Part shown: one piece after another, positions 1 to 64,000 of the stretch
Layout of the letters: each line of letters starts with the position of its first letter
Numbering within the stretch: the first letter of the stretch is position 1
DNA from: an uncultured delta proteobacterium
GTDB taxonomy: Bacteria; Desulfobacterota; Binatia; Binatales; Binataceae
Assembly: GCA_963774665.1 (NCBI GenBank)
Contig: CAVZGB010000010.1
Span: 515,677-579,676, forward strand
Length of the DNA: 64,000 bases
Reading direction: 5' to 3'
Position numbers and translations under genes: made by a program
The notes under the pieces: generated by a model
What the model saw: only the letters and a program-made list of their open reading frames with translations
Database searches by the model: none
Told to the model about the DNA's origin: nothing

Positions 1-926
1 GCATGTCGGATTTTTACGGCCCGCGCGACGATGCGCAGTCGATGGATACTCTCGAGCGCGCGCTCGAACTCGGCGTCACCTTCTGGGATACGTCGGACGC
101 CTACGGGCCGCATCGCAACGAGGAGCTGGTCGGCAGAGCGATTCGCGGGCGGCGCGACAAACTCGTAATCGCGACCAAGTTCGGAATCGTGCGCAAACCT
201 TCTGATCCCACTTTTCGCGAAATCAGTGGCCGCCCGGAGTACGTGCGCTCCGCTTGCGATGCGAGCCTCAAGCGCCTCGGCATCGACACGATCGATCTTT
301 ACTATCAGCATCGCGTCGATCCCAACACTCCGATTGAAGACACGGTCGGCGCGATGGCGCAGTTGGTGAAAGACGGCAAAGTGCGTTACCTCGGCCTGTC
401 CGAAGCCGCGCCGGAGACGATTCGGCGCGCGTGCAAGGTGCATCCGATCGCGGCGCTGCAGAATGAATACTCGCTGTGGAGCCGCGAGCCCGAAGACGGA
501 ACGCTCGCGACCTGCCGCGAGCTGGGAGTCGGGCTGGTCGCATACAGCCCGCTCGGTCGCGGATTTCTAACCGGTCAGATTCGCAAATTCGACGACCTGG
601 CGGCCGACGATTTCCGGCGCTTCTCGCCGCGCTTCCAGGGTGAGAATTTCGACAAGAATCTGCAGCTCGTCGCGCGTATTGAAGCAATCGCAAAGGACAA
701 GCATTGCACGCCCGGGCAACTCGCACTGGCGTGGGTGCTCGCGCAAGGCGACGACATCGTGCCGATACCAGGTACCAGGCGGCGCAAGTATCTCGAAGAG
801 AACGTCGGCGCGCTCGACGTCGTCCTCACTGCCGATGACCTCAAGCGCATCGACGAGGTCGCGCCGAAAGGCGTCGCAGCTGGAGGTCGATATCCCGCCG
901 CGATGATGGGTTCGCTCAATCGCTAG
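1..926 (+). CDS. Aldo/keto reductase (5' truncated by window edge)
   Basis: AKR motifs [26 protein letters not shown]; starts inside the usual GxMGMS segment. Confidence 0.92.
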
Positions 927-938
927 TGGCGCTCGAAG

Positions 939-1562
939 CTAGACCTTCGGCACTTCCATGCCCCTCTTCACGGCGGGACGCTCGCCGACCGCTGCGATCC
1001 ATCGTGCGACGTTGGGACTCTCGCCCACCACGTCGGGCTTTGCCGCTTTGATCGCAGGGAAGCCCACGACGAGCCACGGGTAGGTCGCGATGTCGGCGAT
1101 CGAGTACGCGCCCGCCATGTATTCGTTGTTCGCCAGCTGACTGTCGAGCACTTTGATCAGTCGCGCTGATTCGGTGGCGTATCGATCGATCGCGTACGGA
1201 ATTTTTTCGGGCGCTGCGTTGACGAAGTGGCCGGCCTGTCCGAACATCGGGCCGACATTTGCCATCTGCCAGAAGAGCCATTCGAGCACTTTCGCCCGCC
1301 CGGGATCTTTCGCCGGCAGGAACTTGCCGGTCTTTTCCGCCAGATGAACGAGTATCGCGCCGGACTCGAAAATCGAAACGCCCGCGTCATGATCGACGAT
1401 CGCGGGAATCTTGCTGTTCGGACAAATCTTCACGAACTCCGGCTTGAACTGATCGCCGTTGCGGATATTGATCGGATGAACCGAGTACTCGAGCCCGCAT
1501 TCCTCGAGCATGATTGCGGGCTTGCGTCCATTAGGCGTCGTCCAGGTGTAAAGATCGATCAT
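939..1562 (-). CDS. Glutathione S-transferase, YfcG-like
   Basis: MIDLYTWTTPNG, PNSKIPAIVD, FESGAIL, YSIADIATYPW. Confidence 0.9.
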   Translation of the reverse strand: MIDLYTWTTPNGRKPAIMLEECGLEYSVHPINIRNGDQFKPEFVKICPNSKIPAIVDHDAGVSIFESGAILVHLAEKTGKFLPAKDPGRAKVLEWLFWQMANVGPMFGQAGHFVNAAPEKIPYAIDRYATESARLIKVLDSQLANNEYMAGAYSIADIATYPWLVVGFPAIKAAKPDVVGESPNVARWIAAVGERPAVKRGMEVPKV

Positions 1563-1647
1563 GTGGTCATTTTTCCTTCTGTAAGCTCTGTTGATCGGTT
1601 CGTATCACAGCGCCCGAAGCCAGCCCATCGCCAACTCTTCTATTGAT

Positions 1648-1938
1648 TCACACTACCGTGGCTTCTTCGTTACCACTTTCCGAAGTGGATCTACCCGAAC
1701 CCCTTTGATAAGACGCACTTTCCCGCTGGCGCATCTCACGAATCAGATCGACGATTTCCTCGGCTGAGAGATCGGTATCGATCCCCGCCACATCGAGCGG
1801 GGAATGACGCGAGCGGTCCGGCTGAATGATAAAGACCTGACCGTCGCGACGTTTCACGCGCACAGCACCTTCCCGACGCGCCCGCTCAAGAATCGCCGCG
1901 AACTTCTGGCGGGCTTCGGAAAACGTAAAGACTGTCAT
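1648..1938 (-). CDS. Phd/YefM-family antitoxin
   Basis: MTVFTFSEARQKFAAILERA Phd-type N-terminus; ATGA overlap with the upstream PIN gene. Confidence 0.8.
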   Translation of the reverse strand: MTVFTFSEARQKFAAILERARREGAVRVKRRDGQVFIIQPDRSRHSPLDVAGIDTDLSAEEIVDLIREMRQRESASYQRGSGRSTSESGNEEATVV

Positions 1939-2333
1939 TGCGGTATCTCCATTGTTTTGATTCCGACGTCGGTCGCAGCGGCCACCAGGCCCTGATCGAG
2001 CGAGAGTACGGGGCATCGATGCTGCAGTGCGCAGACGAGCACGTAAGCGTCATAAGCGTAAAGGCCAAGGTCATGCGCCACTTCGAGCGTCCGCTCGAGC
2101 TCAACATCGGAAAAGCGGATAGGAATCTGATGATATGACAAAAGCGCGCGCCGCGCGGCACGCAACGTAATTCGGCGACGCTTGAACATGGCAGAAAATG
2201 CATTTCCTATTTCCCAATGCACGGAAAGCGGCGCTATCAATTCTGCGGTAGCGGTCGCTCGTATCAGAGCCGCGCGGTGAGGCTCTCGGACCAGGACCGC
2301 AATGATGACCGACGTGTCGATTACTACTTCCAT
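1935..2333 (-). CDS. PIN-domain (VapC-like) toxin
   Basis: VVIDTSVIIA, EIGNA, YDAYVL, SLD acidic PIN motifs. Confidence 0.88.
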   Translation of the reverse strand: MEVVIDTSVIIAVLVREPHRAALIRATATAELIAPLSVHWEIGNAFSAMFKRRRITLRAARRALLSYHQIPIRFSDVELERTLEVAHDLGLYAYDAYVLVCALQHRCPVLSLDQGLVAAATDVGIKTMEIPQ

Positions 2334-2335
2334 AC

Positions 2336-2351
2336 TTGTTCAATTGTACAA
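2336..2351 (-). promoter_or_regulatory. Near-palindromic operator containing a -10 box (TACAAT) just upstream of the PIN toxin
   Basis: ttgttcaattgtacaa; on the minus strand TACAAT lies 9 nt before the ATG, with no SD. Confidence 0.5.
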
Positions 2352-2479
2352 TAGTCCCTCAGCCGAATGCCATTGTGCGCGCTGACTATCTTTCTGTTGC
2401 GCAGGAGTTCGGGGCAGAGGCAGACTTGGAACGAGAGGGAATACGGGCCTGAGCGCCTACGCTCACGAGGAGAACTACC

Positions 2480-3704
2480 ATGCAAAGTGTTGCTGAAATT
2501 GAAGCTAGTCCGGAAGTTCAGGACCTGCGCAATCGCGTTTCCGGATTTCTTAACGAGCTGATTTACCCTAACGAGAAGATTCTGGAGCGGGGCGGCGAGG
2601 AAGCGTCGCGCACGTTCAAAGCAATACAGGCCGAGGCGAAAAAGCGCGGGCTGTGGGCGCTCGGACTGCCAAAGGAAATCGGCGGCGGCGGACTCGAGTT
2701 CATGCCCTACGTTTTCGTCAATGAAATCGTCGGGCGCAGCGAGTACGCGATCGCAGGCCTCGGGACGCATTCCGCGCAGGACGCCACCATGCTGCACCTG
2801 TACGGAAATCCCGAACAGAAAAAGCGCTGGCTCGCGCCGCTGGTCAACGGCGACATCTATCCGAGCTTCTCGATGACGGAACCGGAAGTCTCGGGCGCCG
2901 ATCCGACCGGATTGCGCACGCGCGCGGTGCAGGACGGCGACGAATGGGTAATCAACGGGCACAAGTGGTTCACCAGCGGCGCCAACGTTGCGGCGTTTTC
3001 GACCGTGATGTGCGTGACGGAGCCCGACGCGCCCGCGCACGAGCGCTTCAGCATGATAGTCGTGCCCACAGACACCAAGGGCTACCAGATCGTGCGCATC
3101 GTGCCCGTGATGGGCGAGACGTCGGGCGGGCATTGCGAGATCAAATACACCGACGTGCGCGTGCCGCTGACGAATCTGCTCGGCCCGCGCGGGCAGGCGT
3201 TCACGATTGCACAGAAGCGGCTCGGCCCGGGACGCATCTACCATTGCATGCGATGGCTGGGGCAGGCGCAGCGGGCGTTTGAGCTGATGGTGGATCGGGC
3301 AATCAATCGCCAGGCGTTCGGCGGTCCGCTGTCCGACAAGCAGACGATTCAGAACTGGATTGCCGACTCCGCCGCCGAGATCCAGGCCGCTCGATTGCTC
3401 ACGCTGAACGCGGCCGCGAAGATCGACGCAGGCGACGAGGCGCGGGTCGAGATATCACTGATCAAATTCTTCGGCGCGAAGGTGCTGCACGACGTGATCG
3501 ATCGCGCGATCCAGGTGCATGGCGCGATGGGCGTGTCGGAGGACACGCCGCTGGCCCGGATGTACCGTCATGCACGCTTCGCTCGAATCTACGACGGACC
3601 CGACGAAGTGCATCGGATGGTGGTTTCGCGACGAATCGTGAGCGAGTTCAAAAAGGGCCGCAAGTGGGACTTCGGCCGCGGGGTCAGGAAGAACAGAAAA
3701 ATAA
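2480..3704 (+). CDS. Acyl-CoA dehydrogenase (true stop probably near 3704; the read-through to 4051 is likely an indel artefact)
   Basis: FSMTEPEVSGADP, INGHKWFTSG, RLGPGRI, IQVHGAMG, RIYDGPDEVH; removing one G from the run near 3680 gives GRGSGRTEK*. Confidence 0.88.
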
Positions 3705-3736
3705 TCACCTCCGCGGTGGGCGGCATCGACACCGTC

Positions 3737-3799
3737 GCGGGGGTGACCCCTGCACCCAGTGAAGGACGAAGACGCGAAATCCGCGCGGCGCGTCTTTTC
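3737..3799. repeat. Partial or diverged copy of the tri-hairpin intergenic repeat
   Basis: gcgggggtgacccctgcacc...gaagacgcg resembles the copies at 36259 and 39653. Confidence 0.55.
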
Positions 3800-3825
3800 G
3801 CGAAAGGTTATAGCGGAAGGAATTA

Positions 3826-4185
<360 letters not shown>

Positions 4186-4306
4186 TCAGACTGGCCGCGC
4201 GCACATATGCCGGCCCGGGCTTCCATCCCCAATAACCATTCTCTTCGGAGGCAGTTGGTTCAAGACCCCTTGTTCCGCGCGCGCCAGGACGGTTCCGCGG
4301 GGCGCG

Positions 4307-4705
4307 TTAGTTACTGAAAAAAACCTCCCGAGCGTGATTGGTGTCGCAATACTCGCGCACTTCGGCAATCTTGTCGCCGTCGAAGCGAATGTCGAAGTGG
4401 TAGCGGTTGTTGTATTTCTTCCCGTTGGCCGCGGTGGTGTTCGATTCGGCCTGAACTGCGCAGCGATCGCCTTCACAGATGATCGTGTGGATTTTGAGGC
4501 CGAGCCCGCCCGGCATCATCGTCTTCATCCCCTTAGCGAAAGTCTTGAGACCCTCGTGACCTTTCACGGGAGGCATACCCGGCATGTTGGTCATGATCTT
4601 CCATTCGAAGTCGTTGGCGGCCATCGTGGCGAGCCGCACCGGATCCGGATCTTCGAACTCGCTGAGAAATTCCGTGGCCAATTCCTTTTTTTCCGCTGAC
4701 GTCAT
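4307..4705 (-). CDS. SnoaL/NTF2-like protein
   Basis: ICEGDRCAV, YNNRYHF, IAEVREYCDT; AGGAGA SD upstream. Confidence 0.8.
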   Translation of the reverse strand: MTSAEKKELATEFLSEFEDPDPVRLATMAANDFEWKIMTNMPGMPPVKGHEGLKTFAKGMKTMMPGGLGLKIHTIICEGDRCAVQAESNTTAANGKKYNNRYHFDIRFDGDKIAEVREYCDTNHAREVFFSN

Positions 4706-4782
4706 AGGCCCATCTCCTATTGCTACAGACAGATACCTAGTCCATCCGGCGGGATCGCGGCAACATCCGGCGCACGCGTTAA

Positions 4783-4798
4783 CGCAAGCGCGATGCCA
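4783..4798 (-). promoter_or_regulatory. Sigma-54 (-24/-12) promoter
   Basis: Minus strand TGGCATCGCGCTTGCG fits GG-N10-GC and faces snoaL-glnB. Confidence 0.6.
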
Positions 4799-4914
4799 AC
4801 CCTTCATGCAGAAGCCTTGCGCATTGCAACATCACAAATATTCCCCGGCTCTGCTGACGGTCAGCCTTCCTCGATGCTTAACTGGCGGGCGTCCGATTAA
4901 TCGGCGGGCACTTC

Positions 4915-5524
4915 TCAGGAGGCGGCGCTGCCGCTGCGCCTGGGCTGGAACTTCGGTTCCTCGCCACGGGACAGGCGCATGATGTTCTCGCGATGGCGAA
5001 ACAGGGCGAGCGCCGTCATCAGGATCGCGAGCAGCAAATAGTGATGCGGCAAGCCGAGGGCGGCGACGACCGGCGGCAGCACAATAGCCGCAGCTATCGA
5101 GGCGAGCGACGTGATCCGGCTTATCGCAACGACCACGGCGAAAGCCGCGAGCGCGAACAGTATCGCCATCGGCGAGATCGCCAGCCAGATACCGAGCGCG
5201 CAAGCGATGCCCTTCCCGCCGCTGAAGCCGAGGAAGACAGAGCAAATCGCGCCGATAAACGCGGCCAGGCCGACCCACGCAATAGTCGATGGAGGAAAGC
5301 CCGCTGCGCGCGTGACAATCACTGGAATCGCGCCTTTGAGCGCGTCGCCAACGAGAGTCATCACGGCAGAACTGATGCCGCCCGCGCGCACCACGTTGGA
5401 CGCCCCGATATTGCCGGACCCGACCGCGCGCGGATCGAAGCCGCGCATCCGTCCGACGATCACGCCGGTCGGAATCGAGCCGATGAGGTACGCAGCGAGG
5501 ATCAAGAAGGAGTTCAGTGATCAC
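4915..5524 (-). CDS. plsY: Glycerol-3-phosphate acyltransferase PlsY (probable indel near 5505)
   Basis: YLIGSIP, GSGNIGASN, GGKGIA, RHRENI. Confidence 0.92.
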
Positions 5525-5582
5525 GTTTGTGCTGACTGGCCCCTGGAGGGCAATACACTGAAAAACAATTCACTGAAAAGAA

Positions 5583-5657
5583 TCGGGGTGACTGGATTTG
5601 AACCAGCGACTCCTGCGTCCCGAACGCAGTGCTCTGGCCAGGCTGAGCTACACCCCG
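5583..5657 (-). tRNA. tRNA-Pro(CGG), CCA not encoded
   Basis: CGGGGTG acceptor stem, anticodon arm CTGCG-TTCGGGA-CGCAG, T-loop GGTTCAAATCC. Confidence 0.95.
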
Positions 5658-5791
5658 TCTCCGGTTGCGCGTGATCGGGAAGGTACAGACGAGTGTTTAT
5701 AGCATTGGAGGCGGTAGCGCGCGAGTCCGGCGGGATGATCGGTGCTGTCTTAATTCGGCCCTGAGTGTCTGAATTTGGAATTGCTAGTGTC

Positions 5792-6064
5792 TTAATTTGA
5801 TTTGAGGCGCGGATCGTCGGTTGCGATGCATTGCCCAGCCTTTATTCGTCTTATTTTTTCCGCATCTCCGTCAGCTGTTTTTGCAAGTGCCGATGGAAGG
5901 TTGCCAGTGGCCATCATCGATTTGCAACTGTCACCGGTATCGAACGGGCCATTTTTATCCCACTGACTAAGCGGCGCGTTAACTTGACACCGGCTTCCAA
6001 CCAGTGGCGGGTATATTAACCACCAGCCCACAAGCGCGAGCGCGGTTGCGTGGTGGAGCTTCAT
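5792..6064 (-). CDS. 90-aa small protein of the MKxxHAxALALVGW...CIATDDPRLK family, copy 1
   Basis: ATGA overlap with the rpe stop; paralog at 54801-55064. Confidence 0.8.
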   Translation of the reverse strand: MKLHHATALALVGWWLIYPPLVGSRCQVNAPLSQWDKNGPFDTGDSCKSMMATGNLPSALAKTADGDAEKIRRIKAGQCIATDDPRLKSN

Positions 6065-6753
6065 GGCTGATGCGTATGCGCGACCAAATCGCGCATCTCG
6101 TCCATGATTTTCGTATAGTCGGGCTTGCCGAAGATCCCTGAGCCCGACACGAAGACATTGGCGCCGGCCGCCTTGACGTCCGCGATATTGCTGAGCTTTA
6201 CGCCGCCGTCGATCTCGACGTCGATACTGAGTCCGCGACGCTTCAGCTCGCGCCGGATGTAGCGCAGCTTGTCGAGCGCGGCCGGGATGAACTCCTGGCC
6301 GCCGAAGCCCGGATGCACGCTCATCACGAGGATCATGTCGAGATGCTCGGCGAAGGGCAGCACCTTGTCGGCGTCGGTCTCGGGATTGATTCCGATCGAT
6401 GCGCGCGCGCCGAGGTCGTGGATTCGCTTCGCCATCGCGGGGATGTCGGGGCAGACCTCGCAATGCACCGAAATTGAATTGGCGCCGGCCTTCACGAATG
6501 CCTCGACGTAGCGGGCCGGCTCGGAAATCATCAGGTGCGCATCGAGCGGCAGCTTCGTGACCTTGCGCACCGACTCCATCACCGGGATTCCAATCGAGAT
6601 GTTAGGCACGAAGTGCCCGTCCATCACGTCGAAATGAATCATGTCAGCGCCGGCATTCTCGACCGCGCGAATTTCCTCGCCGAGCCGCGCAAAGTCAGCA
6701 GACAGAATCGAAGGGGCAAGCTTGTCTCGGATATCTTCAGCCGGATATGCCAT
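6061..6753 (-). CDS. rpe: Ribulose-phosphate 3-epimerase
   Basis: APSILSADF, HFDVMDGHFVPN, MSVHPGFGGQ, IDGGV. Confidence 0.96.
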   Translation of the reverse strand: MAYPAEDIRDKLAPSILSADFARLGEEIRAVENAGADMIHFDVMDGHFVPNISIGIPVMESVRKVTKLPLDAHLMISEPARYVEAFVKAGANSISVHCEVCPDIPAMAKRIHDLGARASIGINPETDADKVLPFAEHLDMILVMSVHPGFGGQEFIPAALDKLRYIRRELKRRGLSIDVEIDGGVKLSNIADVKAAGANVFVSGSGIFGKPDYTKIMDEMRDLVAHTHQP

Positions 6754-6920
6754 ACGCAGAGATTAACCGCCGTCCAAGTTGATTGCGAATCGGGCTATTG
6801 TGTCACCCTGACGACGCGAGCATCGCGAAGGGAGGAAAAGGGGTTCGGGCTTCCGGACAGCCTCCCACGACGCGAAGCCGGTTCCGGTCTCCGAGTTCGA
6901 GCGTGCGCGCGCTCGAAGAT

Positions 6921-7226
6921 TTAGGATGCGCTGCGCGCCTGACGTTGCACGGCTCGATGCAGATCCCAATCTGCCTGCAGTCGCATCCACAATTGCGCTG
7001 AGGTTCTAAGAAAGCGCCCCAATCGAAGAGCAGTATCGGCGGTGATGGCGCGTTTGCCCAGAACTATCTCATTCAAGCGGTTGAGTGAGATGCCAAGGCG
7101 GCGAGCAGCCTCGACCTGTCCGAGGCCGAGCGGCTTGAGGTATTCCTCCAGAAGGATCTCGCCGGGCGCAACGGCCGGACCCAGCCAATCTGGCTGTCTA
7201 GTGATAGTCTTCGACGCAGACTTCAT
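6921..7226 (-). CDS. higA: HigA-family antitoxin (HTH)
   Basis: PGEILLEEYLKPLG, RLNEIVLGKRAITADTALRL, WMRLQADWDL. Confidence 0.9.
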   Translation of the reverse strand: MKSASKTITRQPDWLGPAVAPGEILLEEYLKPLGLGQVEAARRLGISLNRLNEIVLGKRAITADTALRLGRFLRTSAQLWMRLQADWDLHRAVQRQARSAS

Positions 7227-7488
7227 AGGCATGACCGCTCTCCCATCGAAACGTGATGCGATACTGATCGTTGATCCGAATGCTGTGCAGACCAGCGCGA
7301 TCACCCTTCAGTCGCTCCAGGCGATTACCTGCGGGAATCAACAGATCTTCGAGACGCGCTGCGACATCCAGCAGTTTCAACTTCCTTTGAACCGAGCGCC
7401 AGAGCTCGCGAGGAATTCGTCGGGCTGAATTGGTGTTTCGTTCCCGAAACAGGTCGGCCGCAGTGTGGTCGCGAAATGACTGGATCAA
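7198..7488 (-). CDS. higB: HigB (RelE-like) toxin
   Basis: IQSFRD, NRLERLKGDRAG.HSIRINDQYRI.F.W, EDYH. Confidence 0.9.
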   Translation of the reverse strand: MIQSFRDHTAADLFRERNTNSARRIPRELWRSVQRKLKLLDVAARLEDLLIPAGNRLERLKGDRAGLHSIRINDQYRITFRWESGHAYEVCVEDYH

Positions 7489-7492
7489 CTCG

Positions 7493-7529
7493 TTGACTAC
7501 ATGCTACCTAGGTACTATGTAATTGTCAA
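7493..7529 (-). promoter_or_regulatory. Sigma-70 promoter overlapped by a palindromic operator for higBA
   Basis: TTGACA-17nt-TAGCAT; palindrome ttgac-tacat-gc-tacctaggta-ct-atgta-att-gtcaa. Confidence 0.75.
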
Positions 7530-7544
7530 GCCCAAACGCGACGC

Positions 7545-8222
7545 TCAGAAGCGCGGGAGTGCGCTGGAGAGCCATGCGCCGATAGGATTTGAGACTGTTC
7601 GGCGCGATGAACTGTAGCGACGGCGTCTGACCGCAACGTATATCGACCGCCGGTACGAGACGTAACTCACATGGCGTGGGGTGCTGATCATAGAGCTTTC
7701 AGCGTATGTCGACGAAACCGAAGTCAGCGCGGGTGTGCTGCTTGCGGTGGGCGTCACTCGCACCCTGCCTACGCCCTTGCTGGTGAGCCCGATTTGTCGC
7801 GCGGCGCCATGCGACAGATCGAGCGAGCGCCCGCGCACGAACGGTCCGCGGTCGTTGATTCGGACCACGACCGACCTGCCGGTGTCGGGGTTGGTAACTC
7901 TCACGTGCGAGCCCAGCGGCAAAGTCCTGGACGCCGCGGTAAGCCCCTCGGGATTGTAAGTCTCTCCCGTGCTGGTGCGTCGTCCCGCGAAGCCGGCGCC
8001 GTACCATGAAGCGATCTCCGTGTGCGACGACGTTCCGTAACTCACATGCGGCGGGGGCGCGTAGTAGGTCGGCGCTGGCAGCGGCGCGGGCGTGTAATTC
8101 TGCGAAGAACATCCGGCGAGCATGATGGCGAGAACGCAGGCCGTGAACGCGAGCGTCCAGCTAATCGGACCCATGTGATTCGGATTCGAATCGGTACCGG
8201 CTCTGGCAGCCCCCTCGATCAT
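7545..8222 (-). CDS. rlpA: RlpA-family septal lytic transglycosylase lipoprotein
   Basis: LAGC lipobox; ASWYG, TAASRTLPLG, VRINDRGPF, DLS.GAA. Confidence 0.88.
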   Translation of the reverse strand: MIEGAARAGTDSNPNHMGPISWTLAFTACVLAIMLAGCSSQNYTPAPLPAPTYYAPPPHVSYGTSSHTEIASWYGAGFAGRRTSTGETYNPEGLTAASRTLPLGSHVRVTNPDTGRSVVVRINDRGPFVRGRSLDLSHGAARQIGLTSKGVGRVRVTPTASSTPALTSVSSTYAESSMISTPRHVSYVSYRRSIYVAVRRRRYSSSRRTVSNPIGAWLSSALPRF

Positions 8223-8290
8223 CAGTCGCCGCTCGGTCCGAAGAGTATGAAGTGATGGTCCACGTGCGTGCGCCGCAATTAACTAAAATG

Positions 8291-9680
8291 TTAGCGCCGA
8301 ATCAATCGCGCGGCAAAGAATCCGTCGAGCCCGCCGACGTCGGGGCGCGTCTTCATGAATCCTCGCGCATCGATGACGTCTCTAAACTCGTCTCGACCCG
8401 CCATGCCGCCATCGACAGCGAAATCGGCGTGGCGCGCGAGAAATCCATCGACCACGCCTTCGCCCTCTTCGGGCGCGATACTGCAAACCGAATACACAAT
8501 CGCGCCGCCAGGACGAACGAGCGCCGCGGCGTTGTCGAGCATCCGCGATTGAATCGCAGCCATCCGCGCCGAGTCGGTCGGCTTGAGGCGCCACTTTATC
8601 TCCGGATGCTCCCGCAACGTCCCGGTTCCGGTGCACGGCGCATCGAGGAGGACGTACCCGACGCTCGACGGCGCAAGCGGCACCGACGTAGTCAGATCGG
8701 CGCAAACGAACTCGACATTGCGATGCCGCAGGCGGTGCGCCAGGTCGCGCGCATTCTTGAGTCCGTTAAAATTGAGGTCCACGGCGATCACTCGACCGCT
8801 TTCGCCGACCATTTCCGCGAGATGAGTCGCCTTGCCACCCGGCGCCGCCGCACAATCCACGACGGTCGCGCCGGCTCTGCACGCGAGCATCCGTGCGACC
8901 ATCTGCGACGCCTCGGATTGCGCGTGGAACAGGCCCTCGCGATATGCGCGCGACTCGAAATGCGGCGCGCCGCTCAGCACGATCGTCTCGGGCGCGCGGC
9001 CGGGCCGCGCCAATCTCGAAACCATCGGCGGTCAGCTTTTCGATGATCTCCGCGCGAGACCCGCGCGCGAGATTCAGCCTGATCACGTTGGGTGCGGCGT
9101 CGTTGTTCGCCGTCATCAGGCGCTCGGCATTCTCGACCCCGAACCAATCGACGAAACGCTCGACCATCCATCGCGGATGTGAATATGCGACCGCGAGATA
9201 ACTTTTCTCATTGCGCTCGCGCGGCGGCATCGGCGCAGTCTCGCGCGTCGCACGACGCATCACCGCGTTGACGAACCCCGAAGCTTTCCGAGTCGCGGGA
9301 ATCCGTTTGGCGAGACTGACTGCAGTATCGACCACAGCGTGCTGCGGAATCCGATCGAGAAATCGAAGCTGAAAAAGTCCCATCCGCATGATTGCGAGCG
9401 CCTCAGGCTGAATCCCGGCGAGCTTGCGCCCGGTGAGATGCGTCAGCTCGAAGTCGAGCCGCCACTGCCACGCGAGCGTCCCCAGCACCAGGCGCGTGAT
9501 CAGTCTTCTGTCGGCGGGAGCAAATTCGGGCAGTCGCGCACCGAGCAGAACGTCGGCATAGCCGGATTCCTGATCGACGCGATAAAGAATCTCGACCGCG
9601 GCCATCCGTGACGCGAGCCCTTCGTCGGTTCGCGCACCGGCTCGATCGCCGACCTTTGCCTTTGTCTGTTCTTCGCTCAT
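8291..9680 (-). CDS. rsmB: 16S rRNA m5C967 methyltransferase (frameshift near 9005)
   Basis: NusB-like N-terminal half plus DCAAAPGGK, LDAPCTGTG, YSVCS and DGFF in the second frame. Confidence 0.9.
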
Positions 9681-10634
9681 CAGCCGAATCGCGCACCGGC
9701 TTCTATGCGTTTGCCACGGAGAAAATCAGCCGCGGGAATTCTCTTTCGCCCCGGCGCTTGCACTTCGATCAACCGTGAGTCGTCCGGTCCCACATTGGAC
9801 CACCGGATTCGGTTTGACGCTCACGATCGTGCCCGGAGCGTCGCCGCTTGAAGATTCATCCTCGACCGCAGCGCGCCAGATGAGAACTTCGTCGCTGCCA
9901 AGCCGCGTCCGTGCGACTGGCCACGGATCGTATGCGCGCGTCATCCGCTCGATCTGCACGGCGCTCGAAGCCCAGTCGATCACCGCGTCCTTCTTTTCGA
10001 CCTGCGCGGTGTAGGTAGCGAGCGATTCGTCCTGCGGCGTTTCGACCAGCGCGCCGCGTGCGGCGAGATCGATCGCGTCGAGCATCGCGGACGCGCCTAA
10101 CTCCGCGAGTTTTTCTTTCAGCGTTCCCTGGGTGTCGTTCGGTTCGATCGGAATCTTGCGCTGGAAGTACATCGGGCCGGCGTCCATCTGCTCGACGATC
10201 CGCATGATTGTGACTCCGGTCTCGGTATCGCCCGCCAGGATCGCGCCCTCGATGGGAGCAGCGCCACGATGACGCGGCAGCAGCGACGCGTGCACGTTCA
10301 TCGGCGCGATCTTCGGAACGTCGAGAATCGAGTTCGGCAGAATTCGACCGTAAGCCGCGACCACCAGGAGATCGGGCTCGAATGCTTTCAGCTCGCTCAG
10401 AAATTCCGGCGTTCTAATTTTGACCGGCTTCAACGTAGGAATCTGATGCTTCGCGGCGACCGCGCCGACTTCGCTCGGCTCCATGCCCAGTCCGCGCCCA
10501 CGAGGCTGGTCGGGACGCGTCACGACTCCGACAACTCTGAAGTTGGCTCCTGAAGCCGTCACGAGCCGCTCCAAAATATGGGCCGCCAAGGCAGGAGTGC
10601 CCATGAAAACGATCCTTAGCGGGGTGTCGGGCAA
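9680..10634 (-). CDS. fmt: Methionyl-tRNA formyltransferase (frameshift near 9770)
   Basis: FMGTP, NVHASLLPRHRGAAP, MDAG; the shifted tail EVQAPGRKRIPAADFLRG ends in TGA overlapping the rsmB ATG. Confidence 0.93.
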
Positions 10635-10689
10635 GTTTTGAAACCTTCCACTAGTGCTATCTGGACACCCTGCATAAAAGAGGCTGCCT

Positions 10690-10737
10690 TCCTTAACCTT
10701 CTCTCCCGCTCTTTTGCGGGGGAGACAAGAGAGGGGA
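10690..10737. repeat. REP-like palindromic element between def and fmt
   Basis: tctcccgc-tcttt-tgcgggggaga stem with purine/pyrimidine-rich flanks. Confidence 0.4.
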
Positions 10738-10782
10738 AGCAGGCTTTTGATCTATCAAGAGCCTGCTAGTGGTTCGGCGATT

Positions 10783-11326
10783 TTAGATTCGCACCGTGGA
10801 GGGACGCGCGTCGTCGGCTTTTCCCTCCTTGATTAGCTTTTTCAGTTTGCGCTTGTAGAGTTCACGCTTGATTCGCGAGATGCGGTCGATGAAGAGTTTG
10901 CCGTCCAAGGTGATCGATCTCGTGCTGCAGCGCGACCGCCAGCAATTCGTCGGCTTCGATCTCGATCTCCTTCTCGTCGGGCGTCCACGCGCGCACCAGC
11001 ACGTGCGCCGCGCGTTCGACGTCGGCGGTATAATCAATCACCGACAGGCATCCCTCTTCCCAAACGATCTTGCCCTCAGCCTCGACGACCTGCGGGTTGA
11101 TCAGTTTCAGCAAATGCTTGCCCGGATTTTCGTGATCGGTGTCGAGCACGATGATCCGCTTCGACTCTCCAACCTGCGGCGCTGCGAGACCGACGCCCGG
11201 CGCGGCGTACATGGTCTGAACCATGCTGTCGATCAGCCCTTCGACGTTGCCGTTAATATTCTTGACCGGGGCAGCCGGTGCCTTGAGGGTGTCGTCGGGA
11301 AACTTGCGAATTTTCAGCAGCGCCAT
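10783..11326 (-). CDS. def: Peptide deformylase (frameshift near 10908)
   Basis: GVGLAAPQVG, EGCLS, QHEIDHL; continues DGKLFIDR in another frame. Confidence 0.94.
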
Positions 11327-11343
11327 CTGTATTTACAAATCTA

Positions 11344-12285
11344 TCAAAGGGTAGCTGGCGCGGCGAGTCCGAGCGGCGCGAGAAACGATTCGACAGCGCG
11401 GATACACTCGGCGGGACGCTCGATTTGAAGAAAATGCGAGGTCCCCGGAATAGCTTCGTACGGCAACGCGAGCTCTTCGGCCATCGCTTGTCCGATCAGC
11501 GCCGGCGGCATCGCTTCATCAAGAGTAGGATCTCCGCACACGAGTTTCACCGGCACCGGGCAATGCGCCATTTGCGGCCACAAGTCGGGATTCGCGCCGC
11601 TGGAAAAAACGTGCGCCTCGTACTCGCGCGGACATGCGAGAATCCAATCGCCGCTCGAACGATCATGCCGCAGCGTCGCGCGTGCCATCAGCTCGTAGGC
11701 CTCAGGCACCCATGTTTTGAAGCGCTTGGCAAACTGCTTCGCGAGATCCAGCGGATCCTTGTAGCGCTCGGGACGACGCGCCGCGCGCGAGGCGAGCGAC
11801 TCCTTGTCGGATTGCTGCAGGTACTGAATAGGATGCCCCTCGCGCGGATAGACCGGCGGATCGAACAGCACCAACGCGTCGAATCGCCGACCATACTTGA
11901 GCGCGTGCATCGCAGCGGTGACGCCCGACAGCGAATGGAACAGCCCGGGGGCGGGCTTCACGCCAAGCTCGCGATTGATCGCATGCCAGACCACATCCAT
12001 ATCCGTGATGAAGTTCTGCCAGGTGTGGCCTTCGGCGCTGTGCAACGGGTTATGGCCGTGATTGCGGAAGTCAAAGACGATCACTTCGTAGCGCGCACGC
12101 AGCGGTCCCCAGAATGGAAAGTAGCCATCGATCGCGAGCCCGTTGCCATGACTCAGCACGAGGCGCGGCGCGTCGGGAATACCGTGCTGGCGAACGTGAA
12201 TCGTCGCGCCGTCGTGCATCTTCACATCGAAGGCGTGACGCGCCCGCGGCACATGATGAATCAGGTTATGTTCGTTCTCGTTCAT
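11344..12285 (-). CDS. Alpha/beta hydrolase
   Basis: HGNG, DFRNHG, FHSLSG nucleophile elbow, HFLQIE. Confidence 0.8.
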   Translation of the reverse strand: MNENEHNLIHHVPRARHAFDVKMHDGATIHVRQHGIPDAPRLVLSHGNGLAIDGYFPFWGPLRARYEVIVFDFRNHGHNPLHSAEGHTWQNFITDMDVVWHAINRELGVKPAPGLFHSLSGVTAAMHALKYGRRFDALVLFDPPVYPREGHPIQYLQQSDKESLASRAARRPERYKDPLDLAKQFAKRFKTWVPEAYELMARATLRHDRSSGDWILACPREYEAHVFSSGANPDLWPQMAHCPVPVKLVCGDPTLDEAMPPALIGQAMAEELALPYEAIPGTSHFLQIERPAECIRAVESFLAPLGLAAPATL

Positions 12286-12296
12286 TTACCCAATGC

Positions 12297-14777
12297 TCAC
12301 AGCATCCTTACCGGATCGATATCAATCGCAAGAAATATATCGTCGCGCTCTGCCGACGGACCGACTTCGGCGCGCATCGCGGAAATTGCGGCGCGCATCG
12401 ATTTCAGTTCGCGCGATTTTATCATCACCTGCCATCGGTAGCGCTGCTTGATCCGTTCGATCGGTGCTGGCGCCGGTCCCAGCACCCGGAGTCCTTCCGG
12501 CGTCGAGACCTTCGACAACGATTTCGCGACCGCCTCGGCCGCACGCCTTACAATTTGCGGCTCCGCGCCCTCGACTCGCACCATCGCAAGACGTGCAAAC
12601 GGCGGATACATAAGATCGCGGCGCAGTTCGAGCTCGCGGCGCATGAACCGCGCGTAGTCCTGATCCTTCGCCGCGCGGATGCTGTAGTGATGCGGCGCGT
12701 AGGTCTGGATAATCACGCGGCCCGCACGCTCGCCGCGACCCGCGCGTCCCGCGATCTGCGTCAGCAACTGGAACGTGCGCTCGGCGGAACGGAAGTCGGG
12801 CATGTTCAACGCCATGTCGGCATTCACCACCGCGGCCAGCGTGACGCCGGGAAAATCGAAACCCTTGGTGATCATCTGCGTGCCGACCAGGATATCTATT
12901 TCGCCGGCGCGAAGCTCTGACAGCATCCGTGCTCGCGCGCCGCGCACACTGCTCGTGTCAGAGTCCATCCTCTCGATGCGCGCGCTCGGCATCAGCTCGG
13001 CCAGCGTTTGCGTGAGCCTCTCGGTGCCGAAGCCCTGCCCCTTGAGCCCGTAGCCTTTGCATTCGGGGCAGGTGTCGGGTGCGGCGGTGTGATTGCCGCA
13101 GTAGTGGCATCGCAGCGAGCGGTCGCGCATGTGAAACGTCATGCTGACGCTGCAATTTTGGCACGCGATCACGTTGCCGCAGATGTGGCATTGCAGAAAA
13201 TTGTGGAAGCCGCGGCGATTGAGAAACACCATGCTCTGGCCACTGGACGCGAGATTTTCGCGCAGCGCAGCGACCAGCGTCGTCGACAGCGGCACCACGT
13301 CCGGAACCTCCGCCGCTTGAGGTTTCGAATCGCCGGGTCCGGTTCCATTCGTAGTCTTGGCCGTCGCGAGCTTGCGAGCCTCGGCGACTTCGCGGCGCAT
13401 ATCGACGATTTCGACCGATGCCATCGCGCGATCATTCACGCGCCGCAAAAGGCGCAGCAGCCGGTAGCGTCCACGCCGCGCATTTGCGTACGACTCGCTC
13501 GACGGCGTCGCGGAGCCCAGCACGACCGGACATTGTGAAAATCCCGCGAGTGCGACTGCGAGATCGCGTGCGTGATAGTAGATCCCTTCCTCGCTCTTGT
13601 ACGACGCGTCGTGCTCCTCGTCGACAACGATCAATCCGATGTCGTGCATCGGCGCGAAAATCACAGAGCGCGGGCCGATCATCACGCGCGCATGCCCGCC
13701 AATCGCCGCCATCCAGCTCGCCCATCGCTCGGTCACGCTCTGCGCGCTGTGTGCGATGCCGACCAGCGATCCGAACCGTGCGCGAAACGAGCGGACGATT
13801 TCGTCGGCCAGCGCGATCTCGGGCACCATGATCAGAACGTTGCGACCGGCTGCGAGCGCTCGCGCGGCGAGGTTAAGATAAATTTCGGTCTTGCCGCTGG
13901 CCGTGACGCCCCACAGTAGAAACGCTTCGTAGCGCCGATGCTCGATCGCCGGTGAAATTGCATCGAGCGCGACTTGCTGTTCATCGGTGAGATCGAACTC
14001 CGCCGCCGATACCGTCATGAGTGTGTCGTCGGCGCCGCCTCGATCGCGATCAGTCCGCGACTCGCAAGACTCTTCAGCACCGCACTCGCGCCTTCGATCT
14101 TCTTTTTCAGATCATCGACCCGCACGCCCGGTCGCGCCGGCGTTCGCGATCGCGCCCAGCGCCTCGCGTTGCTTCGTGCCGCGAACATCCTCGACGCTTG
14201 CGCCATCGACTAGTCGCGCGACCAGATCCCCGGTTTCGCGATGGCGCCCCGTGGTAGCATCGCGGCGTTCGAGGATACCGTCGGCGACGAAGCGCGCAAT
14301 CGTGGCGCGCACCTCGCTCGGTGGGCCGACTTTCTCGAGCTGGCGCGTCGTCGCGGCACCCTTCGTGATCTTTTCAATGACCGTTCGCTCGACTTGCGTG
14401 AACGTCGCGCGTGCCAGCGCGTCGGGCGGCGTCCCGAGGTTGTACGCGGTCCTCGACTCGACGCGCGCGACCGCGGGAATCACGCTGCGGTACGCGTCGG
14501 CAATCGAGACCATGTAGTAGGTCGCGAGGAACTCCATCAGTTGCAGATGCGCGCGATCGAACAGCGGCCGCGGCTCGAGCACTTCGAGCAGGTCCTTCAA
14601 TTGCGCCGTCGAAAGTTGCTCGCCGACCTCCGTGACCACGCCAGTCACCTTGCGCGAGCGCAGCGGCGCGAGCACTCGATGCCCGGGCAGCACGCGCCCG
14701 TCGAGCGCCTGCGGAATCGAATACGTCAGCGTCTCGAATCCGCGCGTCGCCCCGACGATCACAATGTTGGCCTGCAT
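12297..14777 (-). CDS. priA: Primosomal protein N' (split by frameshifts at about 14015-14150)
   Basis: GVTASGKTE, DEEHD, four CxxC motifs, GTQMITKG, DIDP; N-terminal 3'-DNA-binding domain in the upstream frames. Confidence 0.92.
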
Positions 14778-14875
14778 CTCGACTATCTCTGCGCATGCAA
14801 CTTACACCCCAATTCGGCGATTTGCCCGTTCCATACCCGCTTTCGCGGACGCGTCGAGTCTGGTTGAATCTGCCT

Positions 14876-16045
14876 ATGACGCTCCGATTTCTGACTGCCG
14901 GTGAATCGCACGGCCCCGAGCTGGTGGCGACCGTCGAAGGCGTTCCCGCCGGTTTCGACATCGACATTGCTGCGATCAACGCCGATCTCGCACGCCGTCA
15001 AAAGGGCTACGGCCGCGGCGGCAGGATGCTGATCGAGAAGGACGAGGCGCGCCCCGTTTCCGGTATTCGCTTCGGCAAATCGCTCGGCAGTCCGATCACC
15101 TTCATCATCGAAAATCGCGACTTCAAGAACTGGGTCAAGAAAATGTCGGCCGATCCCAACGATCGCGGCGCGGCCGAAGTCGTCACGCGCGCGCGGCCCG
15201 GCCATGCCGACCTTGCGGGCGTGCTGAAATACAACCTCGAAGATATTCGCGACGTGCTCGAACGGGCATCGGCGCGCGAAACCACTGCGCGCGTGGCGAT
15301 CGGCGGGCTCGCAAAGCAGATTCTCGTGCCGTTCGGAATCGACGTGCTCGGCTACGTCGCGAGCATCGGCGCGACCGAGGCGAAGACTCATCCCGAGATG
15401 AGTGTCGAGGAATTGCGCCGGGTCACTGAAGCGTCGCAAGTTCGCGTGGCGGATCCCGACGCTGAGAGCAAAATAATCGCCGAGATCGATGCGTGCAAAA
15501 AGACCGGCGACACGCTCGGCGGTATCGTCGAGGTGGTCGCGACCGGATTGCCGGTCGGGCTCGGCAGTCACGTGCAATGGGATCGCAAGCTCGACGGACG
15601 GCTCGCTTTCGCGCTGCTCAGCCTGCAGGCCGCCAAGGGTGTCGAGCTCGGCCTGGGATTCACCGCGGGGCGGATTCGCGGCTCCGAGCTGCACGACGAA
15701 ATCGGCTACGACGCCGCGCACCATCGCTTCACGCGCCATTCGAATAATTCCGGCGGCACCGAGGGCGGCATGAGCACGGGCGAGCCGCTGCGCGTGCGAG
15801 TCGCGTTCAAGCCGCTGTCGACGCTGATGCGTCCGCTGCGATCGGTCGATATCAAAACCAAGGCGGAAGCGGTGGGCGCGATCGAGCGATCCGACGTATG
15901 CGCGATTCCAGCCGCGGCAGTCATCGCGGAAGCGGTGGTCGCATTCGAGCTCGCTGCCGCGTTCCTCGAAAAGTTCGGCGGCGATTCGCTGACTGAGATT
16001 ACTCGCAATTTTAAAGGTTTCCTCGAACAGGTCCGCAACTACTGA
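14876..16045 (+). CDS. aroC: Chorismate synthase
   Basis: LTAGESHG, RPGHAD, ERASARET, ERSDVC. Confidence 0.96.
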   Translation: MTLRFLTAGESHGPELVATVEGVPAGFDIDIAAINADLARRQKGYGRGGRMLIEKDEARPVSGIRFGKSLGSPITFIIENRDFKNWVKKMSADPNDRGAAEVVTRARPGHADLAGVLKYNLEDIRDVLERASARETTARVAIGGLAKQILVPFGIDVLGYVASIGATEAKTHPEMSVEELRRVTEASQVRVADPDAESKIIAEIDACKKTGDTLGGIVEVVATGLPVGLGSHVQWDRKLDGRLAFALLSLQAAKGVELGLGFTAGRIRGSELHDEIGYDAAHHRFTRHSNNSGGTEGGMSTGEPLRVRVAFKPLSTLMRPLRSVDIKTKAEAVGAIERSDVCAIPAAAVIAEAVVAFELAAAFLEKFGGDSLTEITRNFKGFLEQVRNY

Positions 16046-16082
16046 AGCGGGGCGCGCGGCTGGATTCGCGCGACAACGCAAA

Positions 16083-16658
16083 ATGACGCCCAAACTGATC
16101 CTCACCGGATTCATGGCCACCGGGAAAAGCTCGGTCGGACCGATCGTCGCGCGCCGGCTCGGATGGGAATTCGTGGACGTCGACACGATCGTCGTCGCGC
16201 GCGCCGGAAAACCAATCGCGCAAATCTTCGCCGACGATGGCGAGGCGCACTTCCGACAGCTCGAACGCGAGGCGGTGGCGCAACTCACAAGCGATCAACG
16301 GCGATGCCCGCACTGCCACGGGCCGTTTCCCGAAGTGATTTCGACCGGCGGGGGCGTGCTGGTTGACGAATCGAATTGCGTCGCGCTCAAGCGGGTCGGC
16401 GTGATCGTATGCCTGACGGGGAGGCCCGAAGTCATCGCGGCGCGCGTCGAACGATCGAAAGCCAAGCGCCCGAAATTGACCGAAGGCGGAAAACCCACCC
16501 TTGCTCGAGTCAAAGAACTGATGGACGAACGAGCGGACGCGTACGCGCGCGCCGACGTGCAAGTCGACAGCTCAGATCTCACCGTCGAGCAACTGGCCGA
16601 CCATGTGATCGGCGCCTTCGGCCAACACGCCGCGCGACGAATCCTGCCGCCCGCATAG
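16083..16658 (+). CDS. aroK: Shikimate kinase with a CPHCH insertion
   Basis: GFMATGKS P-loop, GEAHFR.LE, ISTGGG, RP lid. Confidence 0.92.
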   Translation: MTPKLILTGFMATGKSSVGPIVARRLGWEFVDVDTIVVARAGKPIAQIFADDGEAHFRQLEREAVAQLTSDQRRCPHCHGPFPEVISTGGGVLVDESNCVALKRVGVIVCLTGRPEVIAARVERSKAKRPKLTEGGKPTLARVKELMDERADAYARADVQVDSSDLTVEQLADHVIGAFGQHAARRILPPA

Positions 16659-16660
16659 CG

Positions 16661-17737
16661 ATGCGTACTATCCGCGTAGAACTGGGGCACGCGTCGCACG
16701 ACGCTCACGTCGGCGCGAACATCCTCGACAATCTTGGCGAACTCGCGCGCGCGGCGGGACTGAAGCCGGGTTCATGTGCCGTCGTCACTGACGCGACGGT
16801 CGAAAAATTATACGCGGCTCGCGTCGAGGATTCGCTTCGCAAAAGCAGCTTCGTGCCCGCAGTGATTTCTGTGCCGCCCGGCGAAGCATCGAAATCGCTG
16901 CCGACGCTGGAGCTTCTGTACGATCGCATGACTGCGATAGGGCTCGATCGCAACAGCGCGGTGTTCGCCGTGGGTGGCGGCGTCGTGGGCGATCTCGCGG
17001 GATTTGCGGCTGCGACTTTTCTGCGCGGCGTCCCGTTGGTGCAAGTGCCAACGACAGTGGTCGCGCAGGTCGATTCAGCGCTCGGCGGCAAGACCGCGAT
17101 CAACCATCGTCACGCCAAGAATCTGATCGGTGCGTTTTACCAGCCGCGGCTGATTGTCGCCGACGTGTCGACGCTGTCGACGTTGCCGGACCGCGAGTTT
17201 CGCGAGGGCCTGGCTGAGGTGATCAAGTATGGCGCGATCATGGACGCGCCGATGATCGCCGACCTCGAACGCGACCTCGACGCGATTCTCGCGCGACGTT
17301 CGGATCTGCTCGAGCAAGTGGTCGCGCGATCGCTGGCGCATAAAGCTGCCGTCGTATCGGCCGACGAACGCGAAAGCGGCCTTCGCAAAAGCTTGAACTT
17401 CGGCCATACGATCGGCCACGCGATCGAAGCGAGCGCCGGTTACGGCAGCTACTTTCACGGCGAGGCGGTTGCGATTGGGATGGTCGCGGCGGCGCGACTC
17501 TCCAGCAAATATGCCGGCTTGTCGGCTGACGAAGCATCGCGGCTGCAGCGCCTGATCGAGCGCGCCGGCCTGCCGACGGCGATGCCGGCCGGATGGCGCA
17601 GCGGCGGCTTTCTTCGCGCGCTTGGTCTGGACAAGAAGCGCGCCGCCGGTGCGATCGAATTCGTGCTGCTCGATCGACTTGGTCACTCCTTGACAAAAAG
17701 TCGATTAATTGATGACATCGTGTCATCTCTAGGTTGA
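16661..17737 (+). CDS. aroB: 3-dehydroquinate synthase
   Basis: GGGVVGDLAGF, VDSALGGKT, LNFGHTIGHAIE, HGEAV, DKK. Confidence 0.95.
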   Translation: MRTIRVELGHASHDAHVGANILDNLGELARAAGLKPGSCAVVTDATVEKLYAARVEDSLRKSSFVPAVISVPPGEASKSLPTLELLYDRMTAIGLDRNSAVFAVGGGVVGDLAGFAAATFLRGVPLVQVPTTVVAQVDSALGGKTAINHRHAKNLIGAFYQPRLIVADVSTLSTLPDREFREGLAEVIKYGAIMDAPMIADLERDLDAILARRSDLLEQVVARSLAHKAAVVSADERESGLRKSLNFGHTIGHAIEASAGYGSYFHGEAVAIGMVAAARLSSKYAGLSADEASRLQRLIERAGLPTAMPAGWRSGGFLRALGLDKKRAAGAIEFVLLDRLGHSLTKSRLIDDIVSSLG

Positions 17738-17935
17738 TCGTCGGCTCCAATTTCTGACAACTACGACTAGAAGTGTTCTACAGGTGACAAATTGTCGCGA
17801 AAATTCCGCTTGCATGCTTGGCTTACCTACAATGTGTTTAGTATGTACGTAGTAGCGGACGCATGACTGTTTCAACCCGTACATCGCCAAGGAGACAAAA
17901 GGACGGGGTAAACGCGCGTAACGCGAAGGAGCCAC

Positions 17936-18184
17936 ATGGATCGACGCGATGAAATGAAGGACAAGGTCCTGACGGTGCAGGAGGTGTCCGCCTACCTGCG
18001 AGTGCATCCCTCCACCATCTACCGAATGCTCAAAAAGAACCTGCTGCCCGCGTTCCGGGTCGGCAGCGACTGGCGCTTCACGGTCGAGGCTATCGACAAA
18101 TGGCGCGCCTCGGTGGAGTCGGGTGTTCGCACTCGTACGGAGACAACAACGGCTGAGCCGGCGGGGTCCGACGCGCGCGAATAA
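17936..18184 (+). CDS. Excisionase-like (HTH_17) DNA-binding protein
   Basis: LTVQEVSAYLRVHPSTIYRM...LPAFRVGSDWRF. Confidence 0.85.
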   Translation: MDRRDEMKDKVLTVQEVSAYLRVHPSTIYRMLKKNLLPAFRVGSDWRFTVEAIDKWRASVESGVRTRTETTTAEPAGSDARE

Positions 18185-18217
18185 ACGCGACTGGACGGAA
18201 AATCGGCGCCGGTCCGG

Positions 18218-19171
18218 CTAATTCTGGAAATACCGGCGCGGATTTTCTACCAGCATCGTACGGATCTTGGCCTCTCCGACGCCCGCCCGTTTCAGCGCCG
18301 GCACGATATTTTTGAAGACGTGCGTCGGCGTCCAGTTCGCGACCAGCTTGGCGGTCTCGGGAGTCATGTCGAGCCCGCGCCCGAGCCAGCATGCGACGGT
18401 GTCGTGTGAGAGCACGAGTTGATTTTCATAGCCGACGCCGAGCAGTCCAATCAGCGCCGCCAGGCGCAGCTTGTCGGGATGCACGAAATCCAGGCCGAAG
18501 CGATCGAACCCGAGGATACATCCGCGATCGAGCATCGCGGCGTGATAGCTGAGGTCCGACGAGCCGCAGCTATGCCCGACAATCACGCGGCTTAAGTCCG
18601 CGCCTTCCGACGCGAAAATCTCCAGCTGCTCGCGGCCCATCGTGCCGTCTTCGGTATGGGTCGTGATCGGAGCTCCGGTCGCCTTATGCGCGCGAGCCGC
18701 CGCACGCAGGCACATCTCCTCATACTTCGTGACCTGGCCCTTGCCGGTCGCGCACTTGATGATGCCGGCCTTGATGCCGGTGTCGCCGACACCTTTGTTG
18801 ATCTCGCTGATATAGACCGACGCGATGTCGTCGACCGTCCGCTGTTTGAAATATGCGGTGTTGCCGAGGTCTTCCTTGTACAAGCCGGTCGCGCAGATTA
18901 TTCGCACACCCGACGCGGAAGCCGCCTCCGCCATGAAGTTCACGTCGCGGCCGATGTCCATCGGGCACGGATCGACGAAGGTCTCGAGTCCGAGGTCGCG
19001 CACCTCTTTCAGGCGCTCGACGCAATTCTTGAGCGCGGCCTTGCGCTCGAATTTCGGTGCGGCGCAGTCGAGCTCCCATCCGGCCCAGCCAATCAGCAGA
19101 TGCTCATGCATGAGCGTCGTTCCGAGCTGCTCCGGACTTGCGGTTCCAGTGACGGTGTTGATTGCTTTCAT
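18218..19171 (-). CDS. Phosphotriesterase-family amidohydrolase
   Basis: TLMHEHL, GIIKCA, ITTHT, GH, LSHD, ENPRR. Confidence 0.9.
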   Translation of the reverse strand: MKAINTVTGTASPEQLGTTLMHEHLLIGWAGWELDCAAPKFERKAALKNCVERLKEVRDLGLETFVDPCPMDIGRDVNFMAEAASASGVRIICATGLYKEDLGNTAYFKQRTVDDIASVYISEINKGVGDTGIKAGIIKCATGKGQVTKYEEMCLRAAARAHKATGAPITTHTEDGTMGREQLEIFASEGADLSRVIVGHSCGSSDLSYHAAMLDRGCILGFDRFGLDFVHPDKLRLAALIGLLGVGYENQLVLSHDTVACWLGRGLDMTPETAKLVANWTPTHVFKNIVPALKRAGVGEAKIRTMLVENPRRYFQN

Positions 19172-19291
19172 CGCGGCACGCTCCATTCCGGGCGCGAGTT
19201 CACGCCCGGGGCTGATCGAGACTTCGATTTTGCGAAGCTAGACCCGCCGCGCCGCTGTCGTCAAATGGGTCGCTTCGCGATTTTCAGTCGG

Positions 19292-19879
19292 CTAACTGGA
19301 AGGCTCGGGTCTAGGTTCGTGGTCGCGGCCGAAGAACGTCATGAGCAAGATCAGCACGACCCCAATCGAAATCGCGCTGTCCGCGACATTGAAGATCGGG
19401 TAGTTCAGGTCGTAGTAGTGCGCACGCATGAAGTCGATGACGCGGCCGCGAATTGCTCGATCGATCAGATTGCCCATCGCGCCGCCGAGGATCAGCGCGC
19501 ATGAAATTGAGGTAAGCGACACGCTCTCAGCTCGCACGATTACGACTAGCAGCACGATTATTGCGGCACACGCCATCGTCAACAGAAATGCTTTGCGGAC
19601 CCACGGCGGAGCGTCCGCCAGCATGCTGAAAGCCGCCCCCGGATTCTGCGTGTAGGTGATATCGAGGTAGTTCGGGATGATCGGGATACTCTCGTACAGC
19701 ACCATGTGGGCCTGCACGAACAGCTTGGTCGCCTGGTCGAGCAGGATGACGGGAATCGTGATCGCGCCGAGCAAAAACAGAGACGGCCTGCGCGGCGGTG
19801 CCGACGCGGTCGATTCACTTCCAGCTTCGCGGCCGGCGAGGACGCGGGGCAGGGGCTTGGCGCTTGACTGCTCGGCCAT
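19292..19879 (-). CDS. lspA: Lipoprotein signal peptidase
   Basis: DQATK, NPGAAFS, GNLIDR, VIDF, FNVADSAI. Confidence 0.94.
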   Translation of the reverse strand: MAEQSSAKPLPRVLAGREAGSESTASAPPRRPSLFLLGAITIPVILLDQATKLFVQAHMVLYESIPIIPNYLDITYTQNPGAAFSMLADAPPWVRKAFLLTMACAAIIVLLVVIVRAESVSLTSISCALILGGAMGNLIDRAIRGRVIDFMRAHYYDLNYPIFNVADSAISIGVVLILLMTFFGRDHEPRPEPSS

Positions 19880-19882
19880 CGG

Positions 19883-22775
19883 CTACGCTCCCACGACTGC
19901 GCGGCATCTCGCGTCCAGTGTTTCGCCGCCGGCGTCATCGAAGTATTTCCAGCATCGCGCGCACTTCGCGCCCGACGCATGACGCCCGACCAGCGTTATT
20001 GCAGGATTCGCCGCTGCGCGTGCGAAGGTACCGTCGAGGGCGAAATCCTCGCGGCCGTTGGCTTGCTGCCGGATCTCGGCCGCTTCCGCATCGGCCAGAA
20101 TCGAAACATCGGAGACGATGAACAAGTCTTTCAGGTCGTCGCGGTATCGCTTCAACGTATCGGCAAGCGCGCTGTCAGAGCCACCGTCAGCGCCTAGACT
20201 GATCGCAGCATCGAGCGGGGCACCGATTGTCCCTGACTTGCGCATCGCTTCGAGCAGCTTGAGCGCCTCGTCGCGAACCTTGAGCAGCCGATCCCATCGC
20301 GCTTCCAAATCGTCATCGCGCCACGCCGGGTTCGCGGGATGCATCGTGGTCAGATGCACGCTGTCGAGCCGCTCTCCCGGGAGGTACGAGTAAACCTCTT
20401 CGGCGGTGAACGGGATCAGCGGCGCGAGCATCCTGACGAGCACGTCGAGAATATTGAACAGCGCGGTCTGCACCGAGCGGCGCTCGCGCGAATTCTCGGC
20501 CTCGCAGTAGAGACGGTCGCGCGCGACGTCGATATACAGCGAGCTCAAATCGACCACGATAAAATTCTGCATCACCTGGAACGCGGTCTGGAACTCGAAC
20601 GCTTCGTACGCGCGGCGCACTTCGGCCTTGAGTTTCTCGGTGCGCGCGAGGATGAAGCGATCGAACTCGAGCATGTCCTTCAATTGAACGGCGTCGCGCT
20701 CCGGATCGAAATCAGCGAGGTTGCCCAGCACGAAACGGCAGGTGTTGCGGATCTTTCGATACGACTCCGACACCGCGTTGAAGATTGTCGGGCTGAGCGT
20801 GATGTCGGAGGTGTAGTCGAGCGACGCGTACACCAGCCGCAGCACGTCGGCGCCCATGCGCCCGGCCGCATCGACGGCGTCCTCCGAGTTGCCGAGCGAC
20901 TTGGACATCTTGCGTCCCTTCTCGTCGACCGTCAGCCCGTGGCTGATGATGCTCTTGAAGGGCGCCTTACCGCGCTCAGACACGGCGCAAAAGAGCGATG
21001 AGCTGAACCATCCGCGCGCCTGCTCGACCGCTTCGAGGTAGGCGTCCGCCGGCCATTTCAGTTCGGGACGTACGGCGAGCACGGCGGCTTGCGACGAGCC
21101 CGAATCGAACCACACGTCGAGGATGTCTTCTTCCTTGACGAAGACCGAGCCGCCGCACTTCGCGCATTTGACGCCCGGCGCGACGAAGTCGGCAGCAGGC
21201 CGGATGTACCATGCGTCGGAGCCTTCGCGCGCGAAAATTTCCTCGACGCGATCCATCGTGACCAGCAGCGGTGCGACCTCGTCGCATTCGGCGCATCTGA
21301 CCGCGGGAATCGGCACGCCCCACGCGCGCTGGCGCGAGATGGTCCAATCCGGGCGCGTCTCTGTCATGTTGCGGATTCGATCGCGCGACCATGCGGGATA
21401 CCACTTCACGCTGTCGATCGCGTCGATCACCTTGGCGCGCAGCCCGTTGTGATCGACGCCGATGAACCATTGTTCGGTCGCGAGAAAAATCAGTGGATTG
21501 TGGCATCGCCAGCAATGCGGATAGCTGTGCGAGAATTTTTGCGCATGCAACAGCGCGCCGACCGTGCGCAGCTTCTCGACGATCGGATTGTTCGCCTTGA
21601 AGACGTTCATCCCTTCCCACTCGCCACCGTCGCGGGTGAACACTCCGCTGCCGTCGACGGGAGTGAACGGGGCCAGCCCGTACGCCTTGCCGACGACGTA
21701 ATCTTCGTAGCCGTGCCCCGGGCGCGGTATGTACGAGGCCGGTGCCGGTGTCGGCGGTGACGTGCTCGGCGTACATCAGCTTGACGTCGCGCGGGAGAAA
21801 CGGATGCCGAAAAATATCCTGGCCGTCGTACGCCTTGATCGCGGCGCGGTCGAGTGGGATTCGTTTTTCGATTGTCAGCTCGCATTCTTTCGCGACGCTG
21901 TCCGCCAATCGCGATGCGACGACGTAATAGTGATCACCAACTTTCAGCGCGACGTAGTCGAAAGTCTCGTTCAGCGAGATTCCGAGATTTGCCGGCAGCG
22001 TCCACGGTGTGGTCGTCCAGATTACCGCCGACAGCTTGCCTGCTTTGTGCGCAGCGGCGAGCTCGGCGCGGTCGTTGGCTTCTGCCGCCAGCGCGCCCGC
22101 ATCCTTGAGATTTGAGTTGAACGCGAACGCCACGTAAATCGACGGTGAAACGTGATCGCGATACTCGACTTCGGCCTCCGCGAGCGCCGAGCGGCAATCG
22201 AAGCACCAATGCACCGGACGCAGGCCGCGATAGACGTAGCCCTGCTCGACCATGTTGCGCAGCACGCGGATTTCCGCAGCGTCGTACTCGGGCGCCATCG
22301 TGAGATACGGATGGAACCAGTCGCCGATACATCCGAGGCGCCGAAAGTCCGAGCGCTGCAGGTCGACCCACTTCTCCGCTTCGGCGCGGCACAATTTGCG
22401 CAGCTCGAGCTTGGGCGTCGTGCGCGCCTTGTCGCCGCCGAGGTCGCGCGAGACTTTGTACTCGATGGGCATCCCGTGACAGTCCCATCCGGGGACGAAC
22501 GGGGTGCGATATCCGAGCATCGAGCGAGAGCGCACGACGAAGTCTTTGAGAATCTTGTTGAGCGCAGTCCCGAGATGCACGCGGCCGTTGGCGTAGGGCG
22601 GGCCGTCGTGCAGGACCCACGATTCCGCGTCCTTGCGCGCTTGCATCAGGCGCGCGTAGAGGTCGAGATCGTCCCAATGCTTGAGCATTTCCGGCTCCCG
22701 CTTGGGCAAGTTGGCCTTCATCGGAAAGTCGGTTTTGGGAAGTTTCAGGGTAGATTTGTAATCGGTCTCAGCCAC
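19883..22775 (-). CDS. ileS: Isoleucyl-tRNA synthetase (frameshift near 21720)
   Basis: HDGPPYANG, HLGT, WTTTPWTLP, KMSKS, C-terminal CARCW. Confidence 0.95.
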
Positions 22776-22863
22776 TCGGCGGGAACTCCTGCCACTTTCT
22801 AATACAGAATCTAGTGTTCTGATCAGATTAACGCACGCGGCGTTCCTTCGCGAGTATCGAGTC

Positions 22864-23667
22864 TCAATTCGCTTTTGCTGCCTCCAGGTATCCGAGAATC
22901 TTCTCGAGCCTCTCAACCGGGCTGACGCATTCGAGCAACGCTTGCTGTTCCGCGACTTCGATGTTCAGATGGCGCGCGATCACATACGAAAGGATCGAAG
23001 GATCTTCTTCGATCTGTCTCATCCGAGTCGCGAGTTCCGGGATGGTCGTCCTCTCGCGGCGTGCATACTTGTGGAACGCGGAAAGCACCGCGAGCACTAG
23101 CTTTTCGACGCGGACGGATCGGTCTGACGTTTCTGCTATGTCTTCGGCTTCGGCCTTGAAGAATTTCTGATCGAACACAAAGCGTCTGACTCGTGCGCGC
23201 TTCTTGCCCTCGACGATGATCTTCGCTGTGCCGTCAGGAAGGCGATGCCGTTCGGCAATGACGCCCAAAGTTCCAACCTCGTACATATCAGCAGAAGAGG
23301 GCATCGCAACTGCCGCCTCACGCTGAGCCACCAGCAGAATCGGAGAGTTTGCGGCGAGCGAGATCTGGGATTTCGGATCTTCCGCCGCCTCGACCGCCTT
23401 TAGCGATCGCCGACGACCGATGAAGATCGGATAGACCTCGTGCGGGAAAGCAACCAATTCACGCAGCGGCACCAGCGGGACGAAGCGGGAAGCGACGGCT
23501 CGCATCAGCTCGGCCCAGTTTTTGTAGCCGTACTCAATTGCGAGTCGGCGTTGCGCGGCGGCCAGTTGCAGGTCCTCCTGCGCGGCGAGCCGCTTCGCCT
23601 GTTTGCGGAGATTTTCTTCGGACGGATTTTCCGGCAGCCGCTTGCGCGGCCCTTGCGATGTGGTCAT
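22864..23667 (-). CDS. Lon N-terminal (substrate-binding) domain protein with a small helical N-terminal module; no AAA+ or protease domain
   Basis: PLVPLRELVAFP, LLVAQR, YEVGT, LPDGTAKIIVEG, QQALLE; N-terminus LPENPSEENLRKQAKRL...AQRRLAIEYGYKNWAEL. Confidence 0.8.
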   Translation of the reverse strand: MTTSQGPRKRLPENPSEENLRKQAKRLAAQEDLQLAAAQRRLAIEYGYKNWAELMRAVASRFVPLVPLRELVAFPHEVYPIFIGRRRSLKAVEAAEDPKSQISLAANSPILLVAQREAAVAMPSSADMYEVGTLGVIAERHRLPDGTAKIIVEGKKRARVRRFVFDQKFFKAEAEDIAETSDRSVRVEKLVLAVLSAFHKYARRERTTIPELATRMRQIEEDPSILSYVIARHLNIEVAEQQALLECVSPVERLEKILGYLEAAKAN

Positions 23668-23783
23668 AGCAAACCCCTTCCTTATGCCCGATGTCCGCTA
23701 ACGGGCAGGAAAAGGTTTATGTTAGTCGAGCAACCAGGGTGGGCTTGGCCCTCTCCGCGGACGGGTGGCCGCCTGACGGCCAT
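23668..23783 (-). ncRNA. Putative structured cis-regulatory 5' leader
   Basis: 5' hairpin, long RBS-sequestering stem, and loop GCGGAC complementary to upstream GUCCGC. Confidence 0.55.
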
Positions 23784-23788
23784 GAGAG

Positions 23789-23817
23789 ATGCTAGTTTGC
23801 GGGCGGCGATAGCGCAA
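23789..23817 (-). promoter_or_regulatory. Sigma-70 promoter for the leader and Lon-N gene
   Basis: TTGCGC-17nt-TAGCAT. Confidence 0.55.
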
Positions 23818-23862
23818 GAAAATGCTAGCTGCGCTCGGTCGTGAGGATGCCGGCGACCTAAC

Positions 23863-24887
23863 TGTCGAGTTGCAATAGGTGTCCTGGGAAGGCGCGAGAT
23901 AGGAGTTTGGCCGCCGATGCCTTGATGGGGACGGTGATGGTTGTAGGAATGAAGCCAGGGCAGCAAGGCTTGGGCGCGTTGTTGGGAATGATCGTAAGGC
24001 CGTGCGTAAGCCCATTCGCGCAGGGCTGTCTGGATTGTAAGCGTTCGGCCTTGCCGTTGGTGCGCGGGATACAGGACGGCGAAAAGATTGCCGTTCATCC
24101 TGCGGCTGCGGCACAGGTCGGCAATAAGGTGAGAACGGTAGGCGGAGCCGTAGTCAGTCATGATGCGCGCGACCGAGATCCCCAGGGTCTGGAAGTGATC
24201 GAGGGCGCGCACGAGGAAGCCGGTGGTGGTTTCCTTGCGCTCGTTGGGCAGAACTTCCATGTAGGCCAGGCGTGAATGGTCATCGATACAAACGTGGGTG
24301 ACCTCGAAGCCAGCACCCAGGCTGCGCTTTTGGTGAGTGCCGGTTATGCGCGAGCCGACCCGCTGGAAGCGGCCGAGCTTCTTGGTGTCGAGGTGCAGCA
24401 GGTCACCGGGCGCGGAATACTCGTAGCGCTGGACAGGTGGCGGCGGTGACAGCGCACTCAGCCGCGACAGTCCGACCCGCTTGAGCAGCCGGCTCACGGT
24501 GGCGATGCTGAGCTCGAGTTGTGCGGCGATATGCTTCATCAGAGGCGCTGGCGGCGCAGCGCGATCACCTGCTCGGCCACCTCAGGCGCGGTCGGACACC
24601 GCAGCCGGTGAGGACGCGAGCTGCGGTCGACCAATCCCGCCGCGCCTTCGCGGGAAAACCGCCCCGCCCACTTGCGCACAGTCTTGTCACATACGCCCAC
24701 GCCCGCTGCGACTGTCTTTGCCAGTTCTCCTGCATTCACCCGCCTGACCAGTCCGGCTCGACTATGCGGCGTTGTGCGCGCATTCTGATGAATGTCCATC
24801 CGGGGTGACCTCCTGAGTCGGTGTTGAGTTTCGCACCTTTCACCTTCTCAGCGTCCTCCCGGAAGGACAACCTATTGAAACATCACA
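23863..24887 (-). mobile_element. IS481-family insertion sequence with a frameshifted transposase
   Basis: TGT...ACA ends with imperfect inverted repeats (shared caataggt); CCTAAC duplicated at 23857-23862 and 24888-24893; MDIHQNARTTP, HLDTKKLG, IDDHSR, YNHHRPH. Confidence 0.92.
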
Positions 24888-24990
24888 CCTAACCCCTAAC
24901 CCCTTCCCATAGTGGGAAGGGGAATCAGAGTTGCGAGAATCGTCGCGTCCTATCCCCCTCGCCCCCTTTCCAGAATGGAAAGGGGGGACA
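24888..24990. repeat. Two tandem REP-like hairpins
   Basis: ccccttccca-tag-tgggaagggg and ccccctttcca-gaa-tggaaagggggg. Confidence 0.65.
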
Positions 24991-25090
24991 GATTTGTTAA
25001 GAGTGAAGGGCCTCTAGTTCGTTTGAATCCCGGCGCGAGGCTCCATATCATTTCTCGTTCATCATAATCGCACTATCATAGAAAGAAATT

Positions 25091-25390
25091 ATGGGACTTA
25101 GAAAAGTAACTTTTTTCGATAAGGAAGGGACCACGCTCGTGCCGGTGGAGGAGGATGGGCAGGCGAAGCCGGCTGTGATGGGCGTGCGATGGGTCAATCC
25201 CGACACGTTCGAAACGATTCGCGTCGTTGGCGGCAAACGCACCGGGCCGAAGGGCGAAGTGCTTATGGAAGTCCCGCCGACCCTCGACACCAGCGCATTC
25301 GCGATCGAAGATTTGCCGCCGCCCAAGGTCAAAGAAGAGCTCAAGGAGATCGAGGCTTCCGCCGCGCCGAAGTCGACGGAGAAGCCGTGA
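25091..25390 (+). CDS. Hypothetical 99-aa protein coupled to the CoA-transferase genes
   Basis: Clean ORF with a purine-rich upstream sequence; GTGA overlap with the next gene. Confidence 0.7.
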   Translation: MGLRKVTFFDKEGTTLVPVEEDGQAKPAVMGVRWVNPDTFETIRVVGGKRTGPKGEVLMEVPPTLDTSAFAIEDLPPPKVKEELKEIEASAAPKSTEKP

Positions 25391-26599
25391 CGGAGCCGGG
25401 ACCCGGCGCGCTCGCGGGCCTGCGCGTCCTCGATCTGACGGGGCATCGCGCACAACTTTGCGCGCGGCTGCTGGGCGACATGGGCGCCGACGTTATCAAG
25501 GTCGAGCAGCCCGGCGGCGACGACGCTCGTCGCATCGGCCCGTTCCTCGACGATTTGCCGCATCACGATCGGAGCTTGTTTTTCTGGTTCTACAACCTCA
25601 ATAAGCGATCGCTGACGCTTGACCTCAAGCATTCGCGCGGCGCTGATATTTTGCTGCAGCTCGTTCGTTCTGCTGACGTGGTGATCGAGAGCTTTGCGCC
25701 GGGGACGATGGACCAGCTCGGGCTTGGGTGGGAGATTCTCCATCGCGAGAATCCTGCGCTGGTGCTTTGCTCGATCGCGCCGTTCGGGCAGACCGGCCCC
25801 TATCGCGACTATGTCGCCGATGACACCGTGCTGACCGCGCTTGGCGGGATGCTCTACGTCAACGGATTCCCCAATCACGCTCCGGTGCGTCCGCTCGGTC
25901 TGCAGGCCTATCACTCGTCGGCGTACTTCGGTGCGATCGCAGTGATGCTTGCGCTGCTCGCTCGCGACCGAACTGCTGAAGGACAGTGGATCGATCTCGA
26001 GCATGCAGGAGGCCACTGCTGCGGCCGTCGAGCACGTCGCCGGCGGATACTTTGAGCGCAACGAAGCGGAGCCGCGCCGCGGGACTCTGCACTGGAGCCG
26101 TTTCTTTCGCGTCGGCAAATGCCGCGACGGGTACATCATGCATTGCACGCTCGGCGACTGGACCTCGCTCATCGAATGGGTCAAGTCCGACGGCAAGGCG
26201 GCCGACCTCGACGCGCCGGACTATCAACAGCCGATGTATCGCTACCTGATGGCCGAGCATGTGTTCGAAGTGCTCGACGATTGGGTCAAGGATTATCCGC
26301 GCGACGAATTGCTCGAGCGCGCGCAGCTTTTGCGCCAGCCGTACGCGACCGTTCGCCCGCCCGAGGCGTTGTTCGACGACGAGCAGCTCATCGAGCGCGG
26401 CTACTTCGTCGAGGTTGAGCATCCCGAGCTGGGGCGCAAGTTCCGCTATCCGGGAGCGCCGTATCTTTTCAACGGCACGCCGTGGCGCGCGTCGCGGCGG
26501 CCGCCGCTGGTGGGAGAGCATACCGGTGAGATCTTGCGCGACGAGCTCGCGATGGCTCCGGAAGCAATCGCCGTGCTCTCCGCAGAAGGAGTGATCTGA
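25387..26599 (+). CDS. Family III CoA-transferase, CaiB/BaiF (frameshift near 26000)
   Basis: LAGLRVLDL, DMGADVIKVE.PGGD, NKRSLTLDL, PP.VGEHT. Confidence 0.88.
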
Positions 26600-26601
26600 T
26601 C

Positions 26602-27804
26602 ATGGGCGCGAGGCCGCTGGACGGCGTGCGCATCCTCGACTTCACCTGGGTGGTAGCCGGCCCGGTCGCGACGCGGATTCTCGGCGATCACGGCGCGCAG
26701 GTGGTCAAGGTCGAGCGCAAGGATCCGCCGCCGATGGGCAATCGCAAACTCGGCCTGCAATGCGACCTGCATCGCAGCAAACTTTCGGTCGCGCTCAACA
26801 TGCAGCATCCGAAAGGCGTCGAACTCGCGCGCCGGCTGGCCGCGATTAGCGACATCGTGATGGATAATTTTTCCGCGCGCGTGATGCGCACCTGGGGGAT
26901 GGATTACGAAAGTCTCAAGGCAGTGAAGCCCGATATTATTTGCATCAGCATGTCGGGCCTCGGCCACACCGGCCCGCGTTCGAGTTACGTCAGCTATGGG
27001 CCGACGCTGCAGGCGCTTACGGGATACACGCAGTTGATGGCGGAGGCCGACGGGACGCCGGCGGGATACGGCTACTCGTACGCCGACATGTGCGGGGGAT
27101 ACTCGGGCGCGCTCGCAGCGCTGGTCGCATTGTGGCATCGACGGCGCACGGGCAAAGGCCAGTTCGTCGATCTGTCGCAGTTCGAGGCGGTCGCGAGCGT
27201 CGTCGGTCCCGCGCTACTCGACATCTCGGTCAACGGGCGCACGCAGTCGGCGCCGGGCTACAATTCACAGGAGGGGCCGGCCGCGCCGCATGGGGTTTAC
27301 AAATGTCGCCCGCTCGACGGCGACGACGATCGATGGGTCGCGATCAGCGTTCGCACCGGACCCGAATGGCGTCGATTCGTCGTCGCGATCGGTTCTCCGG
27401 AATGGGCGAGCGAACCAAAGTTCCGCACGCTCTACATGAGGATGCAAAACAGCGCAGAGCTGGACGTCAACGTCTCGCGATGGACCGCGGAGCACAGCGC
27501 GGAAGATGCGATGGCGATACTGCAGCGCGCGGGAATCGCAGCCGGCGTGGTCGAGAACGGCGTCGACCTGTGCGCACGCGATCCGCAACTGAAAGAGCGC
27601 GGCTTCTGGCCGGAGGTCTCGACCAGGAAGGGCGTGGCGACTCACGTCACCGGAATCCCGTTCAAGCTGTCCGGCGGGTCGGGAGAAGTTCGCACGATCG
27701 CGCCCGAAGTAGGCGAGGATTTCGACTACGTCCTCGGCGAGCTGCTAGGCCTCGGCAAAGCAGCGCGCGAGAAGTTGGTCGCGGAAGGCGCCGTCTGGCC
27801 CTGA
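26602..27804 (+). CDS. Family III CoA-transferase, CaiB/BaiF
   Basis: PLDGVRILDFTWVVAGP, DNFS, YAD (catalytic Asp), GKGQFVDLSQ. Confidence 0.9.
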   Translation: MGARPLDGVRILDFTWVVAGPVATRILGDHGAQVVKVERKDPPPMGNRKLGLQCDLHRSKLSVALNMQHPKGVELARRLAAISDIVMDNFSARVMRTWGMDYESLKAVKPDIICISMSGLGHTGPRSSYVSYGPTLQALTGYTQLMAEADGTPAGYGYSYADMCGGYSGALAALVALWHRRRTGKGQFVDLSQFEAVASVVGPALLDISVNGRTQSAPGYNSQEGPAAPHGVYKCRPLDGDDDRWVAISVRTGPEWRRFVVAIGSPEWASEPKFRTLYMRMQNSAELDVNVSRWTAEHSAEDAMAILQRAGIAAGVVENGVDLCARDPQLKERGFWPEVSTRKGVATHVTGIPFKLSGGSGEVRTIAPEVGEDFDYVLGELLGLGKAAREKLVAEGAVWP

Positions 27805-27849
27805 CATTCGCGACTTCGCGATTTTTTGAAGTTGAATTGAATTGAATCG

Positions 27850-27996
27850 CCTCCTCCGTTGTGGGGGAGGCCGACGCTCGTTCTAGAGCGGCGGGTGGAG
27901 GACCAAATTTTCCGAGATTCGCTAAATTGCCGCGCAACGGGCATCCGCGCGGCAAATTGTCCTCCACCCTAACCCTCCTCCCACTTGGGAGGAGGG
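27850..27996. repeat. Composite palindromic (REPIN-like) element between convergent genes
   Basis: 11-bp inverted repeat gggtggaggac/gtcctccaccc, inner stem ttgccgcgc/gcgcggcaa, terminal ccctcctccc-actt-gggaggaggg. Confidence 0.65.
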
Positions 27997-28029
27997 AATC
28001 AGAACGAGCGCAGGAGGGAATCAGTCAAA

Positions 28030-28992
28030 TCAGGCGGCGGCTTGTAGTTGCGATCGTTCGGGCTTTGAGGTTGCCAGCGCTAGCATCGCGGTGTAGCCGG
28101 GCTGGAGTTCCATTCGCGGGCCGTAGCCTTTTGCTAGCAGGATTTCGTGGGCGCGCGGGAGGTTGTAGCACGGGACCGCCATCAGCAGGTGATGCTCGAG
28201 GTGGTAGTTGACGAAGTAGGGGGCGACGAAGGCGCGCATCAGCCAGTTCGCGTGCGTCGTGCGCGTGTTGCGGATCGGATCGTCGTTGTCGGGCGCCATC
28301 GAATGCTCGGCGATACTGCGAATGCGCACGACCAGCTCGTGGAACGTCATGTACGGGAGCACCCATAGCGCGAAGAAGAGAAACCAGTGTCCCGTCGCGG
28401 CGAGTATCGCGAAAATAATTGCGTTGCTGACGATCGCGCCGTGCAGCCGCTTCCAAGCCATCGCGAGCCGCTGCGATATTGGCATGTCCGGACGTCCGAA
28501 CGCGCGCCGAATCAGCGCCGCCTTCTGCTTGTATGCCGTCTGCCCGGTGAGATCGCGAATGACCTTGCGGCGCATGCTGCTGCGCGTGATCGGAAACGGG
28601 GCCGTCAGTCCCAGGTCGGGATCGTTTTTCTGTTGCGTAAACCGATGGTGCCCGGCGACGTGGTAGGGGCGGTAGGCGTACATGTCGCCGAACAGCGCGT
28701 AGTCCGTCAGCCAGGTTCCGGCGAAGTCGTTCAGTTTCATGTTGCTGAACAGCAGGCCGTGCGACGCGTCATGCGACAGGATGGCGAGGCCGAGTTGACG
28801 GGCGCCGATTATCAAGGTCGCGGCGATGAAGGTCAGCGGATTCGGCCACCATACGAAGAGCGCCATCGCGCCGAAGATCACCGCCCACGCGTGAAAAATC
28901 ATCCACGCCGCGCGCCACTGAGATTTGCGCTTGAGCATCAGCAATTCTTCGTCGGAAAAAACGCTACGCGCCTGGAACATGATATCCTCCAA
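28030..28992 (-). CDS. Membrane fatty-acid desaturase family protein
   Basis: His boxes HDASH, HVAGHH, AEH, YHLEHH. Confidence 0.88.
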   Translation of the reverse strand: MEDIMFQARSVFSDEELLMLKRKSQWRAAWMIFHAWAVIFGAMALFVWWPNPLTFIAATLIIGARQLGLAILSHDASHGLLFSNMKLNDFAGTWLTDYALFGDMYAYRPYHVAGHHRFTQQKNDPDLGLTAPFPITRSSMRRKVIRDLTGQTAYKQKAALIRRAFGRPDMPISQRLAMAWKRLHGAIVSNAIIFAILAATGHWFLFFALWVLPYMTFHELVVRIRSIAEHSMAPDNDDPIRNTRTTHANWLMRAFVAPYFVNYHLEHHLLMAVPCYNLPRAHEILLAKGYGPRMELQPGYTAMLALATSKPERSQLQAAA

Positions 28993-29052
28993 TCTTCCGT
29001 CGAAGTATCGGGGCGTTTGGTCTTTGCATCACGAATTTGTATGTAACAAAGA

Positions 29053-29879
29053 ATGGCAACGATTGCAAATCCTCGTTATGTACCGCGACACCTCACCGCG
29101 CGCGAGCTGGTGATCGATTTCCTGTCGAATCGATATCCGCGCGAGATGTCGGTGCAGGAAATTACGGGCGTCGGGATTGCGCTGGGATTCACCGAGCAGA
29201 GTTTGCGGATGGCGCTGACGCGGCTGGTCGAGCAATCGGTGGCCGCCAACATCGGGCGTGGACGCTATCGTTTGAGCCCGTCGGGCGAGGCGATGCGCGA
29301 CGAAGTTCGCAAGTGGCGTCATCTCGACGATCTCGCCAGGCCGTGGTCGGGCGCGTGGATAGGAGTTTTCGACGCAAGCGTACCGCGCAGCGATCGCGCC
29401 GCGCTGCGACGTCACGAACGCGCGATGCGGTTGCGGGGATTTCGCGAACTTCAAAGTGGTCTATGGATTCGTCCCGCCAATCTGCGCGACTCCGTTGCGG
29501 AACTGCGCGAGCATCTGCGCGCGCTGGGGCTTCATCCCGCGGCGCTGGTGGTCGGCCTCACGATCTAGACGACGATGCGCGCGCGAAGGCTACCAGCCTG
29601 TGGGATACTGCCGCGATGATCGCGACATATCGCGCGCTGGCGGACGAGTTGCTCACGAGCAAGGGCAAGCTCGAGCGCTTGCCGCTGGACACTGCCGCGG
29701 CGGAATCGATGGTGCTCGGCCGCGACGTGATTCGGCATATCAATCTTGATCCGGTGCTGCCCGAGGAGCTGATGCCGCAGCGCGCGCTGATCAATCTGAT
29801 TCGGGTGATGTCGGATTATGATCAGAATGCGCGGCAGATCTGGCGGCGCTTCATGCGCGCGCACGCGCCGCGGGAATAA
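29053..29879 (+). CDS. PaaX-family transcriptional regulator (frameshift near 29560)
   Basis: SLRMALTRL, W.GAW, GLWIRPANL, and C-terminal DPVLPEEL. Confidence 0.82.
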
Positions 29880-29924
29880 TTAGACAACAAGAGAGTGATG
29901 AGCCGAGCGTTGGTGGTGTGATCA

Positions 29925-29992
29925 AGAACCCTCACCTACCGGCCGCGATCGCGGCTCGGCCTCCTCTCCCGTAAAGTCACGGGCGAGGTCAA
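29925..29992 (+). repeat. ~67-bp dispersed palindromic repeat, copy 1
   Basis: Nearly identical to the reverse complement of 36402-36467. Confidence 0.85.
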
Positions 29993-30066
29993 TTCCCAGC
30001 ACGCCATCGCTCGCGGGCGCTCGGTTGCGCTAGTGTCAACTGGCTGTTAGCAGGGAAGGCTAATTT

Positions 30067-31599
30067 TTGCACGCAAGCGTAATATCGAGCGCGCTGGTTG
30101 GGGTTGACGCGTTTCCGGTCGAAGTTGAAATCGACATCGGCGCCGGAGTGCCGCCGCATCGGCTCGTAGGGCTGGCCGAGGGCGCGGTCAAGGAGGCGCT
30201 CGATCGGGTCAAGTCGGCGCTGAAAAATTCCGGCTTCGATTTCCCGACGCGCAAGATGACTATCAACCTCGCGCCTGCCGATACGCGCAAGGAAGGCTCG
30301 GCGTTCGATCTGCCGCTGGCGCTTGGAATTCTCGCCGCGCAAAACGTGTTGAAGGATCGCGCGCGCCTGCGCGGCTACCTGATTCTCGGTGAACTCGCGC
30401 TCGACGGGCGTATCAAGGGTATCAAGGGTGCGCTGCCGACTGCGTTGCTCGCGCGATCAGCCAAGTTCGAGGGCGTGATGCTCCCGCGCGAGAATGCCTC
30501 CGAGGCTGCCGTTGTCGGCGAAGGCACGGCGGTGCTCGGAGTTGAGAGCCTGCGCGAGGCTTTCGAATTCTTCGAGGGCCTGCGTCCTCTCCAATCGATT
30601 CCGGTCGATCTCACCACGGCGTTCGGCGAGGCCAACGTTTACGACGTCGATTTCAGCGAGGTCAAAGGACAGGAGCAGGCCAAGCGCGCGCTCGAGGTCG
30701 CGGCGGCCGGCGGTCATAACGTCCTGATGATCGGGCCGCCCGGATCGGGCAAGACGATGCTCGCAAAGCGGCTGCCTTCGATTCTTCCCACGATGACCTT
30801 CGAGGAGGCGATCGAGACCACCAAGGTGCACTCGGTGATGGGCCTGCTCGACGGCCGCGCGCTGATCACGACGCGCCCGTTTCGCAGCCCGCATCACACT
30901 ATCTCCGACGCTGGCCTTATCGGCGGCGGATCGATTCCGCGGCCGGGGGAAGTCAGCCTCGCGCATCACGGAGTGCTGTTCCTCGACGAGTTGCCCGAGT
31001 TCCGCAAGAACGTGCTCGAAGTCCTGCGCCAACCGCTCGAGGATGCGCGCATCACGATCTCGCGCGTGATGGGGACGCTGACGTTCCCGGCCTCGGTGAT
31101 GCTGGTAGCTGCGATGAATCCGTGCCCGTGCGGCTTCTACACTGATCCTCAGCACGAGTGCTCATGCTCGCCGATCGCGATTCAGCGGTATCGCTCGCGC
31201 ATCTCGGGCCCGCTGCTCGATCGCATCGACATCCACATCGAGGTGCCCGCGGTGAAGTACAAGGACCTGACCGATCGCGTCGCGCGAGAGCCGTCGGTCG
31301 CCATTCGCGAGCGCGTCAATCGTGCGCGCGAGGCGCAGCTCGCGCGCTTCAAGGGGATGCCGTTTTTCTGCAACGCGCAGATGCGTGCGAGCGATCTGCG
31401 GCTTCATTGCCAAATCGAAGCCGGCGGCGAGCGCCTGCTCGAGCTGGCAATCAACCGGCTCGGGCTCAGCGCGCGCGCCTACACGCGCATCCTGAAAGTC
31501 TCGCGCACGATCGCCGATCTCGACGGCTCGGCCTCGATCGCCGCGCATCATGTGAGCGAGGCGATTCAGTATCGCTCGCTCGACCGGGCTACTCCCTAG
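30067..31599 (+). CDS. comM: ComM/YifB Mg-chelatase-like AAA+ ATPase
   Basis: [45 protein letters not shown]. Confidence 0.93.
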
Positions 31600-31607
31600 A
31601 AAACGAA

Positions 31608-31637
31608 GCGGGCGACCCGATTGCTCGAGCCGCCCGC
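31608..31637. terminator. Probable intrinsic terminator between convergent genes
   Basis: gcgggcg...cgcccgc stem, followed by TTCGTTTT on the minus strand. Confidence 0.5.
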
Positions 31638-31658
31638 CAGTCTCCGCGATTTTCAGGC

Positions 31659-32816
31659 TTAATGCAGTTGGTACCCGGCGACGAACTCGTCGAGAGTCCC
31701 GGACTTCACCACGAACGTGCCCGAGGCGACGGTGTTCGGCATGAAGAACTTCTTCAGATGCGTCTCGGCGTTGCCCAACGCGTCGGTCGGCACCGCGATA
31801 CCCGTGTCGACGTCACCCGAGTTGTCGAGCGGCCGGAAGAACAGCTCGTAGTTGGTGCTCGGAGTCGCGCCCGTGAGCTTTACGTTGACGGCGCCCGCGG
31901 CGTTTACTTCGTAGGAACCCCTATCGAGAGGATCGCTGCCACAGTTTGCGAGGATCGGATCGGTCACGCTCCCGCATGGAACCAGGTTCGACGCCGAAAC
32001 AGCCGGACGCACGAACTTCTGATTCACCTTGAATCCCGACACGAACTCATCGGTGCTGCCGTTCTGCAACACGATTTCTCCGGAACCGATCGTACTCGCC
32101 GCGAATGCAGCCGGCACGATCAGCATGCCATTTCCCGCTTTGTCAGTGGGGCCAACGGTTCCGAGCGAGGTAGTCGTGCCGCCGGGAGAACGCAGAATCG
32201 CGGTGTAGCTGGTGCTGGGACGCGCGCCGGTCACGTGGATCGACAGTGCGCCGTCGGCATTCTCAATATCGACGCGGCCCCGGCTCAGAGAGTCGCTTCC
32301 GCAATTTGAAAGAGTTCCCGGCACGGTCACGTCGGTGCATCGCACAAGGGCCGGCTGAAAATCACGCGCCGACTCGAGACCGTTGCTCGAGATCAACAGC
32401 CCGGTGACGAACTGCTCGCCGCCGTTACTCAGAACCACGTTGCCGGCGCCGACCGTGCCGAATTTGAAAAATGCGTCCTTTCGAAAGGCTCCGTCTCCTG
32501 CGACCCCGGTCTTGAGACTACCGATCGGAGTGGTCTGAGTGCCGTCGTTCGAGACGAGGCTGACGCTATACGTAGTGTTGGTGGCAGCTCCAATTACGAT
32601 CACGGTCACGTCGCCTTGATCGTTAATCGTCGCTCCGCCGCGCTTGAGCGGATCCTGGACCGTCGCGCAGGTGGTAAGCGCAGCCGGCGTGGTCACTGAT
32701 TTGCACTGAACCAGGGGTTGGTCGAATGTATCGGCGCGCGCCAATCCTGATACCAGGCAAAGCGCCACGGGCGCGGCGAGTAAAGCTACGCGCCATTTTC
32801 GTAGGGAATGATACAT
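31659..32816 (-). CDS. Secreted protein with three ~115-aa Cys-containing repeats
   Basis: Signal peptide ending ARA; 3x LVxC..V..P..L..C..D.L.RG...GA...T.Y...FVxG. Confidence 0.8.
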   Translation of the reverse strand: MYHSLRKWRVALLAAPVALCLVSGLARADTFDQPLVQCKSVTTPAALTTCATVQDPLKRGGATINDQGDVTVIVIGAATNTTYSVSLVSNDGTQTTPIGSLKTGVAGDGAFRKDAFFKFGTVGAGNVVLSNGGEQFVTGLLISSNGLESARDFQPALVRCTDVTVPGTLSNCGSDSLSRGRVDIENADGALSIHVTGARPSTSYTAILRSPGGTTTSLGTVGPTDKAGNGMLIVPAAFAASTIGSGEIVLQNGSTDEFVSGFKVNQKFVRPAVSASNLVPCGSVTDPILANCGSDPLDRGSYEVNAAGAVNVKLTGATPSTNYELFFRPLDNSGDVDTGIAVPTDALGNAETHLKKFFMPNTVASGTFVVKSGTLDEFVAGYQLH

Positions 32817-32883
32817 ACAGATTCCTCCTGCCTGTACGTCGACTGCCCTCGCAATCGAGTGTGAAAAATTTGCGATCGAAGTG

Positions 32884-32914
32884 TAAGACGCATCCGGCGA
32901 TGAGATCGTTTACG
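32884..32914 (-). promoter_or_regulatory. ECF-type promoter GTAAACGA-N15-CGTC
   Basis: cgtaaac-17nt-cgtctta; same boxes and spacing as the sites at 40395 and 40518. Confidence 0.6.
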
Positions 32915-32955
32915 CCCGACTAAAAAAAATCGCCCACCCGAGCCGCGATGCGGAC

Positions 32956-34729
32956 TCACTTCTTCGCAGTCAGGCGATATACCGCGATCGCCTCGTTCTG
33001 CGAAACCGGCTCGATTGTAAATTTTTCCTGTAACTGATCGAGTTCAGACTTGAGCACGTCGGCATACCCTTGCGACTCGGGCGGCGCGAGCAGGAGAAAG
33101 ACCGGCGTCTTCGCATCAATCGTCGATGCGAGCGACGCTGTCACCGCCGCCGCCATCTGCGCGTCCTCGAATACGACCGGCGGCACCGGGCCGTTCCATC
33201 CCGCCGCGCGCTTCTCGTACAGGCGATGCAAATGGTAGTCGGTGAATCGCTCGCCCGGATCGAGCGAATTGAGCCCGACGTAGCTTCTCGTCTCTCCGAG
33301 ATACAAATCGAGAAACTGCAGCGAGATGTTGCTGATGATGGTCGAATCGGGCGGCAGGCTCGAATCCAAGGACGCCAAAGACTCCACCATCACGGAGGAT
33401 GCAGGCTGAGCGCTCAACCGCACGGCCGCTTCAGTAGCCAGCGACACGACTAGCAGCAAATCGAGCACGATCACGCTGGCCGCTGCCGCTATCTTGGTGG
33501 CGTTTCGATTTCGATTGCGGAGCACGGCTGCGAACATATCGATTCGCCGCTGCCGCGCCCGCACCCGCCGCGATGAACAGTACAAATGCGCCAGGCAGGA
33601 TGAACGCCACGTCGGTAAACAAATAGAAACAGTAGAGTCCCGTTAGCGCGGCGAGGTATCCGAGCCCGAACCACATCAAGCGCCGCGCTGCGGGTCTACC
33701 GGGCGTACGAAAGATCGCGATGAACCCGACAATCGCGAACACCGCCGCCGCGAACGGGTACAGGAAGTAGCGCGCATCGCCGCGATCGCCGAGCATCCCG
33801 TCGAGCCCGAGCAGCGTCGTGACGTAAACGATTACGTTGCCGTGCGGATTTCGCGGCATCGTCGGACCGAACAGATACGCGATGCTGAACGTCCTCCCGC
33901 CCGCGCCATAGACCTCGGGCACCCACCACGCGTACCCGCTCGCGAAGGGGCTCCCAGATTGATCGAGTTCTGATGCAACTGCCACGCGACTGGAATCGCA
34001 AATCCGATTGCCACTGCGATCGCCGCTTTGATCAGAACTCGGCAGATCGCCTTTCTCAAACGGCACCATCACGACGCACAGCGCGAGACCGACAAGAATC
34101 GTCGCGTTGGTGGGACGGATGATCGTCGAGAACCCGGCGAGGAGACCGAATACCAACCATGCCGACATGCGCATCCAACTCGACGATTGGTTCATGTAGT
34201 CCGAGGTCGCAACCGCCAGCATCACCGCGGCGCAAATCGTCACGAACAACGTGGGCACGTCGCTCATTACGAGCGACGAATACGTGATGAAAATCGGGGA
34301 GAGCGCGAGCAAGAGCGCCGCAACTGTCGCGGCCAGGCGCCAGAACTGTCCGCGCGCCAACATGAAAATGCCGAAGACCGAGAGCATCCCGAGGATCAGC
34401 GCTGCGTTGAGTGGCCGGAACTCTCCACCATAGACGCGGTGGAAGAAGGCCAGGATCAGTGGGTAGCCGGCGGTATAGCGCGACGGGTAAGTATATCCAC
34501 CGAAATGCAACACCGCACCGCGACCATTCGCGAGGTTCACGCCCGCAGCTGCGTACTCGAGTCCATCCGGCCACGGCATCAATTCGACCCCGCGTCGCAA
34601 GCCCGCGGACGTAGCCATCACGAATGTCAGAATCAGGATCGCCGCGACGATTATCCAATCAAAGTGGTCGATGAGCAGGTAACCATGCACGGCGGATGCG
34701 GACTGCTTCGATGACCGCGGGTGATTCAT
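32956..34729 (-). CDS. ArnT/PMT-like (GT-C) membrane glycosyltransferase (frameshifted at least twice)
   Basis: PDGLEY, GYPLIL, MSDVP, IRPTN; multi-TM; continues across three ORF fragments. Confidence 0.7.
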
Positions 34730-36247
34730 CGAGCCGCGTCTCCGTGAGCATCGGCGCGTGGCTCATCGTCGTGCTGCTCATCCCGCGCATCTTGCGGATT
34801 CTTTACCCGGAAATATGGGTCGAGGACGATTTCTACCTCGAGAGCGCGTGGCTCGTGAGTGTCGGGATGCGCCCGTACCTCGATTTCGTTCACCCGCATA
34901 TGCCGCTGCTCGAATGGATCGCGGCAGGTTACCTCAAGTTGTTCGGCGCAAGCTATCTGTCGATCGAAATCCTGAACGAGGCCGCGATTTTCGCGACCAG
35001 CATCCTGACCTACGCTCTCGCCCGCCGGATCGCCGGCCGTCCGACCGCGATCGCCGCGTCGATACTATACGCATACAGCTCGCTGGTCTTTCGCTATCAC
35101 GCCTACGAGCGCGAATGTTTCGTCGCACCGCTCCTTCTGCTCGGCGCAATCGTCACGCTCGACGACGCGATGCCCGCGATGCGCCAGGCCGCTATTCTCG
35201 CCGCCATCTTCTTCATCGCGTCCGCAATCAAGTTGACCGCCGTGATCGCGTTTCCCGTGATGCTGATTTTCGTCGCCGTCGCGTACCGCCGAATCGCGAG
35301 CACGGTAATCTCCGGCGTTATTTTCGCATTCGCGCTCGCCGCGTTCAGCGCGATCCTCTACCGGCTCTACGGCGGGGAGTTCATTTTCCAGACGTTCGTG
35401 TTTCACTTTCTGAAAGGTCGCGACCTCGGCCTCAACACGGCGCTCTTCCCGCGAATGATTCTCGACATACTCGTGCCGCTGTTTCGTCTTCGGATGCTGG
35501 CAAATCTTCGCCAATCGCATTTTCAATCGCGGCGTAATTCTCGTGCTCGCAATTATCGCTGTCGAGTACGCATTTTACGGCGTGCTGAGTCCGACTGCGT
35601 GGGGCCACAACTATCTCGAGCCGCTGCCGTTCATCGCGATCATTGCTGGAATCGGCGCGATTGCTCTGGCGCATGCAATCCGCACGCGGCCCCATCGATG
35701 GCCCCTGCTCGCGGGCGGCGCGGTGATGCTCGTGATTTGCCTGTTCCGCATCTCACCGATCATCAACGAGAACTGGCTGCATGGCGCCGTCTACGGATTC
35801 GGCTTCGTGCCGCGCGCGGAAATCTCGCGGCTCGCCGATGCGTTGCGCGCCGCCAGCAAGCCGGACGACGACGTGATCGCGCCTTCTTTCATCTGCTTCG
35901 AGGCCAACCGCCGTGAACTGATCCGCTATCCCGAGACCTACGGCGTGTATCGCGAAGCAAAAGCGGAATACGAACGCGACGGCTTCTTCGCCGCGCGCCG
36001 CCGCATGGGCACGGCCGATTTCTTCCAGCTGATCTCGGACACGCGTCACTACTGGACCGACCAGATGCGCGAAGCGATCGCCAGCGGAAAAGTCTCCGCC
36101 GTCATCAGCGACTCACCGATTCAATTGCTCCCGCTGGTGCTGGTCCCCGATGAGTTCCTGTCGAGCAACGGCTTCCGCCCGGCATTGACAACGGATCATT
36201 TCATCCTGTGGACCCGAACCCCCGCGCCGCCGGCGGCAAATCAGTAA
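34711..36247 (+). CDS. ArnT/PMT-like (GT-C) membrane glycosyltransferase (frameshift near 35490)
   Basis: EDDFYL, G.RPYLDF.HPH.PL, IKLT; multi-TM. Confidence 0.7.
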
Positions 36248-36258
36248 ACTAATTTAAT

Positions 36259-36374
36259 GTGAAACCCGCGATGGGTTTCACGCTTCCTTCGGCAGGGGTA
36301 ACCCCTGCACCTTACTGAGAAGAAAAGATGCGGGACGGAGTTTACCCTGAGTACTCGTAGGGTCCCTGTTAGAA
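36259..36374 (+). repeat. Tri-hairpin intergenic repeat, copy A
   Basis: Long shared blocks with 39653-39749. Confidence 0.85.
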
Positions 36375-36401
36375 GTGGGTAAGTGTGAAGAGCGTCCGCG
36401 A

Positions 36402-36467
36402 TTTACCTCGCCCGTTACTTCACGGGAGAGGAGGCCGGCCGCATCGCGGCCGGTAGGTGAGGGTTCT
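36402..36467 (-). repeat. ~67-bp dispersed palindromic repeat, copy 2
   Basis: Reverse complement matches 29925-29992. Confidence 0.85.
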
Positions 36468-36536
36468 GCGATTCAAGCTGTACGCGCGCAAGGTCGCCGG
36501 CTCTCAGTGGGGCGAGCCGCCGTGCTCGCCATCGCT

Positions 36537-37748
36537 TCACTGCGGATGCCAGCTTGCGCCGCCGTCCGACGTCGCGAAACTCTGGCCCCCAGCAGTAGTG
36601 ACGATTGCGTCCCTCGCGCTGGTGGCCGATATCCCTGTCAGATTGTCTGTGCTGGGCGCCGCGATGAGCTCCCAATGCTCGCCGTCTGTCGTGCGGATGA
36701 TCGTTCCGCTACGGCCCACTATCCAGCACACAGTCGTTGACGGCGCCGAGCCCGCAACCAGGTCGGTGCTCACGCCGCTGTTCTGCACCTTTAACCCGGG
36801 GCTGTTCGCGTCGCGTCGTCGCACCATTCCATTCTGGCCGACGATCCACGTGACAGATCGGTCGGGCGATACGATCGTCACGGGCACTTCTGCTCCTCCT
36901 GACGCACCGCCAACCGAGCGCGTCGCGAAATCGCCGCGTTCCGCCATACTGAGTGACCGTGGCGCGGGGGCGTTCGGAGCAGCCGCACCAGACTGCGCCG
37001 TCATCGATGCCGCGCCTGAGGCCAGCGCTTGTTTATGTGCCGTCTGCGCAGAGAACGCACCCATCGTTTCCGCGCGCGGTCCAGCCTCCGTCTTCGTCTT
37101 CGCTGCGTCCATGGCGATCTCGTTCGAAGCTTGCGCCGGCGGCGGCGAGGCGGGCTCAGTGGCTGGCGACTCCGGTGCAACCACGGGAGCGGGCGCACGC
37201 ACGGCGCGATTCATCTGCGGAGCTTCACGGCTCATCAGCGCCTGTCGCCGAGCGTCATTCATCGCAAGCTCGCTCGACACAAGAGCGGGTGCGCTGGGAG
37301 CCGCCGCCGGAACTGACGGAGCAAGCGCAGGCGCCTGTGCGACAACGGCGCTGCTCGGAGCTTCATTCTTCGCCATCGCGACCAGCTGATCTCCCTGTTC
37401 CTGATTCGCGGGACGCCTTATCGCAACAAAAACGAGCACGGCTGCGACCGCGGCGAGCGCGGGAATCGCGATGCGCCATCTTCGATACCATGGGACTTCA
37501 GATGCCGCCTTCGCGACGCGCGCGCTCTCATCGGCGCGTGCGATATCCGCCAACATGAGCTGGCATCGCATGCAATCGGCAAAATGCGTTTCGAGCCGCT
37601 CGCGCTCAGCCGCGGCCAGCGACCGGTCGCTGTATGCAGCCATCGACTCTGCGTCGGCGCATTCGGGGGTCGCCGGACCGGGCCGTTCGCGCATCGCACG
37701 GCGCAGAACCGCGTCGAGCGGATCGTTATTTCTGTTATCCGGCGTCAC
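36537..37748 (-). CDS. Zinc-finger (HxxxCxxC) anti-sigma factor with a C-terminal YCF48/BNR-like beta domain
   Basis: HFADCMRC, one TM helix, Ala/Pro linker, WIVG..G.I.RTTDG..W, TSDGGASW. Confidence 0.8.
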   Translation of the reverse strand: MTPDNRNNDPLDAVLRRAMRERPGPATPECADAESMAAYSDRSLAAAERERLETHFADCMRCQLMLADIARADESARVAKAASEVPWYRRWRIAIPALAAVAAVLVFVAIRRPANQEQGDQLVAMAKNEAPSSAVVAQAPALAPSVPAAAPSAPALVSSELAMNDARRQALMSREAPQMNRAVRAPAPVVAPESPATEPASPPPAQASNEIAMDAAKTKTEAGPRAETMGAFSAQTAHKQALASGAASMTAQSGAAAPNAPAPRSLSMAERGDFATRSVGGASGGAEVPVTIVSPDRSVTWIVGQNGMVRRRDANSPGLKVQNSGVSTDLVAGSAPSTTVCWIVGRSGTIIRTTDGEHWELIAAPSTDNLTGISATSARDAIVTTAGGQSFATSDGGASWHPQ

Positions 37749-37811
37749 GTCGTCACGATTCCTTACTCTTTGAACGAGCCGATGCGGGAATATTGCACTG
37801 GGCGCGTCGTT

Positions 37812-38682
37812 TCATTTGACGTCCGGGAGCGCGCGCGACAAATCGATCTGCAAATCGCCCGCAGCCCAATCATAACACAGCCGAATCTGGTCCTGGCTCA
37901 GCTTGTCGCCGTCGTGCAGCGTGCGCTCGATCGCGAGTTTGAGCTGGTCGCGCGTGCGCGCCAGCCGGCGCGACGACCGTCGACTCATGCTCGTCCATCA
38001 CACGGCCAATTTCCTTAAGCGACAAATCGTGCCGGTAGTAGTACGCCATCCGCATCCGGTCCCGCGGCGCCAGCGATTTGAGCGCCGCATCGAGCGCCTT
38101 TCCCAGCATCGCGACGTAACGCGCGCGATCGGAGTCGGGCGCGTCGGCATGATCGTCGCCGGTGTTAGTCGCCTGCTCAACCTGATCATCGAGTGGTGCG
38201 AGACGGCTCTGAGAGCGGATGTAATCGACGTGGCGCTGCGCCAGCACCGCCCGCATCCAGGTGAGAAGCGAGCTGCGGCCGTGAAAGTAGCTGAGGATCG
38301 ATCGGCGGCGGCCGTCGCGAACCTCCATCCCGTACATCTCGGCCCAAATCGAATCCGCGAGCTCGCGGCCTCGCGCGTCGTCACCGGCAATCGCACGCGC
38401 TGCCGCATAGAGCGCCGGTCTGAAGCTCGTGATGAAGTGCTCCCATGGCGCGGATTCGCCCGCCTGGCACGCAAGCGCGAGGCTCAAATCTTCGGCGTGA
38501 AGTGCATCGATAAACGATTCGACGCCGCCTCGTTCGAGCACGCCCGCCGAGCGCGCGCCCCGATAAGCGGCATCGCAAAGGGACTCATCGCTGACGTTCC
38601 ATCGCGCGGCGCGGGCGCGCTCGCACAGACGCGCCAATGAGCGGGCGTTCTGCGCGACGAATTCGGGAGGCGCTTCGCTCAC
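37812..38682 (-). CDS. ECF sigma factor with an N-terminal extension (frameshift near 37980)
   Basis: EDL.LA.AC..G, F.GRSSL.TW, region 4 LSLKEIGRVMDEHESTV continuing SRRLARTR. Confidence 0.8.
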
Positions 38683-38864
38683 GTTGGTCGCCGATTCATC
38701 ACGCGATCGAGGATAGACAAGAGAACGCGCACGCGAAATCGTCAGTGCGCAAAGAACCTGCGTGCGGCTTCGACGAGCCGCTCTGAAGAGGAAGGTAGAG
38801 ACCCAAGCCGCGTTTATCGCGCGGCTTTTCTAATTACTGGGTCCAGCGAGCACTGGTCGTCGGA

Positions 38865-38966
38865 CTAGCCGGCCGAGGTCGCCAGGTAGTTGGCTACTAT
38901 CAAGGCTCCGACCGTCAATGCCGAACCCATGACCACGAATACTGCCATACGCGCCATGCTGCTCAT
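38865..38966 (-). CDS. 33-aa single-TM small protein (absent from the ORF track)
   Basis: AAGGGAG SD 6 nt before the ATG; MSSMARMAVFVVMGSALTVGALIVANYLATSAG. Confidence 0.55.
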   Translation of the reverse strand: MSSMARMAVFVVMGSALTVGALIVANYLATSAG

Positions 38967-39149
38967 CGCCGACTCCCTTGGCGGAAAGCCGCTGAAAGGC
39001 TGGCTTTCCGCAGCTGCGGACATTACCAAACCTTATTCGATAAATCAGTTACCGCGATACTGGGACGTCGTCAAGAGGGGCGATGGCAGGGCGGAAATTG
39101 CCCAAAGAAAGGGAATTGCCGGTTGATTCGTGATGGGAGAGAAGTCGGA

Positions 39150-39647
39150 ATGATGAAAATGATAAGCAGAGGAATTGGATTGAGCGTGGCCGGCGTTCTC
39201 GCGATGCTGCTGGTCGCGTCGCACGCGCCGGCAGCGGATGACGATTCGGCAGCAGTGCAGAATCAGATTCGCGTCGAGCTCGAGAAGTGGAAGCTGGATT
39301 TCAACGCTGGCGATGCGTCGCAGGTCTGCACGCTGTTTGCGCCGGATTTGATTTCAAATTTTCGCGCGCAGCCGGAAGACACCTACAATTCTCTCTGCGC
39401 CAATTTGCAGGCTGCCCTGACGGACCCGGCCAAGACCTATCACTACGACCTGGAAATCAAGGAAATCCTGGTGTCGGGCGACCTCGCCGTCGTAAGACTC
39501 GTCTGGACTCTCAAGGTGCGTCCGAAAGACGCCGCCGCATCCGAGGTGACGACCCGCGAACCCGGCATGGACATTTTCCGGCGCCAAGCGGACGGAAGCT
39601 GGAAAATATCGCGCTACATGGCGTATGAGGCGCCGGGGCCGACGTGA
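39150..39647 (+). CDS. Secreted SnoaL/DUF4440 (NTF2-like) protein
   Basis: Signal peptide; FNAGDA, SGDLAVV, DIFRRQADGSWKI. Confidence 0.8.
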   Translation: MMKMISRGIGLSVAGVLAMLLVASHAPAADDDSAAVQNQIRVELEKWKLDFNAGDASQVCTLFAPDLISNFRAQPEDTYNSLCANLQAALTDPAKTYHYDLEIKEILVSGDLAVVRLVWTLKVRPKDAAASEVTTREPGMDIFRRQADGSWKISRYMAYEAPGPT

Positions 39648-39652
39648 TTGTA

Positions 39653-39749
39653 CGTGAAACCCACCATGGGTTTCACGCTTCCTTGGGCAGGGGTAACCCC
39701 TGCACCTTAGAATCAAAAACGAAGATGCGGGACTTCGTCCCTGTTAGAA
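39653..39749 (+). repeat. Tri-hairpin intergenic repeat, copy B
   Basis: cgtgaaaccca-cca-tgggtttcacg; gcagggg-taa-cccctgc; gggac-ttc-gtccc. Confidence 0.85.
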
Positions 39750-39821
39750 CTGTGTGAGTGGTGAGCATAGGGCGCCGAGCGATCTCGTTGATCGCTCGGC
39801 GCCATTCCAATTGCGAGACGA

Positions 39822-40337
39822 CTAGTGCTTCTGATCGTAGTGGCGCTCGGCTGCCATGTAGCGGTACGGGTGCGACTTCCAGTCGCGGCGCGCTATTGGA
39901 TGATTGTGCAGATATTCGTGAAGGCCTGGGTGACTGTCGACGTATCCGCGATTGTCGACCAGCGCCGGGTCCTTCTCTAACTGCCTCGACACTTCGGGAT
40001 GCGAGTCCATGTAGTGATCGGTCGTCGCTAGCGGATGCCCGTAGTGCCAGTCGTGGTGGATGTCGTAGTAGCCCTCGCGCGCCATGAAGCGGTCGGGATG
40101 ACTCTGCAGGTCCGAACGCACTTCCGGATGGTTCTTGAAATACTCGTCGAGGCCGGGATGAGTGGCGAGGAACCGCGGGTTGTCCACCAGCCGTGGATCG
40201 TGGGCGAGTTGCTGCGCGACTTCGGGATGCTCGTCGAGGTAGCCATTATCGAAGCGGCTGACGGGGCCTGCGAATGCGGTCGAGCTGATCGCGCCGACGA
40301 AGGCTATTGCCGCTAAAGCTGTGATGGATTTTTTCAT
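39822..40337 (-). CDS. Secreted His-Pro repeat protein with two ~70-aa units
   Basis: Signal peptide ending AFA; Y(L/M)DxHPEV..QL..DP.LVDN...HPGL.EY...HP occurs twice. Confidence 0.8.
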   Translation of the reverse strand: MKKSITALAAIAFVGAISSTAFAGPVSRFDNGYLDEHPEVAQQLAHDPRLVDNPRFLATHPGLDEYFKNHPEVRSDLQSHPDRFMAREGYYDIHHDWHYGHPLATTDHYMDSHPEVSRQLEKDPALVDNRGYVDSHPGLHEYLHNHPIARRDWKSHPYRYMAAERHYDQKH

Positions 40338-40394
40338 GATTGATCTCCTGTTCTATCGGCGGCTCTTTGCGCCGTTGTTGTTCTGCGATGAGAA

Positions 40395-40425
40395 TTGGAC
40401 GGAGCGAATCGAGGGTTCGTTTACA
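40395..40425 (-). promoter_or_regulatory. ECF-type promoter for the His-Pro repeat gene
   Basis: tgtaaac-gaaccctcgattcgctc-cgtccaa. Confidence 0.65.
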
Positions 40426-40440
40426 GCACTCGAGTCAGGA

Positions 40441-40476
40441 ACCTAACCCCCGGCCCCTTCCCTCGAGGGAAGGGGA
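40441..40476. repeat. REP-like hairpin of the family targeted by IS481
   Basis: acctaacccccggccccttccc-tcga-gggaagggg. Confidence 0.7.
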
Positions 40477-40517
40477 GCAATCGCTTAAGAAAGAAAGAGG
40501 GTTCAGGCTGCTCAGGG

Positions 40518-40548
40518 TGTAAACGAACATTAAGCTTCTTTCGTCAAA
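40518..40548 (+). promoter_or_regulatory. ECF-type (probably autoregulatory) promoter
   Basis: tgtaaac-gaacattaagcttcttt-cgtcaaa upstream of the ECF sigma gene. Confidence 0.65.
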
Positions 40549-40621
40549 TGGGTCGGGAATTTGTTATATCGGTCGCGGGCCGATTTTTTTGTAGGTTTGA
40601 CGCGTCCCGGGACTGATTACG

Positions 40622-41191
40622 GTGGAGCCTTCCGATGAGGAGCTGTGCAGGAGAATCGCCGAGCGCGATGCGGACGCATTCGAGCTCATGGTGGACCGCC
40701 ATCAGGGGCGCGCGTACCGCCTTGCTGCGTCAGTCCTCGGCAACGAGGCCGACGCTCGCGACGTCTCGCAGGACGCATTTATCCGGCTGTACGAATCCGC
40801 GGGACGTTTCGACGGACGGTCGCGCTTTTCGACCTGGTTCTACCGGATACTGGTCAACCTGTGCATCGATCATCAGCGGAAGAATCGATGGTGGAAGCGG
40901 CTGGCGCCGCTCGCTACGCCCGGCGGCGACGACCCCGACGAACGCGCGTTCGATCCGCCGTCAAGTGAGGCCGGCCCCGAGGACGAGGCGATGCTGACAC
41001 AATCGATACGCCGGCTTCGTCCCGCGCTCGCGAAGCTGTCGCCTCAGCAGCGTGCCGCGGTGTTGCTGCAGACGCAGGAGGGTTTCACCAGCCGCGAGAT
41101 TGGCGAGGTGCTCAAGTGCTCGGAGGCGACCGCGCGCGTGCACGTGCATCGCGGGATCGCGCAGCTCCGCAAATTGATGGCGAACGACTGA
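40622..41191 (+). CDS. ECF RNA polymerase sigma factor
   Basis: DARDVSQDAF, FDGRSRFSTWFYRI..N.CID, EIGEVLKCSEAT. Confidence 0.92.
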   Translation: MEPSDEELCRRIAERDADAFELMVDRHQGRAYRLAASVLGNEADARDVSQDAFIRLYESAGRFDGRSRFSTWFYRILVNLCIDHQRKNRWWKRLAPLATPGGDDPDERAFDPPSSEAGPEDEAMLTQSIRRLRPALAKLSPQQRAAVLLQTQEGFTSREIGEVLKCSEATARVHVHRGIAQLRKLMAND

Positions 41192-41196
41192 CTACG

Positions 41197-41760
41197 ATGG
41201 CTACGAATCACCCGGATACAGAAATCGTACCGTACCTGCGCGGAGAGTTGAGCGCGGATGAGCGGGCGCGAGTCGGGGCGCACCTCGAGGGATGCGCGCA
41301 ATGCCGCGAGTCGGCTGACGCTTCGTCGGCGATACTGTCGAATCTCGCACGAGCCGTAGATGACGTCCGCGAGCCGGATTGGGCGGAGTACCGCGGCGAG
41401 CTTCAACGTAAGTTGCGCGCGAGCCAGGCGGACAGCGCGAGCGTTCGCGGCCGGTGGCGATGGCGGCGAGAGGATATTCGATTGCCGTTGCCGGCCTTCG
41501 GTTGGCCCTCGATGGCGCTGAGTGCGGCGGCGGTCGCGGTGCTCGCGATCGCAATCGTGATGCATCGCGGGGCGGGGAGTTCGAATGCGCCTGGCGTCGA
41601 CCAGCTCGAGCTGCAGCAGGAGCTGAGCAGTGCGGATGTGGGCCTGCTCGCCAACTATCACGTCGTCGAGCATCTCGATCTGCTCGAGAACTATGACGTG
41701 ATCGAGCATCTGGACGAGCTGGGGCCCGGAGATCGCCAGAACAATGAATCTCCGTCGTAA
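41197..41760 (+). CDS. zf-HC2 anti-sigma factor
   Basis: YLRGEL, HLEGCAQC, one TM helix. Confidence 0.85.
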   Translation: MATNHPDTEIVPYLRGELSADERARVGAHLEGCAQCRESADASSAILSNLARAVDDVREPDWAEYRGELQRKLRASQADSASVRGRWRWRREDIRLPLPAFGWPSMALSAAAVAVLAIAIVMHRGAGSSNAPGVDQLELQQELSSADVGLLANYHVVEHLDLLENYDVIEHLDELGPGDRQNNESPS

Positions 41761-42142
41761 AGTGGCTGCGATAGTGCTGCTCGGGACGATGGTTGTGTGC
41801 GGCGAAACGGGGCGAGCGTCGGCGCAAAGCTCTACGAACGAGGCGCCGCCGGATTTGAGAATGCTGATGAACCTGGACCTGTTCGAGCCGCGTCACGACA
41901 ACGCGCAAGGTGCGCCTGCGCCGGCTGCGTCACCGGGCGACGACTCGATGCTCGATCAGATCCGTACGCTCGACGAGATGGGCTACCTGGGAAATCACGA
42001 CCATACGAACGCAGGTGACGTGCCGGCCCCCGAAGCTGCGGAACCTCCGGCGCCGGGTGCAGAAGACGTCGCGCCTTCCAAGGCGCCTCCGCAGATGCCG
42101 GCAAGCCAGCCGAGCTACGATGTCGAGGGGCCGCAGCAATGA
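41744..42142 (+). CDS. Hypothetical exported Pro/acidic protein
   Basis: Signal-like N-terminus; overlaps both neighbours in the ECF operon. Confidence 0.65.
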   Translation: MNLRRKVAAIVLLGTMVVCGETGRASAQSSTNEAPPDLRMLMNLDLFEPRHDNAQGAPAPAASPGDDSMLDQIRTLDEMGYLGNHDHTNAGDVPAPEAAEPPAPGAEDVAPSKAPPQMPASQPSYDVEGPQQ

Positions 42143-42705
42143 CGGGACGCAGGCATATCGCGAGTGCGTTCATCTTCGCTGCGTTGATCTGCTGCGGATT
42201 CGCGCCGGCAACTACCGTCTTTGCGCAACCGTCACCACCAGGCGCGTCGATGCCGTCGAGCGACGCCGAGCGCGCGCTGGCTGCGCAGCATCCGAGGGAA
42301 TGGGCAAACCTCACGCCCGATCAGCGTCAGCGCGTGGTCGAGAATTATCGGCGATGGCAATCGATGCGGCCCGACGAACGGCAGAAGGCGCAGCAGAACT
42401 TCCAGACGTTCCGCAATCTGCCGCCCGAACAGCGCAAGCGAGTGCTCGAGGGATTGCGCAAGTGGCGCCAGCTTCCACAGGCGCGTCGCGATGAATTGCA
42501 GCATGACTACGCCCGCTGGCGTGGTCTGCCGCCGGATCAGCGCGATCGTATGATGAAGCGATATCAGCAATTCGAGCAGTTGCCGCCGGCGCAGCGCGAA
42601 CGAATGATGGCGAATTGGCATCGATGGCAGCAGATGACGCCCGAGCAGCGGCGCGAAGCGCGTCGACGGTTGGGATTGTGGCGGCAGCATCCGCATCAGC
42701 CGTAG
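42139..42705 (+). CDS. DUF3106-like helical repeat protein
   Basis: Repeats W..L.P(D/E)QR after a signal peptide. Confidence 0.8.
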   Translation: MTGRRHIASAFIFAALICCGFAPATTVFAQPSPPGASMPSSDAERALAAQHPREWANLTPDQRQRVVENYRRWQSMRPDERQKAQQNFQTFRNLPPEQRKRVLEGLRKWRQLPQARRDELQHDYARWRGLPPDQRDRMMKRYQQFEQLPPAQRERMMANWHRWQQMTPEQRREARRRLGLWRQHPHQP

Positions 42706-42714
42706 AAGGGGTCT

Positions 42715-44211
42715 TCAGACGATGCTGGTTGGCGGGGGATCGATTGCGGGCGGGCCGCCGTAGAGGCGGCGGCAGATTGTGTAGGCTGGCCAGACGAAGG
42801 CGCCCAGGACGATAGCCAGGATGAAATCTGTCTTGGCGACGCCGGCTGAGATCGCCAATCCGAAAGTTGCGGCCCAGGTGAGAATAGGAAGCGTTACGAT
42901 CAATGCGAGGCCGATGCGGCCGCCGCCGATGGTGAACAGGCCGGCGCGATCGGGCATCAGCTTGCGCAAACGCAGCAGTGCGAACAGCTCCAACGATAGC
43001 GCCGCCATGTAAAAGAAAACGTCGAGCACTACCAGCGCCACGAATCCGACCGGCACCAGCAGTGTGAAGACGATGCAGCAGAGCAGGATCGATTTGCCGG
43101 GTGTTGCGGTCGTGGACCAGATCTGTGCGAGCGGCGGTGACAGGTAGCGCTCGCGCGCGAGGACGAACGGCATGCGCGAGACCCACAGCATCGCGGCTTC
43201 GAACACCGCGAACGACATCACGGCGCCCCCGAGAGCCAATGCGGCGCCGAGCGGGCGTCCGCCGATGGCGCTGCCGACGTGCGAGAAGGATCCCGTGCCC
43301 CAGTCGGCGGCGGTAGTCGCGCCGGAGACTGAGACGGCGAGTGGGAGCACGTAGCCGGCCACGATTATCGGCATTGCGATCACAATCGCGCGCAGATAGT
43401 TGCGCCGCGGATTTTCAATTTCCGCGGACACGACGCTCAGGTTTTCCCATCCGCTGAAGTTCCAGATGACTACAGTCAAACCCGCACCGAGCGCGGCCCA
43501 TGGGTCTGCGCCGAACAGCGGCGGCGTCGGCATTGTGAAATGGATCAGGCGCGAGAGGCCGACGATCACCAGTATCGCGAACGGCGAGATGAGGATCGCG
43601 GCGAGTATCGTCGACGCCATCCCGACCGGCCTGACGCCGAGAAAATTGAGTCCTCCCGCGAGCCAGACCAGCGCGATGCCGACCGCGACCTGGCCCTCCC
43701 GTCCAAGTGGCAGGATGAACGAAAGATAGCCGGCGAAGAGTACCGGATAAATCGCCATGTCGACGGCGGTGTATAAAATTGTCAGGTAGGCCTCGGCGAA
43801 GCCTGCGAACGGACCGAGCGCTTCCTTGACCCAGAAGTAGAAGCCGCCTTCGACCGGCATCAGCGCCGTCAGCTCTGCTGCCATCAGCGCCGTCGGCAGG
43901 CTGAGCGTAAGCGGCACGACGAGGCATAGCAGGAGCGTCAGGCGCGGCCCCGCCATCCGGACTGCATCTTCGAGCCCGTACGCGCCACCGCTCACGACCA
44001 GGTACATCACGCACACCAGCGGGATGAGGCCGAGCTTGCGCGGCGAGCGTCGCGTCCGTGCGGACGGGGCCGTACTCGCGGGTGTTGTGGGATGCGGGCT
44101 TTCGGTGGTGAGATGCTGCAATTGAGGGGCGGCTCCGGTTCCCCTGCCTAGCCGAGGCGATGCACGGTGGCAAGCAGCGATAAAAATCAAAGGAGGGTTG
44201 CAAGTTCGCAT
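42715..44211 (-). CDS. APC-family amino acid/polyamine permease (start uncertain)
   Basis: VSGGAYGLE, AEL..LMP.EGG.Y.WV, WNFSGWE, EIENP. Confidence 0.88.
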   Translation of the reverse strand: MRTCNPPLIFIAACHRASPRLGRGTGAAPQLQHLTTESPHPTTPASTAPSARTRRSPRKLGLIPLVCVMYLVVSGGAYGLEDAVRMAGPRLTLLLCLVVPLTLSLPTALMAAELTALMPVEGGFYFWVKEALGPFAGFAEAYLTILYTAVDMAIYPVLFAGYLSFILPLGREGQVAVGIALVWLAGGLNFLGVRPVGMASTILAAILISPFAILVIVGLSRLIHFTMPTPPLFGADPWAALGAGLTVVIWNFSGWENLSVVSAEIENPRRNYLRAIVIAMPIIVAGYVLPLAVSVSGATTAADWGTGSFSHVGSAIGGRPLGAALALGGAVMSFAVFEAAMLWVSRMPFVLARERYLSPPLAQIWSTTATPGKSILLCCIVFTLLVPVGFVALVVLDVFFYMAALSLELFALLRLRKLMPDRAGLFTIGGGRIGLALIVTLPILTWAATFGLAISAGVAKTDFILAIVLGAFVWPAYTICRRLYGGPPAIDPPPTSIV

Positions 44212-44354
44212 CCAGTGGCGGAATCCTTATAATGAAAGGTCAGGCGCAAAGGTCCGCGATCAGTTTGAAGGGAGCGGTACACCTCTGCGCTCACAATCGA
44301 TATAGTGTTTTGCGAATCCCAATTGAAAAGCTCCCCCGGGAATCTTTTTTAGCG

Positions 44355-46125
44355 ATGATTTGTTTCACTACACGCGCGATGATCGCGCTCGGCGTCGCGT
44401 CGATCGCCTTTCTGGGTTGCACCTCAATCAGAAATTCGAAACCCGAACTTGTCCGCAGCGCCAGCGTCGGCGGGGACAATCCCTTCGGCGGCGCGCCGGC
44501 GGTGGATGTGCCCTCGGATGCGCGCGCGATGAGCGCGTTCCTGAGGGCCGAGGTCGCGATGAACGACGGCGACCGCGAAGTGGCGCTCACGAACTATGCG
44601 GAGGCGGTTCAGTACGATCCCACCAACGCCGCGCTCAAAGTTCGGCTGGCGACGCTCTACGTCCGCGACGGGCGGCTGAAGGAAGCGCTCGAGCAGGTGA
44701 ACCAGGCGCTCGCGCTCAATCCCGACTCTGCCGACGCGCGTCTGCTCGGTGCGGGTATCAGCTCGGCGCTCGGCGACGACGCGACCGCGGAAAAGGACTA
44801 TCGCGAGGTACTCCGCCTCAATCCAAAAAATCAGGAAGCATATTTGTATCTCGGCACGCTCTACGCCAAGCGCGGAGACTATGGCGAGGCCGAGAACACG
44901 TTCGAAGAGCTGATCAAGCTCGACCCGAATTCGTTCCTTGGCTACTACTACGCCGGCAAGGTGATGGTGGCCTCGAAGAATTACGCGGCTGCTGAAAAAT
45001 ATTATCAGAAGGCGCTCGATCTCAATCCTCAGTCGGAGCTGGTGCTGCTCGATTTTGCTCTACTGCGCGAACGGCAGGAACGCACCCAGGACGCGCTCGT
45101 CTATTACAACAAGATCACGCAAATCAACCCGAACAACGAGCTGGTTCGCAAGCGCAAGGCCGAAATTCTGGTCGGTCAGAAGAAATACAATGAAGCGCTT
45201 GACGAGCTGAAGCGCGCCGAACAGGTCGAGACCAATCCCGCCGACACCCGCACGAAAATTGGACTCCTATACGTCGAGCAGGGAAATTTCGACGACGCCG
45301 CCACCGAGTTCAACCTGGTGCTCGGCTCCGAGCCCAACAACTACCGCGTCCATTACTACCTCGGCACGGTTTACACTGAGCTTTCCGAGAACGACAAGGC
45401 GATCGTCGAGTTCAACAAGATTCCCACTGACAACGAACATTACATCGAGTCGCGCCTGCAGCTCGCGTACCTGTACGACAAGCAGAGCAAATACGACCAG
45501 GCGCTGGGGGCGTTGAAGGATGCGCTCGGCAAGAAGCCGAACGACCCCGAGATCATCGGTTTCATGGTCGGCGTCTACCAGGAAAAGAAAGACTATCCCG
45601 GCGGCGATCGAGTTGGCGCGCAAGATGGTGGCGGCCGATCCCAAGAGTGACAAGTTCCACTTCACGCTCGGCGCGGCGCTCGATCAGAACAAGCAGCGCG
45701 ACGAAGGCATGGCGGAGATGAAGAAGGCGATCGAGCTGAATCCCGCCAACGCGCAGGCGCTGAACTACCTCGGCTACAGCTATGCCGAGCAGGGAACCAA
45801 CCTGGTCGAGGCCGAAAAGCTAATCAAGCGCGCGCTTGATATCGAGCCCGAAGACGGATTTTACGTCGACAGCCTTGGATGGGTTTACTATCAGAAGGGC
45901 GACTACAAAAAGGCGGTCGAGCAGTTGGAGCGTGCGGTCAACCTGACCGGCAGCGATCCCACGATCACTGAGCATCTTGGCGACGCGTATCGCAAGCTGG
46001 GCAAAACCAAGGAAGCCGGCCACGAATACACCGACGCGCTGAAGAAGGCGCAGGAAACCGACCAGGTCGCACGCCTCAAGGATAAAATCCAGGTCCTGCA
46101 GAATGCCGCCAGCGCGGGCCACTGA
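44355..46125 (+). CDS. TPR-repeat lipoprotein (frameshift near 45600)
   Basis: FLGC lipobox, many TPR repeats, ALNYLGYS, DSLGWVYY, EHLGD. Confidence 0.88.
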
Positions 46126-46999
46126 ACGGGCGCGGCCACGAAAACGAAAAACAGTTTCGTTCGCCGCGTTCGCATCGATTCTCCTGATCGCGATGGTCCA
46201 AACCTTTGGATGCATAGTCGTTCGTACTCCGCCCATCGTGGAACCTCCGAAGCCAATCTCGGGTCAGGAGGAGCTTAAATTTCAAGCTCAAAATATGATC
46301 GCGACATTGGTGGAGCGCGACCGCAGGCTCGCATCTGTGCAGAGTCCGGCCGTGATGGAATATAGCGCCGGCGATCAGCACCTGAAGGCGAAGGAGGAAA
46401 TCGTCGCCAAGCGGCCCGACAAGCTGCGCGTCGAAGCGATGTCGCCGTTCGGGGTCGCATTGTTGCTCGCGGCGCAGGGTCCGGACCTGACAATCTTCGA
46501 GCCGGGTAAAAATCGCTTCATGCGCGGACAGGCCAACGCAGACACCCTCTACAAATACGTGCGGATTCCGATGGAGCCGAAGGATGCGGTCGGTCTGCTG
46601 ATGGGACTCGCGCCGCCTGCGTTCGAGCTCGGCAACAGTCCTGATTCGGTGTCGAAGGACGGCGCCATGATCGTCGCGACATTTGGCAACAGCGCTTCAG
46701 GGACGCATCAGCTTGGATTTTCCGATGGCAATCTCGCGATGGTGCGCGAGACGGCGGCCAACGGCACCGTCAACTACGAAGTGCGTTACAGCGACTATCA
46801 CGATATCGGCGGCGTGACGTTCCCGTACGTCGTTGACGCGACTTTTCCGCAGGCCAGCAGTCGCGTGATGTTTCGCTATCTGCGGCCGATCGTCAATGGA
46901 GTCATCCCCGACTCGACATTCGTTCTAACACCGGCTCCAGGAGCCACTATGATGAACCTGAGCCTTCACCATGGCGGCGCCTTTTCAAATGAAAGCTGA
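46103..46999 (+). CDS. LolB/DUF4292-like lipoprotein
   Basis: RPDKLRVE..SPFG, V.YSDY, FP; follows the TPR gene as in conserved synteny. Confidence 0.6.
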   Translation: MPPARATERARPRKRKTVSFAAFASILLIAMVQTFGCIVVRTPPIVEPPKPISGQEELKFQAQNMIATLVERDRRLASVQSPAVMEYSAGDQHLKAKEEIVAKRPDKLRVEAMSPFGVALLLAAQGPDLTIFEPGKNRFMRGQANADTLYKYVRIPMEPKDAVGLLMGLAPPAFELGNSPDSVSKDGAMIVATFGNSASGTHQLGFSDGNLAMVRETAANGTVNYEVRYSDYHDIGGVTFPYVVDATFPQASSRVMFRYLRPIVNGVIPDSTFVLTPAPGATMMNLSLHHGGAFSNES

Positions 47000-48719
47000 A
47001 AGCCGGCGCAACGGAATTCTATCGGTAATCACGTGCGCGATTGCGCTTTCGTCGCTCGCAATTCTTTCCGGATGCCGAGTTAGCCGGTCTGGCAGCGATC
47101 ACGCGAAAAGTCAGATCCTCTACAGCGCGGTGCTAAGCGATCCGCGCACGTTCAATCCAATTCTCGTCACCGATGCGACATCGGGACAGCTTACCGGCGA
47201 TCTGTTCGAAACGGTGCTCCAGCTCAATCCCGTCACGACTCTGCCCGAACCCCGCTTGGCTGAGAAATGGGAGATTGCGCCTGACAACAAGACGATCACG
47301 CTTCATCTGCGCCACGACGTAAAGTGGTTTGATGGGCAGCCGTTCACAGCGCACGACGTGTTGTTCACGCTGGACGTCATCTACGATCCGAATGTGCCAA
47401 ACAGCTCGCGGCCGATACTTCTGATAGACAAGAAGCGGATCGAAGCTCAAGCGCCGGACGAGTTCACCGTAGTGCTGCGTCTGCCTAAGCCCTTTGCCCC
47501 GCTGATCTCCGCGCTGGAGGGTCTGCAGATCATTCCGGCTCATATCCTCGAGCCAATATGGAAAGCTGGAAACTTCAACCATGCGTGGGGAATCAACACA
47601 CCGCCCGAACAGCTTATCGGCAACGGCACGTACAAAATGGTGCGTTATGCGCAAAGCCAGGTGGTCAACTACCTGCGCAACGACAGCTTCTGGATGAAAG
47701 ACGAGCATGGCGGCCAGCTTCCGCGCCTTCATGGGCAGAACATTACAATAGTGCAAGACGCAAACGCTGAGTATCTGCGCTACCTATCGGGACAAATCGA
47801 CGTTTATGGTCCGCGGGCCGAAGAGGTCTATCCGCTGGAGCAGAAGGCAAAGAATCACGAACTCGACATCTCGATTGAAAAAATCGGTGTCGACACCGGC
47901 ACGCTCTTCTTCAGCTTCAATCGCAACCCGCGGCATTTTATTAAGGACGGCGTCACCAACCCGAAGCTCAGCTGGTTCACCGATCTGAAATTCCTGGCGG
48001 CGATGGCGCACACGATCGACAAGAAATCGATGATCGATCTTGTCTTCCACGGGCTGGCGGAGCCCGCGGTGGCTGATATCTCGCCCGCGAACAAGATTTT
48101 TCACAATCCTAATCTCAAGGACTACGACTACGATCCGAAACTCGCCGCCGACATGCTCGAGGCGGCCGGCTATCACCTCGTCAAGCCGGGTGTGCGTACC
48201 GATCCGAAAGGCAATCGCCTCGAATTCGATCTCACTACCAACGCCGGCAACCCCGAGCGCGATCAGATGTGCACCATCTTCAAGCAGGACCTCGAGCGTC
48301 TGGGCATCAAGGCGAACTATCGGCCGCTCGAATTCACCACATTGGTTGACCGGCTCGATTCGTCGTTCGATTGGGATTGCATCCTGATGGGATTCACCGG
48401 CGGCATCGAGCCGAACGACGGAGCAAACTTCTATCGCTCGTCGGGAAACCTGCACATCTGGAATCCAAATCAGCCCACGCCCGCAACGCCGTGGGAAGCG
48501 GAGATCGACACGCTGCTCGACCAGGGCGCATCCGAAATGGATCTCTCCAAGCGCCCGCAGTACTACTGGAAAATTCAGCAAATCCTCCACGACCAGCTGC
48601 CGATACTCGAAACGGTCCGCGGGCAGCGTTATGCGTCGTGGAAGAACTCGCTGCAGAACTATCAGCCCAAGGTCTGGGGCCTTTACAAGCAGGAGTGGAT
48701 GGAGTTCAAGGCCGACTGA
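46989..48719 (+). CDS. Peptide ABC transporter substrate-binding lipoprotein (family 5)
   Basis: LSGC, DPRTFNP, P.LAEKW, W.DG.PFTA.DV.FT. Confidence 0.9.
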   Translation: MKAESRRNGILSVITCAIALSSLAILSGCRVSRSGSDHAKSQILYSAVLSDPRTFNPILVTDATSGQLTGDLFETVLQLNPVTTLPEPRLAEKWEIAPDNKTITLHLRHDVKWFDGQPFTAHDVLFTLDVIYDPNVPNSSRPILLIDKKRIEAQAPDEFTVVLRLPKPFAPLISALEGLQIIPAHILEPIWKAGNFNHAWGINTPPEQLIGNGTYKMVRYAQSQVVNYLRNDSFWMKDEHGGQLPRLHGQNITIVQDANAEYLRYLSGQIDVYGPRAEEVYPLEQKAKNHELDISIEKIGVDTGTLFFSFNRNPRHFIKDGVTNPKLSWFTDLKFLAAMAHTIDKKSMIDLVFHGLAEPAVADISPANKIFHNPNLKDYDYDPKLAADMLEAAGYHLVKPGVRTDPKGNRLEFDLTTNAGNPERDQMCTIFKQDLERLGIKANYRPLEFTTLVDRLDSSFDWDCILMGFTGGIEPNDGANFYRSSGNLHIWNPNQPTPATPWEAEIDTLLDQGASEMDLSKRPQYYWKIQQILHDQLPILETVRGQRYASWKNSLQNYQPKVWGLYKQEWMEFKAD

Positions 48720-48765
48720 ACATCCGGAAGCCAGCGAACGTCGAAATATCAGGCACCATGACACG

Positions 48766-49746
48766 ATGACCCGCTTCCTGATCCGTCGCCTGCTCAACAT
48801 GATCCCGCTCATCCTGGGGATCACGTTCATCTCGTTTCTCGCGATGTCATTGGTGCCGGGCGACTTCGTCTCGAATCTCAAACTCAACCCGACTATCACG
48901 CCCGAGGTCATTCACCAGCTCGAGGCGCAGTTCGGCCTCGATCAGCCGCTGATGGTCCGATACTTCAAGTGGCTGTGGGGCGTGCTGCATCTGAACTTCG
49001 GCTTCTCGCTGCAGTATCGCGTAAGCGTCACCGGGCTGATCGCATCGCGCGCCTTCAACACGATCATTCTGGCGGCGAGCAGCATGCTTTTATCGTGGCT
49101 GATCGCGATACCGATCGGAATTATCGTCGCGGTAAATCAGAATTCGATCTGGGATCGCTTCCTGTCGTTCCTCGCATTCTTCGGGATGTCGGTGCCGAGC
49201 TTTTTTCTCGCCTTCCTTGCGATGTACTTCGCGCTGAAGACCGGATGGTTTCCGATCGGCGGCACCTACTCGCCCGACTACGCGACGCTTGATCCGATGA
49301 GCCAGGTCGCCGATCGCATCAACCATCTCATCCTGCCGGTCTTCGTGCTCGGCATCTCCGGCACTGCGGGCCTGATGCGCCTGATGCGCTCACAGATTCT
49401 CGAAATCAAGAATTCTGAATTCGTGCGCACCGCGCGCGCCAAGGGACTCTCCGAGCGCGTCGTCATCTACAAGCACGTGCTGCGCAACGCGATGAACCCG
49501 TTTGTCACGATGGCGGGATATTCGCTGGGCGACCTGCTCGGCGGCGCCGCACTGGTCGAGGCCGTGATGAACCTGCAAGGGCTCGGACTGTTGATGCTCG
49601 ATGCGGTGCGCTCGCTCGACATCTACCTGGTGATGGGCTCGGTGCTGATGGGCACGATCCTGCTGCTGGTCGGCAACTTGCTCGCCGACATCGCGCTGGT
49701 CGCGGTCGATCCGCGCGTCGATTTTTCGTCGGTCGCGGCCGAGTGA
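48766..49746 (+). CDS. Peptide ABC permease (OppB/DppB)
   Basis: GLDQP...Y..W, FVRTARAKGL, KHVLRNA, DPRV. Confidence 0.92.
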   Translation: MTRFLIRRLLNMIPLILGITFISFLAMSLVPGDFVSNLKLNPTITPEVIHQLEAQFGLDQPLMVRYFKWLWGVLHLNFGFSLQYRVSVTGLIASRAFNTIILAASSMLLSWLIAIPIGIIVAVNQNSIWDRFLSFLAFFGMSVPSFFLAFLAMYFALKTGWFPIGGTYSPDYATLDPMSQVADRINHLILPVFVLGISGTAGLMRLMRSQILEIKNSEFVRTARAKGLSERVVIYKHVLRNAMNPFVTMAGYSLGDLLGGAALVEAVMNLQGLGLLMLDAVRSLDIYLVMGSVLMGTILLLVGNLLADIALVAVDPRVDFSSVAAE

Positions 49747-49747
49747 C

Positions 49748-50830
49748 ATGAACGCTGTCCCAAGCTTGCAGGTGAATCTCCAGGGCGCCGAGGTAGCCGC
49801 GCGAAAGCCGTCGAGCCTCGCGCGCGAATGGCGTCTCGCGTCGCGGACGGTTCGCTTTTCCGCGATCTGCCTGACGCTCTTCTACTTGCTCGCAGCCGCG
49901 TCGCCGTTTTTTGCGAGTTACGATCCGGCTTATCAGAACCGCGAGATGCCTGATTGTCCGCCCATGTCGCTGCACGTGAGTGCGCCGTCCGACTGGTCGC
50001 GCAGTCTCTTCTATACGCATCCGATGCACATGCAGGACAAGACCGCGCGCACGTTCGTCGCCGACACTTCTCAGCGGCTCGACATCCATCTGTTCTCGCA
50101 CGGCCATCTGTTCACCACCGACAGCGAGAACGAGCCATACTTCATGCTCGGCAGCGACGGCCTCGGGCGCGACCTCTACTCGCGAATCGTGTACGGCTCG
50201 CGCGTCAGCATGTGCGTCGGCTTGATCGGCGTGCTGATCACCTTCTCGCTCGGCATTACGATCGGCGCGCTGTCCGGCTATATCGGCGGGACGGTCGATT
50301 TCCTGATCATGCGATGGTCTGAAATCGAGATGTCGCTGCCGTCATTTTATTTCCTGCTGGCGCTGGCGGCGGTGATTCCGTCGGGGTTAAGCGCCGTCAC
50401 AACGTTTTTCATGATCGTCGCGATCATGAGCTTCATCAGTTGGGCCGGGTTTGCGCGAATCATCCGTGGAATGGCGTCTTCGGTGCGATCGCGTCCGTAC
50501 GTCGAGGCGGCCCGCGCACTGGGCGCGTCGCGATGGCGCATCATCACGCGTCACATCATCCCGTCGGTGATGGGCTATGCGATCGTCGCCGCCACGCTCT
50601 CAATCCCAGGCTTCATCCTCGGCGAAAGCGCGCTCTCGCTGCTAGGTCTGGGCATCCAGGAACCAGCCGCAAGCTGGGGCAACCTGCTCGCCCAAGCGCA
50701 GGACGTCCAGAACCTCGCCCGCTACCCATGGATCCTGATCCCCGGCATCTTCATCTTCCTGGCCGTAATGTCCTTCAACTTCCTTGGCGACCACCTCCGC
50801 GACCGCCTCGATCCCGCCAACGCCGGATGA
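49748..50830 (+). CDS. Peptide ABC permease (OppC/DppC)
   Basis: LGSDGLGRD, YVEAARALGA, ESALS.LGLG, FNFLGD.LRD.LDP. Confidence 0.92.
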   Translation: MNAVPSLQVNLQGAEVAARKPSSLAREWRLASRTVRFSAICLTLFYLLAAASPFFASYDPAYQNREMPDCPPMSLHVSAPSDWSRSLFYTHPMHMQDKTARTFVADTSQRLDIHLFSHGHLFTTDSENEPYFMLGSDGLGRDLYSRIVYGSRVSMCVGLIGVLITFSLGITIGALSGYIGGTVDFLIMRWSEIEMSLPSFYFLLALAAVIPSGLSAVTTFFMIVAIMSFISWAGFARIIRGMASSVRSRPYVEAARALGASRWRIITRHIIPSVMGYAIVAATLSIPGFILGESALSLLGLGIQEPAASWGNLLAQAQDVQNLARYPWILIPGIFIFLAVMSFNFLGDHLRDRLDPANAG

Positions 50831-50849
50831 TCTGATACGCTGGACCCAA

Positions 50850-51813
50850 GTGAAGCCGCTGCTCGAAGTTAAATCGCTGCGCACTTCGTTCTTCACCGAC
50901 GCGGGGGAGGTGCGCGCGGTGGACGGCGTTAGTTTTTCGGTCGAGCCGGGGAAGTTGTTGGGAATTGTCGGCGAGTCGGGATCAGGTAAGACCGCCAGCG
51001 TGCTTTCGATCATGCGGCTGCTGCCCGAGTCGGCGCGAATCGTGGGCGGCGAAGTAATCTTCGAGGATCAGGATCTCCTGAAGCTGAGCGAGCCCGAGAT
51101 GCGCCACGTTCGCGGCGCGCGGATCGCGATGATTTTCCAGGAGCCGATGACGTCGCTGAATCCGGTCTTCACTATCGGCAGCCAGATTGGCGAGGCCGTC
51201 CGGCTGCATCAGCACACCAATCGCGCCGAGACTCGCAATCGCACTATCGAGGCGCTCAGGATGGTCGGGATTGCCGACCCCGAGCGGCGTATCGACGACT
51301 ATCCGCATCAACTGTCAGGCGGGATGCGTCAGCGCGTGATGATTGCGATGGCGTTGTCGTGCAATCCGCCGTCTGCTTATCGCCGACGAGCCGACCACAG
51401 CGCTCGACGTGACGATACAGGCGCAGATTCTCGATCTGATTCGCGAGTTGCAGGTGAGGCTCGGGCTCGCCGTCATTCTCGTCACGCACGATCTCGGAAT
51501 TGTCTCCGAGTATGCCGACGACGTGACGATTCTCTACGCGGCGCGCGTGATGGAGCAGGCGCCGAGTGCGGAGCTGTTTCGAAATCCGCTCAATCCGTAC
51601 ACGCGCGGATTGCTCGAATCGATTCCCGGCATCGACGGCAGCCGACACCATCGCTTGCAGGCGATTCCCGGTTCGATTCCGAGCTCGCTGAATCCACCGT
51701 CCGGTTGCAGGTTCCATCCGCGATGCCCGCGCGCAATTCCCAAATGCTCCGAGATTGATCCACCGCTCGAAAACAAGGCCCCTAACCACTATGTCGCCTG
51801 CATCCGCGCCTAG
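50850..51813 (+). CDS. Peptide ABC ATPase (OppD/DppD; frameshift near 51370)
   Basis: GESGSGKT, FQEPMTSLNP, LSGGMRQR, ADEPTTALD, GCRFHPRC. Confidence 0.9.
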
Positions 51814-52813
51814 TCCCATCGCATCCGCCGGAAACGCTTCCTCGGCGCTGGTTCGCGTCGTGAATCTCAGCAAGGAATTTCCCGCCGGCTCGACGGGGAT
51901 TGTCGGCGGAACAAAACTTTCGATAAAAGCAGTCTCGGGCGTCAACCTCGAGATTCAGGCGGGCGAAACTCTCGGATTGGTCGGAGAGTCGGGCTCAGGC
52001 AAATCGACACTCGGGCGGCTGATTCTGAAACTGCTCGAGCCGACCCACGGTGCCGTCTATTTCGACGGCCGCGATCTCTCGACGCTTGGGCGCGCGGAAC
52101 TTCGCACGCTGCGCCAGCAGATGCAGCTCGTATTTCAGGACCCGTACGCGTCGTTGAACCCGCGGATGCGCGTGCGCTCGATCGTTGGCGAAGGAATCGA
52201 GATTCACAAACTCGCGCGCGGCGCGGAAAAGGAGCGCCGAATCGCCGAGCTGCTCGCGATGGTTGGAATGAGCGCCGATGCGATGGATCGTTTGCCCCAC
52301 GAGTTCTCAGGCGGGCAGCGCCAGCGAATCGGAATCGCGCGGGCGCTCGCGGTGAATCCGCGCTTCCTGGTGCTCGACGAGCCGGTCTCGGCGCTCGACG
52401 TCTCGATCCAGGCGCAAATAATCAACCTGCTGCAGGATCTGCAGGAGAAGCTGAAGCTGACCTACCTGTTCATCGCGCACGACTTGCGGGTGGTAGAACA
52501 CATCAGCAACCGCGTAGCCATCATGTACCTCGGCAAGATTGTCGAAATCGCGTCGCGCGATGAAATCTATCTCAATCCCCGGCATCCCTACACGCGTGCG
52601 CTGCTCTCGGCGATCCCGACGATCGACACCGCCAACAAGCCGGAACGAATCAAACTGCCCGGCGAAATGCCCAGCCCGATGAACCCGCCCCCCGGCTGCG
52701 CCTTCCATCCTCGATGCCCTTATGCGAAAGATGTTTGTGCAACGGTGGAACCCAAATTGGAGACCGGGCGCGGGGGCCACGCGGTGGCGTGTCACGTATT
52801 CCCGGCTCCGTAG
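51791..52813 (+). CDS. Peptide ABC ATPase (OppF/DppF)
   Basis: [34 protein letters not shown]. Confidence 0.92.
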
Positions 52814-52819
52814 TGGTGC

Positions 52820-53218
52820 ATGGAATCAAGAGAAATACCGCAGGATGCAGGCGCAGCGTGGGCCGAGTCGCGGACCCGGGTCGCAGTCGGCCGCAACGTC
52901 AACGTCTCGGGCAAACTGATCTTTCACGAAGCAGTCAGAATCGAAGGCCGCTTCCGGGGCGAGGTTCGCTCGGTCGATTTGGTTGTGGTCGGCGAAGACG
53001 GAATAATCGAGGGCAAAGTCTCTGCGCCACGACTGCTGATAATGGGTGAATTGCACGGCGATCTCATCGGTTGCGATCGCGTGGTGATTGGACCGCGCGC
53101 CAAAGTATTCGGCAATATCGAGGCCCGCAGCCTGACGGTGGCCGAAGGCGCCTACCTGGACGGCAACATCCGCATGTCGGAAGTCGTCGAACTGACCCCG
53201 GACGATATCGAAAGATAA
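52820..53218 (+). CDS. Bactofilin (polymer-forming cytoskeletal protein)
   Basis: VRIEG.F.G, G.IEG, A.V.G.I, L.V.EGA.LDG.I.M. Confidence 0.85.
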   Translation: MESREIPQDAGAAWAESRTRVAVGRNVNVSGKLIFHEAVRIEGRFRGEVRSVDLVVVGEDGIIEGKVSAPRLLIMGELHGDLIGCDRVVIGPRAKVFGNIEARSLTVAEGAYLDGNIRMSEVVELTPDDIER

Positions 53219-53237
53219 TCGAAGACTGGCCCCGCGC

Positions 53238-53582
53238 TCAGGTCGCGACGTCGAGCCTGGCCGCTTTGCCGGACAGTCCGCGCAGATAGTAGAGGCGGGC
53301 GCGGCGTACGCGGTTTCGCGTCAGCACTTGCAGCTTGTCGATTCGCGGCGAATGCATCGGGAATATTCGCTCGACGCCGACGCCGTACGAAACCTTGCGC
53401 ACGGTGAAGGTCGCGCGATTGGCGCCGCGATTCATTTTGATCACGATGCCTTCGAAAGACTGGATGCGCTCTTTTTCGCCTTCGACGACCTTGACGTGAA
53501 CGCGAACCGAGTCGCCGACGCGGAATTCAGGCAGGTCCTTGCGCAGGCCCCGCTCTTCGAGCTTCTGGATAACGGTATTCAT
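53238..53582 (-). CDS. rplS: 50S ribosomal protein L19
   Basis: [36 protein letters not shown]. Confidence 0.97.
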
Positions 53583-53611
53583 GGAAAGAAAGACCTCGAG
53601 TCGAGCCAACT

Positions 53612-53640
53612 AACCTACCCAAATGCGGGCGGCTACTCAA
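53612..53640 (-). promoter_or_regulatory. Putative sigma-70 promoter for rplS
   Basis: TTGAGT-17nt-TAGGTT. Confidence 0.4.
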
Positions 53641-53710
53641 TGGGTGCGGGTGGGTTAGCGAACCGGCATGATGCCTCAGGAAACCTACAACTCACTGGAG
53701 GTCGGTCTCC

Positions 53711-54163
53711 ATGACCCTTCAGCTCCTCGCCGTGCTGGTGCTCGGATTGATGTGCGGCAGTGAACTAAACGTGGCGGCCTTCGCGCATCCCATGCTGAAT
53801 CGGCAGCCACTCGAAGTACACGTACGGATGCGCGCATCGTTGGCGGTATTGCTTGGTCGTGTGATGCCGTTCTGGATGGCAGGCTCCACACTCCTGAACC
53901 TTCTACTGTTGCTGCCCTTCGAGCATTTGAACGAGTCTGCATGGAGGTTGGCCGCAGTCGCTTTCGCGATCCAGGTCTTAGCCGTAGCGCTTTCGCTCGT
54001 CGGCCCGGTGCCCATAAACAACAGGATCGCCAAATGGATGCCGGAATCCATTCCTGAAGACTGGCGGGCGCAGTAGCATCGCTGGGATCAGTACCATTGG
54101 ATGAGAACGTGCGGACTGATTGTAGCGTTCGCGATGCTTGTTCTCAGCGTCCGAGCTCGTTAG
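53711..54163 (+). pseudogene. DUF1772-like membrane protein with an in-frame TAG at 54074
   Basis: GGAGG SD; MPFW, VPINNRI; the frame continues HRWDQYHWMRT plus a TM helix after the TAG. Confidence 0.7.
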
Positions 54164-54189
54164 CGACTCAGTGAAGATGGCGAAATCCA

Positions 54190-54735
54190 ATGCGCGACAA
54201 AATCGCTGAAATAGTTGCGGCCATCGAGCCGCTCGACGAGCTCGAGCGGGAGCATCGCGACTCGACGATCGAATGGATTCGTTCGGGTGCGCCGATTTTC
54301 AGGACAATGAAGCCCGATGTTCCGCCCAAGCACCTGGTGAGCTATTTCGCTCTCTTCGACGAGCACCGGGGAAAGCTGCTACTCGTCGATCACAAGCTGG
54401 CGGGCCTATGGCTGCCAAGCGGTGGCCACGTCGAGCCCGGAGAAGATCCGCGCGAGACCGTGGTCAGAGAGATAGCGGAGGAGCTGAACCTCGCAGCGGA
54501 GTTCGTCTCTCCGGCTCCGTTGTTCATCACCGTGACGCGGACAGTTGGCGACGACGGCGGGCATACCGACGTGTCGCTCTGGTATTTGCTGCGCGGCGAC
54601 AGCTCACGCGCGATTGAATTTGATCGCGGCGAGTTTCACGGCGTGCGATGGTTTGGTTTCGACGAGATACCGTTCGAGCGTTCCGACCCGCATTTGCGCC
54701 GCTTTGCGCAGAAGTTACGCGCGCGCTCTGCGTGA
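54190..54735 (+). CDS. NUDIX hydrolase
   Basis: GGHVEPGEDPRETVVREIAEE Nudix box. Confidence 0.9.
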   Translation: MRDKIAEIVAAIEPLDELEREHRDSTIEWIRSGAPIFRTMKPDVPPKHLVSYFALFDEHRGKLLLVDHKLAGLWLPSGGHVEPGEDPRETVVREIAEELNLAAEFVSPAPLFITVTRTVGDDGGHTDVSLWYLLRGDSSRAIEFDRGEFHGVRWFGFDEIPFERSDPHLRRFAQKLRARSA

Positions 54736-54800
54736 CCAAAATTTTGCAGAACTGGCTGCGCGTTTCGACCTCGCGCAACTCTCCTGCTAGACGTGGAGGT

Positions 54801-55064
54801 ATGAAGCCTCGACATGCAGCCGCGCTCGCCTTGGTGGGCTGGTATCTGATGATCCCGCCTCGGGGCCATGATCAGCAGACGTTCGATGAACACGCTCCAC
54901 TCGCAAGCTGGTTCGTATTCAGCGCGCACGATGCCGCTCACGAATGCGAAGGAGCGAAGTTTCTGAATCGCGAAGGGCATAAGCAGAGCGGAGATCCGAT
55001 GAAGGCCGCGATGGACTCGGCGCAGTGTATCGCGACCGACGATCCGCGCCTCAAGGAAAAATAG
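54801..55064 (+). CDS. 87-aa small protein of the MKxxHAxALALVGW...CIATDDPRLK family, copy 2
   Basis: Paralog of 5792-6064. Confidence 0.82.
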   Translation: MKPRHAAALALVGWYLMIPPRGHDQQTFDEHAPLASWFVFSAHDAAHECEGAKFLNREGHKQSGDPMKAAMDSAQCIATDDPRLKEK

Positions 55065-55161
55065 CGCGCCGCGGTTCATCGTGATTAATGCGGCGCTCTT
55101 CGCCGAGCAGGACAATACTGCTCCGCGTCCTTAGAATGACAAAAAAAGAGCAGGCGCGGGG

Positions 55162-55719
55162 TTACTTGCCGCGGAGGCGGTCCAGGATGATTCCTGCGGC
55201 CGAGCGCACTGACAGGTGATTGTAGTCGCTGGGGCCTATGATCGGTGCGAGCACGATGTCGGCGCGTTCTGCGACTTCGGGCGACATTCCGAATCCTGTA
55301 CCCAGAAGAATCATCATCGGAGGAGCGTCTGGAGCCTCCAGCCGCGCGCGCAAATCGGCGTAGCTGGTACCGCCTTCTGTGCGCGCGGATGTGTGCACGA
55401 TCAGCGGGCGCGCGCCCGAGATTCGCGATGCCTCCGCGATTGCGTCGTCGAGCTCCGCGACTATTTGCACGCGCTCGAGCGCCTCGCGACGGCGCGAATC
55501 GTGCGCGCGGCCGAAGTCGAAGCGCCAATGATCGATCACACTGGCCGCGAATTTCCGCTGCTCTGGAATCGGATGCACGATGAACACACCGCGTACGTCG
55601 TAGGTTCGCGACGCGCGCGCGATGTCGTGAATGTCGAGGCTGGTGATCGCCGACGTGACAATCTCCGCGTTGCGATTGACGACCGGATGATGAATCAGCG
55701 CTACGAAAAGGTCGTTCAC
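55162..55719 (-). CDS. SPOUT-type SAM-dependent RNA methyltransferase (trmD-associated family)
   Basis: ALIHHPV, DIHDIAR..RTY, GTGFG, YNHLSVRSA..IILDRL. Confidence 0.85.
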   Translation of the reverse strand: MNDLFVALIHHPVVNRNAEIVTSAITSLDIHDIARASRTYDVRGVFIVHPIPEQRKFAASVIDHWRFDFGRAHDSRRREALERVQIVAELDDAIAEASRISGARPLIVHTSARTEGGTSYADLRARLEAPDAPPMMILLGTGFGMSPEVAERADIVLAPIIGPSDYNHLSVRSAAGIILDRLRGK

Positions 55720-55738
55720 GTTTTCAGAATTTGCACGG

Positions 55739-56425
55739 TCAGAACTTGCGCCGCTCGAGCAGGTCGGGGCGCCGCCGCGCAGTTCGCCGTTTTGCTTCGG
55801 CCTCGCGCCACGCGCGAATCTTGCCATGGTCGCCGCTGAGCAGAATTTCCGGCACCGTCATGCCGCGAAACTCCTCAGGCCGAGTGTACTGCGGATATTC
55901 CAGCATCCCGGCGGCGAACGATTCCTCGTCGAGCGACTCGGGATTGCCAAGCACGCCCGGCAGCATCCTGCCGACCGCTTCGATCACCGCCATCGCGGGG
56001 ATTTCGCCGCCGCTCAGCACGTAGTCGCCGATGGAAATTTCCTGATCCACCAGCGATCGCACGCGCTCGTCGATTCCTTCGTAACGGCCCGCGACGATCA
56101 TCAGGCCGGGCGAGCGCTTGGCGAGATCGCGCGCCATCGAGTTGTCGAACACTTCGCCCTGCGGCGTCATCAGGATGCGCCACAGTCCCGGATGCTGCGC
56201 ATCGACCGCGTCGATCGCCGCGGCGATCGGCTCCGGCCGCATCACCATTCCACTGCCGCCGCCGTAGGGGGCGTCATCGACCTGCCGATAGTTGCCGAGA
56301 CCATGCTCGCGCAGCGGATGCGCCTTGATTGCGATCAGTCCCTGCTCGACGGCACGTCCGATCATGCCGCCGCGAAACGGCGACTCGAACATCTCGGGGA
56401 ACAGGGTGATTACGTGAAATTCCAT
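55739..56425 (-). CDS. trmD: tRNA (guanine37-N1)-methyltransferase
   Basis: VDDAPYGGGSGMVM, GRYEGIDER, SIGDYVLSGGE, YPQYTRP. Confidence 0.97.
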   Translation of the reverse strand: MEFHVITLFPEMFESPFRGGMIGRAVEQGLIAIKAHPLREHGLGNYRQVDDAPYGGGSGMVMRPEPIAAAIDAVDAQHPGLWRILMTPQGEVFDNSMARDLAKRSPGLMIVAGRYEGIDERVRSLVDQEISIGDYVLSGGEIPAMAVIEAVGRMLPGVLGNPESLDEESFAAGMLEYPQYTRPEEFRGMTVPEILLSGDHGKIRAWREAEAKRRTARRRPDLLERRKF

Positions 56426-56479
56426 CGGGGCGACTCCAAATCTATCCGGGCGAGTCGCGCAGAGCCAGTCACCAGACTG

Positions 56480-57046
56480 TCAGTCGAGCAAACCGGGAAT
56501 TGCCTCGATCGTCACGCGCCGGCCCGCGAGGTCCATCGACTTGACGACGTCCTCGATGACCGGGACCAGCACTTCGCGCTCGCTGTCGCGCACCACCCAG
56601 ATGTCCTGCGCGCCGTTCGAAAAGACTTCCTCGATAGCACCGAGGCGAGTGCCGTCGGTCAGAAAAACCTCGCATCCGATCGCTTCGTAATAGTAGAACT
56701 CGCCCGGCTTCCTGGGCGGGACGTCCTCCGTCGCGATCATCACGGCCGCGCCCCTGAGCGCCTCGGCCGCATCGATGTCCGCGATACCGTCGAGCGTGAT
56801 TCGATCGGTCGTCGCGTTGAGCGGCGCCACTCCGGTTACGCGGAACTCGCGTGATTCCCCGGAGCGCTCCAGGAAAATACGCTTGACGTGTTGCAATATG
56901 TCGGAATCGGGGTTGTCGGGACGGAATCGCAGCGCGCCCTTTAGTCCGTGGGCGCCGCTTATGCGGCCGACGCGCAGCATCGATGCTGTTGCGTGAATCG
57001 TATCATCGCGCAGGCGGACTTCCGCGCGATCACCGGTCCTCGACAA
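56480..57046 (-). CDS. rimM: Ribosome maturation factor RimM
   Basis: GRI.GAHGLKG, EFYYYE.IG, GAQD, IPGLLD. Confidence 0.92.
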   Translation of the reverse strand: MSRTGDRAEVRLRDDTIHATASMLRVGRISGAHGLKGALRFRPDNPDSDILQHVKRIFLERSGESREFRVTGVAPLNATTDRITLDGIADIDAAEALRGAAVMIATEDVPPRKPGEFYYYEAIGCEVFLTDGTRLGAIEEVFSNGAQDIWVVRDSEREVLVPVIEDVVKSMDLAGRRVTIEAIPGLLD

Positions 57047-57266
57047 TCTCGAGGACGACCTTGCGGTTGGTGCGTGATGCGACCGCGTTCAGGATGGTGC
57101 GGATCGACTTTGCGGTCCGCCCCTGCTTGCCGATCACGCGCCCCAAATCTTCCTTCGCGACCCGCAGCTCAAGTACCGAGGCGGTATCGCCCTGCGTCTC
57201 CTTTACATCCACTGCGCTAGCGTCGTTAACAAGTTGTTGTGCGAGGAATACGACGAGCTCCTTCAT
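57030..57266 (-). CDS. khpA: KH-domain RNA-binding protein
   Basis: DLGRVIGKQGRTAKSIR, located between rpsP and rimM. Confidence 0.92.
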   Translation of the reverse strand: MKELVVFLAQQLVNDASAVDVKETQGDTASVLELRVAKEDLGRVIGKQGRTAKSIRTILNAVASRTNRKVVLEIVEDR

Positions 57267-57293
57267 AGGTTGGCTCCGTTGCAGCGGGTCGCA

Positions 57294-57548
57294 TCAGGCG
57301 GAGACCGTTGCTGTTTCGGCCCGTTTAATCAGCTTTCTTACCGTGTCACTGGGCTTGGCGCCAGCCTTGAGCCACTGGTCGGCCACTTCTTTTTTGATCG
57401 TGACGCGCGGCGGATCGAAAGCCGGGTCGTAGGTCCCCACCTGGGCGACGAAGCGACCGTCGCGGGGCGAGCGCGAATCCGCCACCACGATGCGGTAAAA
57501 AGGTTTTTTTCGCGCTCCATGCCGGCGCAAGCGAATTACAAGTCCCAT
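57294..57548 (-). CDS. rpsP: 30S ribosomal protein S16
   Basis: [33 protein letters not shown]. Confidence 0.97.
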
Positions 57549-57576
57549 TCAGTTCTCCTGTTACCTAAATCTTATT

Positions 57577-58917
57577 CTAGCCGCCGAGCCCCAGTCCGCG
57601 CATCATCATCTTTCCAGCACCCATGCGGGTGATTTTCTTCATCATTTTGCGCGTTTGCTCGAATTGTTTGAGGAAGCGATTCACATCCTGGACTGACGTT
57701 CCACTACCGCCTGCTATTCGCGCGCGCCGCCGTCCGTTAATAATCAGATGATTACCGCGCTCCTGCAAGGTCATCGAGTCGATGATCGCCTGGATACGTC
57801 CGAGCTCGAGTTTGGCATCTTCGGAGTCGGCCGCGCCGGCAAACTTCTTGAGGCCGGGAATCATGCCCATCAGCTCGCCCAGCGATCCCATCTTTTTGAT
57901 CGCTTTAATCTGCTCGGCGAAATCCGTGATGGTGAACTCGTTCTTTTTGAACTTGCGCTCGAGTTCTTTGGCCTTGGTCTGATCGTAATTTTGCTGCGCT
58001 TTTTCTATAAGCGTCAGCACGTCGCCCATCCCAAGGATTCGCGACGTCAGCCGGTCGGGGTAAAAGATCTCGAACGCATCGAGCTTCTCGCCCGTCGCTG
58101 CGAACAGAATCGGCGCGCCGGTAATGGTGCGCACAGAAAGCGCCGCGCCGCCGCGTGCATCGGAGTCGAGCTTGGTCAGAATGACGCCGGAAATTCCCAG
58201 CCGCTCATGGAATCCTGCGGCAACGTTCGCCGCTTCCTGGCCGGTCATCGCGTCGGCGACAAATATGATGTGATGCGGGTTCAGCGCTGCCTTCAGGCGC
58301 GCCAGCTCGTCCATCAGCTCTTCGTCGATCTGCAGGCGACCGGCGGTATCGATCAATATCGCGTCATGGCCACCTGTTTCGGCTCGAGCCATCGCGCGCG
58401 ACGCGATCTCGATTGGATCCTGCTGCTCGTTGCTGTCGAGCACGGGGATTTGCGCCTGCGCGCCGAGGACGCGAAGTTGCTCCATCGCGGCCGGGCGATA
58501 GACGTCGGTCGAGGCCAAAATCGGATGCCGCTTGCGCTCCGATTTAAGCCAGCGCGCGAGCTTCGCTATCGAGGTCGTTTTGCCCGAGCCCTGCAGGCCG
58601 ACCACCATGATTTTGACCGGCGGCTTGACCTTCAAATCGAGCTCGCGCGCGGTGCCGCCCATCGCGTTCTGCAGCTCGGTCGCGACAAACTTGATCAGAT
58701 GCTGTTCAGGCGAGAGCGATCGGAGAACTTCGGCGCCGAGCGCCTTGTTCTTGACGTGCTCGATAAAGTCGCGGACGACCTTGATATTGACGTCGGCCTC
58801 GAGCAGCGCGAGCCGGACTTCGCGGAGCGCCTCCTCGATGTTGCGCTCAGTAATGCGGCCCTGGCCCTTGAGTTTTTTGAAAACTCCTTCGAGGCGGTCG
58901 CTGAGCGTATCAAACAT
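57577..58917 (-). CDS. ffh: Signal recognition particle protein
   Basis: GLQGSGKTT, DTAGRL, TKLD, RILGMGD, M-domain. Confidence 0.97.
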   Translation of the reverse strand: MFDTLSDRLEGVFKKLKGQGRITERNIEEALREVRLALLEADVNIKVVRDFIEHVKNKALGAEVLRSLSPEQHLIKFVATELQNAMGGTARELDLKVKPPVKIMVVGLQGSGKTTSIAKLARWLKSERKRHPILASTDVYRPAAMEQLRVLGAQAQIPVLDSNEQQDPIEIASRAMARAETGGHDAILIDTAGRLQIDEELMDELARLKAALNPHHIIFVADAMTGQEAANVAAGFHERLGISGVILTKLDSDARGGAALSVRTITGAPILFAATGEKLDAFEIFYPDRLTSRILGMGDVLTLIEKAQQNYDQTKAKELERKFKKNEFTITDFAEQIKAIKKMGSLGELMGMIPGLKKFAGAADSEDAKLELGRIQAIIDSMTLQERGNHLIINGRRRARIAGGSGTSVQDVNRFLKQFEQTRKMMKKITRMGAGKMMMRGLGLGG

Positions 58918-59144
58918 GCGTAAAAACTCGGTATTTCAGGTAGAGGAACGCGAATTCGGCCCAGTCGGACGACTTAATTAATATAGCAAACTGTGAAGGC
59001 TAGGGTACACTCGTGCAACTGTCAATGCGGCGCCGTGAGCGTTTACCGACGTAATTTTCAAATTTGTGAGTTTTACTGTGCTGGCCCAACAAAACTATGC
59101 CTTATGCCGTTGGGAATATATTGGCCGTGCTACAGTTTCCCTAG

Positions 59145-59351
59145 TTGCGTAAATTCGGAAATCGGATCTTTCGATGGATACGGCGAAGGCGGATTGACCC
59201 TCACGATGACGTGTTGACCTGTTCGAAATGCGGCGCGAACACGATGCTGATTCACGTCGAAGAGAACGAAGTTCAGCGCATCAAGTGTGCGAGCTGCAAT
59301 GACCTGGTCGGATATACAGAGAAATTGGTCAGAATACTCAACAAGCCTTAA
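59145..59351 (+). CDS. Small Zn-ribbon-like protein
   Basis: CSKC...CASC; TTG start. Confidence 0.55.
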   Translation: MRKFGNRIFRWIRRRRIDPHDDVLTCSKCGANTMLIHVEENEVQRIKCASCNDLVGYTEKLVRILNKP

Positions 59352-60112
59352 GAGGCTTTGGGCTTGATGTGCGCTTCGTAGTACGGGCGCATCGAACGCA
59401 GCGCGCGCATCTGATGGTAGGCTAGTTCGTCGTCCGGATATCGATGCTCGGGGCCGATGACGCATCCGGCGCGCGCGTGGCATCGAGGAGTGCAATCCGG
59501 CTCGACTTCGACGCGATGGCTCAGACATTTTGGGATGTCCCATCCGGATTCGATGTTCACTGCTCCGGCCGGGCAGGCGGGGATGCAGGTGCGCGCGGTG
59601 CATCGAGGGCATGGGTTGAAGCCTGACGCGTCGCCCGGTGAATCGAGTTCTTCGTCAAGCAGGAGCGCGGCGCGAAATGCTATCCATGGTCCATAGACGG
59701 GATGCACCGTGACGCCGAGGATGCTTGGTCCTGCTATGCCCGCGACTTTGCCGAGCTCGATAAAGCTGAGAGTGCGGCCGCTGCTCATGAAGGGGTAAAC
59801 GGTGGTGCATCGCAGGCCCGATGCGCGGAGCGGGGCGGCGACGTCGCGCTCGACGACTTCGCGGGTGAAATCGTCGAGCGGATTTTCGCGATTCCACCAC
59901 CCGGGAATCCGCGATGCGTGCATTTTGAGCGCTTCCCATAGCGCGCCGCCGCCGTTACCGATTACGACGATCGAGCGTGCCTGCGGATCTATCGCAGAGG
60001 CGCGCGAAATCTCCGCGACCGTGTCGTCATAGCGCGCGATGGGAGTGGCCGCGACAAGGTTGAGGCCATGCGGCTCAGCGGCCCGCCGGATTATGTCCAG
60101 CGTCGATGACAC
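59348..60112 (-). CDS. QueG/CblC-like Fe-S protein
   Basis: HPVYGPWIAFRAALL, CPRC...CIPACP, C..RC.AR..C. Confidence 0.65.
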   Translation of the reverse strand: MSSTLDIIRRAAEPHGLNLVAATPIARYDDTVAEISRASAIDPQARSIVVIGNGGGALWEALKMHASRIPGWWNRENPLDDFTREVVERDVAAPLRASGLRCTTVYPFMSSGRTLSFIELGKVAGIAGPSILGVTVHPVYGPWIAFRAALLLDEELDSPGDASGFNPCPRCTARTCIPACPAGAVNIESGWDIPKCLSHRVEVEPDCTPRCHARAGCVIGPEHRYPDDELAYHQMRALRSMRPYYEAHIKPKAS

Positions 60113-60123
60113 TGTTAAAAAGC

Positions 60124-61437
60124 TCAAGGAGGAGGCACGAGGGCGAAGATCGTGCCGTTGCCGCATGTGCCGCCCGCTTCGGTCATCCCGAAGAGCGTGT
60201 TGTCCACCAGGATGACGTCGTCGATCGGCTTGGCGCCGTCCGGCGCAGGCTGGAATTCCCAAATTCGATCGTAGTTGGTGCCATCGGTATTAATCTGAAA
60301 AACGGTGCCGTTGCCCTTGCTGCCGCCCAACCTGGTCGTGCCATAGAGCGTAGTTCCGTTCAGAAGCAGCGAGGCGTACGGATTTATGCCGTCGTTGGAG
60401 CCAGATTTGCCGAAGCTCTGCAGGATTTTGAAATGTGAGCCGTCGGTATGCATCGTAAAAAGCGTGCCGCTGCCATATTTGCCGCCCGTGGTCGTCAAGC
60501 CAAACAGCGACGAGTTGCTTTGGACGAGCGTGCCGTGATCGGGAGTGGCGCCGTTGTTGGAGTCGATGCACATCGGGGCGCCATTCTTGGGGCAAGCGAA
60601 TTGATGGAGCACCTTGTATTTATTCTTGGCCATGTTGAAAGAAAACACGACCCCCACATTCGCGGACCCGCCGACCGGCGTCATCCCATAGAACGTGGTG
60701 CCGTTCGGGTCGAGGATGAGCTGGCCATGGGGATCGAAACCGTCCGCGCCGTCGAAGGAGTGGAGGCGCGTGTAGGTGTTGCTGGTTGTATCGAAGGAGA
60801 AGATAACTCCGTCGCCGGTTAAACCGCCCCTATGTCCCCCCTGCGAGGTCATGCCATAGAGCACGCTGCCGGCTGCGACGAAATTGCTGAACGGCATATC
60901 GCCTGCGTTGTTAGCGGCGCTCGTGGGGAAGTCGAACAGAAGCGGCGACGAGTAACCGGTACCGTCATCGTTGATACCGAATATCGAGCCGTTGTTATGC
61001 TGACCGCCGGTGAGCGTCGTGCCGTAGAGGACGGTGCCGACGAGGGTCATCGCGTTATGCTGCGGGTCACTGCCATCTGATTTCGTGCCGGTGAAGAAGT
61101 GATCGACCGCGTAGCCCGCGCCGCTGGGCATGATCTGGAAAATAGTGCCGAAGCCGTTGCCCTGCGAAGTGGTCGTCGCCGTGCGCCCGAAGAGCAACCC
61201 GGTGGCGGTGACGAAAGTCAGCGAGCCCTTGGGGTCGGCGCCGTCATTGACTTTGCATTTGCCGGCGGTAGGCCCCTCTCCGAAGGAATGCAGCACGGTC
61301 TCGGTCCCGGTCGGCATCGCGTCGGGGACGGCGTTCTGCCCGATGGCCGCAGGAGCCATCGTCAGCAACAGCGCCGTGCCGAGCATCGCAATCGCAGCGA
61401 AGATGAATTTACCGTCCAATCGAATCCGAAAAAACAT
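60124..61437 (-). CDS. Secreted Gloeo_Verruco (GloVer)-repeat protein
   Basis: Repeats LHSF...DG..P...L......LYG.T..GG....G.IF. Confidence 0.85.
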   Translation of the reverse strand: MFFRIRLDGKFIFAAIAMLGTALLLTMAPAAIGQNAVPDAMPTGTETVLHSFGEGPTAGKCKVNDGADPKGSLTFVTATGLLFGRTATTTSQGNGFGTIFQIMPSGAGYAVDHFFTGTKSDGSDPQHNAMTLVGTVLYGTTLTGGQHNNGSIFGINDDGTGYSSPLLFDFPTSAANNAGDMPFSNFVAAGSVLYGMTSQGGHRGGLTGDGVIFSFDTTSNTYTRLHSFDGADGFDPHGQLILDPNGTTFYGMTPVGGSANVGVVFSFNMAKNKYKVLHQFACPKNGAPMCIDSNNGATPDHGTLVQSNSSLFGLTTTGGKYGSGTLFTMHTDGSHFKILQSFGKSGSNDGINPYASLLLNGTTLYGTTRLGGSKGNGTVFQINTDGTNYDRIWEFQPAPDGAKPIDDVILVDNTLFGMTEAGGTCGNGTIFALVPPP

Positions 61438-61519
61438 ATTTTCCCCTTCCCGTGCCTTCTCGACAATTGGTCGGGGTTCATTGTAAGCGAGTGAACTGAG
61501 TTAATCGATGCGGTTGGTG

Positions 61520-61930
61520 TTACGAGATTTTGTAGGTTACCAGCGCGTCGGCGATCAGAGCGTCTGAGGCGTCGACGATCTCCACTGCGAGGCTCGCGAT
61601 ACGGTTGCCGGTCCGCTTCACCCGCGCGCGGGCGATCAGGTCGGAATTCACGGCGAAGCCTGTGTAGTTAACTGTGAGTGAGATGGTTGCGGTGCGCGTG
61701 GTCGCGGCGAGGCTCCAGACCGCGGCGCATGCCGCCACGTCGGCAAGGGCGGCGATCGCGCCGCCGTGAATCGGTGCGGCGGGCCCGCCCTCGTTGAGAA
61801 TGCGCAAATCGAACGGCATCCGCACTGTCGCGGAGCCTCCCGCGGCCGATTCGATCTTCAGCCCGAGCATCGCAGCGAACGGCGCTCGCTCAAGCGCCTT
61901 GATTAAGTGGCTTCGATCCTGATCGGGCAT
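61520..61930 (-). CDS. PaaI-family hotdog thioesterase
   Basis: PF...LG, IHGGAIAALAD, TISLTVNY. Confidence 0.88.
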   Translation of the reverse strand: MPDQDRSHLIKALERAPFAAMLGLKIESAAGGSATVRMPFDLRILNEGGPAAPIHGGAIAALADVAACAAVWSLAATTRTATISLTVNYTGFAVNSDLIARARVKRTGNRIASLAVEIVDASDALIADALVTYKIS

Positions 61931-62426
61931 TCAATTTCTCCGTCTTGAGTTCGAGTTCGCCAGCTTGAGCGCCAGCGCGACGGCCCCAGCGGGCGTGTCG
62001 GCGCGGTTCAAACCCTCGATTTCAGGCCACGAATCGAGCGCGACGATCGGCTTGCCGAATTTTTTCGCGAAGCCAATTTCCGCGAGAGTACCGCCCTCGC
62101 CAGCCAGCGAGATTACCGCATCTGCACTGGCGACGATCACTGCATTGCGAGCCTCGCCGATGCCGGTGGCAATCACGAACTCGACATGCCGGTTCGCCGC
62201 ACGGCGATCGTAGCCCGGCAGGATTCCAATCGTATGCCCACCGAGCTTGCGCGCACCGGCCGCGGACGATTCCATCACGCCCGTGCGCCCGCCGTTCAGC
62301 AAGACGGCGCCGCGCCGCGATTTCGCGCCCGACCGCGAACGCGAGCTTGCAGACCGCGGCGGGAGCGTCATCGCCCCCGCCGATGACGGCAACCACTTGC
62401 TGCCGTTTTTTCAGTGAAACCGCCAT
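61931..62426 (-). CDS. TIGR00725/LOG-like protein (frameshift near 62315)
   Basis: VAVIGG, GG.TGVME, TIGILPG, GEARN, GTLAEI. Confidence 0.85.
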
Positions 62427-62440
62427 GGGCGGAATTACTG

Positions 62441-63199
62441 CTATAAGCCGAGCGCCGCGGGAAGTTCCGCGAGATCCGAGATAGTGAAGTCTGGCTGGGG
62501 AATTGCCTCGGGCAACTCGTGATTGCGTCTGTTGATCCACGCGGAGTGCATCCCGACGCCCTTGCTGCCGAGCACGTCGTCGAGCGGAGTGTCGCCGACG
62601 AACAGGATGTCGGCGGGCTCGAGGCGCATCGCGTCGAGCAGTTTCTTAAAAATCAGCGGATTTGGTTTTCGATAGCCGGTGTCGGCCGAGATGATCACCG
62701 CGGTGAAGAGCTCGCGGATGCCGGTGTCGTGCATAATCTGGTGACCAGTTTCGGAATCGTCGAAATTGGAGATGAGGCCAAGGCGATGATGATTGGCGAT
62801 TTTCTTCATCGCGTCGATTCGCGCCGGCGGCGCCTTGGTGACCTCGCGCACGCGTGCCATGTGGATTCGGCGCAGATTCTCGGCGAGCGGTGGCGCGATG
62901 TTTTCGTCAACGTTGAGAATTTTGAGCGTCCGCGCGAAGCGCTCGAGGCAGGTAATCTCAAGGGCGTTGGCCTTGGCTCGCTCGGAGAATATGTCGCTGT
63001 AAACCGACGCGTGCGCCTCCGAAAATTTCTCGCGGTCGAAGTGCTTGCCCAGCGCGGTTTCCAGGGTCGAGTAGAGCAGCGGAGTCGTACTGCGAATTTC
63101 GCGCCCGCGAAATTGCATCAGCGGCAGCCCTTCCGGATTCCAGGTCACGAGCGTGTCGAACAGATCAATCACGACCGCTTTGTAACGATGCTCAGCCAC
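62441..63199 (-). CDS. HAD-superfamily hydrolase
   Basis: DLFDTL, ISNFD, KP.P.IF, VGD...DD. Confidence 0.9.
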   Translation of the reverse strand: MAEHRYKAVVIDLFDTLVTWNPEGLPLMQFRGREIRSTTPLLYSTLETALGKHFDREKFSEAHASVYSDIFSERAKANALEITCLERFARTLKILNVDENIAPPLAENLRRIHMARVREVTKAPPARIDAMKKIANHHRLGLISNFDDSETGHQIMHDTGIRELFTAVIISADTGYRKPNPLIFKKLLDAMRLEPADILFVGDTPLDDVLGSKGVGMHSAWINRRNHELPEAIPQPDFTISDLAELPAALGL

Positions 63200-63662
63200 G
63201 TGGAATCAATGCTCCTGAAGTGCCGACGATAGCGGCGAGGTTCAACAGCAGCACGGTGCCGTTGAGAATCACCGACGTATGATGCAGCTTGTCGAACTCA
63301 GCTTTTTTGACCGGGTCCGGATTCGGATCTTCGTTGACGGTGCGCAGCGCGTCGGCGTGCGGCAGAATCACGGTGCCCGCATAGAAGGTGATTCCGAGTG
63401 CGATCGCGAGCGCGACCGTCGTGCCGCCCCACCATATCCGCGGCCCGCGCACTGCGGTGAAGTAGATCGCGAGCACCAGGCTGATGGTCCCCACGATGTA
63501 TCCGAGCATGTAGTAGCGCGGAAAGATTGTGCTGATCAGCTGGCCGGCCTCGGGTCGTGGCAGAACCGTGAAGACCGCGGGCGCGGTGAAGAACGAGAAG
63601 AAGACAATCCCCCCGAGCCAGCATCCGAGCGCGGCCAGGTAAATCGTCAAAACTATGATCAT
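63192..63662 (-). CDS. DUF4149 (TMEM205-like) membrane protein
   Basis: WLGG..FF....AP..F..L, FPRYY, F.KLH. Confidence 0.8.
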   Translation of the reverse strand: MIIVLTIYLAALGCWLGGIVFFSFFTAPAVFTVLPRPEAGQLISTIFPRYYMLGYIVGTISLVLAIYFTAVRGPRIWWGGTTVALAIALGITFYAGTVILPHADALRTVNEDPNPDPVKKAEFDKLHHTSVILNGTVLLLNLAAIVGTSGALIPRG

Positions 63663-63693
63663 CTTTTTCAGTAATAAGTGATCGACGTGGCGA

Positions 63694-64000
63694 TCAGTTG
63701 AGGTATCGGTTGGGTGCGCCGGGCAGCGGCTGACGCTCGGAGAATCCACTGTCGACGCTGTGCCAGGCGATAACCTTTGACTCGCCGAACTGCCAGCAGA
63801 GGAAAACGATGTCGTCGCCGGCGTCGTAGGGGAAATCGATAAGGCCGAGGTCGATGTCCTTGAGGATGCATCCGAAGGATTCGATTTGCTCGGCCGCCTC
63901 GGCCATGTTGGTCGCGAACGACCTCAGTTCGGGATAGCGCCCGACGATTTCGCTCATTTGGGAGTGCAGAATCGAAGGATCGTCGACCGATAATTCCTCG
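63694..64000 (-). CDS. DUF2203-family protein (5' truncated by window edge)
   Basis: KDIDLGLIDFP, LCWQFGE, WH...GF..RQP. Confidence 0.85.
   Translation of the reverse strand, partial: EELSVDDPSILHSQMSEIVGRYPELRSFATNMAEAAEQIESFGCILKDIDLGLIDFPYDAGDDIVFLCWQFGESKVIAWHSVDSGFSERQPLPGAPNRYLN

What the first reader, a model, noticed from the sequence alone, without database searches (positions are those of the whole stretch)
5792..6064. Dispersed small-protein family with invariant ends and a variable core (copy 1; copy 2 at 54801-55064)
Seen: two 87-90-aa ORFs about 49 kb apart share MK(L/P)(H/R)HA(T/A)ALALVGW(W/Y)LxxPP, a central APLxxW, a DxxxxC, and the terminal QCIATDDPRLK, while the segments between these blocks are unrelated. 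The DNA is identical over accgacgatccgcgcctcaa, including third codon positions. Copy 1 has a visibly AT-richer core and sits between rpe (ATGA overlap) and tRNA-Pro. Copy 2 lies antisense inside the trmD-rplS cluster. Inference: two copies in 64 kb point to a much larger genome-wide family. It could be an exported, disulfide-stapled scaffold with variable loops (a binder or decoy repertoire, or a peptide precursor), possibly spread or shuffled by recombination at the conserved ends. I recall such proteins only as hypotheticals in Ca. Binatus-like genomes and know of no described function.
Basis: partly seen in the sequence, partly recalled or inferred. Interest (0 to 1): 0.82.

Follow-up and report, generated by a model that had tools for sequence, protein, structure and literature searches.

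The report
Swappable small exported-protein gene cassettes
An uncultured soil-bacterium lineage (Binataceae) carries about a dozen copies per genome of a small, probably exported protein of unknown function, and these genes keep near-identical ends and are replaced whole at fixed genomic sites, much like the surface-variation genes of some pathogens.

Summary
Copy 1 (5792-6064, -) and copy 2 (54801-55064, +) belong to an unannotated family: 13 full-length copies plus remnants in this genome, present in 24 of 24 same-genus and 65 of 80 same-family genomes searched, and 4772 clusters at 50% identity in public data. No Pfam, NCBIfam, PADLOC, PHROGs or PDB match was found.

The protein is one ~75-residue domain (three strands, two helices, an invariant Cys pair). 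It is probably extracytoplasmic: multi-domain relatives place it after classical signal peptides.

The genes behave as cassettes. At the rpe|tRNA-Pro site, five relatives share flanks at 87% nucleotide identity, but their cores are no more alike than shuffled sequence (0.49 against 0.48). Other relatives have an empty site. Copy 2 is under purifying selection (dN/dS about 0.1), yet it sits at three unrelated sites in three genomes.

The first 57 nt and the last ~40 nt share codons beyond codon usage. Some units, copy 1 included, end in a 58-nt triple direct repeat.

Best reading (about 0.5): whole units are exchanged by recombination at the conserved ends. No reverse transcriptase or integron integrase was found. 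Biochemical function is unknown.

The parts
5792..6064 (-). Copy 1: 90-aa family member (P0001), ATGA overlap with rpe
   Evidence: AF2 model pLDDT 81 with the family fold. No ortholog above 48% identity in 40 other same-genus genomes.
6008..6064 (-). 5' block of copy 1: first 57 nt, encoding the short N-terminal tail and strand 1
   Evidence: DNA-level conservation among paralogs. Conservation begins exactly at the start codon.
5792..5833 (-). C-terminal block of copy 1 (QCIATDDPRLKSN + stop)
5741..5798 (-). 3' element: three direct repeats of an AATTAAGACAC-like motif spaced 22 and 20 nt apart. The stop codon of copy 1 lies in repeat 1.
   Evidence: 93 matches in 38 of 47 genus genomes. No Rfam match. 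Sense RNA is unusually unstructured.
5583..5657 (-). tRNA-Pro(CGG); right flank of the polymorphic site
6061..6753 (-). rpe (ribulose-phosphate 3-epimerase); left flank of the polymorphic site
54801..55064 (+). Copy 2: 87-aa family member (P0002)
   Evidence: AF2 model pLDDT 87. Orthologs at ~90% nt in G013 and G006 at other sites. dN/dS 0.09-0.11.
54758..55073 (+). Stretch shared with the G013 ortholog: ORF plus ~44 nt upstream and ~9 nt downstream. This is the unit found at the NUDIX|Methyltrn_RNA_4 spacer only in this genome.
54801..54857 (+). 5' block of copy 2
   Evidence: (many 84-88% matches to query 352-410)
55023..55064 (+). C-terminal block of copy 2 (ends LKEK + TAG; no triple-repeat element follows)

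Best explanation
The two ORFs are members of a Binataceae-restricted, uncharacterised family of small one-domain proteins. The domain has about 75 residues: strand 1 (G-W-Y-L-M-x-P-P), strand 2 after A-P-L-S-x-W, two helices around a variable loop, strand 3 (C-I/V-A), then D-D-P-R-L. It carries one invariant Cys pair and most likely works outside the cytoplasm (inferred).

Their genes behave as exchangeable cassettes. The outer parts of each unit are kept alike at the DNA level across otherwise 30-45% identical paralogs. These parts are the first ~57 nt from the start codon and the last ~40 nt. In a subfamily that includes copy 1, a 58-nt triple direct repeat beginning at the stop codon is added.

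Inferred mechanism: these ends act as homology anchors for homologous recombination (gene conversion or allelic replacement, within a genome or with DNA from relatives). A whole unit is replaced by another one at a fixed site. The same exchanges keep the ends homogenised.

Each core lineage is itself a conserved functional protein. The diversity is a standing pool of old variants being reshuffled and gained or lost, not in-situ hypermutation.

The biochemical role is unknown. The pattern fits a specificity repertoire of envelope proteins, such as inhibitors or immunity proteins against variable external agents (speculative).
For: SHOWN

(1) Family size and spread.
- 15 hits in this genome: 13 full-length, 1 divergent, 1 truncated.
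- 24 of 24 same-genus genomes, with 2-24 matches each; 4 of 16 genomes of other families of the class.
- 65 of 80 other genomes of the family, and 25 of 30 genera.
- 2197 hits and 4772 50%-identity clusters.

(2) Same site, different unit.
- Five genomes have an intact family ORF at rpe|tRNA-Pro, giving 10 pairs.
- Mean nt identity: rpe 0.87; block 0.79; core 0.49 (shuffled baseline 0.48, sd 0.03); C-block 0.77; element 0.78; rest of the spacer 0.87.
- Two further syntenic groups show flanks at 75-96% with cores that do not align between about +45..59 and the stop.

(3) Same unit, different site.
- Copy 2 is ~90% identical over the ORF in G013 and G006, with unrelated flanks.
- The G021 rpe-site unit is 89% identical over 317 nt to a G006 unit elsewhere. 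Homology starts at the ATG and stops at the end of the 3' element.

(4) Presence/absence at rpe|tRNA-Pro.
- Of 25 loci read, 6 are empty and 13 carry the block (12 by pattern, plus G054 read by eye).
- Twelve more genomes look empty by coordinates.
- Empty and occupied states are interspersed on the local tree: G061 occupied is sister to G012 empty (99/99), and G044 occupied is sister to G009 empty + G059 (100/99).

(5) DNA-level conservation of the ends.
- Among the 13 paralogs, identical residues share the same codon in the N-block 0.526 of the time, against 0.352 expected from codon usage (z 6.0; 0 of 2000 simulations reach it).
- C-block: 0.541 against 0.445 (z 2.8; 9 of 2000).
- Conserved middle block, as internal control: 0.438 against 0.425 (z 0.4).
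- An exact 23-nt word of the block occurs in 104 stretches among 185,579 species genomes. By the record titles of the 80 loci listed, nearly all are Binataceae-type MAGs.

(6) Purifying selection on cores: dN/dS 0.09-0.11 for copy 2 orthologs, and 0.28 for another pair.

(7) No alternative machinery in this genome: no RVT_1, no integron integrase above cut-off, and no second copy of either core.

(8) Extracytoplasmic domain.
- Relatives P0129, P0238 and P0217 have a classical signal peptide or TM segment followed by 2-3 repeats of the domain, each starting at (G/A)-W-Y.
- Variants have lipobox-type starts.
- Two AF2 models agree in topology.
Against: - No recombination event or breakpoint was observed directly.
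- All genomes are MAGs. The arrangement of copy 1 is, however, bridged piecewise by contigs of two soil DNA runs. These runs may include the source sample.
- Block and element at the rpe site are less alike (0.79, 0.78) than the true flanks (0.87). Whole units including their ends are therefore exchanged, which a site-specific mechanism would explain as well.
- Homologous recombination between ends cannot by itself colonise a site with no resident unit. Copy 2 sits at a spacer that is unoccupied in 16 of the 17 other genomes read.
- The codon sharing at the 5' end could instead reflect selection on translation start or export.
- No donor for the core of copy 1 was found: best 48% identity in 40 genomes.
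- Nine of 35 3' elements had no 5' block within 1300 nt by my pattern. At least 3 of these have a diverged lipoprotein-type start.
- Export rests on relatives and on a short hydrophobic stretch. No signal-peptide predictor was available.
Confidence: 0.5

Rival explanations
1. The units are mobile cassettes moved by a dedicated trans-acting enzyme (site-specific recombinase or transposase). The enzyme recognises the triple direct repeat at the 3' end, and perhaps the 5' block. This would resemble integron cassettes with attC, or non-autonomous elements with subterminal binding sites.
For: - The exchanged unit has sharp borders at the ATG and at the end of the element.
- Three repeats at ~21-nt spacing resemble arrays of protein-binding sites.
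- In 5 of 45 elements the repeats change in concert; about 0.45 is expected if the changes were independent.
- Sites are occupied or empty.
- Units carry unrelated cargo between the same ends.
- 'Empty' rpe sites keep a repeat-like remnant right after the rpe stop (read by eye).
Against: - No integron integrase above cut-off: best 78.6 bits against a cut-off of 265.
- No conserved neighbour gene at 15 loci.
- No inverted repeats in the copy 1 unit, and no conservation upstream of the ATG.
- Units such as copy 2 lack the element altogether yet have moved.
- Only 0-5 elements per genome.
- No candidate enzyme was identified, and none was searched for across genomes.
Confidence: 0.2
2. The conserved ends are kept only by selection on the product and its mRNA (export signal, start region, C-terminal motif, 3' UTR). 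Gene turnover is ordinary gain, loss and horizontal transfer in which the ends play no part.
For: - The 5' block encodes a hydrophobic N-terminus that also heads lipoproteins and proteins with A-x-A cleavage sites.
- Conservation starts at the start codon.
- Synonymous variation does occur at several block codons.
- Cores are under purifying selection.
Against: - Homology between copies at unrelated sites ends exactly at the unit borders in two independent cases.
- At three syntenic sites only the stretch between the ends is replaced.
- Truncated, evidently non-functional units keep the block and the element.
- The conserved middle block shows no codon sharing.
Confidence: 0.12
3. The family encodes precursors of secreted peptides or bacteriocins (a conserved leader, a variable core and a conserved recognition tail) processed by a shared maturase.
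For: Conserved ends with a variable middle, many copies per genome, and small size.
Against: - Two confident models show one compact fold that uses both ends.
- Conserved residues lie in the middle too.
- The domain occurs as tandem repeats in larger exported proteins.
- No conserved neighbouring maturase or transporter at 15 loci.
Confidence: 0.05
4. The copies are vertically inherited paralogs whose cores diverge very fast in place, by diversifying selection or targeted hypermutation such as a diversity-generating retroelement.
For: Variable middle between constant ends.
Against: - Cores at one site are as unlike as shuffled DNA and differ in length, while neutral spacer DNA next to them is 87% identical.
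- Orthologous cores have dN/dS 0.09-0.28.
- No reverse transcriptase in a 92% complete genome.
- No template-like second copy of either core.
Confidence: 0.03

Closest known systems
Gene conversion between upstream and downstream homology sequences (UHS/DHS) in the variable major protein system of Borrelia hermsii (PMC6011951; search listing and start of abstract seen)
   Same: - A homology block at the start of the gene, covering the export signal, plus a repeated extragenic element downstream.
- Many variant genes share only these ends.
- The whole coding unit between them is replaced.
   Different: - Here there is no sign of one expression site plus a silent archive. Most copies are complete ORFs at dispersed chromosomal sites.
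- The host is a free-living soil lineage.
- Exchange is seen between species or strains, not within a clone.
- The proteins are unrelated.
Integron gene cassettes (attC site after a promoterless ORF, IntI integrase); recalled, not read here
   Same: - Short ORF-sized units with a conserved 3' element.
- Heterogeneous cargo.
- Presence/absence at a site.
   Different: - The 3' element is a triple direct repeat, not an imperfect inverted repeat.
- No IntI above cut-off.
- Units are dispersed or in tandems of 2-3, not in an array at attI.
- Units share a conserved coding 5' end.
Precursor-peptide families with a constant leader and a hypervariable core (e.g. prochlorosins of marine cyanobacteria); recalled, not read here
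   Same: - Many dispersed small genes per genome.
- One part is conserved even at the DNA level while the rest is highly diverse across strains.
   Different: - Here both ends are conserved and belong to one folded domain.
- No maturase neighbour.
Orphan immunity-gene repertoires against interbacterial toxins, including recombinase-associated arrays in gut Bacteroidales; recalled, not read here
   Same: - Small, diverse, often periplasmic proteins.
- Patchy presence, exchange between strains, and purifying selection within a type.
   Different: - No toxin partner, no recombinase and no array was found.
- The function is untested, and members share one scaffold.

Membership tests
Extracytoplasmic (Sec-exported) protein | N-terminal basic residues followed by a hydrophobic stretch | tested here: inconclusive
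   All 13 paralogs have K/R/H in positions 2-5. The best 12-residue Kyte-Doolittle window scores 1.6-2.6, starting at residues 6-10. That stretch is short, overlaps predicted strand 1 and has no classical A-x-A site. No signal-peptide predictor was available.
Extracytoplasmic (Sec-exported) protein | Homologous domains placed behind unambiguous export signals | tested here: met
   P0129, P0238 and P0217 have a signal peptide or TM segment followed by 2-3 domain repeats. Family or block-bearing ORFs with lipobox-like starts appear. A-x-A sites after the same block occur in L076, L113 and L130.
Extracytoplasmic (Sec-exported) protein | Conserved cysteine pair compatible with a disulfide | tested here: met
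   C49 and C76 are invariant in 13 paralogs. C76 is invariant and C49 is at 90% or more in 104 sequences. Their distance in the model could not be read.
Integron gene cassette | attC: imperfect inverted repeat at the 3' end | tested here: not met
   0 inverted repeats in window 5700-6110; three direct repeats instead. Sense strand folds worse than 198 of 200 shuffles. Antisense z is -0.96.
Integron gene cassette | Integron integrase IntI in the genome | tested here: not met
   TIGR02249: best 78.6 bits against a cut-off of 265 in G000, which is 92% complete.
Diversity-generating retroelement target | Reverse transcriptase plus a template repeat nearly identical to the variable region | tested here: not met
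   No RVT_1 match in G000. Neither core has a second copy in G000. Cores differ in length and do not align.
UHS/DHS-type gene-conversion system | Conserved homology at the gene start and a repeated element downstream, with the stretch between them replaced | tested here: met
UHS/DHS-type gene-conversion system | Single expression site fed from silent copies; switching within a clone | tested here: not met
   Copies are dispersed complete ORFs with start codons. Switching within a clone is not testable with these data.
MITE / IS-derived element | Terminal inverted repeats and target-site duplication | tested here: not met
   No inverted repeats in the copy 1 unit. No conservation upstream of the ATG in 80 units. 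No duplication was seen at the junctions read by eye.
RiPP / bacteriocin precursor | Adjacent or shared maturase/transporter and an unstructured core peptide | tested here: not met
   No gene family is shared among the neighbourhoods of 15 loci. A compact fold is predicted with pLDDT 87 and 81.

The most novel reading that the evidence does not exclude
Binataceae run a previously unknown cassette system. A promiscuous 5' module encodes an export signal. A new kind of 3' recombination site is built from three phased direct repeats. Between them, a pan-genomic library of small envelope proteins (mostly one disulfide-stapled scaffold with variable loops, but also lipoproteins and membrane proteins) is inserted, swapped and deleted at defined chromosomal sites by a dedicated, still unidentified enzyme. 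This would give these soil bacteria a fast-changing repertoire of periplasmic specificity proteins, for example immunity or anti-phage factors.
Probability: 0.15. Interest if true: 0.85.

Novelty: new variant of a known kind. Interest (0 to 1): 0.7.

Why it matters
- It defines an abundant domain family that is unannotated in every library and source name checked here, in a globally common but uncultured soil lineage (4772 clusters at 50% identity).
- It shows that the family's genes are replaced as whole units between DNA-level conserved ends. That behaviour is known mainly from antigenic variation in pathogens and from integrons, not from free-living soil bacteria.
- It gives concrete, testable objects: a 57-nt 5' block, a 58-nt triple-repeat element, and polymorphic sites such as rpe|tRNA-Pro with empty and variously filled alleles.
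- If the ends are recombination anchors or a new recombinase site, they are a handle on how uncultured bacteria diversify their envelope proteins. They could also serve as a natural landing pad for genetics in this group.

Tried and rejected
No match to known proteins, folds, plasmids or phages:
- Pfam and NCBIfam at E up to 10; PADLOC and PHROGs at E up to 1; PDB sequences with a 104-sequence profile.
- Foldseek of the copy 2 model: best E 3.3 against PDB and 0.15 against BFVD; none at 0.001 or better.
- ESM Atlas: only unnamed Binatota clusters.
- Rfam on window 5500-6300: only the tRNA.
- Copy 1 unit DNA against plasmids, and P0002 against GenBank phages: no match.
- The 3' element word in IMG/VR: 0 stretches. 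The 5' block word: 2 stretches, L220 and L221.

Looked for and not found:
- Conserved partner gene: none among ORFs of 70 aa or more within 5 kb of 15 family loci.
- Promoter and terminator consensus scan around copy 1: 0 sites.

Rejected readings:
- DGR or hypermutation, and an integron.

Expression:
- RNA runs hold only small shares of the stretch.
- Laid contigs of one metatranscriptome (X17) cover the two conserved ends. One contig joins them across 226 other letters, which indicates another family member.
- The core of copy 1 had no cover in the two RNA runs. DNA can be present in such libraries. No claim of expression, or of its absence, is made.

Papers:
- Three searches and one in-paper term search found no description of this family: Binatia/Binatota/Binatus; conserved signal peptide / hypervariable / gene family / soil bacteria / small secreted proteins; six terms inside PMC8262859.
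- Supplements were not consulted.

Tools not available:
- The pdb_via_wide library was not on the machine.
Full report
**What is there**

Copy 1 (window 5792-6064, minus strand, 90 aa) and copy 2 (54801-55064, plus strand, 87 aa) are open reading frames as described. They are 39% identical.

Copy 1 starts in an ATGA overlap with the stop of rpe (PF00834) and is followed by tRNA-Pro(CGG). Copy 2 lies on the plus strand between the minus-strand genes Methyltrn_RNA_4/trmD and rplS, next to a NUDIX gene.

The window is contig C10:515677-579676 of a 5.48-Mb assembly in 24 contigs, GC 59.9%.

**A large, unnamed family**

An iterated profile search over all six-frame ORFs of this genome converged on 15 hits: 13 full-length copies, one divergent copy and one truncated copy. 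One of the 13 full-length copies lacks the C-terminal motif. A motif scan found more truncated starts.

- In the 13-paralog alignment, W14, L16, P33, W37, C49 and C76 are invariant. Identities to copy 2 are 26-43%.
- All 24 other genomes of the genus in the first draw have 2-24 matches. Only 4 of 16 genomes of other families of the class have any.
- Across the family, 65 of 80 other genomes and 25 of 30 genera have matches.
- Public protein sets hold 2197 hits at 90% clustering and 4772 representatives at 50% clustering. The only source names are 'hypothetical protein' from Binataceae-type MAGs.
- Record titles of DNA hits name Candidatus Binatus, Binataceae or 'uncultured delta proteobacterium' MAGs from soil and peat.
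- Nothing matches in Pfam, NCBIfam, PADLOC, PHROGs, PDB sequences, PDB or viral folds, or the ESM Atlas beyond unnamed Binatota clusters.
- Three paper searches and one in-paper term search found no description.

**The protein**

AlphaFold2 with family alignments gives the same topology for both copies: strand 14-18, a strand after A-P-L-S-x-W, a helix, a poorly defined variable loop, a second helix, a strand at C-I-A-T, and a short turn at D-P-R-L. Mean pLDDT is 87 for copy 2 and 81 for copy 1.

Longer relatives settle where the domain begins and where it lives:
- P0129 and P0238 have a classical signal peptide followed by three and two copies of the domain. Each copy begins at (G/A)-W-Y-L/F.
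- P0217 has a TM segment, a linker and two copies.

Some block-bearing ORFs have lipobox-type starts or A-x-A cleavage sites. Together with the invariant Cys pair, this makes an extracytoplasmic location likely.

How the single-domain members are exported is not settled. They have only 13 residues before strand 1, and their hydrophobic stretch overlaps that strand.

**The genes behave as cassettes**

Three lines of evidence support this.

*1. Same site, different unit.*

Copy 1 has no ortholog above 48% identity in 40 other genomes of the genus. Yet the genome G044 has a family gene in the same place between rpe (92% identical protein) and tRNA-Pro. It is only 46% identical to copy 1.

I read 25 loci holding both flanks:
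- 6 are empty.
- 13 carry the same 5' block followed by different continuations: five intact family ORFs with different cores, a frameshifted one, and non-family cargo including a membrane protein and a lipoprotein-like start.
- 6 hold other inserts.
- By coordinates, 12 more genomes look empty.

For the five intact ORFs (10 pairs), mean nucleotide identities are as follows:

| Segment | Mean identity |
|---|---|
| rpe, last 300 nt | 0.87 |
| 5' block, 57 nt | 0.79 |
| Core | 0.49 (shuffled cores 0.48, sd 0.03) |
| C-terminal block | 0.77 |
| 3' element | 0.78 |
| Remaining non-coding spacer | 0.87 |

On a tree of rpe plus 500 nt upstream, empty and occupied states are interspersed with strong support. 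Two other syntenic groups among public MAG loci show the same picture.

*2. Same unit, different site.*

- Copy 2 is about 90% identical over its ORF to genes in G013 and G006 that lie in unrelated contexts.
- The NUDIX|Methyltrn_RNA_4 spacer was read in 18 genomes, this one included. It holds copy 2 only here. Four genomes have no spacer, G059 has a family gene on the other strand, and the other twelve carry 28-304 nt, mostly small palindromic repeats.
- The G021 rpe-site unit is 89% identical over 317 nt to a unit elsewhere in G006. Homology begins at the ATG and ends at the end of the 3' element.

*3. Purifying selection within a lineage.*

dN/dS is 0.09-0.11 for the three copy 2 orthologs and 0.28 for another pair. 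The variety is therefore a pool of old variants, not in-place hypermutation.

**The conserved ends**

Conservation starts exactly at the start codon. In 80 units anchored at the ATG, the 40 printed columns upstream of it carry at most about 0.2 bit each and the consensus line shows no conserved base further up, while the next 57 nt are nearly constant.

Among the 13 paralogs of this genome, identical residues use identical codons more often than codon usage predicts at the ends, but not in the conserved middle block. The middle block controls for shared ancestry:

| Region | Observed | Expected | z |
|---|---|---|---|
| N-block | 0.526 | 0.352 | 6.0 |
| C-block | 0.541 | 0.445 | 2.8 |
| Middle block | 0.438 | 0.425 | 0.4 |

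Within the genome, blastn finds only the ends of copy 1 and copy 2 in other copies, never the cores.

Copy 1 belongs to a subfamily whose stop codon lies in the first of three direct repeats of an AATTAAGACAC-like motif. The repeats are spaced 22 and 20 nt apart, at window 5741-5798.
- The element gives 93 matches in 38 of 47 genus genomes, 0-5 per genome.
- 26 of 35 copies read have a 5' block within 1300 nt upstream on the same strand.
- At least 3 of the remaining 9 have a diverged lipoprotein-type start.
- In this genome it follows copy 1, a membrane-protein ORF with a related start, and three truncated blocks with unrelated filling.
- Its sense RNA is unusually unstructured, and it has no Rfam match.
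- In 5 of 45 elements, all three repeats carry the same substitution.
- Copy 2 and most other paralogs here end in L-K-E-K plus TAG and lack the element.

Of 82 units found through an exact 23-nt word of the block:
- 47 end in the family's C-terminal motif by a crude pattern.
- 16 are open for fewer than 65 codons.
- 30 are followed by the element.
- At least 10 of 80 are preceded directly by the end of another family gene, so short tandems are common.

**How it most likely works**

Shown:
- Unit-sized replacement, relocation and presence/absence.
- DNA-level conservation confined to the unit's ends.
- Purifying selection on cores.
- No reverse transcriptase, no integron integrase above cut-off, no inverted repeats and no conserved neighbour in this genome.

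Inferred:
- The ends serve as homology for recombination. This replaces whole units and in turn keeps the ends homogenised.
- This resembles the UHS/DHS arrangement of Borrelia hermsii (PMC6011951; listing and start of abstract only), but without an expression site and in a free-living lineage.

Open:
- How unoccupied sites are colonised.
- What the triple repeat does.

A dedicated site-specific enzyme remains a serious rival (0.2).

Function is unknown. A repertoire of envelope specificity proteins is a guess that fits small size, export, scaffold plus variable loops, patchy presence and purifying selection within types.

**Limits**

- All genomes are MAGs.
- Two soil DNA runs hold contigs identical or nearly identical to copy 1 that overlap from the tRNA side to rpe. 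They may come from the source sample.
- The tallies include three unpublished genomes (G019, G024, G105). No sequence-level claim rests on them.
- Paralogs and relatives are not independent, so the simulation counts are not exact probabilities.
- The classification of units used crude patterns.

Noticed in passing
window 54736-55161 (spacer between the NUDIX gene and Methyltrn_RNA_4), and the same spacer in L161-L189: In relatives this convergent spacer holds 0-304 nt, mostly small palindromic REP/MITE-like units. One genome (G059) has a family gene on the opposite strand. This genome keeps a remnant of such a unit downstream of copy 2.
   Followed up: partly
window 6020-6027 (minus strand): The 5' block of copy 1 contains GCTGGTGG, the octamer that acts as Chi in E. 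coli (recalled). Other copies read GCTGGTAT at the same place. Whether this lineage has a Chi-like signal is unknown.
   Followed up: no
window 5719-5730 and 6034-6045: A 12-nt direct repeat (83% alike) has one copy inside the 5' block and one in the conserved spacer just past the 3' element. That spacer is also present at empty sites. It may be chance.
   Followed up: no
L038 (G016) and L055 (G060), rpe|tRNA-Pro spacer: These two genomes carry a different palindromic repeat in place of a family unit.
   Followed up: no
L220:2624-2953 and L221:8878-9207: Two IMG/VR contigs carry the same 109-aa family member. It overlaps an upstream 68-aa ORF by ATGA. This could be a prophage or a mis-called viral contig.
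   Followed up: no
G000 C18:139537-140270 (L004): A family gene is followed at once by a membrane-protein ORF with a related start (V-N-L-R-H-A-A-A-L-A-I-V). That ORF ends in a diverged 3' element.
   Followed up: partly
G000 C20:218371-218726, C16:430751-431375, C13:54745-55109, C16:182685-182726: Truncated 5' blocks. The first three are followed after 250-560 nt of unrelated sequence by a 3' element. The C20 filling holds an 83-codon ORF of its own.
   Followed up: partly
window 55063-55099: A 10-nt inverted repeat with a 17-nt loop begins at the stop codon of copy 2. It may be a terminator-like hairpin.
   Followed up: no
P0123, P0129, P0217, P0238: Proteins of 231-333 aa hold 2-4 tandem copies of the domain behind classical export signals. 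The domain therefore also exists as a repeat module. Their taxa are unknown.
   Followed up: partly

Follow-up and report, generated by a model that had tools for sequence, protein, structure and literature searches.

The window analysed here is a stretch of 64,000 nt from an uncultured delta proteobacterium (Binataceae), positions 515,677-579,676 on the forward strand of contig CAVZGB010000010.1 (assembly GCA_963774665.1). On its minus strand lies a gene for a protein of 267 amino acids, and the region in front of this gene represents a cis-acting leader RNA, about 120-150 nt long, which is widespread and uncatalogued. Two covariance models recognise it (R1 with 151.8 bits, R2 with 123.1 bits; match G000:C10:539338-539460) and find this single copy in the source genome. 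The features of the locus are:

23856-24924, minus strand: IS481-family insertion element (Pfam LZ_Tnp_IS481 and rve), context outside the RNA
23812-23817, minus strand: putative -35 box TTGCGC, kept as TTGCG(t/c) in 10 orthologs with differing flanks
23789-23794, minus strand: putative -10 box TAGCAT, kept as TAnnAT in orthologs
23662-23784, minus strand: whole leader RNA motif, 123 nt, reaching 3 nt past the ATG (R1 and R2)
23766-23782, minus strand: hairpin H1, UGGCCG / loop UCAGG / CGGCCA
23757-23762, minus strand: 5' arm of pseudoknot PK1, GUCCGC, pairing with 23693-23698
23741-23751, minus strand: hairpin H2, GGGC / CAA / GCCC
23735-23739, minus strand: 3' arm of pseudoknot PK2, CCUG; its partner is CAGG in the loop of H1 (23772-23775)
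23719-23734, minus strand: variable linker, poorly conserved in sequence and length
23707-23718, minus strand: 5' strand of P3 (anti-Shine-Dalgarno), AAACCUUUUCCU, with covarying pairs
23686-23706, minus strand: P4, GCCCG / CGGGC, with apical loop
23693-23698, minus strand: 3' arm of PK1 in the P4 loop, GCGGAC, exact complement of GUCCGC
23671-23682, minus strand: 3' strand of P3, AGGAAGGGGUUU, holding the Shine-Dalgarno (SD) sequence, identified from sequence and folding
23665-23667, minus strand: start codon ATG, read from the sequence
22864-23667, minus strand: coding sequence
23482-23637, minus strand: N-terminal module, residues about 11-62, LPENPSEENLRKQAKRL...AAQRRLAIEYGYKNWAELM
22882-23481, minus strand: LON_substr_bdg (Lon N-terminal) domain, Pfam PF02190, E 2.3e-42, residues 63-262

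Promoter and architecture of the leader

All elements named in a preliminary description of this DNA were recovered by direct reading of the minus strand where it had placed them. Its promoter, TTGCGC (23817-23812) and TAGCAT (23794-23789) with a spacer of 17 nt, stands in so far as both boxes are present and kept in 10 same-genus orthologs, but a simple sigma-70 consensus scan called no promoter for this combination. The sequences upstream of the -35 box are unrelated among the 10 orthologs. A TAnnnT-like box about 5-9 nt ahead of H1 was seen by eye, without counting, in most of 72 copies from several phyla. Transcription would start at about 23782-23786 on the minus strand, and the leader RNA would begin at or just before its 5'-terminal hairpin H1, right behind its own putative promoter.

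The insertion element ends 39 nt upstream of the -35 box. Its transposase matches PF13011 (E 1.8e-14) and, above the cut-off, rve_3, with an rve score of 32.0 bits that is slightly below the cut-off of 32.6. Three near-full copies and a partial one (98% identity) lie elsewhere in the source genome, and both the transposase domains and these multiple copies place the element in the IS481 family. In the soil metatranscriptome X20 no read joints across it were seen. Contigs of relatives cover 23599-23801 only, the rest of the gene being too diverged to align, and since they show no start, end or level, X20 says nothing on the extent of the transcript.

The leader is built from four helices and two pseudoknots. 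H1 (UGGCCG at 23782-23777, loop at 23776-23772, CGGCCA at 23771-23766) had already been described as a hairpin, and all six of its pairs covary. H2 covaries as well, with GGAC/GUCC, GGGAC/GUCCC and other variants where the search pattern had not preselected it. Downstream of the linker follows P3, a helix of 12 bp with two G-U pairs between AAACCUUUUCCU (23718-23707) and AGGAAGGGGUUU (23682-23671). This is the SD-sequestering stem of the preliminary description, and it covaries across the collected leaders (double changes in 10 of 12 P3 pairs in alignment A8; in 12 of 12 outer-stem pairs, split there as 11 + 1, in alignment A4). Its cap P4 (GCCCG at 23706-23702, CGGGC at 23690-23686) was likewise correctly predicted and covaries in A8, where one pair occurs as CG in 38, UA in 27 and UG in 6 sequences. 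Because of the many G-U pairs in its helices the sense-strand (minus) RNA must be the folding molecule.

PK1 links GUCCGC, situated between H1 and H2, with GCGGAC of the P4 loop. Among 132 distinct sequences, counted from the columns of the covariance-model alignment, 114 have GUCCGC/GCGGAC, 17 have GUUCGC/GCGAAC and one has GUCCGC/GCGGAU. Compensatory changes (C-G replaced by U-A in 17+1 sequences and, in one case, U-A by C-G) without a discordant combination among the 132 support the pseudoknot postulated earlier. In A8 this helix is 100% paired and further arm variants are seen; GCGGAC is kept in the copies although it lay outside the search pattern. A seventh PK1 pair, which would be formed by the neighbour of GUCCGC on its 5' side and that of GCGGAC on its 3' side, was considered and rejected, as 98 instances showed no correlation (C with A17/C15/G18; U with A17/C11/G18/U1; one G with G).

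The second pseudoknot, PK2, goes beyond the preliminary description. Here the loop of H1 pairs with the CCU that directly follows H2, in a register that is ambiguous by one base in the window. In A8 column pair 14-67 is GC in 46, AU in 13, GU in 7 and other in 1 sequence, column pair 15-66 is GC in 64, AU in 2 and other in 1, and column pair 13-75 is AU in 34, CG in 7, GC in 6 and other in 10. A mutual-information scan of A4 for additional pairs brought out the known helices alone; PK2 was hidden there because A4 had been preselected by the search pattern.

The two alignments differ in how they were assembled: A4 comprises 84 sequences from many phyla preselected by the RNA core pattern, A8 comprises 72 distinct sequences picked by the protein module only. 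In A4 93.4% of the cells are paired (75.8% in shuffled controls), and double changes are found in 25 of the 27 pairs. The respective values for A8 are 93.2% and 82.3%, with 31-45% in slid controls. Covariation supports the predicted H1, H2, P3, P4, PK1 and PK2, and the claim of a structured leader is confirmed by its conservation in orthologs as well as by covariation across phyla. In the window taken by itself the evidence for the fold is weak (minimum free energy -52.1 kcal/mol, z = -2.22, with 7 of 200 shuffles folding as well); the comparative evidence for the proposed structure is strong.

The P3-P4 hairpin alone is calculated to have -22.4 kcal/mol in the window and a median of -21.4 kcal/mol in 65 distinct sequences, for which opening of the SD strand would cost 8.3 kcal/mol in the median (13.4 kcal/mol in the window). 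As all helices are mutually compatible, the folded state is the one with masked SD (off or low). Neither an alternative "on" fold nor a terminator-like site was found in the minus-strand leader. One candidate for an "on" fold, the conserved GGrAAGGG pairing with the anti-SD strand, is complementary in the window and not in the GUUCGC clade (anti-SD CCCGUGCU), and was rejected or at best regarded as weak. A helix between GCGGAGA of the leader and UCUCCGC of the coding sequence, suggested by RNAalifold for 11 sequences of the genus, is lost in three paralogs, whose codons at this position are CUG CGC, CUG CGU and CUA CGC, and is no general feature.

The encoded module, its linkage with the RNA and their distribution

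The window protein has a Lon N-terminal domain (145.6 bits against a PF02190 cut-off of 28.7), preceded by a small module to which no Pfam family matches. AlphaFold2 predicts for this module three helices (residues 17-31, 35-45 and 51-61) with a core pLDDT above 90. Using the predicted module, Foldseek returned nothing at E<=0.001 from the pdb set (best E = 7), and a wide fold search with VIA gave a best Z of 4.1 and matched no solved RNA-binding fold. A protein atlas search with the module led to unnamed clusters only. There are 10,203 cluster representatives of the module, and in 146 of the 150 best ones it starts no later than residue 22. It is mildly basic, with a median net charge of +3 and 78% positive among 105 matched stretches (second repeats in some proteins counted). 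For NCBIfam NF004629 (PRK05973, "DNA helicase") a whole-protein score above 156 bits is needed, which the six proteins scanned do not reach. Its N-terminal profile positions 6-65 alone match, with 19-29 bits in four of six proteins, and the likeness is limited to the module.

What follows the module varies. In the genus of the window the C-terminal part is LON-N, either alone or combined with an RNA polymerase alpha-CTD-like domain, and in one paralog GNAT. Of 20 downstream proteins scanned elsewhere, 17 have ankyrin repeats, one has a weak LRR, one a weak methyltransferase match and one none; PADLOC gave nothing beyond generic ankyrin matches.

The suggestion in the preliminary description that similar leaders precede other genes starting with LPxxPxxExLRKQAK proved right from both directions. 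All 80 metagenome loci chosen by the module peptide pattern alone carry the RNA, ending at the module start (75 full-length, four cut by the contig end and one weak), and, in the sample collected by the RNA pattern, the module follows 75 of 79 RNA matches. The RNA is thus specific to module-encoding genes, as expected of an autoregulatory leader, with two full-length exceptions in front of module-less ankyrin proteins (L145 and the second copy in L126). The cassette that moves as a unit consists of promoter, leader and the 60-90 codons at the start of the gene, which code for the three-helix module. The pair is portable also in the sense proposed earlier, as leader and module stay together in front of changing C-terminal domains. 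PRK05973-type module genes in the phylum sample of G221 are without this RNA (R2, filters off; the best match among their loci has 11 bits and E 0.34 and is not upstream); they possess a different conserved leader. In a variant clade the core bases GUCCGC, GG and CC are changed to GUUCGC, GC and CA; as its module keeps the conserved residues unchanged, no co-variation between RNA and protein is seen. Clustering of stop-to-stop ORFs found no shared neighbour gene family near the cassette, in a noisy test dominated by the gene itself and its frame shadows.

Within the genus the 123-nt leader is nearly invariant in 10 orthologs, their proteins being only 58-75% identical, and diverged leader copies stand ahead of three paralogs. 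On a wider scale the 26-letter core pattern retrieved at least 120 stretches; the genomes concerned are labelled with about nine phyla, and about 25 unpaired or junction bases are nearly invariant over this range. The flagged leader is found in soil bacteria from many phyla. Seven copies exist in one genome (Gemmatimonadaceae-labelled) and four in another (Acidobacteriaceae-labelled), and such paralogous copies share the core and differ in their stems. Carriers amount to 1 of 151 genomes in the sample of the window's phylum and to 13 of 151 in the phylum sample around G218. This patchy distribution is consistent with horizontal spread. Thousands of leader copies probably exist, considering the 10,203 cluster representatives of the module (50% identity) and the presence of the RNA at 80 of 80 sampled module loci.

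Since the SD is buried and nearly all proteins open with the same three-helix module, leader and encoded module together look like a new, portable RNA-plus-protein control unit.

Possible modes of control

We suggest that the leader RNA would hold down translation of its own gene and that the double-pseudoknot core would be the docking surface for an effector setting the firmness of P3 closure. The most likely effector would be the protein's own N-terminal module. Such negative feedback could operate in cis, the nascent module emerging beside its own 5' leader, and in genomes with multiple copies the module could act across paralogs too, because these share the same RNA core. We regard this feedback by the encoded module as a serious possibility, somewhat short of an even chance. 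In its favour the RNA is tied to the module gene and not to a pathway (80/80, 75/79), and gene-specific rather than pathway-specific association is the pattern of protein-binding autoregulatory leaders. On the other side, the predicted fold of the module matches no solved RNA-binding domain (Foldseek, VIA), two full-length RNA copies lack the module and PRK05973-type module genes lack the RNA, the GUUCGC clade shows no RNA-protein co-variation, and an alternative "on" fold is missing. In addition, a near-invariant core with two pseudoknots that is shared under about nine phylum labels would be less usual for a protein-binding leader than for a metabolite aptamer. More tentatively, leader and module might be a self-contained and horizontally mobile ribonucleoprotein feedback cassette in which the nascent module, on emerging from the ribosome, would bind the double-pseudoknot core of its own mRNA and lock the ribosome binding site. 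If so, dosage control would be inherited automatically by whatever domain (ankyrin, Lon-N, GNAT, methyltransferase) is fused to the module, and the leader would represent a new class of protein-responsive riboregulators defined by a portable RNA/peptide pair and not by a gene.

The same core could instead be the aptamer of a translational riboswitch for a small molecule or ion, consisting of H1, PK2, H2, PK1 and the invariant junction bases. The ligand would fix the P4 loop onto this core and thereby stabilise or release the SD helix, and the cell would respond to the ligand with the module-bearing proteins. Riboswitches in which a pseudoknot encloses the SD are known, and a covarying structured aptamer coupled with an expression platform (SD in P3, tie by PK1, no terminator) is present here. 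The complex fold with two covarying pseudoknots and some 25 near-invariant bases across about nine phylum labels speaks for a ligand, as do the regulon-like multiple copies in the Gemmatimonadaceae- and Acidobacteriaceae-labelled genomes, the two copies before ankyrin proteins without module and the lack of observed RNA-protein co-variation. The downstream genes, however, form no coherent pathway and share only the N-terminal module and protein-binding repeats; the association is with the module rather than with a function (80/80 and 75/79), and the noisy neighbour test revealed no conserved adjacent gene family. In addition P3/P4 is very stable alone, leaving little room for ligand-dependent folding, and the alternative fold was not found. 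On balance a small-molecule or ion ligand is possible and has distinctly less than an even chance.

It is rather unlikely that the leader acts without a dedicated effector, constitutively damping translation to keep the proteins low and stabilising the 5' end. Output would then be set by co-transcriptional folding kinetics, by RNA helicases or ribosomal protein S1, by RNase III cutting of P3 or by temperature. The very stable masking of the SD (median -21.4 kcal/mol), the simultaneous compatibility of all helices, which needs no switch, and the 5'-terminal hairpin directly at the inferred start would all fit, and the P3/P4 helix of about 17 bp resembles an RNase III substrate. For such a role, however, the SD helix alone would suffice, leaving the invariant core, the two pseudoknots, the conserved P4 loop and the near-obligate pairing with one protein module unexplained. 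The helix is also too stable for a typical RNA thermometer. ROSE and fourU thermometers pair the SD with a U-rich or pyrimidine strand including G-U, and the pairing of CCUUUUCC with GGAAGGGG in the window similarly masks the SD by a pyrimidine strand and G-U pairs. In thermometers, however, the SD helix has to be of marginal stability, so as to melt within the physiological range, and no conserved tertiary core is required. The leader has 12+5 bp with about -21 to -22 kcal/mol (P3-P4 median -21.4 kcal/mol) and a conserved core with two pseudoknots.

We consider it improbable that a dedicated trans-acting regulator, either protein or small RNA, reads the core, with all module/ankyrin genes of a genome as its regulon and the module as a protein-level handle for the same pathway, e.g., for targeting or turnover. 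Paralogous copies with the same core and different stems would agree with such a regulator, and so would the copies without module, the Lon substrate-binding domain of the window protein and the protein-binding repeats in others. No co-occurring gene was found, however, in the noisy neighbour test, and the patchy spread (1/151, 13/151) favours a self-contained unit over the need for a host regulator.

A non-translational leader, i.e., a self-cleaving ribozyme or a cut-off RNA staying bound to the module as stable ribonucleoprotein partner, is very improbable: RNA and module are strictly paired (80/80, 75/79) and nested double-pseudoknot architecture with an invariant core is a hallmark of small ribozymes too, but no Rfam ribozyme family matches, processing evidence is lacking from metatranscriptome contigs that cannot show RNA ends, and the SD is integral to the conserved fold, which points to translation.

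Relation to known RNAs

The Infernal search against Rfam that had been proposed earlier yielded no family for this leader. With Rfam 15 (4227 models) the region 22500-25500 of the window gave six weak matches at E<=10, none inside 23662-23855, and eight diverse loci gave three matches at E<=1, none at the motif. A literature search retrieved no paper matching the module peptide LRKQAK and no relevant report of an ankyrin-linked riboswitch candidate or structured bacterial RNA motif. Ankyrin is likewise not mentioned in the three GC-IGR survey papers, nor in the main texts of Weinberg 2017 and Weinberg 2010. Two motifs of Weinberg 2010, Soil-1 and Solibacter-1, have not been submitted to Rfam, and their description is confined to the supplements; in the main-text listing, on which this comparison is based, they are marked as not cis-regulatory, and one or the other may overlap with the present RNA. 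The leader is rated as a new class of cis-regulatory RNA.

Among RNAs without an obvious effector the yjdF motif (PMC4793209), an orphan RNA motif of one gene family, appears comparable. It too is a conserved structured leader found almost only with one protein family of unassigned function, so that the effector is hard to guess. The present leader differs from it as an RNA (no Rfam match) and is tied to an N-terminal module with varied C-terminal domains.

Typical riboswitches with related architecture are SAM-II and preQ1-II/III, whose pseudoknots enclose the SD, and the two-subdomain ZTP/pfl riboswitch. With all of them the leader shares its position as a cis-acting 5' leader, a ribosome binding site within or docked to a pseudoknotted core and presumed translational control without terminator. 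Like ZTP it consists of a 5' subdomain and a 3' hairpin, with a linker of variable length between them and a pseudoknot that ties the two together. In contrast with these riboswitches the leader matches nothing in Rfam 15, its genes are defined by an N-terminal module and belong to no metabolic or transport pathway, and its SD helix is long and stable by itself.

Known autoregulatory leaders include the rpsO (S15) pseudoknot, the long-range pseudoknot of L20, the pseudoknot of T4 gene 32 and nutL boxB, where lambda N binds its own leader by a short N-terminal peptide of the encoded protein. There, as here, the RNA is tied to one gene product and pseudoknots adjoin the ribosome binding site. 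The present system differs in that the RNA follows a portable domain, and not a whole protein, through domain shuffling. Protein-binding leaders are also usually confined to narrower lineages, whereas this near-invariant core occurs under about nine phylum labels.

Leader RNAs that combine a complex tertiary fold with a cross-phylum range are rare and most of those known are riboswitches or key regulatory elements; here such an RNA is coupled to a protein domain and not to a pathway. Should the module be the effector, the pair would be a transferable RNA/peptide feedback unit of interest to synthetic biology and would help to explain how domain-shuffled genes retain their regulation. If it is a metabolite, a new orphan riboswitch class would preside over a large bacterial ankyrin-repeat family in soil bacteria. 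The question of the effector is directly testable, since the leader is also carried by the cultured strains Amycolatopsis rubida DSM 44637, Amycolatopsis vastitatis H5 and Peterkaempfera griseoplana NRRL B-3064.

The leader in the window and in its genus

All elements claimed in the preliminary description for the 5' leader of the LON-N gene (promoter boxes, H1, GUCCGC, the Shine-Dalgarno (SD) stem, P4 and GCGGAC) are found on the minus strand of the window.

Features of the leader and its surroundings
23856-24924: IS481-family element, its near end 39 nt upstream of the leader -35 box
23817-23812, minus: putative -35 box TTGCGC, read in the sequence
23794-23789, minus: putative -10 box TAGCAT, after a 17-nt spacer
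23782-23766, minus: hairpin H1 (UGGCCG, loop ucagg, CGGCCA)
23775-23772 with 23738-23735, minus: pseudoknot PK2 (CAGG x CCUG)
23762-23757, minus: 5' arm of pseudoknot PK1 (GUCCGC)
23751-23741, minus: hairpin H2 (GGGC, caa, GCCC)
between H2 and the P3 5' strand, minus: linker of 16 nt
23718-23707, minus: P3 5' strand AAACCUUUUCCU, pairing with AGGAAGGGGUUU
atop P3, minus: helix P4 (GCCCG/CGGGC)
23698-23693, minus: GCGGAC in the P4 loop
23682-23671, minus: P3 3' strand AGGAAGGGGUUU, the SD strand
23667, minus: ATG start
22864-23667, minus: coding sequence, 267 aa

The encoded protein begins with a module of about 60 residues that has no counterpart among the Pfam families; behind it lies a Lon N-terminal substrate-binding domain (PF02190, E 2e-42). 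By itself the window sequence gives modest support, with z = -2.22 for the single-sequence fold (7 of 200 shuffles as good) and a putative promoter missed by a simple sigma-70 scan. The genome holds one copy of the RNA.

A protein query against 60 relatives detected full-length orthologs including the module in 10 of 36 same-genus genomes and in none of 24 from other families of the class, where only ordinary Lon occurs. Although the ortholog proteins are just 58-75% identical, the DNA between the -35 box and the ATG is almost invariant, with changes concentrated in the linker and in the loops of P4 and both hairpins; beyond the -35 box, on its upstream side, the sequences are unrelated. The genus alignment has 11 rows, and no conclusion rests on row G024, taken from an unpublished genome. 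The covariance model built from it (R1) has matches in 19 of 47 genomes of the genus, namely 17 of ortholog type and a weak one of 25 bits, as well as three diverged copies (67-78 bits) ahead of paralogs. These combine the module with an RNA polymerase alpha-CTD-like domain and LON-N, with LON-N carrying an alpha-CTD-like insert, or with a GNAT acetyltransferase, and H1 and P3 of their leaders have changed in a compensatory manner.

Among nine genus orthologs (omitting G024 with an in-frame TGA and G003 with a split match) identical residues use identical codons at frequencies of 0.88 and 0.80 in the first 30 codons versus 0.44-0.69 later. These frozen synonymous sites (23578-23667) suggest that constraint on the RNA extends about 90 nt into the coding sequence; in three other clades the freezing is weaker or mixed. 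A long-range helix that RNAalifold proposed from the genus rows, and that could explain the freezing, is lost in the paralogs and was rejected as a general feature.

Structure and distribution of the RNA

One genome per prokaryotic species was scanned with a 26-letter degenerate core pattern, YGTCCGCNGNNAGGGCNNNGCCCACC, which matched at least 120 stretches where by our rough estimate about two are expected by chance. Titles among the matches listed include Acidobacteriota, Planctomycetota, Gemmatimonadota, Latescibacterota, Chthonomonadales, Candidatus Moanabacter, Binataceae, Actinomycetota (Amycolatopsis, Nocardioides, Peterkaempfera and others), Alphaproteobacteria (Reyranella), "delta proteobacterium" and Sorangium. 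A model rebuilt from 60 diverse copies (R2) gave 79 matches in 77 of 80 pattern-scan loci; the other three are chance pattern matches. Copies per genome range from one to seven. Strict filters make the phylum counts underestimates: 1 of 151 genomes (the window's own) in the sample of its phylum and 13 of 151 in that of the phylum around genome G218. This patchy distribution is compatible with horizontal spread.

Across the set of 84 sequences obtained with the pattern, pairing reaches 93.4% of cells (75.8% in shuffles) and 25 of 27 pairs show double changes, with slid controls at 41-46%. Bias from the RNA pattern was avoided in 80 metagenome loci picked by the module peptide pattern alone. Their 72 distinct rows show covariation in H1, H2, P3 and P4, with 93.2% paired (82.3% in shuffles, 31-45% in slid controls) and a covariation score of 0.305 versus 0.125, reached by none of 500 shuffles. 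The proposal of a structured leader with a sequestered ribosome binding site is thus borne out by covariation in independently picked loci, the SD lying within P3. As G-U pairs are frequent, the folding molecule is the sense-strand RNA.

The suggested pseudoknot GUCCGC x GCGGAC (PK1) likewise held, with compensatory changes and no discordant case in 132 distinct sequences: GUCCGC/GCGGAC in 114, GUUCGC/GCGAAC in 17 and GUCCGC/GCGGAU in one. The 17 probably form one clade, so that independent events are few. Variants found with the models are a second GUUCGC/GCGAAC in another sequence context, ACCCGC/GCGGGG (U-A to C-G), GUCCGC/GUGGAC (a G-U pair) and one copy with a single mismatch (GUCCAC). 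A further pseudoknot, PK2, joins the 3' end of the H1 loop, (n)AGG, to CCU(n) behind the conserved A after H2. Its first pair is GC in 46, AU in 13, GU in 7 and other in 1, the next GC in 64, AU in 2 and other in 1, and the third AU in 34, CG in 7, GC in 6 and other in 10. With both supported, the RNA is a double pseudoknot, its SD hairpin being docked on a compact 5' domain.

Some copies (L111, L139, L109, L085, L142) have an extra hairpin inserted in the bulge that separates P4 from the P3 SD strand, so that the first model aligned only their 5' half. At L113:1221-1314 the 5' domain alone (39 bits), lacking the GCGGAC partner, is found ahead of a 915-aa protein that looks secreted; this copy is probably decayed or rearranged.

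Coupling to the module and possible regulation

The suggestion that similar leaders precede other genes starting with this module proved correct. In all 80 module-picked loci the RNA lies on the same strand and ends at the module start (75 full length, four cut by a contig end, one weak at 21 bits), and 75 of 79 RNA-first matches are directly followed by a module HMM match. The four misses comprise one match at a contig edge, one incomplete RNA, and two RNAs of full length whose downstream ankyrin proteins lack the module; ankyrin repeats occur in 17 of 20 downstream proteins scanned. The module, with consensus LPxRPSLEQLRKQAKxL...(D)AQxxLAREYGFxSWxxL, is predicted by AlphaFold2 as three helices, some copies having a helical insert. 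Its profile matches 10,203 cluster representatives at E<=0.001, and in 146 of the best 150 of these it starts at residue 22 or before. By eye, most copies in a set of 72 from several phyla carry a -10-like TAnnnT box about 5-9 nt before H1. The consistent linkage, the N-terminal position and this box together indicate that promoter, leader and module act as one cassette. SD-masking pseudoknotted leaders are a known kind of element; to our knowledge none is so near-obligately coupled to a portable N-terminal protein module.

The claimed novelty stands as far as Rfam 15 is concerned, which has no family matching the motif, either at window positions 22500-25500 (E<=10) or in eight diverse loci (E<=1). 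Our literature searches, two survey papers among them, turned up no description of the motif; Soil-1 or Solibacter-1, motifs of Weinberg 2010 that are absent from Rfam and marked there as not cis-regulatory, might overlap it.

P3-P4 has a median stability of -21.4 kcal/mol (window -22.4) and opening the SD strand costs 8.3 kcal/mol in the median (window 13.4), while no helix or pseudoknot excludes another; therefore the folded RNA represents a translation-off or translation-low state. No terminator-like site was found on the leader strand of the window leader. The conserved core would be the recognition surface for an effector. We tentatively favour, at somewhat less than even confidence, that the module of the encoded protein exerts negative feedback on its own mRNA, possibly co-translationally and in cis. 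The reasons are that the RNA tracks the protein module instead of any pathway, and that the module, at the very start of the protein, is encoded right beside the leader. Against this count module fold searches without an informative match, the two RNA copies without module, a clade with altered core bases and no matching module change, and related PRK05973-type module genes without window-type RNA. An orphan riboswitch, for which the complex, invariant, cross-phylum core speaks, is a less probable though serious alternative. That the masked SD is a constitutive damper opened by general factors seems unlikely, and a separate trans-acting regulator as effector more unlikely still; a ribozyme or RNP cofactor is very improbable.

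Related leaders and neighbouring features

In many proteins the module profile matches two stretches, and several module proteins, among them those of L130 and L140 (residues ~90-150), contain a second tandem ...ARxHGFxSWxxL helix pair without the LPxxPSLEQLRKQAK helix. Genes of NF004629 (PRK05973, annotated "DNA helicase"), seen in the phylum-level sample around the Reyranella-labelled genome G221, have a short N-terminal module akin to this one. Their own conserved leader (L295-L306, gene strand, about 150 nt upstream of position 1501) differs from the window-type RNA and reads GCCCACGCCUCCYCCCUCC ... GGCAUAAGGAGGGGUUGCG ... CAGGAGGUU-AUG, with CCUCC-type anti-SD runs and no Rfam match; it is a second uncatalogued leader ahead of module-bearing genes.

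The leader RNA is separate from the IS481-family element, of which three near-full copies and a partial one lie elsewhere in the genome. The transposase is broken into two ORFs (24799-24539 and 24539-23682), and contigs of other copies from public runs show several indels of 1-2 bases relative to the window's copy (e.g., near 23879, 24036 and 24541), which indicates frameshifts in this copy or in the assembly. A 36-53-nt sequence at ~24887-24940 overlaps the far end of the element, has about 40 scattered genome matches (87-100% identity) and, in contigs of soil metagenomes, coincides with a large spike in depth; the choice lies between a short repeat of high copy number and a solo IS end. The next gene downstream of the LON-N gene, ileS (isoleucyl-tRNA synthetase, minus strand, ~21640-21720), appears as a pair of ORFs (20976-22916 and 19883-21643) that overlap in different frames, pointing to a frameshift or assembly error; an ileS frame likewise lies behind the gene in one or more ortholog loci (L064).
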